Shown: piece after piece, positions 1 to 64,000 of the stretch
Layout: every line of letters begins with the position of its first letter
How positions within the stretch are numbered: position 1 is the stretch's first letter
Source of the DNA: Octopus vulgaris
Taxonomy: Eukaryota
Direction of reading: 5' to 3'
Assembly: GCA_951406725.2 (NCBI GenBank)
Contig: OX597816.1
Location: forward strand, 130,758,001 to 130,822,000
DNA: 64,000 bases
Notes under the pieces: generated by a model
The model's database searches: none
The model's input: the letters and a program-made list of their open reading frames with translations, nothing else
Told to the model about the DNA's origin: nothing
Translations under genes and position numbers: made by a program

Positions 1-169
1 GGCTGTTGACTGGGAGGACACAAACATGGTTTAAACAGTAAGCTTGACAGGAAAGAAATGTGCCTTTAAGCAGTACAAAAACAACAAAAAAATGGAAGGT
101 TCAGTTATGTACAGGTTGACGGAAGAAAAGCAGGACAAAAACGGCTTTATCGATCGCATTCTCACCTGG

Positions 170-327
170 AATCAATTTTTGTAACATTTTCAAGACTTAT
201 ACACTTATACACGCCCTGATACCGTCGGTATCTACATATCAAATTTGAGCGCAATCGGATGGAGGATGCCCGAGATCCGAGAAGCCACACACACACAGAC
301 AGACAGAACGGATTTTATATAAGAGAT
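170..327 (-). mobile_element. Helitron-like non-autonomous element, 5' portion
   Basis: The minus strand begins A|TCTCTTATATAAAA and has the same layout as the 5' end of the element at 23789-24087. Confidence 0.4.
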
Positions 328-1039
328 TTGTAACATGAATAAGTCATTTATATATAAATGTTCTTTGCCTACATAACCTTGACCCAAGACACCTATTATT
401 AGGCGCATTCGTAAGTGTCCTTAAAAATAAAATGACAGTAGCATTTAATTTGAATACATTTAACTGCTGTTTCTATCAGATCGAGCGTCTATGTAGAAGT
501 TCCCTCGTTAGCCCGTTTACTGACATTTTGCAGTAATTAGTAGATAATGTTCTCCACACGTTCGTATATTTAAACAAGACGCGAATGCAAACACGAAAGG
601 ACAGCCGTTGGGATTCCTTGCATCGTTGAGATGCTATTTTAATCTTCTCGTATTTGCAGCTTCTGGTAGGAATGGGAGACGGGGGTCTCTTAATAACCAA
701 CGATCTCCGACTTTTCTATTCTTTGACCCCAAAAGTAGTGACCTTCATCCGAGTGGTTCGAGTCACCTAAAGTATATAAGAACTACACCGAGAAAAATAT
801 CTTTTACCTGGATGTCATTTTCTTTCTCATCTTTTTTTTCCTTTTGGTATTTTACTCTTTCTTTTTATTTATAATATTTTATTAACTGTTTCACATTAGT
901 AAATGTTCGGTTTCTTCCTAAAGAAGATACACAAATCTGAACAAGCCATGGTGTATTAATAATTAGATTTTTGAGTAACCTCTTTCAAAAATCGAAGTGC
1001 AATAATATTTCAATTTATTGACCCCGAAATACTTAATTT

Positions 1040-1168
1040 ATTTATTGATCCCGAAAGGATGAAAGGCAAGGTCGACCTCGACGGAATTTGAACTTAGAAC
1101 GTAACGGCAGACGAAATACGGCTACGCATTTCGCCCGGCGCGCTAACGTTTCTGCCAGCTCGCCGCTT
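1040..1168 (-). mobile_element. SINE family A (tRNA-derived head, GCCTTTCATCCTTTCGGGGTCGATAAA central domain)
   Basis: Near-identical to copies at 6988-7199, 10938-11160 and 13790-14003. Has a B-box-like G(A)GTTCAAATTCC. Confidence 0.85.
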
Positions 1169-3123
1169 TTGACAGTTTAAATAATAGCTTCTAATTTAGA
1201 CAGAAGACCATCAATCTTTGAAGAGGAGGAGTTAGTCGAATATATCGATTCCTGTAATTGAATGGTACTCTATTTTATCGACCCCAGAGGAACGAAAAGG
1301 AAAACTGGCACCAACAGTATGTAAAGAGACCGGAACAAATATTGCAAGGCATTTTTCCCGATGCTCCAACGTTTTTGCCAGATCGTCGCCTTATTGTAAA
1401 TTCTTTCTCATCGAGCGTTTTCTTCTTCCCTTATTGGCTTAACTGCATTCATAATTCTGAAAGAAGCTAGCAGAACTACGACGTAGTTTTCCAATATACT
1501 TTGCGATCACACAATCACTACAACGGTCACCATCCACCGCTACTACCACGAACGTCTTTACTTGCACGATTAAGTTCTCGTAAAGAATCTGTTTCCATTT
1601 AAAATATTGTTCGATTGTTTTACTGGCGTCTGAAGGCGAATTAGTTCTTCCCATAATTCCCGAATCCGTTTTTTGTTCTGTTTGTGTTTAGGCCGGCAAA
1701 AGGAACGTGGGAGATAAAAACAGAAAATGTTACTTTTGGATGTTTTAGCCTTTTTTTAAGTATCTAATTATCATCTTTTGTGTGTGTGTGTGTGTGTGTG
1801 TATGTTTCACTCGCTCACACATATGCACACTTTTCAAATATAGAAAGAAGCACTCACACACATATATTCTTCTTTATCTTATTTGCGGTACGATTTGCTG
1901 TTATATTTGTTTTAATTCCATTAAAAAACAAGGAACGAATTATAAGTTAGGGTTTTCTAATTGTGTATCGTATATGGGGGTTGATATTGAGATGTTTATC
2001 GTTCAAAAGAAATAAGAAAGTGGCATTAACATTCGTCGGGAGATTGGTGGTGGCACAAAGGATATTAGTCACATGCACGCACACACACACATACCACACA
2101 CACGCACATGTATATATATATATATATATATATATATCATACACACACATATAGACATATATATACATGCATGTATACATACATACACACACGCATGTAT
2201 ACACACATGCATGTATACATACATACACACACACATATATATATATATATACATATATTCATACACACACATATAGACATATATATACATACATGCATGT
2301 ATACATACATACATACACGCATGTATACACACATGCATGTATACATACATACACACACATATATACACATAATTTCGTGTAGTTTGTATGTTTATATGTG
2401 TGCGTGCATGTATATTATATGTATATATATATGTGTGTGTATATATGTATTTATGTGTACACGATCCCGCACGCACACACACATATACACTCATAAACAA
2501 ACACACGTATGCATGCCTAATTTAACCATTATAAAGCATTCATTTCACTCGTGTGTGTGTGTTCTGTTCTCAGAACCCACACACGTTTTACTCCTTGACA
2601 CTCACTTTTCTTATTGTTCACTGTCAATTCAGCCGTCAGGGTCTCTCTCACTCTTTCTCTGTAACTTGCTCGCTCTATCACTAACGCACTACACTCAGTT
2701 GCTATCACTTTATTACGATGGTGGCCTGATAAAGCACTGGCCGGTGTTTTAGACGAAATCTGAAAGAATTACTCGAAGCTTTCATCTCAAATTGTAGCTG
2801 ACGAAGGATTAAGCATGAGATATCTTAATAAAGAAAACAGATGAAAAAAAAAAATAGCCGCAATACTAACAACAAAAAGGACACCCTACAACTTTTTTGT
2901 ATTTCAATGAGAAAAAGAAAACAGCAATAAGAAAACAGAATAACAGCATCAGCAGCAGCAACAGCGACATCAACAGCAGAAGCAATAACGTCATACAAAT
3001 TGGTGTTTTAACTGTGATGTGGATACAGTTTCTTTGGTTTAAACATGTAGCCATCTAGCTTAGAAAATTCTGCGGTAACACACACACACACATAAATACA
3101 TACACACACACACATACACATGT

Positions 3124-3169
<46 letters not shown>

Positions 3170-3283
3170 CTTTTTATATGTATATATATGTATTTAGATA
3201 TATTTCCATGTTTATATATGTATTTATGTGTTCCTTATACATATAGATATATATACATATGTCTATACACACACATATATATG

Positions 3284-3325
<42 letters not shown>

Positions 3326-3466
3326 CATATATATATATATATATATACACATATATATGCACATATATATACCTGTACATATATACATATATATATATAT
3401 ATAAATCCTTTAAAATGTTTTAGCCAGAAGGCCGCGGCCATGCTGGGGCACCACCGCTGAATGAGC

Positions 3467-4410
3467 TACACTAATATATGAATCCACCTCTGATACGTGG
3501 CACTTGATCAACAAGGGAGTTCGATGCTGCTGCCCGCATCTGCGTCTCCTGTCGTGAGGTAGGTTCATCTGGGACTCCCGACAAGAAGAGATACAGTTTA
3601 GTTTTAAAGAAACCCACATCCACACCGTGTAAGTCTCTCAGGCATTTAGGGAGGATGTTAAAGAGCTGTGGTCCTCTGAAACCCAAGCTGTTGCAGTATC
3701 TGGTCCTGTATTTTGATGGTGATGTTGGAATCTTTGGCACCATGCAGTGGCGCCCCGTTCTGCGGTTGGGGTAACTTGAATGCCAAAGTTTGAGACAAGA
3801 CCCTCCAGGATTTTCCAGATGTATATCACCGCATATCTCTCCCGCCTCCGCTCTAGGGAGAAGAGGTTTAATACTTTCAGTCTTTCCCAGTAGCTGATAT
3901 TTTGCATTGAGACGAGCTTCTTTGTGTAGCTTCTCTGAATTGCTTCGAGTTCTGCTGTTAGTTTTATATTGTGTGGTGACCATAGTTGGGAGCAGTAGTC
4001 CAAGCGACTGAGGACGAATGTTTTCCAGAGGACCATCAGTGTCTCCTTCTCTCTTGTTCTGAAAGTTCGGAGAATCCATCCAGCAAGCCGTCTGCATTTT
4101 ATCACCAGATTAGTAATATGCACTTGGAAAGATGCAATCATTGCTCATGTCAATGCCTAGGTCACGCACTGATTTTGACTCAGGGATTGCAATTCTTCCT
4201 GGGCCAGTGTATCCAGTCTGCACGTCGTTTACCTTTGTGTGCCGGTAGCGCAGGGCCTGGAACTTACCTGCATTAAACTGCATGTTGTTGTCCTCCGCCC
4301 ACCTGTATATTTTATCCAACTCCTGTTGCAGATGCGCGCAATATTTTCAGGGTTTTGTATTGTGTGGGAGATTTTTGTGTCATCTGCATAGCTAGCAAGG
4401 GTGGCCATAC
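3467..4410 (-). mobile_element. CR1/L2-group LINE 3' fragment (RT C-terminus), frameshifted
   Basis: Overlapping ORFs contain YADDTK, WAEDNNMQFNAGKF, VRDLGI, LSRLDYCSQLWSP and YWERLKVLNLFSLERRRER. Confidence 0.9.
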
Positions 4411-4416
4411 CTATAC

Positions 4417-4476
<60 letters not shown>

Positions 4477-4479
4477 GTT

Positions 4480-4757
<278 letters not shown>

Positions 4758-4830
4758 CATATTCATATATACATATTCATATATATATATATATATATAT
4801 ACATACATACATATTCATATATACATGTAT

Positions 4831-4870
<40 letters not shown>

Positions 4871-5199
4871 CATATTCATATATACATGTATATTCATATA
4901 TATATATACCATCATCATCATGACGATGGCAACCACCACTGCCGCTACAGCTACTATGGTACCATGGATCTTCTATAATCGTTTCTCTAAGGCAATTTAG
5001 GGAGATAAAATATTTATGTTATCACAGTCTTAGCAGGTTTGTAATGGACACATACATAGATGTATGTTTAAGAAGTTTGTATCTAACTTGATTCTACTAC
5101 AGAAAAGTTTAGCCATGTTACATTTCTCCTACCACAGATATTTCGTTGACCAATGCAGCCCGAATGGAATTTCGTTGATGGGATCAGTACAGAACTCTA

Positions 5200-5251
<52 letters not shown>

Positions 5252-5254
<3 letters not shown>

Positions 5255-5943
5255 AAGGAAAGTCAAAAATTATCCGCACTTTCACCATATCTTTATTGTT
5301 GTCACACTGCCTTCTGCGCATGCGTGCTTATAGTTGGTACTATTGTGGTCATGTGATCGAAGTTTGAGCCTGATCGTGCCATTTTTTTCTGGCTTCACAG
5401 TGTAAGCATGGCTACTCCACTAGCAATGTGTACCAAAGAAGAACTAAGAGTAGTGATCTGATTTCTCTCGAAAAGGGGTACACGATCAACAGTGCATGAT
5501 ACAGTGCTTTGCTGGTCAACAAACTGAAGCCAGCTATTCGCACCAAACGTCGAAGCCTATTGTCGAAGTAAGTTTTGTTGACCCACACAAAGCCGCCCAG
5601 ACCGTTAAAGCCATTAACCAATTGGGTTCTAAGGTGCTGGAGCACCCTGCCTACAGTCCAGATCTCGCCTCTTCCGACTATCATATCTTTGGACCGCTCA
5701 GAGATGGTTTACGAGGTCATCGATTTCCAACAAATGAAGATGTGAAGGAAGCGGTACATAAATTGTTGCATGACCAATCGAAAATCTTCTTCTCGCTGGG
5801 AATACACAAGCTTGTGGACCGCTGGACCAAATGCATCGAAAAATAGGGAGACTATATAGAAAAATCATGTACTTGTTTATCCTCTGCTTTTGTGTAAATG
5901 TATTGAAAAAACAAGAGTGTGCATAATTTTTGTCTATCCCTTG
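5252..5943 (+). mobile_element. Internally deleted mariner transposon
   Basis: ORF 5496-5846 has HPAYSPDLASSDYHIFGPL and GIHKLVDRWTKC. Imperfect TIRs are AGTCAAAAATTATCCGCACT and AGTGTGCATAATTTTTGTCT. It sits in (TA)n. Confidence 0.9.
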
Positions 5944-5948
5944 TGTGT

Positions 5949-6033
<85 letters not shown>

Positions 6034-6382
6034 GTTAATGTTTGAGTCTTGATTAGTTATACACACCAGCTTTCCGGCGGGATTAAAAGATAAAAAGTAA
6101 ACCCATCAGCATTTATCAAAATTAACTGCAACGGAGGTGTGCACACACATTTGTGTATACGACTTTAAACCAAAAGAGGGCAGTACATATTTGCGTACAT
6201 ACAATGCAAAATTATCGTTTGATGTGTGCTTATCACTGTTAGACGTTATATTCGCATTGAATCATTAATCAATGCTACTCAAATATTTCCCAGAAGTATA
6301 GGCTATTGAATTGAAAATTTTAAAACAACAACAGGCAGGAAAACGATCTGAAAAGAACTGAATGAATCATAGCACTACTTAC

Positions 6383-6612
6383 GTACTAGGTGTACGTGCG
6401 CAAACAGAGAATTCCGGGAGCTTATGTGCGTACAATTCCAGCGCATGTTTCGAAATTGATAGCGGCATTCTTGAACACCGAGTTTAACCCCTTCACCAAC
6501 AACTACAATAGCATCGGGTCTTCTTTGGCAAATGGAGCGTTGTTTTGGCACCAAATCAGGAATTTTATTACAAATAATGTTTGCTCCGAACGCCACCACG
6601 GATGACAGGGCC
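6383..6612 (-). CDS. Wnt7: Wnt7 internal coding exon (exon 2), N-terminal part of the Wnt domain
   Basis: Translates to [76 protein letters not shown]. This closely matches vertebrate WNT7B ([60 protein letters not shown]). The acceptor is (TTTA)n-TTTTTGCAG ending at 6613 and the donor is GTAAGT at 6382-6377. The exon is 230 nt, phase 2 in and phase 1 out. Confidence 0.96.
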
Positions 6613-6679
6613 CTGCAAAAATAAATAAATAAATAGATAAATGAATAAATAAATAAATAAATAATTCTATCTACAAAGG

Positions 6680-6876
6680 CACAAGGCCAGAAATTTTGAG
6701 GGAAGGGAGATGGAGATGTCGATTACATCGACCCCAGTGTTCAATTGGTATTTATTATATAGACCCCCGAAAGGATAGAGTCGACTGCGGCAGAATTTGA
6801 ACTCAGAACATAAGGACGGAGGAAGTGCCGATAAGCAGTTTGCCTGGCGTGCTAACGATTGTGCCAGCTCACCGCC

Positions 6877-6877
<1 letters not shown>
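6680..6877 (-). mobile_element. SINE family A
   Basis: Similar to the other family A copies. Lies about 70 bp from the Wnt7 exon 2 acceptor. Confidence 0.8.
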
Positions 6878-6973
<96 letters not shown>

Positions 6974-6986
6974 TAATAATAATAAT
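6878..6986. repeat. (AAT)n microsatellite; similar tracts at 7202-7288 and 7859-7956
   Basis: Direct inspection. Confidence 0.95.
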
Positions 6987-6987
6987 G

Positions 6988-7199
6988 GTTTCAAATCTTG
7001 TCACAAGGGCAGCAATTTTGGGGTGGGGACTAGTCGATTACATCGAACCCAGTGTTCAATTGGTACTTATTTTATCAACGCCGAAAGGATGAAAAGCAAA
7101 GTCAACCTCGGCGTAATTTGAACTCAGAACATAGCTACGGGCGAAATATCACTAAGCATTTCGTTCAGCGCGCTAACGATTCTGCCCGCTCGCCGCCTT
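6988..7199 (-). mobile_element. SINE family A
   Basis: Full head and central domain. Confidence 0.85.
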
Positions 7200-7200
7200 A

Positions 7201-7288
<88 letters not shown>

Positions 7289-7889
7289 GAGAGAGTATTA
7301 CTGTTATAGCGCTGTATCACAACTTATAATGATAATAATAAATGCACTGATGCAGTACCAGACAGTGGAAGTGTTATCATGTACATTGTTTTGTCTTGGT
7401 ATAAAAGATGGGCTACAGTAAATATTCTGCTCAGTACCACAGATTTGCTTATCAGTTGTTTGACCTTAACCAGTTGACCTTGTCCCTTAGTGGCTGATGA
7501 TATGTGCATCTCTGACCACGACCAAATGTAGTGGGGGAGCATCATAGCCGTGTGTTGAAAAGAATTATTAGAGGTTTGGATAATTCATTCACCTTTGGAA
7601 ACATGAGTGGTTCGTTCAACACCCTTAAACAATCCTTATTTAGAGACCTTTTGAGCGGGATGGGCTATTCGACCAGAAGAAAATTCTAACTGGGCCCCAC
7701 CTGCAAGGTCATGCGCTGTTTATTACCATGTCGCGCACATATGGTTGTGATGCGCGTGCCTGGTGTACCCTTATCAGATGGGTAGTCATGATGTGTATAC
7801 TGGGCTTCGTATATTTTACCCCAGTGTCACTTTGATGGCAAGTACTGCTCTCTCACTCAATAATAATGATAATAATAATGATAATGATG

Positions 7890-7959
<70 letters not shown>

Positions 7960-8926
7960 AATAAATAGCTTGTGTTATGATGAAGTACAAATAAGAGGCG
8001 GATTGACAAAAACAAAATAAAATTATGCATACTTTAGTACGACTAAAATCTAAGAATGATAAAATAGAAATTGACAAGAATTTATTCAATAAGGCTTGTG
8101 TGTGTAAGAGTGTTTGTGTGCGTATGGGGGGAGAGAGAAAACGGGAAAGAGAGGGAGAGAGAGAAAGAGAAGGAGAGAGGGGGAGAGGGAGAGAGAGAAA
8201 GAGGGAGAGAGAGAAAGAGGGAGAGAAAGAAAGAGGGAGAGAGAGAAAGAGGGAGAGAGAGAAAGAGAGAGAGAGAGCATTACTATCATAGCGCTGTATC
8301 ACAACTTATACGTGAAATTTCCAGCAGGTTTCGTCTTTGTTTTATATTTACTTTGATATCAAATAACCGAGTGTAAGATCTTCACTAATCTTTTCTATAA
8401 TACAATAGCTGTATCAAACCAAATCAATTCCGAGTTACTGCTTTGGCTCACAATATCTAACCTTGATGTAAGCTCGTACATGCCTCCGTACAATCCATGT
8501 TTGTGATTTTACTTCTGCAGAAGTCCTGTTTTCATTCATGTATATTCGTGACTAATTTGTTAACGATGTGTATTTGCTCCACATCAGTTTATTATCAGTG
8601 TATTAGTAAAATTTATGTCCCTTGCTTTTGCATGTTATTACTTCTCTTATTTTCAGTAACATATTTTAAGTTTATTAGCTCTTCGAAGATTGAAGAGTTA
8701 TACATACAACAATATGGAAGGTCGTCCGAATCATTTTGCTCTGATCTTTATTGAACAGACGTAAGCGAATGCAGCTGTACGTGAAATGTTGCCAAGATTA
8801 ATTATATTTTCGGCTTTAGGAAGAATACATATCTTTTGTTTCGGTTTCTTGTTTGAACGTTTTTCCAAGAGTGAGAATGATGCGTTTGCATCGAAAATGT
8901 TATGAAATATTGTAATTTTGTAACGC

Positions 8927-9332
8927 TGGCGTGGCCGTGTGGTAAGAAGCTTGCTTCCAACAACATGGTTCCGAGTTCAGTCCTTCTGCATGGAACCTTG
9001 GGTAAGTGTCTTCTACTATATCCTCAGGCCGACCAAAGCCTTGTGAGTGGATTTGGTAGACGGAAATTGAAAGGAGTCAGTCGTATTTGTATATATGTAT
9101 ATATCTATGTGTGTGTCTTTGTGTTTGTCCCCACATAACCATTTGATATCCAGTGTTGGTGTGTTTACGTCCCCGTAACCAAGCAGTTCGGCAAAAGAGA
9201 CCGATAGAATAAGTACTAGGCTTAAAAAATAAGTCCTGGGGTCGATTTATTCGACTAAGAAACCCTTCAAGGCGGTGCTCCAGCATGACTGCAAGAAAAT
9301 GACTGAAATAAGTAACGTAAAAGAATAAAAGA
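8927..9332 (+). mobile_element. SINE family B (tRNA-derived head, internal microsatellite, conserved tail)
   Basis: Head GGCGTGGCCGTGTGGTAAGAAGCTTGCTTCC...GAGTTCAGTCC with A- and B-box-like motifs. Tail GGCGGTGCTCCAGCATG...TGACTGAAA. About ten copies or part-copies occur in the window. Confidence 0.85.
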
Positions 9333-10587
9333 ACAAATATTTTGGAAATATTTTTGTTGTACTTGCAAGTATTACAGTCTTAACTTGAGTTAAATCAGCT
9401 TTTTAGATCAAACTTTGGAGCAAACTATTAGGTTCTGCCTAGACTTTCCCGAAAAATTTTGTTCGCGTATCTATGTGTACTAATGAGATCGTGTTTACTA
9501 TTTTTGTCTATTTTTTCCCCTTTGTTTATTTGGATAATTCGCTTAATAATAGGTACACTTTTTTTGGTTCTTGTCATCATCCGTCCGTGTGTCACATTCA
9601 CAATAAATAAAATGCAGCTGTTTTATTAGACTGAAATTAAACTTGAACGGTTGCGAATAGAAAAATAAAATTACTTCATTGTCAAAAATAACACTTGTTT
9701 ATTTCCCAATGTAATGTGATGATAATATAATTTTTTTTTAATTTTAAGAGGTGATGTAACACAGTTAGGTTTTTAATGTGACAAGCTGCTATGTCAGAAG
9801 CACTTTTGTCATTTTAAACAAAGACAGTCATAAGCAGACTTTCAATTTTTTGTTGCAAATCCGATACGTAAGGAGTATACAACAATTCATTAGAAAGGGG
9901 CTCCCTGAGGCTGCAGAAGATGAACATTCTTCAGTATAATGATCCTGAAATTCGGTAGGATTTGAACATGTTAACACGTTTCGACTTAATTGATTTTTGA
10001 TTTAATAAATTCAAAAGATGCAAGTAATGACAAGTGACGGCGTTGTGTCATAAAGACACGTATCCAAGCTACACTGTGGTCAGGTATCGCCTTTTACTTG
10101 AAAACACACCTTCAGTACGGAATTTGATGTTTCTAAGACAAGTGCAGTTCCGCTGATTCAGACTTCTCGTTCTACAGACATTAGCAACAAACAAAGCAAC
10201 GAACCCTCTGAACAACAGCGCAAACATTTTTCACAAGCATTAATAAACTAATTTCAACGGGGTTTTAATCCGCTGTTTTATAAATCACATCCAAGGGTAG
10301 AGAGAGTACAACATATCAGGAAATGCAGTATAGTGTTAAATTACAGTATTTTTTTTCCTGAGAAATCAGCACATGAGCAGATATTCACTAAGAGGGGCTA
10401 TCTCTGTAGAAGTATACTACTGAGTAACAGAGTATTTTAGTTATTCTATATCATAGCTGTTTCTTTCTGTATGGAAGGGCTACCGAATATTTCGAGGAAG
10501 GACTATATCTAAGCTTTCCATGGCTAACGACGCTCATGCGAAACAAGTTCTGGAAACAGGTAATATCTATCTAAAATTTTTTTTTTA

Positions 10588-10899
10588 TTTATGCGCCCTT
10601 TTCAAGCCTAGCCAGGCTCATGGGTCCAGTTTCCCGATTTCTATGGCGTATGTCTTCCCCCCAGCTGGACGGGACGCCAGTCCAGCGCAGCGTTACTCAA
10701 GAAACAAGAAGAAAGAGTGAGAAAAAGTTGTGGCGAAAGAGTACAACAGGGGTCGCCACAACCCCCTGCCGGAGCCCGTGGAGCTTTTCTTTAGGTGTTT
10801 TTACTCAATAAACACCTACAACGCCCGGTTTAGGAATATAAACCGCGATCCTCCGACCGCAAGTCCGCTGCCCTAACCACTGGGCCATTGCGCCTCCAC
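10588..10899 (-). mobile_element. SINE family C
   Basis: The tRNA-like head GTGGAGGCGCAATGGCCCAGTGGTTAGGGCAGCGGAC is shared with the copy at 61928. Confidence 0.8.
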
Positions 10900-10937
10900 T
10901 TTATCTAGCTGCAATAGCTTATGTTTCATTACCGGTA

Positions 10938-11160
10938 CTCAGGCAGTGAGCTGGCAGAATGGGTAGAGTGTCGAAAAAAAATGCTTAGCGACTTTTGTTC
11001 CGGCTCTTTATGTTCTGAGTTCAAATTCCGCCGAGGTCGACTTTGACTTTCATTCTTTCGGGATCGATAAAATAAGTACCAGTTGAGCAGTGGGGTAGTT
11101 GTAATCGACTTATAACCCTCCTCGAATCTACCTAAAAATTGCTGGCCTTGTACCAAAATT
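10938..11160 (+). mobile_element. SINE family A (opposite orientation to the other copies)
   Basis: GAGCTGGCAGAA...GAGTTCAAATTCCGCCGAGGTCGACTTTG. Confidence 0.85.
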
Positions 11161-12779
11161 TCATACCATTTTATAGTGGCACTGCACCTGAACTGGACCT
11201 TTGAATTGTACAGCGCAGGCAGAAAGTGATAGAGAAGAATCAACCCTAGTATATTTATTGAAATCTGGAAGGCGTAACTGCGAAATTTGAATTTCAAGAA
11301 TCAAGATGCGAAATGTATATGGAAAGACCATATACTCTGACAATTCTACCCCTTCGATGCAAATAAGCGACCGGCGAAAAATTAAAAGCATCAAGGAAAG
11401 ATTTAAAGAATCGTAACAATTCAAAAACACGTTAGCTGACTAATTATTATTCCTATAGTTACCGTTTATGATGTATTTTAATAAACACAGATTTTCGAGA
11501 AATTTCTCTTCATTCACACGTCTTCTCCTTTGCTTTCATTATGACATCGAAAATTGCGTTGCACCCCCCCCCCCCCCAACACACACACACAAACCTTAAC
11601 AACGAGGGAACCTTTACGTAGTTGTTCAAGCTGCTGGAAATAGTAGTCAACTAACTCTCAAATGATATCGTGCCACTTAAAGAAAGGAAGCATTCATAAG
11701 CCCTAAAACTGTATCTGAAGTGATATGACACGATTGGAATGTTTGCTCAATTAGGGCCGAAGTTGGGTTAAACGACAATAGTAGCAAGAACAACATATAC
11801 CTAAGGGTATTTCTTGTTTATAATTATGTTCATAATTGTATTTTTATTTCAATTAATGTATTGCAAAGGATTTCAAATTACAAAGCGAATTAATGTAATT
11901 AATCCTCTGCCGTCACAACGTCAATTCTAGGTAAATACTTCTTATGCAGTAGATAAGGTTACTATAGAATATAATCCAATTCTAGTGACAGATACTTTTA
12001 TGAGCGCATTATATGTTATTTGAAACTGATTGAAAGTGTTTTGATCTCGTCTTTTGATTTTTAAATAAATGTCTTTAGGTAATTCATCTATACACAACTC
12101 GGTGGAAATGTGTTTATCAGTGTCAAACTAACGCGTTAGTGCGCACAAAGACACACACACACGCACGCACACACACACGCACACACACACACGCACGCAC
12201 AGATAAATGCATGTGCGGGAAGGGCAGTTAGAGTTGTGTGCCTCTGTGTCTACATATATCGTACACCTATGCAAGCAGTAGTTTGTATAATAGTTAATTT
12301 GTGTGCTTTGCTGTATCGTTTCTCGCTGAAACTACATAATCCTTTCTCGTTTTTCTGTTATTTGTATACTTATCAATGTCTATCAACTTTAAAACGGCTA
12401 AATAATTCAGTAACTTTTATCTTCTTTATTCGGCGGCTAAACGAATCACATATATAAAGCGCTACCAACTATCTAAAGTTATTAAGATTGTCAGGACATA
12501 ATATTTATCACTATTTATCATAGTGACAGGGGACTAAGTTCTGAGGAGAGACAAAGAATACGAAGTTTTGTGTGATATGTGAGCAAAGAAATTGAGCAAC
12601 CACGTAAGGAAGTTTCTGGATGTATATTTCATTTTATTGGGACAATCAGAAGCAAAAACATTAATCTTGGTACGAGATTTTTCTTAATTGGCAAATATAG
12701 TTACGCTAGCCAATGTCGAATCGAAATATATATATATTTATATAAACACTAAACATATAATATTCATATTTGGGCAGAT

Positions 12780-12973
12780 GGCTAGCAATTTCAGGGTAGG
12801 GTGTAAGTTGGTTACATCGATCCCAGTATTCAACTGGTGCTTATTTTATCGACCCCGAAAGGACGAAAGGCAAATTCGACCTCGGCGGAATTTGAACTCA
12901 GAACGTAAAGACGGACGAAATGCCGCTAAGTTTTTTTGCACAGCGTGCTAACATTTCTGACGGCTCTCCACCT
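12780..12973 (-). mobile_element. SINE family A
   Basis: Similar to the other family A copies. Confidence 0.8.
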
Positions 12974-13059
12974 CGACCAAACCAAACCAAACATATAATA
13001 TAAAATCACCAAATGGTCCTTTTGGTTTCACACATCAGATCTGATTTGTTTGAAAATTT

Positions 13060-13780
13060 CTATACAGATGTAGTTTTTCATACAAATTATGGAAAGCATA
13101 AAAACTTTTGAGAGAAATTATCAATAAATGAATTTACAACCGTTTGCAGATTGAATCTTTTGAAATTTCACCTCATCAAATGCGGTCATTTTCGATACGT
13201 CGGAGATTGAAACTGCTATGTATTTCCATAGTAACATATTGAACCTGCGCGAGCGAACGTATTGAAACAAAACAAATTTCAACCAGCGTGAAGAAGTAAG
13301 AAATTGAAATCCATCTTGATCAGTGAAGTAGAGAATTTGAGAGGTCTGGTGGGATGGATACATCGAAACGGAGGCCGATGTAGTGAGTTATTTCCAACCG
13401 GAATATATAGTAACACGGTATAGACATCCGCAAAAACATCAAATGAAAATTTTCGTTGTTGGTGATATATTCCAATGGTGCTACAAGAAAATAGGCTGCA
13501 ATGAATTTGTGTCGGCGCGGAGAAGCTCGAAGGAACCTACTTCCACTAAAAAACATAGCTCTGTTATTTATTGTTGGGTGAAATAATAGTTATTTCTTTG
13601 GAGAGGCGGTACAATGAACTATATGCAGAGGATATGTGGTCCTGGAACGATCGTCGCGACTTATGAACTTCAGTCGGAAATATTATGAATGATGAGTTCT
13701 TCAGGCGCAATGGATTTTTGGCAGTATGTGAATCAAAACTTGGCCGTTGTTTCAATATGAAGTATCATGTCACAACTGCA
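13060..13780 (+). mobile_element. Possible highly decayed Tc1/mariner-type transposase remnant
   Basis: Faint, broken QDGA-like, WP-RS-DL-like and C-terminal motifs appear in the expected order. No intact ORF. Confidence 0.3.
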
Positions 13781-13789
13781 ATATATGTT

Positions 13790-14003
13790 TCTTTACTACC
13801 CACAAGGGGACAAATAAGGACAGACAAACGGATTAAGTCGATTACATCGACCCCAGTGCGTAACTGGTACTTAATTTATCGACCCACGAAAGGATGAAAG
13901 GCAAAGTCGACCTCGGCGGAATTTGAAGCCAGAACGTAACGGCAGACGAAATACGGCTACGCATTTCGCCCGGCGTGCTAACGTATCTGCCAGCTCGCCG
14001 CTT
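13790..14003 (-). mobile_element. SINE family A
   Basis: Near-identical to the copy at 1040-1168. Confidence 0.85.
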
Positions 14004-15689
14004 TAACTGCAATATAGTTGAAGAATACAACCGGGAGTCGATTCTACTGAAATCCACTACAATTTAGTGACCTGTAACAAGCCTTGACCCAGAGAATCAT
14101 AGCGTTGAATTTGTCTATTTAGAGGACGCCACACACACACACAGGTGGAAAGCATATGGAACTGCGTTAAAAGGTCAAATAAATGTCGCTGTGGAGCTCA
14201 TCTTTCTATAATTGACTCAGATCGTCATGAATTTATGTAGTGGGACAGACATGAAAATGTTGACCTGTTTCAGATAATATTACGGTACACTGCCAAGTTC
14301 ATTTGTTGTTTTGTCTCATTTCTTTCAATAAACATTTTTCATCTTTAAAAAGGAGTGTGTAACTTTTTTTTTATTAATTTCCCACAAAACGAATAATCAG
14401 AAATAAAAATGAGAAAACTGAGATAAACGTGTGTCCTTTAATCAAAAACAAATGTCTAGAAAAACATAGCAATTCCGTCTTCTAGCGTGACGAAAGCAGC
14501 AGCACCTGATTGACTGAAATTCAATGTTTAATCTTTAAAGGCTCGTAACTTCTGTTTTTGTTTTTTAATTTCCTCCCCCAAAAATGATTATAATTTTCGC
14601 AATTAGCATGTAAAACTACATCTGCCAAGAAACTTTCCAAAAACATTGGTTCTGGTTTGTAAAACCGAAGACATCCTCACCAAATCCTGTTTGTGTGCAT
14701 TTTACACTCTGCTTTTCTAATTTATCTTCGAATGAATAGTCATTCATAGCACACTCCCTCACTATTGCTGTTCTTGGGAAATTTGCAAAACCCTGGTGAA
14801 TGACCTCACAGATACCCGAGGCATTCTTAAATAAACCGTTATCATGGCAATATTTAGCATTAGTTAAAAACAACAACAACAACAACATTAGGACAGTTTC
14901 TAATGCGTGTCTTGTAAAAAATCTCATCTAAGGTAGTTATCAATTCCGAATCTATTATTCATCATCAATATTTACTAACTATACTAATACCTTAAGTTTT
15001 TTCCTTTCATTTTTCAAAGATATTTAATATCATTACATCAGCTCCGTTTATTTAATATTGAATATTTCTTAGATATGGCCTTTGTAGGATCACTAAAAAA
15101 AAAAAGAATGAATTTAGTTTCAAGTAACTTACCTAATTTGAATTCACAGATCACCCCCTTGTGATTATTATAAACTACTATGACCTTGTATCAAGTACTG
15201 CTATTACCACTAGTTACTCTGATAGGCTTTCTTGAACATCACTGTCGACCCAATGTTTTGCAATCGACTAACTATGCAAGAGACAAAATGGTAGAAAGCG
15301 ATTGACAGCCAGTAAGTCAATAAATCTAGTCCAGTAACGGATATCATAAATAAGATTTTATGCAATTCGGTAGGAGGCTATATTTTTATCAAAATTATTG
15401 AAATCCCAAACAAAGCATATTTTAACAATCGAGCTTCATCACATTGTAATTGTGATCATGCGAGCATAAAAACCAGAGATTTTAGGCATGAAAACATGGG
15501 ATGATATGATGAATAATCTTCTTGGAGAAAAGTGAAGGAAGGCAAGTGAACTGAATCTGCTACAATTAAGAATCAACCCAACAAACATACGTTTAGTCCC
15601 AATGGTATTTTGAGAACCTAACAATCGGAGAATGAATTACAAGGATATAAAAACAAAAATTAAGAAAACAACAGGAAAGCAAGGGGCAG

Positions 15690-15965
15690 ATAAAAGGATG
15701 GGAATAGTGAGGGACGGATAAGTAAGTAGACGGGAACTGTGAGGGATGGATAAATAGACGGGAACAGCGATTGACGGATAAGTAGACAGGAACAGCAAGG
15801 GGTGGATAAGTGGATGACAACAGTAAGGGCTGAATAAGTGGACGGGAACAGTGAATGACGGATAAGTAGACGGGAACAGCGAGGAATGGATAAGTAGACG
15901 GGAACTATGATGGACAGATAAGTAGACGGGAACAGCAAGGGACGATAAGAGGACGGGAACAGTTT
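15690..15965. repeat. Minisatellite, ~30-bp unit (core GATAAGTAGACGGGAACAG), about 9 degenerate copies plus one at ~16058-16083
   Basis: Direct inspection. It explains the repetitive ORFs at 15593-15989. Confidence 0.9.
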
Positions 15966-16899
15966 CAGAGAAGCACACCCGTATATCATTTAGTCTTGCA
16001 AAGAATTTGTTTTTGTTTTAAAAAAAAAAAAACATTAATAAAAGTCTTGTTCACAACGATAAGTGGACGGGAACAGCAAGGGCCTTGCCAAACATATTCT
16101 AGATACACGATTTGCGTTTAGTTGTTCATGATTTCTTCGAAATTCCAGCCTTGTGAGAAATCATGCATACCCCACAATTTCTTTTGTACATCCTAGATTA
16201 AAGCTCATCTACCACGTGGTAGCCCGACTAGTTGTAAACACCTCATTCAAATCGTACATTATCGTTTAGAAAATAACAGGAGACATTGGATAATGTAGTC
16301 CTAGATACTCCTTGTCTGAATAATTTGGTATGGTCAAGACTGGAATGACTTTACTCCTTTAATCTCTACTCCACTCAACTGATTTTCGTCTTTCTTACTC
16401 TCGTTCACTGTCTCTCTCTCTTTACACACACCCATATGTGTATATATAAGTGTGTGTGCGTGTGTGTGTGAGTATTTGTGTGTCGTGCGTGAGTGTGCGT
16501 GTATTTATATGTATGTGTATACGTATATGTATATACATATATGTTTAAACATATATATACACACACATACAAGTGTATATGTATATGTATATACTTGTTT
16601 ATAACCACTTTCTATCCCTGTATGTGTGTATGTGTATGTGTGTGTGTGTGTATGTGTGTATGTCCCAGCTGTTTCGGCATTTTCTTCTCCTTAACGCTCT
16701 GCTATATGTGAAGTTTATCAGTGTGAAAAACGATGCAGTGTGACATGTAAACACGCCCAACAACATCACATGCTTACAGTCAGGCAATGCGCTTCATCAC
16801 ATTAAACAGACATTAAATCTGGTGTCTTTCATCAAACATGTTTAAATGGTCGCGAAAACAAAGTGCATGTGTTTCTAAGTATGTATGTATAATAGCATC

Positions 16900-16985
<86 letters not shown>

Positions 16986-17115
16986 ACGGAGTAACAGAAA
17001 ACAAATGACAAATATAACAAGCTGAGGACACTCGCAGCAGGGGGGTAGGGTACATCAAATTTTATTAATGGGCGTCCGTGTATGTTTTCGGTATTCACCC
17101 TTTGGCAGCTATCGC

Positions 17116-17237
<122 letters not shown>

Positions 17238-17879
17238 GTATATGTATATGTATATGTATATATATGTATGCGTGTGTATACGCATACATGCACACACGCA
17301 CGTAAATATGTGTATATATGTGTGAGCGTGTGTGTGTGTGCATGTGTGTGTATGTGTGTGTGCGCGTGTATTTATCTATATATAAATACAGATTGATGTA
17401 CAAACGAATGAAAAGAGAACTCAACTCATGTCATGAGAATGAAATAATTGTGTTAACAGTTGGGCTCAGCTGTGCATTACTAAGTGTTTCAAAGAGGCAA
17501 ACAGCTCCACTGGTCTTTCAATATTATCGTCACCGAACGATGAGACGTATTTCTTGGGTCTACAGAAATTTGAGAACTATTTGTATGCTTCTCTTTCCCC
17601 TCTCTCTCTTTCTCTTTATACACTCAAACACACATGCACGCACACACATACTTACATATATATTGGTTTCAAATTTTGGTACAAGGCCAGTAAGTTTGGG
17701 GGAAGGGGATTAATTGATTACATCGACCCTAGTGTTCAACTGACACTTATTTTATCAACTTCGAAAGGATAAAAGAAAAAAACTGAACCCAGCCGGCATT
17801 TGAAACTGGAAAGAGGCCGACGATCTATATAATGAAGGCGCATGGGTCAGTGGTTTTATATATATATATATATTCTTGT

Positions 17880-18860
17880 GTTCTATTCGCCAGGAATCCA
17901 GTGTAGAGGTTTTCCACGGATTCCAACATTTGCCAATTTTGAGAGTAAGATATGGTCAACCCTGTCGAACGCTTTACTGATGTCAAGATATACGACATCA
18001 GAGTTCGAACCTGTTCCCAAGGCTTTAAGTATATCTTCAATGTGGTGTAAGAGCTGTGTTAGACAGTCCCTGCCATAGAATAAAAAAATCATAGACAGTC
18101 CCTGCCACAGCGAAAGCCATGCTGATTTGCGTTTAGGAGTTTGTGGGTCTCCAGGAAGTCAGCTATCCTTGATTTTATCACTCTTTCAAACACTTTAATG
18201 ATTTGGGAGGTGAGTGAGATTGGGCGATAGTTGACTGCGAGGGATCTGTTTCCCTGTTTAAAAACCGGGATGACAGACTAGGATTGGACCTGTTTCGGTA
18301 TATAACCTGAGTCTAAAGAATTTCTCCAGAAGTTGGTTAGAGGGATTGCAAGTTGGTGTCTACATTCCTTCAGGGGGCTAGCGGGGAATCTATCAGGGCC
18401 TATAGCAGAATACTATTTGACCTTATTTATTGAAGCTATGACGTCCGAGGCAGTGAAGGTTATGTCCGAGATTTTATGTTGGGAATCAACTTCGTTCGCT
18501 TCTCTTTCATAGATAAGAGTGGGATCACTAAAGACAGAACAGCATTGTTTCTGCAGTATTTCTGCCATTTCTTTAGCATCGTTTTGGGGAATGCCGTTAT
18601 CATCGATCAATGGGCCTAATGGGTGAGACAGCGGTTCTATGCTTATTTGCATAAGAATAGAACACTTCTGGGTTCTGTTTGATGTGTGCTGTTTAGGTGA
18701 GGTTCAGTAAGGATAAAGAAAGGGAAGCAATGTGCCATTTCGGCAAGCCAACTCTCTATATATGGGATCTTCCATTTTTGGGCAATGAGTGATGGGATGA
18801 TGCCACGTACATTTAACAGGAATGTCGAGGTAGGAGTAGTTTGATGTTTGCATTGTTCTA
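17880..18860 (-). mobile_element. CR1-group LINE ORF2 remnant with internal deletions (APE start and RT N-terminal half)
   Basis: LLNVRG..ILTEPHL (APE N-terminus), GPD-F-A, NYRPISLTS, QHGFR, and CLTQLL..VVYLDISKAFDRVDH. Confidence 0.88.
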
Positions 18861-19684
18861 AGTTATGTTTTATTTTGTTCAGAGGTGGCAATGAGGGTAT
18901 TTTTTGTATGGAGCTATGTGTTTATGATTTTCTCGTTGGTGGTGGGTGTGTGTTCCTTATGTTTTGCATAAATGGTTGCTGATAGCTCGTTGGATCTCCT
19001 GGCTTAGGTCGGCCTTCATATTTTCTAGAGAAGTTAGTAAAAAGAGTTGCCTCTTTGGTTTGCCACTTGGTCAGAGGATACATAGTTCATGTTCATGTTA
19101 TTTGGTTTGGTGTTATGGTTTTCTCATAGTTCTGTCTTCATTGTTTGGTTGTAGATGGGGAAATGTGGTTGTATTTTGTTTTTGTTGTCGTCGTAGGTCT
19201 CCTCTGTTGTTGGTTGGTCCCGCAATTGGGGTGACCATATTTTTGACTGTTGGTATAGGAATATTTATTTTTCGATCGTGTTTTGCCCTTCAGATGGTGG
19301 TGGTTGCATATATATATATATATGTATGTATATATATATATATGGCATCTAAAAAAAGAAATCGGATCAACTCCCCAACGAACTTGAAGTCATGATTTCC
19401 TCCTCATTGCTTCCATCTTAACCCAACTGCTACCAATGTTCAACAACCTAGGTCATTTGTGCTGCTGTTCCTTTAATATGTCAATGATATTTTTGTAATA
19501 TACAAGCAATCGCTTAAATATACAAATTCTATTTTAGTTCTGCAATGAATGATTCTGTTCAGAAAAATAAAAAATAAAAATCTTCTTAGCATTCGCAACA
19601 CTTATTGTTGTCTGCCTTTTTTACCACATTGAATCCTGTCCACACACACACACAGACTACTACTATTACTGCTGCTGCTGCTGG

Positions 19685-19689
<5 letters not shown>

Positions 19690-19774
<85 letters not shown>

Positions 19775-19775
19775 A
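19690..19775. repeat. (ACT)n microsatellite
   Basis: Direct inspection. Confidence 0.95.
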
Positions 19776-21203
19776 TCCACTAACACTACGTTTCTGTAAT
19801 CCCGGCGTTGTTCCTGCTCAGCTTTAGATCAACTCCGATTGGGTAAAACTATGATCAATAACATCCCAAATACAACGATTCCGTTTTATTTTCGTTGTAT
19901 GTAGAACTGCGTTGTTAAACCTAACTTTTCCTTAAACAAGATAGATCGATGTGATTTTACTTGATTTGTGCGACATGGGCACCACTTTTAAGGAGGTTTA
20001 GCAACAATGTAGAGGCCGCCACAGCGACCCTTCTCAAACGTTAGTGGTAATACTTAGTTATAATTTAGTTGCTATGAGCTGGGATTGTTTTACTGCGAGA
20101 ACATATGTTACTCCGAGCTCTCATTCGTTGTGTTACACCTCTTTCTGTTGGATTACATTTTAAGGCTATGTAATTCGATAAATAATAGAGATTAATTAAG
20201 ATTTATTCTCTACTCTCCTTCATCCCATATTTGTTCTTGATCTCTCACGACACACACACTCACATCTATGCACACATGCACACACATCACACATCCATAC
20301 GTACATGCATACACAACTTTTTATATTCACCTACACACTCCTATCTACACATACTTATATATAGCCATAAACACATGTATACATGCGCATAGGCATACCT
20401 ATGCGTATATACACAAATGTAGGAGTGTTAGAGCATTAACCTAGAGTACGCTCCTAAGAACTTGAGTAAAATTTATCTCCGATACATTAAAAATATATCA
20501 GGGAGCGCTTATATATATGCTTGTGGCTCCTGTGGATGTATTTGCACCCTAGCCTGAAATATGTGGAGCTGTATGTGCATCTGATCGGTGGTGTTGTTGA
20601 CGTGTTGACGTATGTAGTGGGATACGAGTAGATATACGTAAATTTCTTTGTATGCAGACTAGAAAACCCATTAAATATCGCTAGTAACATAAACTACTCT
20701 ATTCCAACCTTCCAAACAAAACACCCAGTTTAAAATTTCGTAATAGACTTCTAAAAATACAAACTCCAAATCAGCACCAGTCTGACATATCCTGCGTGAT
20801 CAAATATTTTCAACGTATAAAACAATACGCACCAGCTTGACCAGAATTTGATACTCCTGTTTAAACAAATACTTCCGCGATTTACCTACACTATCATCAT
20901 CAATAACAACAGCAACAACAACGACGACGATAACAACAACAACAAGTTTTACCAAAGACTATACAAGGCCTAACAGAACTCGAGTAGAACACTATCTGAC
21001 GAAAGCGAGGAAGCCGAAGCGTTGAAGTCATTGGCAAACTTTTCCTTGTAAAAGTTTAATAAACATTAATATACTAAAACGTATCGGCTAACCCACCATT
21101 TAATGTTAAATTGTTTATATATATATATATTAGAAAACAAGATATTTTATTCCACATAGGAAAATAAAAGACATTTTATTCCATATAGGAAACGTAGAGG
21201 TTG

Positions 21204-22736
21204 AAAATGCACTGAGAATAGTTAAAATATTTTTTATTAAAATATTTGAAGCTTTAACCGGTTTCACAGTTTACGCTGATTTTCAAAAAAGTTCAAATAG
21301 AAAGATGTGGCGTATGTCGTAGCTGTCTTGCTTCTGACTAGTGTTTGGAGGTTGCTTTGTTTTTATAGGGAGTTCATGACTCAAATTAGTATATGTTTTG
21401 AATAGCATTTGATTGGTAGAGGATAGTCATATGATTGGTCTTAGAAATTTTTGTAGGTTCGCCGCTACGTCTGCGTTTTAGTATCAAGTAACAATGTTTG
21501 GCGTCGTTAGTTAAAGCTGACACGGTTGACTGAAGAAGTTCAAACAATCAATGCTCTGATTAAAATTTAGGCTGTTAGCTGTGTAGCTTCCCCATGAGAA
21601 GTGGCGGAATTAATTTTATGGGTGAATAGTTATTTGTGCATGTACTCTGTTAAAGTTTAAGACTTGGTTTGTACTTTTGTATGAAAGTATTTTCTTTGTT
21701 TATCCGTGCTTCATCTGTGGTATTCGCTGAACATAGGTAAAGTGGGAAGATCTGGAATTTTGGGGACTTATTTTTTGCACAATGTCTATGTGACCACTTA
21801 GTGGGATCTGTCTAGTACTGGGGTCTTGTATTTGTTGTCGATGAATGGTCAGTCTATTTCTATTGTTTGAACTATGTAATGTTCATTACATCCTTGACAT
21901 TTGAAGAACATGTAAAGTGACTTTTTACGGTAAAAGTTTACCCTGGTTTGAATTTGAATGTTGTGTCTTCAATAAGGTTCTTGCAGGTCCTGCAATTGGG
22001 GTGACCATATTTTTGACTGTTGGTATAGGAATTGTGGAAGGTAATTTAGCACAAGTGAGGAATTTTTTGAGGAACTTTAATTTTCTTTTTCTTTTGATTA
22101 TTTTGTGTGTATTTCGAATGCTTGTTTCATTATTAGGTCTTGTTTTAGTAGTAGGATGTTCTGGTGGATAATATTGTAAACCTCAGTGTTGCTTGGGTTG
22201 TGTACAGTAATAAAGAGCAGATTATTGGATGAATCTGGAACGTTTTCCGTTTTCCGTACTTCTTCGATATTTATTGCATTGGCACGTTCTATTCCATTGT
22301 CTATTATCATTAATGGATATTGTTTTTAAAGTAGTACTTGTTTTAGTTCCTGGAGTCTTTTATTGCGAGTTTCAGGATTTGAAACAATTGCGCATATTCG
22401 TCTTGCTAGATTGAAGGGGATATTATTCTTCGTGTCTTTGGGATGGCATGAGGAGAATAGTAGGTATTGTTTAGAATATGTTTGTAGTGAATATCTGTTT
22501 CAATAATTTTATCTCTTTTGATTATTAGTATATCCAGGAACGATAGTTGAATTTTACTGTATTCCATGGTAAAGTTAATATTATCGTTTATACTGTTGAT
22601 TAAATTGTTGATTAGACAGAGCGACATAACCCACGTCTTTTTATTTGAACTTTTTGTAAATCAGTGTAAACTGTGAAACCGGTTAAAGCTTCAAATATTT
22701 TAATAAAGAATATTTTAACTACCCTCAGTGAATTTT
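21204..22736 (-). mobile_element. Penelope-like retroelement, 5'-truncated, with inverted terminal pseudo-LTRs
   Basis: RT thumb INFTMEYS..LSFLDILI..IETDIHYK, then CHP-HTKNNIPFNL, a Cys linker (GHPNCRTC) and a decayed GIY-YIG region (CQGCNEHYI). Inverted repeats of ~115 bp lie at 21204-21320 and 22621-22736, with (TA)n nearby on both sides. Confidence 0.88.
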
Positions 22737-22741
22737 AATTC

Positions 22742-22798
<57 letters not shown>

Positions 22799-23142
22799 CA
22801 ATTAGAGGTTGTGTTAACCTCATGAAGGTTAGTCTCCTATAATGAATCCATAAACACATATAAAACATATTTTTTCATACTAAAGATATTATTCTCAGGT
22901 CATATAAATATAAATCTAGTATTCAATTAATATTTACTGAGTATTAATTGAAAGAGCTGTAAGTTAAGATGATTAATTGGTCGTTAATAATAAACAATCT
23001 TCAACTGCCCAATCTCCATTTTCTTTTTCTTGTTGTTGTTCATACACCTGTCCTCGTCTTTTATTTTTCTTTAAATTTCAACTATATATATATGTATATA
23101 TATATACATGTATATATATATATATATACATGTATATATACA

Positions 23143-23193
<51 letters not shown>

Positions 23194-23202
23194 ATATACA
23201 TG

Positions 23203-23246
<44 letters not shown>

Positions 23247-23282
23247 CGTGTATGTGCGTGTGTGTGTGTGTGTGTGTCACTC

Positions 23283-23483
23283 ACCCCGTCGGTTACGATG
23301 ACGAGGGTTCCAGTTGATCCGATCAACGGAACAGCCTGGTCGTGAAATTAATGGGCCTGCTGAATGGACTGGAGCAATGTGAAATAAAGTGTCTTGCTCG
23401 AGGGCTCAACGCGTTGCCGGGAATTGAACTCACGACCTTACGATCGGATCGTGAAGCCCAATATCCTAACCACTAAGCCACGC
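23283..23483 (-). mobile_element. SINE family D (internally deleted)
   Basis: tRNA-like head GCGTGGCTTAGTGGTTAGG...GAGTTCAATTCCC. The tail is shared with 61220-61450 and 62120-62285. Confidence 0.75.
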
Positions 23484-23746
23484 GCATTCGCGCGCGCGCG
23501 CACACGCACCACACACATACGCACACAAAAATATGGACTCCAGTGAGTAGATAAACTAAAGTAAGTGGCACTCAATACATTTGGTAGGAGATACATATAT
23601 AATTTAATAACAATTTGATTCATCCAATGCAATGAAAGTTTCGTAGGCTAACCCTCGTAAATGAAGTATCTAGAGAAGAGTCAGAATGACTGACGCGATA
23701 AGTTTGATCCAGGTGCACACGAAACTTACATGGAGCTGAGTCAAAT

Positions 23747-23788
<42 letters not shown>

Positions 23789-23789
<1 letters not shown>

Positions 23790-24087
23790 TAGCAGTATCG
23801 CCCGGCGTTGCTCGGGTTTGTAAGGGAAATAACTATATAAGCATTTTTAGAGAGTTACTTCCCTTATTTAATAGCAAAAAAATGCATTAAAAATGGGAAA
23901 AAATTATGGTAAATTTTTTTTTAAATCGTAGACTCATCGTAGATGCGCACTAATATCCAGAAGGGCTCGATATGAATCACGACTACAAGATACCCGCTTT
24001 TGGTTAAACTGCACCGCAAAATGTGGGAGTAGTTAGGAATCTAAATCGTAGGAGACAGACACTCAACTTCATTTTTATATATAAAGA
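23789..24087 (-). mobile_element. Non-autonomous Helitron-like element
   Basis: 5' TC, 3' CTAG preceded by the hairpin CCCGAGCAACGCCGGG, inserted between A and T with no TSD. Confidence 0.8.
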
Positions 24088-24149
24088 TATACACGTAGGT
24101 ATATATGCATATATTTATATATCATTTATGTTATATATATTGATAGGTG

Positions 24150-24550
24150 CAGGCGTGGCTTTGTAATAAGAAGCTTGCTTCCCAACCACATGGTTCTGGG
24201 TTCAGTCCCACTGCGTAGAACCTTGGGCAAGTGTCTTCTACTATGGCCTCGGGCTGATCAGAACCAAAGCCTTGTGAGTGGATTTGGTCGACGGAAACTG
24301 AAGCCCGTCATATATACATATATGAAGTGTGTCGTGTGTGTGTGTATGTGTGTGTGTGTGTGTGTGTACCTCACCCCCACCACAACCGGTGCTGGTGTTT
24401 ATGTCCCCGTAACATAGCAGTTCGGCAAAAAGTGACCGATAGTACTAGGTTTTAAATAATAAGTCCGATTTGTTCGACTAAAACCCTTACAGGCGGTGTT
24501 TCAGCATGGCCGCAATCAAAATGACTGAAACAAGTAAGGCAATAAAAGAA
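24150..24550 (+). mobile_element. SINE family B
   Basis: Head, internal (TG)n and tail as in 8927-9332. Confidence 0.85.
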
Positions 24551-24555
24551 TATAT

Positions 24556-24607
<52 letters not shown>

Positions 24608-25306
24608 AAGATAGACTGGTTGACAAATATAGATATATATGTATATATAGTAGGGCTGAGATTACTCTCTGGTGTTATTCAGTTTCGCGTACATCGCTGA
24701 TCGCATAACTGGTTTCTGAGATATGAAATATATATTCATAGCATCAAATATTATAATTTGTCACTGGATTGATAATAGCTTGATTAGAAAATAATATAAA
24801 ATGAAATAGAAGATAATAATACAAAAAAATATAAAACAAAATAGGACATTCACTTATCTATGAAATTACCTATATCTCTCTGATTATCCGTATATCTAAT
24901 TGGCCCTATAGATATGTATGTTGATATATCTGTTTACCTATCTTTATATTTAAGCCTATCTCTATAACTTCATACTTCCTAATGGGTATATGTGTCAATT
25001 TATCTAGTTATTTAACAAGCTATCGATCTGTCTTTCTAACTTTCTCTCTTTCTGTCTCTCTTCCTCTCTCACCCTCGCTCATACATACATTCACAAACTT
25101 ACACACAAAGCTCCTTCACATAATACTTCCACATCTATTATTAATTTACGGTCCTGATGGAATGGTTAAAATTAGAAGGTTATTTCATATACCTCACACA
25201 ATATTGCTTTTAGATTATTTACCTATATATCTCTCTCCCTATTCCACACATACATATGTATGCATGGTTCGTGACTACATCTTTATATCTATCTTTATAT
25301 CTTTTT

Positions 25307-25317
<11 letters not shown>

Positions 25318-25403
<86 letters not shown>

Positions 25404-25404
25404 A

Positions 25405-25487
<83 letters not shown>

Positions 25488-25488
25488 C
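25318..25488. repeat. (TCTA)n microsatellite; similar tracts at 30379-30615, 55325-55416, 58323-58488 and 63746-63820
   Basis: Direct inspection. Confidence 0.95.
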
Positions 25489-25544
25489 TGACTGTCTGTC
25501 TGTCTGTCTGTGTGTCCATCTATCTGTCTGACGCTATGCATACT

Positions 25545-26045
25545 GTGTTGAGACAAAAGTTTTGCAATATTTTAGAAACTCATTAACTTTATTCGTCAAG
25601 TTATAACAAAAGGAGCCTAGATTTCAAAGTTGAGGCCACCATGTTGCATTCTCTGCAGCCAACTTTCTGCCAGGTTTTTGATTCCAGTGCGGCCAGTTCT
25701 TGTCCTTGAAAGCGAAGCACTCCTTCACTGACACGTCTACCTCATTCTTGGTTGATGAAGCGTTGGAAGCACCGGAAGTGAGCCATTGATTCGAACAAGT
25801 ATTAACCTGAGGGATATATTTTTCCCGCAATCCTAACATGCATAAGAGAGTGCTTGAGTATAGTCAGCTTCCGAAACCTACTGCCAAACACGGGTGTTTC
25901 GAACACAAGGTGAGGCTCTGCATCTGGTGGGAATATGAGAGGATACGTTGCAGACGGTTGAACTGTTGATGCCAACCTGTACTCCGAATAGCTGGAGAGG
26001 ATGTATGACTTTGTGCGGCAAAAATACCCGGCATCCATAGACAGA
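25545..26045. mobile_element. Rearranged mariner remnant
   Basis: Minus 25805-25617 reads YLFESMAHF...GIKNLAESWLQRMQHGGLNFEI* (transposase C-terminus). Plus 25900-26045 reads KVRLCIWW and TVDANLYSE*LERMYDFVRQKYP (central part). Confidence 0.7.
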
Positions 26046-26051
26046 CACAAA

Positions 26052-26090
<39 letters not shown>

Positions 26091-26637
26091 ATTAACACAT
26101 GTGTGTGCATGTGTGTGTGTGTGTGTGTGTGTGTGTACATATATATGTGTGTATACAAGCATTGCTTTCACGTATTTTCAAAAATGCCATTTTGAAAAGA
26201 TCAAATAATGTTCATTGTCTTAATAATGGAACAATATAACGCTAACCCTGCTCAATTGTCCACGCATACCAGGTTCAGCTACCTGGATGTAGTGTAGGTC
26301 AGTTATAGTATGAATGGTAGAATAGTAGTTCAGACATCCTAAGGATGGAGACTCTAGGATCAAGTGAAAGTGGTAGTGATCAGTGTATGTTGTAGGGAAA
26401 GTGATGAAGAGTGTGATGGGGGTGATGGAAGGTGTGAAGAAGGAATGAGAGAGTCGAATGACGACACGCACATTAAAAGGAAATATCCTCGACTGATCTC
26501 GATCGTTGGCTGATTTATATTCATGCTAAATTGACTTTTGAATCATCTTCGCTCGATTTTATATGTGTGTACACATACACACATATAATGCATTATATAT
26601 ATATATATATATAAATACCCACGTGCATACAGGTGTA

Positions 26638-26675
<38 letters not shown>

Positions 26676-27324
26676 CCTCTGTATCTATCGTTAAATATTA
26701 GTCAAAGTACGGTAGGCGATTCAATGCGGCCCTTGAACAATATCGACTACTTAAGAATGACACACTAGATATAAACTTATTTTTCTTGTTAAGTAACGTT
26801 TTCCTGTATTCTCGCCTCCCCTCTCCCCTCTCTGTCTTCCAATTCCACCCACGCACAAATACGAAGATACAGACGCACACATTCTTTCACAATCATGCAG
26901 TGGATGTATACATAAATCCTCACATATGCACATATAAAAATATATACCCACATACATAAAGATACCGTCATTTACTTAGGAGGCATAATGTCATAACAAA
27001 AACTCTACACAATGCAGTTTGGTGGGTGGGTAGCCCAGGAAGTGGACGTATAAGAATTGACAGCGATGTGGTATGTATGCATACCTATACAAGTAAAGAA
27101 TAACGATGGAATGTCCTAATTACAAGTCAATGTAATGCAAGAACAATAGACCGGACATTGTTTTTCTAAGACGAAGAATAAAATGCGTGAGCTTTTGTTA
27201 AAGTTGTCTTGAATGTTTTAACGCTGCTTCTAAAATATATAAGAATCAAAATGTATATGGACAACTAATAAGAAACTTTGGAATTCAACATTCAGATTTC
27301 TCGTTTGTATCTAAAAATCATTAT

Positions 27325-27702
27325 ATACGAGCAAACCACCCGTCCCTTGGACGGTTTACGTTGCTTTCGTGGTATTTTTTTCACCAAATAATTGAACTAC
27401 CGAGAAGGTTTATGTATAGCATGGCAATCTGTTTCCGATTAAGTATTAAGCATTTTATTGTTATCACCCCGTCATCATATTTCAAAAAGTCCCCTTGAAT
27501 CGATAAAAAATCACTCTTTTTGCCATAGCAACCACATCTTTATAGCTTGCGAATTTTGACCATCGCGGGTCTCATCCTCACCACGCATTGAGTATCCCTG
27601 CCGATTTTCAGCTCAATCCTAGCCTCGGTTTGGCTGCCATTAACCGTTAAAGCAAAATGTGCATACAATTTTCGTCCAAGGACTGTTTTATATATATATA
27701 GT
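27325..27702 (-). mobile_element. Helitron-like non-autonomous element, degenerate
   Basis: Subterminal hairpin CCGTCC-CTT-GGACGG next to a CTAG-like end. The other end is TATATATAAAA-like. Confidence 0.45.
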
Positions 27703-27816
27703 TCGAAGAGAGGATATATGCTTGCAGCCATTGAAGTTTACGAGCCGTCTATAAAGTTAAGCGCTTTTTGGATGCGAAACCATTGGTCAATCTACGACCT
27801 GACATATATGTAACTT

Positions 27817-27873
<57 letters not shown>

Positions 27874-28517
27874 CTAATTACTTTAGTATGTTACAAAATA
27901 TCATTTGTACCTATAACCAATAGGCTAAATAATGTTATTACATAATATCTTATGCCTCCATAAGCATTTATATGTATTTGTGGCTATCGTCTTTAGATTA
28001 CGTTAAATTTGTACCTACTGTCATTTATATATATAGTAATTTGTACTTATAGTAATTTATATATACATTTCTTTGTATGTAAGGCCTTTATGTCACATGA
28101 TGTCATAAAAAAGGTATATTTTAGCACTTTTAGTTGGGATGTACACCTGTGTTTATTCATACTTACTGTCTTCAGAAAATTATCAAAATTTCAGAAGCGG
28201 AGAAGAATTCGTTTATTCACGCAGTAAAAGTCGACAACTACATTCTAATGTCACAAATATTAATTTATTCCAAAGAAAGTAGAGTACGGAATCATTTTGT
28301 GATACAATTACCGCCTCTGTAGAACTGGTAAAAGATGCTTTGATTATGACAAAAACATTCATTAGAGCAGGATGACTGCATTGAAACCTTATATAGCAAT
28401 GAGAGAAAAGTTAAGAGAGAATAGGCGGGGGCGTAGATGTCCAAACAAAATTGTAGGCATGAGCACCATCAAACACACATACGCACACATACACATATAA
28501 ACATAAATGTACACACG

Positions 28518-28557
<40 letters not shown>

Positions 28558-28569
28558 CACAAACATACA

Positions 28570-28609
<40 letters not shown>

Positions 28610-28775
28610 GATCAATCGATTGATGGGTTGATGTATCTATCTACCCATCCAGTTATTTCCCCCCTCTATATATATATCTACTTACATACATACATGCATA
28701 CAAACACGCATGCATACATACATACATACATACATACATACATACATACATACATACATACATACATACATACAT

Positions 28776-29250
28776 AGGACACTAATGAAATCCGTCGGAA
28801 GGATAATCCCGAGGACAAAGAAATAAGAACCCATAATATGGTAGAAGCCATAGCCATTCATAATGAAAAGGAATACTGGTGGAGTGTACCAATGAAGACC
28901 TCAATAAAATGTAAGCACAACAGACCTGATATAATGATTTGGGATAAGGAAGAGAAACTGTGCACAGTTGTGGAAATAAACTGCCCAGCTAGTGTTAACA
29001 TAAAGCTGAAGATCAGTGAAAAAGCGAACACCTATGCTGAACTATTGAGAAATCTGCATATACTCTATCCATATTACAAGTTCAGATTTATACCTGTAAT
29101 TATTGTGGCGTTGGGATATGTAACACGCTGCCTAAATACCAAACTTGAGAAATTAGGCTTCTCAAAACCAGAATGGAGAAAGCTAATTCGAAGACTACAG
29201 CTCCAATCCATCACTGGAACTGTAAAATTCTGTAAAACTTTTCATTGGAA
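28776..29250 (+). mobile_element. R4/Dong-type (RLE) non-LTR retrotransposon 3' fragment
   Basis: KHNRPDIMIWDKEEKLCTVVEINCP...EK..TY.EL...IPVIIVALG is a PD-(D/E)xK restriction-like endonuclease. It is inserted beside (TACA)n. Confidence 0.88.
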
Positions 29251-29906
29251 TTTCAACATCAACAACAGGGCATTTTGTATGTATGTAGGTATACGTGCAG
29301 GTTGTTATGCCTTGTTTTATTTATGTCTTTTCACGCATATACTTGCATATCTAGACATGCTCATATACTTAAATGACAAACTTTTGGAAAGTTTTACAGA
29401 TTTTTACAGTTCCAATAATGGACTGGATCTGTAGTATGTATCTACGTATGTATGCATGCATGCATGCATGCATGTGTGTGTGTGTGTGTCTATGTGTCTA
29501 TGTATGCATGTATTTTTGTATGTATGCATAGGTCACATACAAACACATTTACAACCAGATGCATAAAACGTACGAGTATAATAAATCCGGAACGTTTTGA
29601 AGTTTGCTATTATCCTTTCATTAAGCGTGGAACTTTTAATTACTGCAGTTATGTTGTTGCCATTGTCTTTAGATGTTAAAATAATTATGTCTTCAGACTT
29701 TTAGAAGGTTGATGTTGTATAAATACAATTTCATCGATCGAACATAGACAAAAGAAGATAATGTTGTTAGCAAAAAATCTATGCAGGATGAAAGAGATGC
29801 GCAGATACAAAATCTCTTTGGAATTTAAGCAAGTGTGGAAAAAATTAAGAAATTCAATACACAAACACACACACATGTAGACATACATACATATACTACC
29901 ATACGT

Positions 29907-29939
<33 letters not shown>

Positions 29940-30325
29940 CAATACATTTAAATGTCTTATATGTCTATATATATATACATATGTGTGTACGCACACACAC
30001 ACACAAACACACACAAACACACACACACACACACATATAAATGTCTATATAACTATACACACGCATATCCATATTTATATATGTGCCTGTATATGTATAT
30101 GTGTGTGTGTGTAACTGGGTGGGGTTAAGTGAGAGGTGCTTGAATGAAAGATTTGTTTCAGTAACCTAAAGGCCTAGTTACTGAATATAAACAAATAATA
30201 TTAATTCAGAGAGTTTATGAATAAAAGAGAAATCGACCTTAAGATAACTAGGATTAACTCAATAGTTCATCCTATGTATGTGCATATATACATACATACA
30301 TACATACATACATACATACATACAA

Positions 30326-30411
<86 letters not shown>

Positions 30412-30446
30412 ATCTATCTATCTATCTATCTATCTGTATATCTGTA

Positions 30447-30499
<53 letters not shown>

Positions 30500-30533
30500 G
30501 TCTGTCTGTCTGTCTATCTTTCTGTGTGTCTGC

Positions 30534-30615
<82 letters not shown>

Positions 30616-30829
30616 CCCTATTTGTATAATGTGAATGGTTATGCAAATATTTGTATAATGATCGAGAGAGAGTAGGAGTCGTTGAATCGAAAACGTTACG
30701 TCATACTAACGCAACACTTCAAATACGCAACGCCTACCATCCGTCGGTTGCGCAGAGAATTATTTAACTGTGTGAGTGTGTGGGGGGTGTATAGATAGGT
30801 AGACTCACACACGCATACACACACACACA

Positions 30830-30982
30830 CGGGCTTCTTTAAGTTTCCAACTACCAAATCCACTCACATGTCTTTGGTCGGTTCGAGGCTATGGTAGAGC
30901 CTAAGGTGCACTCAGTGGGATTGAACCCGGAACCATGTGGTTGAGAAGCAAGCTTCTTACCATACAGCCACGCCTGCGCCTA
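30830..30982 (-). mobile_element. SINE family B head
   Basis: Reverse complement of the family B head. Confidence 0.85.
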
Positions 30983-31028
30983 TTTATACATATACATACA
31001 CACACACACATATATATATAAGACTTGT

Positions 31029-31660
31029 TACTGTTGTTTATAGCCCCAGGAGGACATCTCCTCCAGCTGGCTAACGACACACTGTCTGTGTCCGATTAGT
31101 ATTTGCTAAGGGGGATCGTCGTTCCCATCTCTAGCCTTACGTGATGCACACGGACCCGGGTTTCTAGGTAGTAACCCGTCATCAGTGTGCGATAATCACT
31201 AGCTAGCGATGAAAAACTCCGCAAAATACTGTATGCTTTTTTCTAGTGACAAACTGTTTTTGATCTCGAAAAAAGAGAAACAAGCAATATTAAATCTCTG
31301 AGGGAGATGTAAACAGTGGCAGCTCGGAATCGTGAAATATATTTACCATTTATATGTGGCGGGCTCATAGGGGACGATGCTACTGTTGTTTATAGCCCCA
31401 GGAGGACATCTCTTCCGGCTGGTTAACGACACACTGTCTGTGTCCGATTAGAACGTAAGGCTAGAGAAGGGAAAGATGATTTCCCTTCGCAAATACTAAT
31501 CGGACACGGACAGTGTGTCGTTAGCCAGCTGGAGGAGATGTCCTCCTGGGGCTATAAACAACAGTAGCATCGTCCCCTATGGGTCCGCCACATTTAGGTG
31601 GTAAATATAGTTTACGATTCCGTGCTGCTACTGTTTACATCCATCTCGCCCAGAGATTTA
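31029..31660. mobile_element. Hammerhead-containing partial-tandem plus inverted repeat (retrozyme-like or Penelope pLTR-like)
   Basis: Direct repeat 31029-31099 vs 31381-31451 (period 352 bp). Inverted arms 31291-31451 vs 31497-31660. Segment 31453-31496 is the inverse of 31100-31143. Confidence 0.8.
31146..31191 (-). ncRNA. Minimal type I hammerhead ribozyme motif
   Basis: CGCACA-CTGATGA-CGGGT-TACT-ACCTA-GAAA-C-CCGG-GTC^CGTGTG. The catalytic core is complete and stem III is the palindrome ACCCGGGT. The core-adjacent pairs of stems I and II are mismatched. Confidence 0.75.
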
Positions 31661-31712
31661 TTATTGCATATATATATATATATAAACATATATATATATA
31701 TACACACAAATA

Positions 31713-31743
<31 letters not shown>

Positions 31744-32059
31744 CTGTGTGTGTCTTGTATTTGTCATCCCATCGCTTGATAGCTGGTATTGCTTTGTTTG
31801 CATCCTCTTACCTTCGTGGTTCAATAAATCGGACAGTTAGAATAAGTACCAGACTGAAAAATAAGTCCTGGCGCCGATTTGTTCGACAAACCTTATAAAG
31901 CGATGCTCCTGCAGTTGCAGTCCAATGACTGAAACAGGTAAAAGTGTAAAGAAAATTTTTGGCAACGGGTATGTTTCTTTACGTCCACTGGTGCCATTTT
32001 TAGGTCGTAGGCCATGGAAACCACGTAAGGAACGCCTAGTGTTGTATTTTAAAAATTAT

Positions 32060-33499
32060 TTGTGTTATACCTTATCGCGACGCCGAAAACTACGAAGAAG
32101 AAGAAACAAGTAGTACAACGTTAAAGTTAGTGATAAACTAGATATCATTAAGAAAATGGAACGAGACATAAGTAGAAGTGTGTTAATGAGAGATTATATA
32201 ACATCAAATCGTTGACTTTATACGGCATTAAGAACTCGAAACAAATATTTTAAAGAGAAAATAGATTTGGAGACCTCATTTGTTTTCACGGTTGGATTGA
32301 CGGCCAGATTTAAGATGTCATGCAATAAGAAAATTGGATATTGCTGGTGAAAAACAATCAGCAAACTCATCAACGGCTACAGCGTACAGTGCGATATTTG
32401 ATGAACTTGTCAAGGAATATTATCTTAGACCTGATCAAATATACAACACCGACGAAATTGCTCTTTACTGGAAAGGCTTAACATAGAAAACATGTGTACG
32501 TTCCAATAAAGCAAAAGTGTTAGTAATTTCAAGCACAATAAAAAATGATTGACACTTCTTACATGCGGAGATATATTTGACCAACCCAAGAATAAACAAA
32601 ATATATTTGTCCAACACAAGATTAGTAAGTTCTAGCTGACATTTGAAGTCTCTTATAAAATGCAAAGCAATGTATTGGAGGATAAGAACTTCTTTACTTC
32701 CACTGATGAATGCGTTCCTACAGTTCGTGATAGCAGTAAGGGGGTCTTTTCCTTTTGATCGGCAGGTCGATAAATTGGTTGAAATTACCGAAATACGGCA
32801 ACTTTAACACGAAATAACTTCGTAAATAGAAACTTTTCTCAACAGCGCTAAGAGTAAAAGATGTTCTATATGTCACATTCTACCAGTATCCAAAGTCTGA
32901 AAGTGTTTAGTTAAAAAAAAATAATTTATTGACCTACCGATCAAAAGGAAAAGATCCCGGTAAGATTTTATGCACTAAATATCAAATGTGCTTCATGTCT
33001 TGGTAATTAAGAACCTTTTTTGATTAAGTAATTTTTAGTCGCGAAAATATTTTTTCGTGTTTTTATCACTAAAATCACTTTTGTTATATAACTGATAGAC
33101 CAAGAAATTATCCAGTATTTCAGAAGCAGCTATAAAAATTCTATAAAACAAACAATGGTGAAATGTGTCCCGCTGTACTTAACGCCAATTTACGGATGAG
33201 GCTCTTTGTATCTACCAATGTATAGATTTTTGTTACACCCGTAGCAGTTTTGAGATCATGTCGAAAATGTTTGTTGTCTTATTTGATGATTTAATTTCTG
33301 ATAATTAAGAGGATTTTGATGATATTAATATTAAGACAGAGCACAAAAGATAATACAATAATACAAAGAGCATCCTTAGAAAATCCCTGTGTCCATAGTC
33401 TCGGAGATAAAGAGATCGCTGATTGGATTTCAGTTTTACACATTTAATTATCCCTAACTTTATCATATCAGGAAATTATCTATAACAGGGTTAATACTG
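32060..33499 (+). mobile_element. Decayed Tigger/pogo-type DNA transposon
   Basis: Broken frames give KVSDKLDIIKKMER (CENP-B-like HTH), HAIRKLDIAGEKQSA and PDQIYNTDEIALYWKGL. It ends in ...TACTG|TA. Confidence 0.75.
32740..32960. mobile_element. PIF/Harbinger-like MITE
   Basis: ~35-bp TIRs (GGGGTCTTTTCCTTTTGATCGGCAGGTCGATAAATT and its near reverse complement), with TAA on both flanks. Confidence 0.8.
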
Positions 33500-34567
33500 T
33501 AAATTGATATATAGTATGATATCATACAAACGAATCAATTGAAAAGGTTGTCATGGACTAAACCTCAAACATCCTTGGTTACGATTGTCTCTTACTTTGT
33601 ACGTAATCCAGGATTCTCTTTGAAGCAAATTAGGTAAACACATACGCTTCAAAATCAAATGATCGAAATGAAAGAAACAAAATGTCCAAGAAACAAAGCG
33701 ACTTCGAGAAATTTCTGAAGAAAATCATTCAAGAAACTACATCATTTTCCTCGCTAAATTGGTTACTCTGCATTTATATGAAATTTAGTGGTTGTCACTC
33801 TGCATCTCTATTTCTTTTTGAGTGTACTTCCTTTATTTACGTAATAAATGCATTGATAAAAGTTTCTAGCCAAATAATACTTCCTGTGGAGCATGCTGGA
33901 GATGTCTGTCAGTAATATAAAAAGAGCAACTTTTAAACATTGAGGTATGAGTTCTATAGCATGTGTAGAAAATAAATAATTAAAAATACAAAAGAGTATA
34001 TGAATTCTTACAAAATTTAGCTCACAAATGCATACGGAAAAGAATAAAAAGAAAAGAGAAGAAAGAGAAGTAGCTAAATGATATATAGCTAAGAATTAAT
34101 AGGTATAAATAGGAATAAAATGAGCACTAAAAGAAAAACATAAAAAGGAGAAAATGTAAATGAGTTCAGTATGTGTACACATAATCATGTGCACACATAA
34201 ATATTTGTATATACACGCACATACAAACGCATTTATTAATAAATACAGTGAGCATCGTGGATCAAGGATAGGGAGAATTACTATATCTAAAGGTAAGTGG
34301 TATTATGTGAACAGCGAGTGACAGTTGAGTGTCGAGAAGTTCATTTCAGTGGTGTTAATAAATGTCGATTCTTAATTTTTTTTTAACAGATGCGTATCGA
34401 AGTGAAGATATTTAGTATAAATCTCAGTGCTTAAGTGGAAGACCACGATGGTGTATTTTTTCAAGTATGAGGCTATTCTTAACAGTACATAGATCTCATT
34501 CTGTCTTTATTAATCGTTACAAATTTAGGATATAGACAGCCGAAGCTCGTACAAATGGTATGCACGC

Positions 34568-34639
34568 CTCCCCGGCGGGGAATCAAACCATGGTCTCCTG
34601 CATGACTGGCGGGGATAAGTACCACTATACCACCGAGGT
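34568..34639 (-). pseudogene. tRNA-Asp(GTC) pseudogene
   Basis: ACCTCGGTGGTATAGTGGTACTTATCCCCGCCAGTCATGCAGGAGACCATGGTTTGATTCCCCGCCGGGGAG aligns with the canonical animal tRNA-Asp. It has T-arm and anticodon-arm mismatches, TTC>TTT and U33>A. Confidence 0.8.
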
Positions 34640-34869
34640 TGACACTTCCTGTACGGTATTTATTAATAAATTGCAGTCTTCTATCACGGTAGGATTCGAA
34701 CTCAAATTAATATATTATGGAATGTCTATTGATACTTAATAGTGTAGTATATAACTATCGTCCAACTTCTATTTATCGTATTCGATTTTCCTAACTTTAT
34801 TTGTTTCGTTGTCCTACGTATTATTTAGTAATAAGAGATCTTAAGAAAATAGAGTTTCATTTCACAGCA

Positions 34870-35276
34870 GTTTTTTATCTTTTATCTTTTGCTGACTTCA
34901 ATCATTGGACTGTGATCACGCCTTGAAGTGTTTCGTCGAACAAATCGATCCCAGTACTTGTTTTTCAGCCTGATCATCAGTCTCATTTTACCGAACAGCT
35001 GAATTGCGGGGACGTAAATAAACCAACATCAGTTGCCAAGCCGTGGGAGGCTGACTAACACAAACATAAATACACAGAGGTACGCATACATATACAGACA
35101 CCTACTCATACACACATATATATTATATACAATGGGCTTCTTTCAGTTTCCGTCTGTTAAATCCATTAAGGGGGCTATAGTAGAAGACACTTGTCAAAGG
35201 TACCACGCAGTGGGACAGAACCTAGAATCTTGTGGTTGGGAAGCAAACTTCTTACCACATAGCCACGCCTGCGGCT
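34870..35276 (-). mobile_element. SINE family B, degenerate
   Basis: Head at 35133-35276 and tail at 34870-35040. Confidence 0.75.
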
Positions 35277-35571
35277 ATATGTTGCTCTTGTCATTGACGT
35301 TGTTGGTAATAGCCTCTGTAATCTCTTTCTTTAGTGAGGTGACTGATAAAACAAAACATAAGAAACTTTGTTTTCTTGTGGTTTGTGTTTAACTTGTCAC
35401 CTTCATGGAAGCTGTCCTTCTTCAAGCTATATGCTTGAAGAAAGTATTGAAAGGTAAAGTCGATCCCAGCGATATTTGAAACTAGAGCGTGAAGTCTGAA
35501 AAAACGCCAATAAGCATTTGATCCGGTGCGGTAACGACTCTGTCAGCTCGCCGCCTTGTTTTTGCAGTATA

Positions 35572-36908
35572 CGAGGGTGAGTAAAAAACGTAATGCCATT
35601 TTTAGGACAGGTATAATTACCAACACAGGAACATGTATCATACATCAAAATGAAGTTGGTCCTCTGTGGATCACATCTCTACTTCTCAACATAGTCACCG
35701 TTTTTTTTCAATAGCAATGTTCCACCTTCGAATGAGCGCATATATTCCTGCCCCGTAAAATTCTGTTGACTTGTTCTTTGAGCCACTTTTTCACTACGGT
35801 TTTCACTTCCTCGTCACTGGAATAATGTTTGCCTCTCAAACCCTCTTTCATGAGGCCGAAGAGATGATAGTCTGAAGGCGCTAAATCTGGTGAGTATGGA
35901 GGATGCAGTAAAGTTGTCCACCTGAATGAGGCGATTGTTTCCCTTGTCCTGATGCTTGTGTGTGTTCAAGCATTGTCAATCAGAAGGAGGACATTGTCGA
36001 TTGGCAAGTTGGGTCTTACTCGTCGGATTCTTGCTTTGAGCCTCGCCAGGGTCCTAATGTAGGCCTCAGAGTTTATTGTTTTTTCCTTTTGGCAAGAAAT
36101 TGACCAGAATGACACTTTTGAGCATCCCAAAGCACAATCGCCTTGATTTTTCCAGCTGACTTTTGCATCTAGAACTTTTTCGGTGGTGGTGACGTAGAGT
36201 GACGCCATTCCATTGACTGCCTCTTTGATTCCGGTTCATAATGATGAACCCATGTTTCATCACCTGTTACGAGCCTTCGAAAGAAGATGTTGTCTCTTTG
36301 ACTTTGTTCGAGAAGTTCAGTTCAGGCATTGACCCCCTCAGTTTTGCATTCAGTTGTCAGCTCTCTCTTGGTACCCAACGAACACACACTTTTCAAAAGC
36401 CAAGTGATTCGACAGTGTTGTAAGCACTTCCATGGCTCACTTCAAGGTTTTCTGTCAACTCATCAAGAGTTATGTGCCTGTCATCTCTGATCAGAACATC
36501 TGCTATTGGCAGGATTTACAGAAGCGGACGGACGGCCAGAACGGGGTTTATCAGCTACACTCACAATTCCCACCTTTTCATCTTTCAGACGACGGACCCA
36601 CCTGCATACATTGCTATAATCTAAAGTATTCTCCTCAAAGACATTTTGTAATCGTCGGTGAATGTTCACAAAGAGCTCCCCCTTAGCAACAAGAAATTCA
36701 ATCACTGCTCTTTGTTCTTGACGTAACTCTAAGGGGGGAAGCCATTTTGAATTTTTCTTATCAGTCTAAAAACCTGAAAAGTAAGAAACAAAATATTTCA
36801 GAAGATAAATGATAGAATCATTTATAACTGGGAAAATTTTCAGTTATTTTGGTCAAAAACTTCACATGAAATAAAAAAGATATGGCATTACTTTTTGAGT
36901 CACTCTCG
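35572..36908 (-). mobile_element. Near full-length decayed mariner (~1.34 kb)
   Basis: TIRs CGAGGGTGAGTAAAAAACGTAATGCCAT and ATGGCATTACTTTTTGAGTCACTCTCG, with TA TSD. Frameshifted motifs include IEFLVAKG, DKPRSGRP, WVPRE, DETWVHHYEPESK and PPYSPDLAPSDYHLFG. Confidence 0.93.
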
Positions 36909-38333
36909 TATTATAAAAACATTGGAAGGAAAAACCTCATTAGCGCAAAACCACAAGCCAACTAACCAGAGAACATTGTTTAAATTACCAATTTATGTAG
37001 ATTCCAATGTAGATATAAAAATTATGAACTTCATAGATCAAGCTGCTACATTGGCCATACAAATATAACATCGTCTTGTTTTCTGACTATGCATTTCCAA
37101 GAATCTATTACAATACAGCATAAATCGATACTAAGCTAATATTTCGTTACAATACAATTCTACACAACTGTCCACAAAAGATGAAACAACTATCTATAAA
37201 GGCTTCGCTAAGAGAAAAAACATATAAACCAAAAGTCAACACAATGATACAAAGTACACGAAATTATCCATGAAAACAACTAAGTTTAACCATTAGATCA
37301 TTTTTAAAACGGGCGCTGAAAAAACATAGTCCCACGATCCTTTGCGACCAAATTTAAGGTGTACAAAATCAGGCCATTCTCAACCAAGGATGAAATTGAG
37401 ATAGTTTCCAAACGTTAAGTGACTAATGGATGCAGAAATGCCAATGTGCCAAACTGAACATAAAGAACTGTAAGGAAATACGAACAATCAATCTTAAATA
37501 TAAAAAAAGCAAAACTCGAACATAGCCATCTTTTTAGTATAACATATTAGAAAGAGAAACTTTTCAATCTACACAAGTGTGTGGGTGTGCGCGTGTATAA
37601 ATATCAATTTCAAATTTTGGAACAAGGCCAGCAATTTCCAAGGAATATATCAACCTCATTAGTCAACTAGAACATATATCGACTCCGGTGGAATGTGAAT
37701 TCTGAACATAATGACGGATGAGATGCCGCTAAGCATTTTCCCCACCAAAATCGGTTCTGTCAGCAAGCTGCCTTTGTGTGAATACAAATATACAAATAAT
37801 TATATGTAAATATACTTACACATACGCACACACACACACGCGCGCACATTTTTATCCATCTCTTTCTTATCCCAGATTCCCTAACTCCCTCTTTTTATAT
37901 TAACATCTCTTATTTTATACACTCTTCTTTCATTTTGCTCTAATTTCGACGATTTCTTCTTTGAAACTGTCCTTGTTTGATTTATATGTATATACATATG
38001 TGTGCGCGTGTGTGTGTGTGTGTGTGTACACATACGTATATATACACGAATATACACACGCATACGCACATATATATATTCGTATATATACGTATGTATA
38101 CACAAATATACATAAATACAAACATATATACTTGCATTCAGATATATGTATGTATGTTTGTGAAAAAACTATATGGTTAATGGACAATATGTCCAATTTT
38201 TCGGCATATTTGGCATTAGAAATTTATGAATTATATAAATTTAACCGTTAAAGGTATTTTTTAATATGCTGGCCATTGATAAAATTGTTTTCGAGAAAAT
38301 ATTTTTTTTCGAAAAGAATTTTATCCTCACATT

Positions 38334-38398
<65 letters not shown>

Positions 38399-39227
38399 CA
38401 AAATAAGCAACAGGATATCAAGTAGTAATGCAGTACGACCGTTTCAAGCGACTCCATTTAATTGAACAATGCAATCATTACATCAATTTAAATGTTATTG
38501 TTCATTTATTTAAATATAGCTTAATTTTGAATTTCGCCATTCAGCTACAAAACAACTCACTATCTTATGAGTCAGCTTGCTTTGAAGCAAGCCGATATCT
38601 TAGCTTTCAACACATGACAGGTAAAAGGTACCACTAAAACGGGAACACACAACATATGTAGATATTTTGATTGTGTGAAGATCTTATGACTTATCGCGGA
38701 TGACTCTAAAGGACTCTAAAGTTTTTAATAACTCCAGAATGAAAAGAGGAAAGCAAGCAAAACTCATTCAAACATACAAACACTAGTCATTAATCTTGTT
38801 AAAGTAAAAATAACTGGATTACACGCATGTAAACAGGCAAACATTATCCTCACGCTAATATATATATATATATACGCGCAGACGTACTCCGCTGTAAGAT
38901 GAAGATGAATGTACCCTGGATTAATGTTATAGAATTAAAATGATTAGTATAATTAATATAATTGCACCTCAGTTAAGATGGCTAATATCTTTTATCCACA
39001 TTTTAACCATATTCTGTCAGAGTGAAACTGTTTTTTATTCCTAAAATTTTAAGATTTAATCCTGAGTTAAGCGGTTATTGTGAATATGGCACACGTTACA
39101 GTCTGACAATCTAGTAAAACATTATACTCCATAAAAATCTGTGGTCTTAGACCAACTTATGGAATCTATATTGCTGCTGCTGTTGTTGTCGTTACAGTTA
39201 TTGTTGCTCTTATTGTTATTGTTGTTG

Positions 39228-39570
39228 TTGTTAAAAAATGGTCCGTTCCATGCTGTTTTTACTTTTTCGTTTCTCGTTGAGTTCTACGTCTATTTGTGGT
39301 ATCCTGTACACACGTATATATATTTATATATGCATGTATATATACATGGTACGTACATATATGTTTGTATGTACGTACATATATGTTTGTATGTATGCAT
39401 ATATTTTATTTATTACACTATTGTATGACTGAGCGTCCTCGCATCGATTCGATTCGATTCGCTTTCGTTTCGTTTCTTCTTCTTCTCTAAGCTGGTTTTT
39501 ATATATAATTATGACGCGAAACTCTATAACTCCTTCTTCTCTCTTTCTTTCACCCCCTTTGGCTTCCTTC

Positions 39571-39602
<32 letters not shown>

Positions 39603-40255
39603 TCCTCATCTCTCTCACAGCCGGGTCGATGAACTTCCTTTCGCTGGCGGCCTTCTTCAAGTAAACATGTTTCTTCCTGCGCTCGTGAACATTTTTTCCT
39701 CGTCTAGGCTTATAGGCCCTCATTATTTGTTTTCCTATCCTGTTTCTATTCCTTCTTGTACTGTATTTTTTGTAATTGTATTTTTATTTTGTATTTGTTT
39801 TTAATTGTATTGTTTTTACGTCCTGTTTTTGTCACATTTTTTCCTTATTTTTACCCCTCTGCAAAGGAATTTTATTTAATTCTTTCGCAGGAAGGATTAG
39901 AACGACGAGACGTGTTCTGTCCTCACTTTCGAAACACGCTGGAGTTGAACTAGAGACAGCTGATGAAGGGGATTTTTCCTTGTGTAGTTGTTTTGTACTC
40001 TGTTTTTTCGTTGTTAAAAAAATGGTCTGTTCCATGCTGTTTTTACTTTTTCGTTTCTCGTTGAGTTCTACGTCTATTTGTGGTGTCCTGTACACACGTA
40101 TATATATTTATATATGCATGTATATATACATGTAGATGTATGTACGTACATATATGTTTGTATGTATGCATGTATTTTATTTATTACACTATTGTATGAC
40201 TGAGCGCCCTCGCATCGATTCGATTCATTTCGTTTCGTTTCTTCTTCTCTCAGCT

Positions 40256-40260
<5 letters not shown>
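39228..40260. repeat. Partial tandem element: ~260-bp direct repeats at 39228-39500 and 40010-40260 (period ~784 bp)
   Basis: AAAAAATGGTC(C/T)GTTCCATGCTGTTTTTACTTTTTCG...AGCTGGTTT occurs twice. Confidence 0.85.
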
Positions 40261-40330
<70 letters not shown>

Positions 40331-40528
40331 ATATGTATATATATAGATTTATATATGTATATATGTATATATATACCGGTCGGTAATACATACTGATAGA
40401 ATATGTACTAGTTTTACAAAAGAATAAATCCTGGGATCGATTTGTTCGAGCAAAGGCGGTGCTCCAGCATGGCCGCAGTCACATGACTGAAACAAGAAAA
40501 ACAATAAAAAAAACTAGGCCATTTTAAT

Positions 40529-40556
40529 CCCGACCAACGCCGGGTATCTCTGCTAG
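40529..40556 (+). mobile_element. Solo Helitron-like 3' terminus
   Basis: CCCGACCAACGCCGGG hairpin followed by CTAG|T, similar to the end of 23789-24087. Confidence 0.55.
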
Positions 40557-40688
40557 TAATTGTATAATTGTAATGTCAACTTTCAATTTCATGGATGCCT
40601 ATCGCCTAAAAATGTACACTGCGGTATATGTTACACTGTGTTTCAGCCAGACGTTGGCCTCGAACACATATAACTTCGTAATACATAC

Positions 40689-40837
40689 CACGCGTTCGCT
40701 AATTGTAGTATGAAGTCGCGAACAGATTTAGACACCCTCTCCACTCTTCCATCTTTGGACTCAGCGGCACAATCAAAGAATATCACTGCTGTAAGGAGAA
40801 TGAGTATCGCCAGTATTCGGCTGGTTCTAATTTTCAT
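40689..40837 (-). CDS. Wnt7: Probable Wnt7 first coding exon (signal peptide)
   Basis: ATG at 40837 gives MKIRTSRILAILILLTAVIFFDCAAESKDGRVERVSKSVRDFILQLANA+TG: basic n-region, hydrophobic h-region, small-residue cleavage region. The donor GTATGT at 40688-40683 is phase 2. It joins the phase-2 acceptor of the 6612 exon to give TG|G = Trp (..LANAW-ALSSVV..). The sequence is non-repetitive and on the same strand. Confidence 0.78.
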
Positions 40838-41264
40838 CCGAGTAGATTGGTATAGCGTGAAATGAAGCGCCTAAGTCAAGGACGCAGAAATTGAATCCAT
40901 AGCATTATGATTTGTATGTAAGTGCCAACACACGAAACTCATGGCTGCTGAGTCACCAAACCTACACTCACTCACATACACACATACACACATACGCTTA
41001 CATATACGCATACATGTGTGTGTGTGAGTGTGTGTATTTCTATAAGTATATATATATAAATGTTTTGTAATATATTTGTTATACGTGCGTGTACGCGACG
41101 TGTGTGTTCGGAAAAAGAATCCAAAAGAATAAGCGCCAGACTTTAAAACTGAGTAGTGGTGTCGATTTGTTCGACTAAACCCTTTAAGGTGGTGCCGTAG
41201 CATGGCCTCAGTCCAGTGACTGAAGCAAATACTACACACACATACACACACACAGTAATTTACT

Positions 41265-41610
41265 CTATTGTTTCTCGGAGTTTCAGGCGCCTATACTGGT
41301 TATACACGATTAATTGTGGAAAATGACGAGAGTTATTATCTCCATAGAGCGCTTCTCATGCCGTTTCCCATTGGTTAACACTGACCCAGTGATCAGGTGT
41401 GTTGCAGTTTACGTGGATGGTTGATTTAAATTGTTTGGATACTGTAATATAAAGGGAGACACGTCAAGGAGGAATACTCTGCGAAAGTTGCTACATCTAA
41501 TCTTACAGACTCTCAGCGACCCTTGACAAAAGTCACCTAATTCGCTAATATCAGCTGGTTGCTTGTTAAGCGATATTGCAAGCTACTTCAAGTTCTTTGA
41601 CTATTTAGAC
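41265..41610 (+). mobile_element. Possible decayed piggyBac-derived transposase remnant
   Basis: Fragments such as NISWLLVKRYCKLL and LFLGVSG resemble PGBD-type motifs. No intact ORF. Confidence 0.3.
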
Positions 41611-42268
41611 AGGCAAAGCCAACAATTACCCGTGAGAAAATGGATTAGATCTAGTGAGGATATTACATATTGTTAGATTACAATGTTCTTGTAATATATA
41701 GTAATTCATGGGCTGCAAGATTCTAGACAAATTATGAAAAAACAAAATGGAATTTCCCGTGTATTTTGATCTGAATGCGTGAAAATGTTGATTGTACCAA
41801 GACTTGAAACTGTTCATAGTTGAATCTGTACTATTCGTTGCCATGCTCTCTGCAAGCACTATAGTTGTTCTGCATTTGATTTCTATTGAGAGGCAGTCAA
41901 AAATAAAAGACCACGTTGACTGTCTCGTTATGTACTTCATACATTATCATTGTAGATAACAAGGTCAACTTCTGGAATTTTTTCCAGTAAAGAAAATTTG
42001 GAAATAGCTATTTCCGACCACCTCAATCACAAATTTAGATGCTTCACAGATTGGAGCAATGATTCTGCACTGCTGCCATCATAAAGTGATTCCTCGGCAG
42101 TAAAATCAATATATTTTGCAGTTTTATCGGATTTTACACTGCGGAACTTCTATACTTTTATGCCTTCTTAATGCCATGGATCATCTTATAACTGTATCTT
42201 ATAGCAGCTACAGCTGTAAGCTAATGAAATTCATAAGATAATCATCTATTCTATTGTCAATTCTCTTT

Positions 42269-42336
<68 letters not shown>

Positions 42337-42338
42337 TG

Positions 42339-42374
<36 letters not shown>

Positions 42375-42424
42375 TGTATGTATGTATGTATGTATGTATT
42401 CAGTTTATTATGGCTTGAGAGGCT

Positions 42425-42620
42425 CATTCCCTTTTAGTGCCTTATTACTTAACACACTCACCGGTTCCATTTCCACTCATTTATTTATTTATATAGTTAT
42501 TTCTAAAAATTTCGTTGCATCTTGCAACTTGTTCAATAGTCGTTACTATAAGTGAATAAGTAAATGAGTGGAAATCGAACCGGTGAGTGAGTTAGGTAAT
42601 AAGGCACTAAAAGTGAATGA
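42425..42620. repeat. Foldback inverted repeat (~70-bp arms, ~50-bp spacer)
   Basis: TCATTCCCTTTTAGTGCCTTATTACTTAACACACTCACCGGTTCCATTTCCACTCATTTA pairs with TAAATGAGTGGAAATCGAACCGGTGAGTGAGTTAGGTAATAAGGCACTAAAAGTGAATGA. Confidence 0.9.
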
Positions 42621-42704
42621 CTCTGCCCCAGACACAATAAAATAAAAGATGCTTCAACACACAAATTCACAAAAAGAAACTTGCACACCAAATGCAAAAA
42701 CGAA

Positions 42705-42800
<96 letters not shown>

Positions 42801-43189
42801 GCATAGATAAATCTTTGTCTGAAGACTGGGAAATGTTCTAATTGGATGATATTGATTTAAGGTTTTTAATATTTCCTTATTAGACTTCTATGTCTAGTTG
42901 AACATTATTCGACAAGTAAATCCAGTAGTTTTCGTGAATTCCTGAATTTAGGCATGTATATTTCTATAAGTAAAAAAAAAAGAGAAAAAAACAAAAAAAA
43001 AAAACAAACAAACGAAAAACCCCATCTTTACATATACTTTTCAATTTTGGGGGAATTCTATATACATTTATAATCACGCATTATTCACGCGCGCGAGCAC
43101 ACATGCACACACTCACACACACAAACAGAAGCGTGCATATATACCTCCAGGTATTAATATACACGCATATATATGCGCATATATATACA

Positions 43190-43288
<99 letters not shown>

Positions 43289-43307
43289 GTATATACATTC
43301 ATGTATA

Positions 43308-43353
<46 letters not shown>

Positions 43354-43463
43354 TACACACACATACATATATATATATGTATGTATCTGTATATATATAT
43401 ATATATAGATGTACATATGTATGTATATATATCTCCCTCCCTTTTTCTCTCTTTCTCCCCCCA

Positions 43464-43545
<82 letters not shown>

Positions 43546-44025
43546 GATAGATAGATATATTCATACATACATACATACATACATACATACATACATACAT
43601 ACATACATACATACATACATACATACATACATACATACATACATACATACATACATACATACATACATACATACATACATACATTGTAAGAGAGAAAGGG
43701 ATAGAGACAGATAGATAGACAGACAAACGGGAAGTTGAAAACAGAGAGAGATAAAAGACAGTGAGGGGAGAGGTTAAGAATTGAAGAGATCAAAGAAATA
43801 GAACTAAGCAATTTCGAAATAAGTAGAAGACACATAACTTTTGAGTAACGCCCAATTATATCCATTATATATATATATATATATATATATATGCATGTAT
43901 ACATATACTTACTACATACGTACTCGTTTGTGTGTGTGTATATATATATATATGTGTGTGTATGTGAGTGATATAGCTAGCTATTTGTTTAACTTTCCAT
44001 CTGACAATTTTATTTCTGTCTAGCT

Positions 44026-44099
<74 letters not shown>

Positions 44100-44204
44100 T
44101 GCACACACACGTGCGCACCGCGCACGCATACATATACACAAACACACATACATATATACATGCACTTATACATAAATATATATATTCATATTCTATGTAC
44201 ATAG

Positions 44205-44841
<637 letters not shown>

Positions 44842-44906
44842 AATCACATATATATATATATACCATATATATATATATATATATATGATCATTGATAAAA
44901 TTTTAT

Positions 44907-45308
44907 GAAGTAGCCAGCATGTAATAAACCAAAAGGTAAAAATTAACACAAAACATATAACTATATAAATATGATTATGGTAAGAGCACTAATGTGTAGC
45001 GCCACATGCTAGAAATAGACGCCAAATGGCTCTAAGACATTATTATTTATCACAAATTATTATTTATCACCCAAAATAATTTCGCAGTAAAGAAATTGGT
45101 TGAAGTGATTTATATTTATCTTTATAATAAAGAATAAAATATATATATGATTTAATCAAGTAGCCAACATGTAATAAACCATATAGTTAAAAATTAATAC
45201 AAAATATATAATTATACAAATAGTTCTTAGAGCAATTTGGCGTCTATTTTTAGCACGTGGTGCTACTCATTAGTGCCCTTACTATAATTATATTTATACA
45301 ATTATATA
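44907..45308. repeat. Direct plus inverted duplication carrying decayed hammerhead-like motifs
   Basis: 44907-44971 is repeated at 45158-45222, and 44957-45037 is inverted at 45225-45308. Confidence 0.8.
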
Positions 45309-45340
45309 TATAGATATATATGTATATATACATATGTGTA

Positions 45341-45392
<52 letters not shown>

Positions 45393-46190
45393 TACACACA
45401 CACACACATATATATATATGCATGTGAGTGTGTGTCTTTGTGTCTGCATTTATCCCCCAACACCACTTGACAATCGTTGTTGGTGTGCTTACGTCACCGT
45501 AATCACCGGTTCAGCAAAAGAGACCGATAGAATAAGTACTAGGACTTTAAAAAAATGTCCTGGCGTTGATTTTTCGCATATAATCCTTCAAAGCGGTGTC
45601 CCAGCATGGCCGCAGTGGAACGACTGAAACAAGTAAAAGAATAAAAGAAACACACTCATTTACACACACACACACACGCGCGCGCGCGCGCGCGGGCACG
45701 CACACAAATACGTTCTTACATACCTGCATATGTATATGCAGACGCACTTATATACAATACATACATTAGAATGTGAATAACTTGCCCATGTATTTTCCAT
45801 ATGCCGCGTTTACTCTAGTGCCGTGTGAAGTGTTTGAGCATGTAAAAATTTGGAAGCAATTAACAGTGTTTCTTTGAGACAAATCTCATTACAACTGTGT
45901 TCTCTTTTTCCTTTAATTTTCTAATTTCTCATATTTCTTTACCAATTCCTTAAGGATGCTATGAAACTTTGTGAATGTCTTTGTTACATCCAATTTCATT
46001 GAAATACAACGTGTCCAACACAGTGCTCAAAGGTGGAGAATTCGCACAGGCTGTATACCGTGTACAGAAATATGTAATTACACAGGCACACATACAAACA
46101 TACATCTCTGTATGCATGTAAGCTTATATAAGTGTACTTGTATGTGTTTGTGTGTATGTGTGTGTATGTGTGTGTGTGTATAAGTATATA

Positions 46191-46598
46191 TGTTAGTTAG
46201 TTAATTTTTGGCTCAAAAAGCAAAAAGCAAGGCCATGTAGGGGGACATGGAGTTATGTACAGGGTGGTGCTCATGTAAAGAGTTCAGGCCACTTGTGGTC
46301 AAGGGAGACTTTGAACCGAGCGGTCGTCGGCATCTTCACCATCTCGTCTGGCAGCTTATTCCACGGATCTGCAACCCGGACGGAGAAAGCCCCTCTCCTT
46401 CGATTGAGATGAAATCGTCGCAGATAGAGCTTTTCGGAGTGACCCCGCAGCCGACGCTCTGGAGCAGGAGTGAAGAACAGCTCTTTCGAAAGGTTACACT
46501 TTCCGCTTATGATGTTGTGAGCAAGAATGAGATCACCACGGCGTCGTCGTTTTTCTAGAGAATAAAGGTCGAGCGTCTTCAGCCTTTCTTCGTATGCA
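46191..46598 (-). mobile_element. CR1-like LINE 3' end
   Basis: YEERLKTLDLYSLEKRRRRGDLI...LRGHSEKL...FSVRVADPWNKLP, with a (TAAC)n tail. Confidence 0.92.
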
Positions 46599-46624
46599 TA
46601 TGTGTGTATTTTTTCTTTTCTTTT

Positions 46625-47050
46625 TTTATTTGTATCAGTCACTTGCTGTGACCATGCCGGAGTACCGCCTTTAGTCGAACAAATCGATCCCAGGACTTAT
46701 TCTTTGTAAGCCTAGTTCTTATCTTACCGGTCTCTTTTGCCGAAGCGCTAAGTTACGGGGACGTAAACACACCAACATCGGTTGTGAAGTGATGGTGGGG
46801 GGACAAGCACATACACACAAACATACATACATACATATACATACATACATATATACATACATATATATATACATACATCTATATATATATATACATACAT
46901 ACGTCGGGCTTCTTTCGGTTTCCGTCTAACAAATCCACTCACAAGGCTTTGGTCGGTCCGAGCGTATAGTAGAAGACACTTGCCCAAGTTGCCACGTAGT
47001 GGGACTGAACTCGGAACCATGTGGTTGGTAAGCAAGCTACTTACCATACA
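46625..47050 (-). mobile_element. SINE family B
   Basis: Head, internal microsatellite and tail. Confidence 0.85.
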
Positions 47051-47067
47051 CCCATATGTTTGTGTGC

Positions 47068-47104
<37 letters not shown>

Positions 47105-47472
47105 CCATGTAAACCATGAAGAGAGCACAACTGTCAGCCATGGGGTTGCTGGCCAGTTCCAGAATTGGAGCTTTTTCCTTACATTACTTTCCTCGTTCGT
47201 TCCTGATTACAGGGAACCATTGTTAACCTTGGAAAGATCTGCTTACTCACTGGAGGCGCTGCCGAATCTCTCCCCCATCAGAGTTTGATACACAAGTGAC
47301 CAATATCCCAAGCCACCCATGTGCAGATTAGCAATCGTATACTCTCAGCTGGTTTAACCTGTACGTTTTATTATTCCCCATGTATGCAGGACTATACATC
47401 CATGGGGTGTTGTTCATAGACTAGAATCCGAAAAGACCTCAGGTTTTAAACCAGAGTATCTTTCATCTAGAT

Positions 47473-47703
47473 CAGTCTTTCCCAACCAATTTTAACCAAT
47501 CGACCCATTTGATTCCCCTTTTACTCGGCTGGGCATCATAGCCATTCCATGTCTTAAATATCCTATTATACTTTTATAATTAAATATCGTTAGGAATTGT
47601 ATTTAAAACTTGTAAAAATATTTTGTATTATTGCAAGCAAATTTTAACAACAAAAATCTTGTATGAACTCAAGGGCCAAATACACCCCGGATGGCAACCA
47701 CTG
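47473..47703. mobile_element. hAT (Charlie-like) MITE
   Basis: CAGT...ACTG termini and a perfect 8-bp TSD ATCTAGAT at 47465-47472 and 47704-47711. Confidence 0.85.
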
Positions 47704-47845
47704 ATCTAGATCAATTTTCTAACGAGAGGACGGGTCCCTCGATCACAGGTGCTCTTGCGGTGACCTCGTTCAACATCACGCGTACATCATAGTTTCGGCG
47801 CAAATGCTAGATATTCGTGGCCCTTCTTGGATTTAGCTGACATTA

Positions 47846-47969
47846 TGAGGGGTGTATGAAAAGTTTTGAGCCTTCAGGGCCTTTGAGCCTTGAAGTCTTG
47901 TACATCAGAAGTCTTGTACCATGTGTTTTTTTTTTTTTTTTAGTCTCAAGAATTTTCATACATCCCTCG
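47846..47969. mobile_element. Mariner-derived MITE
   Basis: TIRs TGAGGGGTGTATGAAAAGTTTTGAG and CTCAAGAATTTTCATACATCCCTCG, with TA flanks. Confidence 0.8.
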
Positions 47970-48219
47970 TATAACAGGATTTTTTAAACTTTCTTTTCTT
48001 TTTTATCCAGCTGGATTGCTAGCAATCTTCTTCATCAAGCAAGTTTGATGGTGAAGCAGGTTTAATTGACGAGGGTCTTGACGATGCAAAATGTTATATC
48101 AGACTACATTTTATCAATAGTCGACGAGAGCAACCTCACATGATGCATACATACATTCAAACACAAGCACAAACACGCACTCACACACATCTCTCTCTTT
48201 CTTTTTCTATCTATCTATC

Positions 48220-48257
<38 letters not shown>

Positions 48258-48400
48258 CATACATACATACAAATATATTTACACACATATACTACAGACA
48301 TACACATACGTACATGCATGTGTGTGTGTGTGTGTGCGTGTGAGTACTCGCGTGTGTAACAGAGATACGTTTCGGGGAAAGAGGAGAAAAGGAGACAGGC

Positions 48401-48451
<51 letters not shown>

Positions 48452-48523
48452 AACTGACGGAAGCAGAGATAAAGAACGTAAATAATTTACGTATAAATTC
48501 CTTATATCACTTATAATTTAAGC

Positions 48524-48833
48524 ATACATATACTTACATGCGTACATACATGCATACATACATACATACATACATACATACATACATACATACATACATA
48601 CATACATACGTGCATACATACGTACATGCATACATGCATACATACATACATACATACATACATACATACATACATACATACATACATACATACATACGTA
48701 CATGCATACATACGTACATACATACATACATACGTACGTACGTACATGCATACATGCATACATACATACATACATACATACATACATACATACATACATA
48801 CATACATGCATACATACATACATACATACATAC
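48524..48833. repeat. (TACA)n microsatellite; similar tracts at 28682-28775, 43562-43682 and 58865-58940
   Basis: Direct inspection. Confidence 0.95.
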
Positions 48834-49089
48834 GCTTATACATGTTTACTTACTGACATACGTTCATATGTATCCAGAAGAACCATGATCAAAGATATTC
48901 TAACCGTGACCATCCATTCCTATTTGATTTTTTCCCCCTCTTCTGGCATGACGTGTCTACAATTACGTTATTCAAACTGCGTTTCTTTTCAAACGATTTC
49001 ATTGCAACCGCAAACATAGGGCAACCACTCGAAGCCCTTTGTTGGTTGAACTATGTATGTAAGCATGTCTGTGGGCCTTTATATATCCT

Positions 49090-49268
49090 TTTATTCTTTT
49101 ACTTGTTTCTTTCACTTGACTGCTGCCGAACGAATCGACCCCAAGACTTATTCTTTGTGAAACTAGTACCTATCCTGACGGTCTCTTTTGCTGAACACCT
49201 GGGTGACGGGGACATAAACACATCAACATCGGTTGTCAAACGATGATGGGGACAAAGACAGACATACA

Positions 49269-49311
<43 letters not shown>

Positions 49312-49472
49312 ACTACGGGCTTCTTTCAGTTTCCCTCTACTAAATCCACTCACAAGGCTTTGATCGGCCCGAAGCTATAGAAGAGGACACTTACCCAAGG
49401 TGCTACGCTGTGACTCTGGACCCGGAACCATGTGGTTAGGAAGCAAGCATCTTACCACACAGCCACGCCCGC
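49090..49472 (-). mobile_element. SINE family B
   Basis: Head and tail are both recognisable. Confidence 0.8.
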
Positions 49473-49701
49473 GATTATGTATATAATATATATATATATA
49501 TATATACACGTACATACATACACACACATATCCATATCTATCTATCTATATATATATATATATGTGCATACACACACACACACTCATACACACACATACA
49601 TGTATATATTTATCTAGTTTACTCTCCTCTGCGCTCACCCTTTCCCTCTCTCTCTTTCTCTCACAAAATCACCCTCTCTCCTTCCTTCCTCTCTCACTCA
49701 C

Positions 49702-49801
<100 letters not shown>

Positions 49802-49918
49802 CAAACATTATTTAAACATGAGTTATACGTATTCACAGAGACATACGTCTATATGGATGTATGTGTGCTTGTATACGGATTAACATATATATACACATAT
49901 ACATGCATGTACATATAT

Positions 49919-49963
<45 letters not shown>

Positions 49964-49978
49964 AATGTATATACACAT

Positions 49979-50059
<81 letters not shown>

Positions 50060-50290
50060 TATATACACATGACATTCCTTTAAAATATTTCAATATATCA
50101 AGTATGTGCTGCCAAAGAGAAACAAAAAGGTAATAATGTTGATACAAGTAGATATGTCATAACAATCAAGTGGACATCGGTGGTAGGAAAATGACATCAG
50201 TGGAATGATGTATACGGGCTAGCTATGTAGTCATCTTATACCTTTCATAGAGCTACGAAGCCTACACAACATACACATAGCCTTATATGG

Positions 50291-50332
<42 letters not shown>

Positions 50333-50784
50333 ACATATATATACACACGCAAATGCATACACACAGGCATACGCGTACAGACACACACACACACACGCAT
50401 AAAACATATTTATGTACAAGTATGCACTCGTATATGTAATGAGAAAGACATACATAAATTAATAACTTGTGCAGACACACGAACTAACACAGCTGGGTTT
50501 TTTTGTATACAAGTACACACATACACACGCATATGTATGTGTATGCATACATTGTGTACACACACACACACACACACACACTATATGCATTAACAAACAA
50601 ATAAGTGCAAATATACGTTAAATTCTTGCACTGGTTCCCGCCATCAACCTGTTAGCTATGTCAATACACGAGTATTGCCATATATCTATGTATATAAATA
50701 CATATATACATACATATATGTACATATATATATTTATGCATATGTATGTATGTATGTATGTATCTATCTATCTATCTATCTATA

Positions 50785-50817
<33 letters not shown>

Positions 50818-50830
50818 CTCTCTCTCTCTC

Positions 50831-50861
<31 letters not shown>

Positions 50862-50944
50862 TCATATATATATATATGTATGTATATTTTTTTAATAAAC
50901 GAACACGCTTATGTAATATATATCCATATCTATATCTATCTATC

Positions 50945-50984
<40 letters not shown>

Positions 50985-51335
50985 CCGATATATATGTGCA
51001 TATATATGTGCACGAGTGTGTATGTTGCAGATGTTACATAAATACACACAGGCGCGCGCGCATATTTGAGTATGTGTGTGTATGAGTTTTGGTTTGCAAT
51101 CCGTCGATACAACAAACGCCCACAAAGTGGCGGTTACACCTGTTCCATCACCTGAATAGTCTACTAAAGATCACAGGTAGGCCCAAATTATTAAGAGTGA
51201 AATCTTTCTTTTATGCAGACCATTACTATTACATAATCTCCCACTCTCTTTTGACAGTCAATCCGAAGCTGTAGTTGTGCTTCAATCTCGGTTCACCCCA
51301 GCTCAATTCCACCTATGAAGAAAAGCACACCTTTA

Positions 51336-51415
<80 letters not shown>

Positions 51416-51441
51416 CGTGTGTGTGCGTGTGTATATATATA

Positions 51442-51821
51442 CACTTGCGTCAGAAATTAATTAGCACTTCTCAAATTTCTACATTAAATAGGTTAAATCA
51501 ATTAACCTATGAGCTGTTCAAAACGTCTTACGCGATGAGAAAACTTAGTATGGTGTGATTTCGGTCCTTGCGAGGCGCTACCTATATCTATTAAACAAAG
51601 GAAGATTTGTCTGTATCCGCACTCCAAGTTGTTGTTGCACTGCTATGTCAACATCATAAGGCTGTAGACTCTCAAACTGCTCTGCAAACAAAGTTACGTC
51701 ATCGTTCTGCGCAACAGTGAACTCGCAACAAAGCAATAGTTCGAGATATGGCCACTAGGTGACAGCACATATCTTGAGTGAAGAGCAAATCAAGGGTGCT
51801 AATTAATTTCTGACGGTAGTG
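51442..51821. mobile_element. Tc1-like MITE
   Basis: 26-bp TIRs matching at 24 of 26 positions (CACTTGCGTCAGAAATTAATTAGCAC), with TA TSD. Confidence 0.88.
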
Positions 51822-51845
51822 TATATATATATGTATATATATTTG

Positions 51846-51880
<35 letters not shown>

Positions 51881-51968
51881 ATGTATATATATATAAAATG
51901 TGACCTCGTGTGTACCGTTGGCGATTTTTTCCTCTGTCTTCCCTTCTCTGGATCTTTCCTTCTCCTAT

Positions 51969-52003
51969 GTTTCCGACGAAGAGCTCCGTTCGAAACGTTA
52001 AAC
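51969..52003 (+). ncRNA. Minimal hammerhead-like motif within a ~200-bp repeat (51897-52096) in (TA)n
   Basis: GTTT-CCGACGA-A-GAGC-TCC-GTTC-GAAAC-GTT^AAAC, with palindromic AACGTT and a U4C core variant. Confidence 0.6.
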
Positions 52004-52091
52004 CCTCCTTCTTTCCTTAGCGTCCAATAATACTATATTTGTTCCACGTCCTCGCGTTGTTGTGTTTTTTTGTGCTTTCTTGTTTGGATTA

Positions 52092-52159
<68 letters not shown>

Positions 52160-52163
<4 letters not shown>

Positions 52164-52391
52164 GTTGCCCATAATTCATCTGACAGTAAATCAACATATT
52201 TTACTTCCAAGATTTGTTTATGTTTAACAACTGAATGAATGTAATAAAAGCATCTAAATATGAAACATCATGAAAATTGTTCAAACTGAACTCCTTGAGC
52301 GATACATTTTTCCATTCGAGTCAATACAGAATTACAGATTAGTATTTATGGAATTTTGATTTACCGTCGGTTGACTTTTAGCCAACCCTGT
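52160..52391. mobile_element. Tc1-like MITE
   Basis: Imperfect TIRs CAGAGTTGCCCATAATTCATCTGACAGTAAATC and GATTTACCGTCGGTTGACTTTTAGCCAACCCTG. Confidence 0.7.
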
Positions 52392-52414
52392 GTATACATA
52401 CATACATACATACA

Positions 52415-52518
<104 letters not shown>

Positions 52519-53217
52519 TTTATGTATATATATATAAATACATGAGTGGATAAATGTACGTGGATGTCCACGCACAAACACATACTAACCACAAACTCCA
52601 TATACGGCAGAATATATATATGACAAAATAGTATATTATAATAATAGTAACAACAACATAAACATAAATATATTTACAAGTATATGTTGTATTAGGTCCA
52701 GGCGAAAGGATGAACTTGAATGCGTTTCACGCATAAATTAACATATATAATTAAGTTCCACACACTTCGAACATATACTTGTATTAATAAATTATGCTTT
52801 TGTGCAACAAAATATTGGATAGTCGATTGAGAGAATTGTTAGAGCGTCGGTGTCATTCGCTGCCCTATGAATTCTGGTTTCTCAGTTACAATCCAGCCAA
52901 GATCTACTTTCTTTTCATCATTTTGTCGCCGTTAAAGTACGTAACAGCTACTGACATCGAATCCTATTACTGTTCAATTGGTCACTCAGAATCCGCTGTA
53001 ATGCCTCTTTATTCCAATATACCATGATAAACACTTCCACTCTGGTCAGCGAGACCTAACACGCTAATTCAATGGTAATTCAGTTTGATCGAACGGCCCA
53101 AACAAATAGTCACGGTCGAAAAATTCAAACCGAGATACCATCACACTCACACAAATACACACACATATACACACACATACATATGCATACATATACATAC
53201 GTATACACATATTTACA

Positions 53218-53438
53218 CGAGGGGTGGGGCTGAAAAGTTCCTAGCTTTAAGAGTATCACGAAAGGCTTGGTTTGAGACCCAAATTTCTAAGTTATTTTAC
53301 AGGGCTTAAAAAAACTGAAGGACCGCTGCAATAAATGTGTGAATCTGAGAGGGCAATATAGTGAATAAAATCATAATTAACTGCTCCTCCAGTATTTTCC
53401 TTTACCCAAAGCCAGGAGGTTTTCAGTAGCAGGATTCG
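53218..53438. mobile_element. Mariner-derived MITE
   Basis: Imperfect TIRs (GCTGAAAAGTTCCTAGCTTT and AAAGCCAGGAGGTTTTCAGT). It includes a remnant of a mariner C-terminus (LKDRCNKCVNLRGQYSE*). Confidence 0.7.
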
Positions 53439-53754
53439 TAGAATCTGGGTATTTCAACGTATCTGACGCTAAGAAATACTGGGTATCTGGCTTGCAATAT
53501 TCAGTTGTCGTTTGCTGGTTGCGTGCTGCGAGTACATACGTATACATCTATACGTCTGTCCGTATATATACAGATATATATACAAATATATACAAATATA
53601 TATGAAAACCCGATTCAATACAAAACTGTAGATCCAACCTAGGGGTGGTTCTAATTGAGAGTACAACAGTTTATCATAGTTTACTATGATCTATGCTAAA
53701 CTGAATAACACTATCTGGTTAACTATACCAGAACGCACTTCCACACACACACAC

Positions 53755-53852
<98 letters not shown>

Positions 53853-55077
53853 GACAGTTTGGAGTGTGATATATAATACATATCATTGTTCATTCGACCA
53901 GTGGGTTGTTATCGGGCGAAAGATAACCGGCTGTTAACAATTTGCTTTTGATTTCTTGGTGAAAGTTGTCATTTGTCCAGGTACCGTTTAAAGGTCATGT
54001 CATTTTCTCCCCTCACTTTGTTTCGGGATGGTGTTGACTTCAGTAGTGGAAGTGAAATAAAAACGTTGTGTCGTAAGGCAGTTACGTGCAATGAGTTCAG
54101 TTTTTGTAGGGGCATGTATTACCGGTTTCCAGCCTTAGGGAGGTTTTGAAGTTGATGCTACCAATATTAAATTTACTAACGTTTTAGTCATTGCATGTGT
54201 CTTCCTTTTATTCTTTTAATGGTTTCAGTCGTAGGACTGCGACCGTACTGGAGCACCGCCTTAACTTATTTTATATCAGTTATGTTGTAGCTTTATGGCA
54301 GGAAGCTGGTCTATGGTTAAGTTTGTCGAAGCTGATCTTCCCTGAGTGTATAATTGAATTCTTGACTAGTCTGGTATTGTCGTTAGGAATTTTTCCAATG
54401 TTTTTTTAATTTTTTTTTATGTTTCGTGACGGTCTCGAAACTGACTATATTTCGCGATAGGACAAATTAACCTCATTTTTAAATTTTTACACATAGTGAA
54501 CCAAACTTCCTCCAAATCACACCCTGAAGTCTTAATAAAAAAGAGTAAAATACACATTAGATAATATAGTACCAAATAACCTGAAACAAATAGGATGTTT
54601 GGCAGCTGAAAATGTCTTTGATCATAGTTCCTGCTTTTTCAGGGTTGACTTAGATCTGAAGAATAATATCAACAACGAAAGAAACATTAAAATTAAGTGT
54701 CCATTCGATCTGTTAGGAAATAACAACCAAATCTAATTCGAATTACATTCGAATTACACCATACCGTTTTAAGGAATAGCACAAAGGAAGGGCACATTGA
54801 ATAAAGTGTGCCTAGGTACACTATGAATGAATCGAATATGGTATGGTCATTAGTGGAAGGGATTGGATTGAGCTTAGGATTGTAGGAGTGTTTTGGACTT
54901 GATAGTTGTTTACACAAAATACACCCACATAAATATATACCCGCACATACAAACATGCACACACACACACACAAACACACACATGACTCTCTCGCCCCTC
55001 TCTATGTATGTGTGTATGTATGTCTATCTACCTCTATGTGTGTGTAGATAGATAGATAGCTAGCTAGCTATCTATCT

Positions 55078-55115
<38 letters not shown>

Positions 55116-55201
55116 TTATATAAGTGATAGAGAGTGAGCGAGATGTCACTATACCTACGTATGTACGTACGTGCATATATGCTTATGTATATGTGTGTGT
55201 C

Positions 55202-55251
<50 letters not shown>

Positions 55252-55323
55252 ATATATTTGTATATTATAAATATCTGAGAATATTTGTAGAACAAATAAT
55301 GGCTGGCTAGATAGCTAGCTAGC

Positions 55324-55416
<93 letters not shown>

Positions 55417-55544
55417 GTTTGGTCTCAGGTCAACGTTTCCACTTGTGACCAACCCTTTTGTGAGTAGTATGTAATTTATCGACCGCGGAAGAAGACACGG
55501 CAAGACTGCATTATAATTCATCCCTCATCCCTACCCATACTTCG

Positions 55545-55959
55545 TATATGGCGTAGTGGTTAAGAGCGCGGGCTACTAACCCCAAGATTCCGAGTTCGAT
55601 TCCAGGCAGTGATATGAATAATAATAATAATAATAATAGAAATAATAGTAATGATAGTAATAATAGTAATGATAGTGATGATGATAGTGATGATGATAGT
55701 GATGATAGTGATGATGATAGTGATGATGATGATGATAGTGATGGTGATGATAAAAATAACAATAATAATAATAACATCGAAAAATATTTAGGAATGAGAA
55801 CCCAGGTTCGAAATTTCCCCAAGACAGCTGATGAAGGCTGGAGGGTATATCAGCCGAAAGATTGTGTTAACAACAAACAAGATGAGAGCAAATATCCGTT
55901 AAACGTAAATAATGTAAATAATGTACATAATTCCTCCTCATCTCTTAAATATAGAACTG
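55545..55959 (+). mobile_element. tRNA-headed repeat with an internal triplet microsatellite and a hammerhead-like 3' module
   Basis: A box TGGCGTAGTGG and B box GAGTTCGATTCC, then (AAT)/(GAT)n, then CTGATGA-A-GGCTG-loop-CAGCC-GAAA at 55828-55859. Confidence 0.7.
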
Positions 55960-56412
55960 GATGACAATTATGTTATGAACTTCATTAGCTTACAGGTGCA
56001 CTGAAAGTAGATATTCTATTTTAGTCAGGTGAGAAGACAGTACCCATAGCCTATTATATTATGAGGTTTCTGAGAGTTGTAGAGTGGAAAGAGGAAAGAA
56101 GGTATCCTCAAACAAGAAATCTGGAGTGGACTTCTTAAAAGCACCCAAGTTATCATGTGGTGATATTAAATCCTGTGACGGGTTATTTCTACCATCAAAG
56201 TAGGACATATCCTGATTTGAACTTTGAACGCGAAGAGCCTGAATAAACGTTCCTACACTTCCACCAATTCACCGTCTTGGATTGATATTTTTTTTTTTTT
56301 TTTTACGACAAACACTCCAAATTAATCTACACAAGATCTGAACTCTGAGCCAGAGAATCGAAAGAAATATCATGCAGCATTCCATTACGTGGTCTAACAA
56401 CTCTACCAATAT

Positions 56413-56444
<32 letters not shown>

Positions 56445-57458
56445 AACATAAAAGTTGCGATGAGTGGCGTTCTACAAAAGATATGCGTAGGACAGACACC
56501 AGGACCCTAATTCTTCATCAGTTATCGACCGAGAAATACTAATACCTAGTTTTATGCCATGTATGTATGTATGTATGTATGTATGTATGTATGTATGTAT
56601 GTATGTATGTACAGAATGTTTGAAGTGGTGTACAGATATTGTATATTAAGAAGGAGGAAGTCACAATTAGGGGTAATTCTTTATCCTTATTAGCGCCTTC
56701 GTCCGTTCAATCGAACTCTTAAAAATATCTTTAAGAGATCGATTATATTATATATAATGTATGAACGTATCTATGAATATACAAAAATATGCTTATAAGT
56801 TTATATATACATAAACATATGTTTATGCATATTTAAACTTGAAAACATATGTACATACATACATACATACATACATACATACATACATACATAGATGTGT
56901 GTGTGTGTGTGTGTTTGTGTGTGTGTATCAACATGTATCAATATGTATGTTTGTATATGTAACGCCGAAATATTGAAATACCAGATAAAAGTACTGTAAT
57001 CCTCAATCTATATTACAAATTTTTAACAACTTGCATTGTGATTCATACATATATAAAGTATATAAAATTTTATACCAAGACGAATATGGTATATATAATT
57101 CAATTGCGAATGGGAAAATAGTAAACAATATGACAGCTATAGTAGCCTGCAAGTAAAGCAATACCCTCCGGTTCATTATATACTGACGATTGCAATAGCA
57201 ATTGCTGCACAACACTATACAACGACATTTCTGTCGATAAGTATTCCTTACAATTCCTTTAAAATGATAACGCAAGGGCGCGCACACGCACACACACACG
57301 CACGCGCACGCACACACACACATGCGCACAAACGTATGTGTACATACATATATGTATACATGTAGGTATATATGTGATCTGTGCATATATGCATGTATGT
57401 GTGTATACACACACACACACACATATATATATATAGATACCTATATATATATATGGCC

Positions 57459-57521
57459 AGATAACCGAAGAGATGGTGTTGTGGATTTCCACTTCGGCAT
57501 CTGAAACTCAGAGTTTTATCT
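57459..57521 (+). ncRNA. Type I hammerhead-like motif with a long stem II
   Basis: AGATAA-CCGAAGA-GATG..GTGGA-TT-TCCAC..CATCT-GAAACTC-A-GAGTT^TTATCT. Stem I is 6 bp and stem III is near-palindromic. Confidence 0.6.
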
Positions 57522-57546
57522 TGACTATTGAGTAATTGTAACATAT

Positions 57547-57674
<128 letters not shown>

Positions 57675-57754
57675 CATACATATACATATGTATATACACA
57701 CACAGGGGAGATAGATAGCTAGACAGACAGACACAGACAGATAGATAGATAGAT

Positions 57755-58320
57755 ATGTTTATTTATTAGCCACACAGGGCTGCACACAGACGGTACAGAT
57801 TACAAAGTAGAGCTTTTATTTTGGGGGGAGAGAAAAAAAAAGGTGGGTTAGGTTTTCGATCAAAAGGGATCGTAAAAGGGAAAGAAGAAAAAAAGGGGGA
57901 AAATGGGGAAAATAACGATCAATAGGGATCATGTATCACAGTGTCATAGTGTAAAGTGTAAAGGGGGAAGCAGATAAGGTTTATCCGTGGGAAGAAAAGC
58001 CTACGGAAAAGACCACGGTAACCTCGGTCAATGATGTTACATGTTACCACATTTGTTTGCAAGTAGGTAACCCTCTGTTTTAAATTTTCCGGGTTCATAG
58101 GATTATGCTCAAGGTGGCTTCCTTGCTACATTCACCCATCTTTTTTTGAAACATTCGCTAGACAAAACTTGCCTCTCTACTCTCACTTACCTTTTCAAGT
58201 GACACTTGAAAAAGTTGATGAGAGATTGACCAGAGAGGAAAGTGTTTGTCTCCAATCCTTTCAGACGCGTCCACCAGATACATTCTTTCGCCATAGCCAC
58301 AAGGATGATGAAAATAGCTC
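57755..58320 (-). mobile_element. Non-LTR retrotransposon 3' end (Tx1/L1-like, tentative)
   Basis: Minus-strand coding-like tail (FLSGQSLINFFKCHLKR...ERQVLSSECFKKRWVNVA), a pyrimidine-rich 3' UTR and AATAAA. It is embedded in (TAGA)n. Confidence 0.5.
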
Positions 58321-58322
58321 TT

Positions 58323-58489
<167 letters not shown>

Positions 58490-58979
58490 CTAACACATCA
58501 AAAATGGATAAACCGTCAATCAGATTAATCTTATTCTGTTTAAATAAACCCTCAGCGGTAAAACTAAAGTCGCAACAGGTATTTAACACTTGACCATAGT
58601 CTTGTGCATTGAACCCGAAATCAGTTAAAACTGGTTCAAACTTGAGCCAGCAATTTTGAGGTGAGCAGGATATATCGATTACATCGATATCAGTGTACAA
58701 CTGATTCTTTATCTTATCGAACCCGAAAGGATGAAAGACATAGTTAACCTCAATGGAATTTGAACTCAGAACGTATAAATTCGGAAGATGTTTTGAAATT
58801 TACATACATCTATAGATACGTCTGTGTGTCACTTTGTCTGTCTGTCTGTCTGTCTGTATGTAAGTATGTATGTATGTATGTATGTATGTATGTATGTATG
58901 TATGTATGTATGTATGTATGTATGTATGTATGTATGTATGTGTGTGTGTATGTATGTATGTATCTATCTATCTATCTAT

Positions 58980-59228
58980 CTTTTATCTTTTACTTGTTTC
59001 AGTCATTAGACTGCGGCCATGCTGGGGCACTGCTTTGAAGAGATTTTTTTCGTACTTATTCTATCGATCACCTTGTTGAACTGCTAACTTACAGAGACGT
59101 AAACACACCAACAAGCGGTGGTAGGGGACCGAGACACAAAGACTCACACGCAAACACACACAAACACACATACATACATAAATACACACACACACACATA
59201 ATACACACATACATAAATACACACACAC

Positions 59229-59259
<31 letters not shown>

Positions 59260-59275
59260 TACATACATACATACA

Positions 59276-59329
<54 letters not shown>

Positions 59330-59496
59330 CACGACGGGCTTCTTGCAATTTCCGTCTACCAAATCCACCCACAAGGATTTGGTTGGTACGAGAGTATAGT
59401 ACAAGACACTTGCCCAAAATACCACACAGTGGGACTGAAACCGGAACCATGTGATTGAGAAGCAATCTTCTTTTTTACACAACCACTCGTGGGCCT
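58980..59496 (-). mobile_element. SINE family B
   Basis: Head at 59333-59496 and tail at 58980-59130. Confidence 0.8.
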
Positions 59497-59811
59497 ATTT
59501 ATGTATGTATGTATATATGTATGTATATATGTATATGCATGCATGTGTGTGTATGTAAGTGTGCGTGTATGTGTGTATGTGTGCGTATGTGTAAATATTC
59601 TTAAATGTTTTTGTACACATTAATGCAAAAAAAAAACATTATAAGATTCATTTTACACATAGAATCGTATATGTAATTCTACAGCTACTGACATCGAAAT
59701 TTGTTCGATCAGGCTACACTCAAATTGTTAGGGTAAGCCAGAGAAAATTTGTGAAGGTATGAATCTTAGATATCACTGAAAAATACAGGAGTTCGTAGGC
59801 ATGAATGAATG

Positions 59812-59854
<43 letters not shown>

Positions 59855-59903
59855 GCCTCTCTCTCGCTCACTCTCTCTTTCTCTCCCCCCTTCTCTCTCT
59901 CTC

Positions 59904-59963
<60 letters not shown>

Positions 59964-60146
59964 TATACATGCATTCATACTCTCACACACATACATATAT
60001 ATATAAATGCTTTAGTGTAACTAAATCCCATAGACTTTGGTGGTTTGGGGATAAAGGACCGATATAATAAGTACCGGGCTTAAAAATAAATAAGTGCTGG
60101 GGGCAATTCATTCGATTAATATATTTGTGTGTGTTCGTGTGTATTT

Positions 60147-60198
<52 letters not shown>

Positions 60199-60220
60199 AT
60201 ATATGTGTGTGTGTGTATAC

Positions 60221-60293
<73 letters not shown>

Positions 60294-60544
60294 CACATAT
60301 ATGTATCAAGAGAGAAAGAATAATGGATAGATAGATTCAAATAAAATATAGAATAGGTCACCCTCTAGCCTGGAAACAGACCGCTAATTAACATATTAAT
60401 CGAAACTAATATCTAGCTGGTGTTGTATACTGTCTTTATCACATAGTGAATCCTTCCATTCGGCCTTCTTGTGTATGTGCCCTCGTCTGTTGTCTTCTCT
60501 GTGGTTGTCTTAGTCGTTTCTCCGTACATTTTAGTGTTTTATGC

Positions 60545-60702
60545 ATGTGTATGTGTGTGTATACATATATATTTCTATACATATATATATATATACATAT
60601 ATACATACATACACACATATATATATATATACATATATACATACATACACACATATATATATATATATACATATATACATACATACACACATATATATAT
60701 AC

Positions 60703-60779
<77 letters not shown>

Positions 60780-60932
60780 TATATACATATATACATACAC
60801 ACACATATATATATACATACATACATACACACACACATATATATATACATATATACATACACACACACATATATATATACATATATACATACACACACAC
60901 ATATATATATATATACATATATACATACACAC
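60545..60932. repeat. Compound (TA)/(TACA)/(CA) microsatellite with higher-order repetition
   Basis: Direct inspection. A similar block lies at 2108-2370. Confidence 0.9.
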
Positions 60933-61059
60933 TAATTTCTATAATTTCAATTTGGAGCTATAATGCACGAGAAAAAAATAATTCACGAAAAAATACCTTG
61001 CGAAGATAACATTGACTCTGACTATCCAGTGTAACGATTTAAAAATGATAACGGAATCA

Positions 61060-61195
<136 letters not shown>

Positions 61196-61214
61196 ATGTA
61201 TGTATGTATGTATG

Positions 61215-61450
61215 TGCAAGACACTTTATTTTCACGTTGCTCCAGTCCACTCAGCTGGCAAAAATGTGTAGTACTTGTATTTGAAAGAGCTAGCCTTGTC
61301 ACACTCTGTGTCACGCTGAATCTCCCTGAGAACTGCGTTAAGGGTACACATGTCTGTGGGGGTGCTCAACCAGTTGCATGTTACTTTCGTGAGCAGCCTG
61401 TTCCGTTGATCGTATCAGCTGGGACCCTCACCGTCGTAACCGACGGAGTG
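61215..61450 (+). mobile_element. SINE family D body and tail (5'-truncated)
   Basis: Shares sequence with 23283-23400 (inverted) and 62120-62285. Confidence 0.75.
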
Positions 61451-61927
61451 TTCTTATATATGCGTGTATGTATGTATTCATAAATATATACAAACGTCAT
61501 CGCTTATACGTACGTGCTTACATATATGAGCATTCAGCAATCATCTATGCAAATATGCTTACTTAGAATCAAGAATACATTCATGCGTACGTATATACAA
61601 ACATGCATACATACATTCATTCATACATACATACATGTATATATACATACATGAATAAATGCATGGACATAGATGTTTATATGGCCTACACGTATGACCC
61701 TATATCTTCATTGATACGGATTTATCAATATGCCCTGTGGTAGTCGGGGATATATAGTCACTGGTTTGCGATGACAGAAGACTTGGTGAAAATAATAGTA
61801 CTGTATTACGCAGAAGACTTGATGAAAATGATAACAGGCATTTTTAACGTTCATTCGATAAACGATGTTTCACCAAAGAACACTGATGCTGACGTAATGT
61901 CATTTATGTATCTATATATTTAATTAT

Positions 61928-62287
61928 GTGGAAGCGCAATGGCCTAATGTTTAGGGCAGCGGACTCGTGGTCGTAGGATCGTGGTTTCGATTCTCAGACC
62001 GGGCGTTGTGAGTGTTTATATAGCGAAAACATCTAAAGCTCCACAAGGCTCCGGCAGCGGGTGGGGGCGAACCCTGCTGTACTTTTTCACCACAACTTTC
62101 TTCCTGTTTCTGTTGTACCTGTATTTCAAAAGGGCCAGCCTTGTCACACTCTATGTCACGCTGAATCTCCCCGGGAACTATGTTAAGGGTACACGTGCTC
62201 AGCCGCTTGCACGTAAATTTCACGAGAAAGCTGTTCCGTCGATCGGATCAACTGGAACCCTCTTCGTCGTAACCAACGGAGTGCCAC
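61928..62287 (+). mobile_element. SINE with family C head and family D tail
   Basis: The head matches 10720-10899 (inverted) and the tail matches 61278-61450. Confidence 0.8.
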
Positions 62288-62374
62288 GGTTTAATTATAC
62301 AACATATACACACATATATATACATATATATGTGTATGTGTGCTTATATATATATATATGCATATACATGTATA

Positions 62375-62459
<85 letters not shown>

Positions 62460-62483
62460 TATATATCTATATATAGGTATATA

Positions 62484-62524
<41 letters not shown>

Positions 62525-62624
62525 CACACTCACACACATACACACACACACACACGTACACACACATATATCTTTTATTCTTTTACTCTTTTCAGCTTTG
62601 CAGCTGTGATCATGCTGGAGCACT

Positions 62625-63598
62625 ACTGTAGTCTTGCTGATTTCCTGCGGCTGGTGGTGGTGGCATTCACACCACTACTTTTGTATGTGCCTTTGTCCCA
62701 GTTGTTGGCCCATTTGGTGTATGAGGGAGTTTGATTCTACTGCCCTCGTCTGTAATTCATGTCAAGCGGTTGGTTCATCCGGTATTATGGAGAGGAGAAT
62801 TTCTAGTTGTTTTTTGAAGACATCTACGTCCACATTATGTAGATATCTGAATTTTTGTGGCAAGGTATTGAAGAGCTGTGGGACCTTGAACCCTAGGCTA
62901 GGCCATTACCTGGTCCTGAATTTATATGGATTGGAGGGTACTTTTGGTACAATATAATGACGTCCAGTTCTGGCATTGTATAAGATTCTATGCTGAAATT
63001 GGGTACTAGTCCTTGTTGGGTTTTCCATATGTAGATTATTACATATCTGTTATCGTTCTTTTTGAAGGCGTTGGACTGCTTCAAGCTCCGCTGTTAGTTT
63101 TTCATTATGTGGTGACAAGTTGAGAACAAAGGTCTTTCACTGGGTAAACATAACTTCGTAGTCTCTTGTCTTGAAGGACCTTAGTATCTGCCATGCCAGT
63201 TGTCTACACTTCGCTGCCATCTCGGTAACATACATATAAAATTTATGCAACATTGCATAAATTGTTCCCCAAGTCTTTCACTGTCTGTGACTCTGGGATC
63301 GCAGTACCTTCGGGTCCTGTATATGTAGGCCGCAGTGCTTTTGAGGGTTGATTGCACAGTGCTTGAAATTTTCGAGCATTAAACTGCATGTTGTTTACTT
63401 CAGCCCACTTGTAAATTTCATTCAGGTCCTATTGTAAGCTTGCGACATCATCTAGATTTTTTTTTATTGCCTGTGATAATTTTGTCTCATCGGCATAGCT
63501 AGTGACAGTGGTTGTCCGAGTGACCATGGGCATGTCTAAGAGGGCTATTATAAACAGTAATGACCCCAGGATATTTCCAAGGGGACGCCACTTTGAAA
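62625..63598 (-). mobile_element. CR1/L2-group LINE RT fragment, decayed
   Basis: ILGSLLFII, SYADETKLSQ, WAEVNNMQFN and RYVIIYIWK. It is related to 3467-4410. Confidence 0.85.
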
Positions 63599-63744
63599 TT
63601 ATAGATATATGATATATATATATATACATACACACACGTATATAACATATGGGGGATATGTGCATCGTAATTGGAAAGATACATACATACACATATTAAT
63701 ATATATACACAGATATGTAAATATACAACATACATACATACACA

Positions 63745-63821
<77 letters not shown>

Positions 63822-64000
63822 GTCTGTCTATCTCTATATATATACACACACATTATATATATATATATATATATATACATAGAGAGAGAGAGATACATAC
63901 ATACATACATACATATCAATTTATATATATATGTATATATTATAAATATATATACGCATATATGCATCAATGTATATCTATGTATGTGTATACGCACTCA

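Follow-up and report, generated by a model that had tools for sequence, protein, structure and literature searches.

A probable non-autonomous, Penelope-mobilised retrozyme family in Octopus, represented by a decayed copy in a likely Wnt7b intron

Introduction

A 352-bp repeat with a hammerhead ribozyme motif, lying in the same stretch of Octopus DNA as an exon of Wnt7b, raises the question of what kind of element it is: a member of an independent family of ribozyme-bearing retroelements, the end of a coding Penelope-like element (PLE), a relic with a dead ribozyme, or a repeat that resembles a hammerhead by chance. Metazoan non-LTR retrozymes are small non-coding units with GC below 50% and a type I hammerhead, those of mussels being 350-390 bp long (PMC7229834), and vertebrate non-LTR retrozymes have been argued to be non-autonomous PLE derivatives (Li, Clavereau & Pollet 2026, bioRxiv 10.64898/2026.07.22.740005). 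PLEs themselves insert as partial tandems with a 5'-truncated inverted copy and a bias towards microsatellites (PMC8557442/bioRxiv 2021.04.23.441226, Craig et al. 2021). Further, AT-rich DNA is cut in vitro by a purified anole Penelope-like protein, which then extends both strands; reverse transcription begins at an internal AC-rich stem-loop, about 85-92 nt beyond the cut of the anole element (PMC11167929, Frangieh et al. 2024). In O. vulgaris, 30 Penelope families have been recently active (PMC13282606 Table 1).

Hence, we examined the repeat within its window, i.e., the whole 64-kb stretch of DNA analysed, and in read-derived contigs. We propose that the locus is probably a decayed copy of a many-copy, non-autonomous retrozyme family of Octopus that is mobilised by Penelope proteins.

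Architecture of the insertion

The insertion extends over ~31021-31667, between a (CA)n(AT)n microsatellite on the left (31000-31025) and an (AT)n microsatellite on the right (31668-31720), with no target-site duplication evident at either flank. Its full 352-bp unit (31029-31380, minus strand) is non-coding, has a GC content of 44.6% and forms part of a direct array, copy A (31026-31451, minus strand), of 426 nt or 1.21 units. Numbered in RNA sense from the predicted cut site, copy A runs from +54 through the hammerhead to +352 and on to +127 of the next unit. The upstream 74-nt piece, which is 5'-truncated and pseudo-LTR-like (31378-31451, minus strand), is the source of the partial tandem: 31026-31099 recurs at 31378-31451 with a spacing of 352 and 70 of 74 positions identical. 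This bears out the tandem 352-bp unit that a sequence-only reading of the stretch had described. Its non-coding character is likewise upheld, with no stop-to-stop frame of more than 49 codons inside the insertion, where the repeats abut directly with no RT plus GIY-YIG ORF between them.

Next to the array lies an inverted copy, copy B (31453-31667, plus strand), of 215 nt or ~0.6 unit, which spans unit positions +11 to +221, lacks the hammerhead core, crosses the tandem junction and is ~90% identical to copy A. Against 31142->31026, 109 of its 117 bases match; past the end-to-start junction, on to 31284, 82 of 94 match with a 4-nt gap. Copy B begins 10 nt downstream of the predicted cut. The resulting hairpin has arms at 31284-31451 and 31496-31667, in which 152 of 168 aligned bases match with one 4-nt gap; thus, the inversion had been correctly read from the letters, whereas its arms are ~170 bp rather than ~160 bp long. 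The 5' ends of A and B meet, and both 3' ends face the AT microsatellite, at +127 and +221, i.e., 94 nt apart at this one locus. Outside the insertion, the 64-kb window holds no further copy of the unit.

The part of the unit with the least letter variation (see below) is the 45-nt segment 31029-31073 (minus strand), in which a 6-bp hairpin, itself part of a longer stem, precedes an AC-rich tract. Copy A ends in this tract, beside the hairpin, and we infer that the segment is a candidate site of recognition or initiation by the reverse transcriptase. Separately, a small second hairpin lies 3' of the cut (31110-31126), and its counterpart in copy B (31466-31488) is a perfect 9-bp stem. Across the family, places 31114 and 31122 of this hairpin differ (A-U versus G-C) at comparable frequencies, which hints at covariation beyond the ribozyme itself.

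The hammerhead motif

The type I hammerhead motif (31141-31199, minus strand) contains the core, the stems and a palindrome. In 5' to 3' order on the minus strand, a 5-bp outer stem I (31199-31195/31145-31141) encloses an inner stem I (31191-31186/31152-31147) with five of six pairs in this copy; there follow the core CUGAUGA (31185-31179), a stem II of four pairs (31177-31174/31169-31166) set between C31178 and A31165, the GAAA (31164-31161) and the perfect palindrome ACCCGGGT (31161-31154), which is its own reverse complement and holds stem III. The conserved core CUGANGA/GAAA/UH is present, and the cut is predicted between 31153 and 31152. As a duplex, the palindrome ACCCGGGT has a computed energy of -14.9 kcal/mol.

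The core string CTGATGA..GAAACCCGGGTC (31185-31153, minus strand) matches once in the window and in none of 100 shuffles; the looser CTGANGA..GAAA pattern has 10 matches in the window, of which only that at 31185-31153 has the stem III described above. Thus, the complete minus-strand core, the palindromic stem III and the cut position expected by the sequence-only reading all stand. Its description of the hammerhead as minimal does not: a helix I of 6 bp and a helix II of 4 bp are those of a canonical metazoan type I hammerhead. The minimal hammerhead of PLEs (min-HHR) has a helix II of 7-8 bp (~6 in the consensus), a helix I of 4-5 bp and a poorly defined loop 1 (PMC4209133), and the octopus motif, with its helix II of 4 bp and helix I of 6+5 bp, falls outside this form. 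The Rfam scan that the same reading had proposed, run on 5 kb and on the unit, returned no hammerhead family even at E<=10, the other matches being limited to microsatellite-driven miRNAs and one lncRNA at E=1.2.

Two mismatches lie beside the core, namely A.C at 31186/31152 and C.A at 31178/31165, so that C31178 and A31165 stand unpaired between the core and the four pairs of stem II. The locus, with 1.21 direct units and 0.6 of an inverted unit devoid of the core, has a single hammerhead core; therefore, neither release of a monomer nor a dimer in cis is available to it.

A many-copy family with a 352-bp period

We surveyed contigs with a likeness of at least 80% to the unit in four of the 24 runs listed (20 holders, none listed as RNA, under six organism labels), none of the four bearing label C, E or F. 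The three DNA runs X1, X3 and X9 (labels A, B and D) have 2876, 1918 and 2707 matching contigs, respectively, with 30 of 30 bins occupied in each. Run X17, the type of which is guessed to be RNA, has 48 contigs in 27 of 30 bins and is not counted as expression. Each of the three DNA runs has joints that go back to 31029 from 31379/31380, and with the 38 and 32 filler letters present in joints from 31341 and 31348, respectively, the period again comes to 351-352; hence, the 352-bp period is a family trait. With 1918-2876 contigs per DNA run and the junction in three runs, the possibility that the unit is single-copy, which the sequence-only reading had named as fatal to its own claim, falls away. 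Four strand-changing joints among 15 of the 94 joints indicate that inversions are not unique to this locus either.

Among 24 of the 732 loose ends near the 3' side of the unit, the sequence runs on either as the next unit or as variant sequences with hairpins, and no ORF is evident beyond them. The short contigs listed include none that spans the whole unit, and hence no array with two intact cores. Unit-specific patterns have no match in metagenome contigs and none in viral contigs; the sole match of a pattern in genome contigs, a 23-bp chance match in a bacterial MAG of 66% GC, was rejected.

Common alternative letters were found at 39 of the 352 places, as judged from 40 of 136 rows; the lowest of these 40 has a share of ~0.43 in some run, and the other 96 are presumed to be minority letters. 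Several of these alternatives bear on the ribozyme. At 31166, a G.U pair in this copy is G-C in the family (shares of 0.94/0.83/0.92 in 114/90/92 contigs of X1/X3/X9), and at 31190 a G.U pair is A-U (0.85/0.80/0.92). At 31152, the A.C mismatch is replaced by A-U in about half of the family (0.51/0.47/0.50), and with this letter inner stem I has six of six pairs in about half of the family depth. One loose end in X1 reveals a subfamily with G at 31186, which would pair with C31152. No alternative is seen at C31178, A31165 or the 13 core places among the 40 of 136 rows. Hence, of the two mismatches that the sequence-only reading had taken as specific to this copy, both are real, but the C.A at the base of stem II (or two extra bases there) seems to be family-wide. 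The axolotl HHR_Amex2 tolerates a U.U at the equivalent place, where the octopus unit has C.A (PMC7229834).

The comparison of core and flanks that the same reading had suggested did not yield a significant difference (0 of 13 core places variable versus 39 of 352 overall, P about 0.22). The least variable stretch of the unit is instead 31029-31073, with no common alternative letter at any of its 45 places. In this copy, roughly 25 of the 352 places hold the minority letter, a pattern that would fit an old or minor copy.

Two side observations concern the same end of the unit. Summed contig depth is 10-30x higher at 31041-31076 than at the hammerhead, which is a hint only, as depth cannot rank the parts of the unit. 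At loose ends in 31032-31041, several subfamilies share the hairpin segment and diverge just beyond it, each with a short hairpin of its own. A more abundant family may share the unit end at 31029-31073.

Predicted folding

As a circle, the unit folds better than its shuffles in both senses (z -3.0 for the sense and -3.2 for the antisense strand). The hammerhead region itself folds strongly (z -4.1), as a rod rather than in the active form, with the core and the 5' strand of stem II paired to the palindrome and the 3' strand of stem I. The rod is 15.9 kcal/mol lower than the active fold in this copy and 9.5-11.4 kcal/mol lower with the family letters; on a rough dimer sum for two molecules, the active fold still falls 4-9 kcal/mol short. 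Two letters private to this copy, at 31190 and 31146, form a pair in the register of the rod and not in that of the active fold, and this single event counts against the active fold. At 31166 and 31152, both of which are unpaired in the rod, the family letters benefit the active fold alone; C31178 is paired in the rod and mismatched in stem II. The hairpins of 31021-31152 are no better than shuffles (z -1.2), and the long hairpin of the sense strand reaches -271 kcal/mol over 391 nt.

With its one core and more stable blocked fold, this copy is predicted to be inactive. Nearest-neighbour folding models omit core and loop-loop contacts, and so intact members may still be active despite the predicted rod. 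The anole ribozyme points the same way, since it cleaved only with protein (PMC11167929).

Host gene context

Exon 2 of Wnt7b lies at 6384-6612 on the minus strand, the same strand as the hammerhead and downstream of the insertion in gene sense, with 76 of 76 residues identical to Octopus Wnt-7b. Over 75 residues, it shows no difference from O. bimaculoides, O. sinensis and O. vulgaris and four differences from Argonauta and squids. The annotated first exons of Octopus Wnt7b have no match within the 64-kb window, so the insertion likely sits in the first Wnt7b intron, which would be more than 57 kb long, on the sense strand of the gene. Thus, the placement within a Wnt7 intron by the sequence-only reading holds as regards exon 2, whereas the intron itself is deduced, with exon 1 outside the window.

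A 49-codon ORF at 40837-40689 (minus strand) opens with what strongly resembles a signal peptide, closes with a phase-2 donor-like site, and could be spliced in frame to Wnt7b exon 2. We rejected it as Wnt7b exon 1, given that the annotated Octopus first exons differ from it and are absent from the window; it could be a chance frame or an unannotated alternative exon. A direct duplication of ~270 bp, with its copies ~760 bp apart (~40260-40000 and ~39500-39230), has a GA/AT microsatellite beside each copy.

The surroundings hold the remains of other elements. A 218-codon frame at 28778-29431 (plus strand) presumably corresponds to the C-terminal restriction-like endonuclease region of an R4/Dong-type LINE, and we take the frames at 3474-4273, 5457-5843, 17886-18921, 36408-36765 and 46241-46696 to be decayed LINE RT-like and mariner transposase-like frames. 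Interspersed short repeats flank the insertion on both sides (~30870-30980 and ~31770-31950); that on the left we take to be related to a tRNA-derived octopus SINE.

Cutting of the Wnt7b pre-mRNA by this copy is unlikely because a single core is present, a partner in cis is lacking and the blocked fold is the more stable one. The copy is probably inert apart from its ~170-bp hairpin in the likely Wnt7b intron. Given that octopus RNA is subject to hyper-editing (PMC5625713), the sense-strand hairpin is a plausible ADAR substrate.

Relationship to known elements

In its 352-bp head-to-tail period, observed at the locus and in X1, X3 and X9, and its type I hammerhead, the unit has the form of a retrozyme, for which units of 150-450 bp are the rule; it is also non-coding, of low GC (44.6%) and many-copy (1918-2876 contigs per DNA run). 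A family with a ~352-bp head-to-tail period, a full hammerhead core and a palindromic stem III is thus on hand. Its closest likenesses are the ~350-390 bp repeats of Mytilus galloprovincialis and the axolotl Rtz_353/HHR_Amex2, with which it shares unit size, GC below 50%, the lack of an ORF, a canonical type I hammerhead, a palindromic short helix III, many copies and the tandem junction (PMC7229834). It differs from these in its cephalopod host and, at this locus, in having one core and an inversion. Further, a self-blocked monomer core is predicted for the octopus unit, whereas PMC7229834 reports blocking for some mussel circles only. Hence, the octopus unit is likely a retrozyme, a kind of element already known from other animals.

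The insertion, in turn, resembles the pseudo-LTRs (pLTRs) of EN+ PLEs in its partial tandem, 5'-truncated inverted copy, AT-microsatellite target, lack of a target-site duplication and palindromic helix III (PMC4209133, Craig et al. 2021, PMC11167929); the first three of these match the described PLE layout. It also resembles them in having its 3' end at an AC-rich tract beside a hairpin, in the octopus ~125 nt past the cut. In contrast to EN+ PLEs, with an RT/GIY-YIG ORF between the repeats and a 30-40-nt tail, the octopus locus has no such ORF and a 94-nt difference between its ends; it is not an autonomous PLE.

The vertebrate retrozymes share with the octopus unit the model of origin and mobilisation, the prevalence of monomers and short arrays, and many inactive copies; in Xenopus they derive from pLTRs, and one of nine predicted dimers cleaved (bioRxiv 2026.07.22.740005). 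Their link to PLEs is drawn from pLTR homology, as against insertion geometry in the octopus unit, and the 35 species of that study, as its text lists them, include no mollusc class (bioRxiv 10.64898/2026.07.22.740005). Among cephalopods, the giant squid genome has 235 Rfam Hammerhead_1 loci, counted without description of an element (PMC6962438). Type I hammerheads were thus already on record from a cephalopod; the octopus copy, unlike these loci, does not score with Rfam.

No retrozyme from an octopus or any other cephalopod came up in the literature searched, although repeat libraries (Repbase, Dfam, O. vulgaris) may already contain the family. Two cephalopod repeat papers make no mention of ribozymes; one of these is the 2026 O. 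vulgaris study, in its main text as well as in its supplement (PMC13282606).

Weighing the alternatives

The sequence-only reading had proposed a non-autonomous ribozyme family mobilised by Penelope, and the many copies and PLE-like layout agree with this; no coding partner, in contrast, came to light, as no Penelope ORF tied to the unit was seen at the locus or among the 24 of 732 loose ends. Against the retrozyme interpretation stand the lack of an Rfam hammerhead match, the predicted preference for the rod even with family letters, the seemingly family-wide C.A at the base of stem II, the non-significant difference in variability between the core and the rest, and the low yield of active dimers in Xenopus. 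Two features of the locus add to these: its one hammerhead falls short of the two consecutive complete motifs that mark an active retrozyme, such that the locus is not "active" by the rule of bioRxiv 10.64898/2026.07.22.740005, and the 94 nt between its 3' ends exceed the 30-40-nt PLE tail.

The best surviving rival, which we nonetheless judge improbable, is that the unit is only the pLTR of a coding PLE, with the insertions being truncated ends rather than an independent non-autonomous family. Such an account can appeal to the PLE-typical layout of the insertion and to a stem II that may be read as the PLE consensus CUGANGA-H-G...C (PMC4209133). PLEs are, moreover, abundant, making up 6.83% of O. 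vulgaris in 190 families (PMC13282606 supplement), and the Logan contigs are short, with the loose-end evidence coming from 24 of 732. It has difficulty with the end-to-start junction free of any ORF, which is found twice at the locus in copies ~10% apart and again in the three DNA runs, with helices of canonical size (6 and 4 bp rather than the 4-5 and 7-8 bp of the min-HHR) and with the lack of a frame longer than 49 codons in the insertion. An origin of the unit from a pLTR is expected.

Somewhat less probable again is a relic with a dead ribozyme: a former retrozyme or pLTR, the RNA of which is kept as a self-paired rod that travels uncut, like a SINE, as a passenger of Penelope proteins and forms no circles. 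The blocked rod is indeed the predicted fold of this copy and of the family letters (z -4.1), but contacts within the core and between loops are not part of nearest-neighbour models. C31178 is paired in the rod and mismatched in stem II, and the least variable stretch is 31029-31073 rather than the core; yet all core letters and the palindrome appear to be retained, and the family letters at 31166 and 31152 improve catalytic pairs where the rod leaves the bases unpaired. The anole PLE could insert in vitro without hammerhead cleavage, although the anole ribozyme cleaved only with protein (PMC11167929). Lastly, copy A reads through an uncut site, whereas copy B ends 10 nt from the cut.

Very improbable is a satellite-like DNA repeat that resembles a hammerhead by chance, its tandem and inversion being local DNA rearrangements. 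Although Rfam gave no hammerhead match and the exact core string occurs 71 times by chance in metagenomes, none of 70 such matches has both stems; moreover, the junction is shared across the family, (AT)n borders the insertion at either end, and copy A differs from copy B by ~10%. In this control, the generic core pattern was used to fetch 71 metagenome matches, none of them similar to the 352-bp unit, and 70 were scored (L066 being too short); three reach the level of the locus in stem I, 15 in stem II and none in both.

A plausible mechanism

Returning to the Penelope-mobilised retrozyme family, we advance the following plausible sequence of events. Tandem arrays would be transcribed, and intact members would cut as dimers through the 8-nt palindrome; the monomers may then be closed to circles by a host ligase. 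At this locus, a Penelope-like protein would have nicked both strands of the (AT)n tract and primed two cDNAs, one per flank, which were joined 5' to 5'. The template of copy A would have been an uncut multimer or a circle because, at 426 nt, the copy is longer than one unit and reads through the cut site. That of copy B possibly ran to a cleaved 5' end, with synthesis stopping 10 nt short of the cut; as the chance of one of two ends falling within 10 nt of the cut is about 6%, this end is only suggestive as a record of cleaved RNA. After insertion, the copy would have decayed.

We also consider a bolder version, to which we assign a low likelihood, on a par with that of the pLTR account. It envisages a living, pan-Octopus retrozyme family in which the hammerhead is an intrinsic switch, off in the rod and turned on by palindrome dimerisation or by the Penelope protein; the hairpin and AC tract of 31029-31073 would be the start signal of the Penelope RT, and inverted copies ending just after the cut would record a cleaved template. 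If true, this would explain how animal retrozyme circles avoid being cut again and would give retrozymes a mechanical link to Penelope-type priming, and it would do so in an animal in which intronic copies on the sense strand also fold into long hairpins for A-to-I editing.

Conclusions

If the favoured interpretation, a non-autonomous Penelope-mobilised retrozyme family of Octopus, is correct, the unit extends the non-LTR retrozymes to cephalopods. It would also be a natural case of a retrozyme-type unit with a full Penelope insertion signature, and would thereby support a link between retrozymes and Penelope that has so far been argued from co-occurrence and pLTR homology. The family would be useful for the annotation of octopus repeats. 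Finally, should intact members both cut and circularise, their self-blocked fold would bear on how the circles of animal retrozymes escape re-cleavage, a question raised in PMC7229834.
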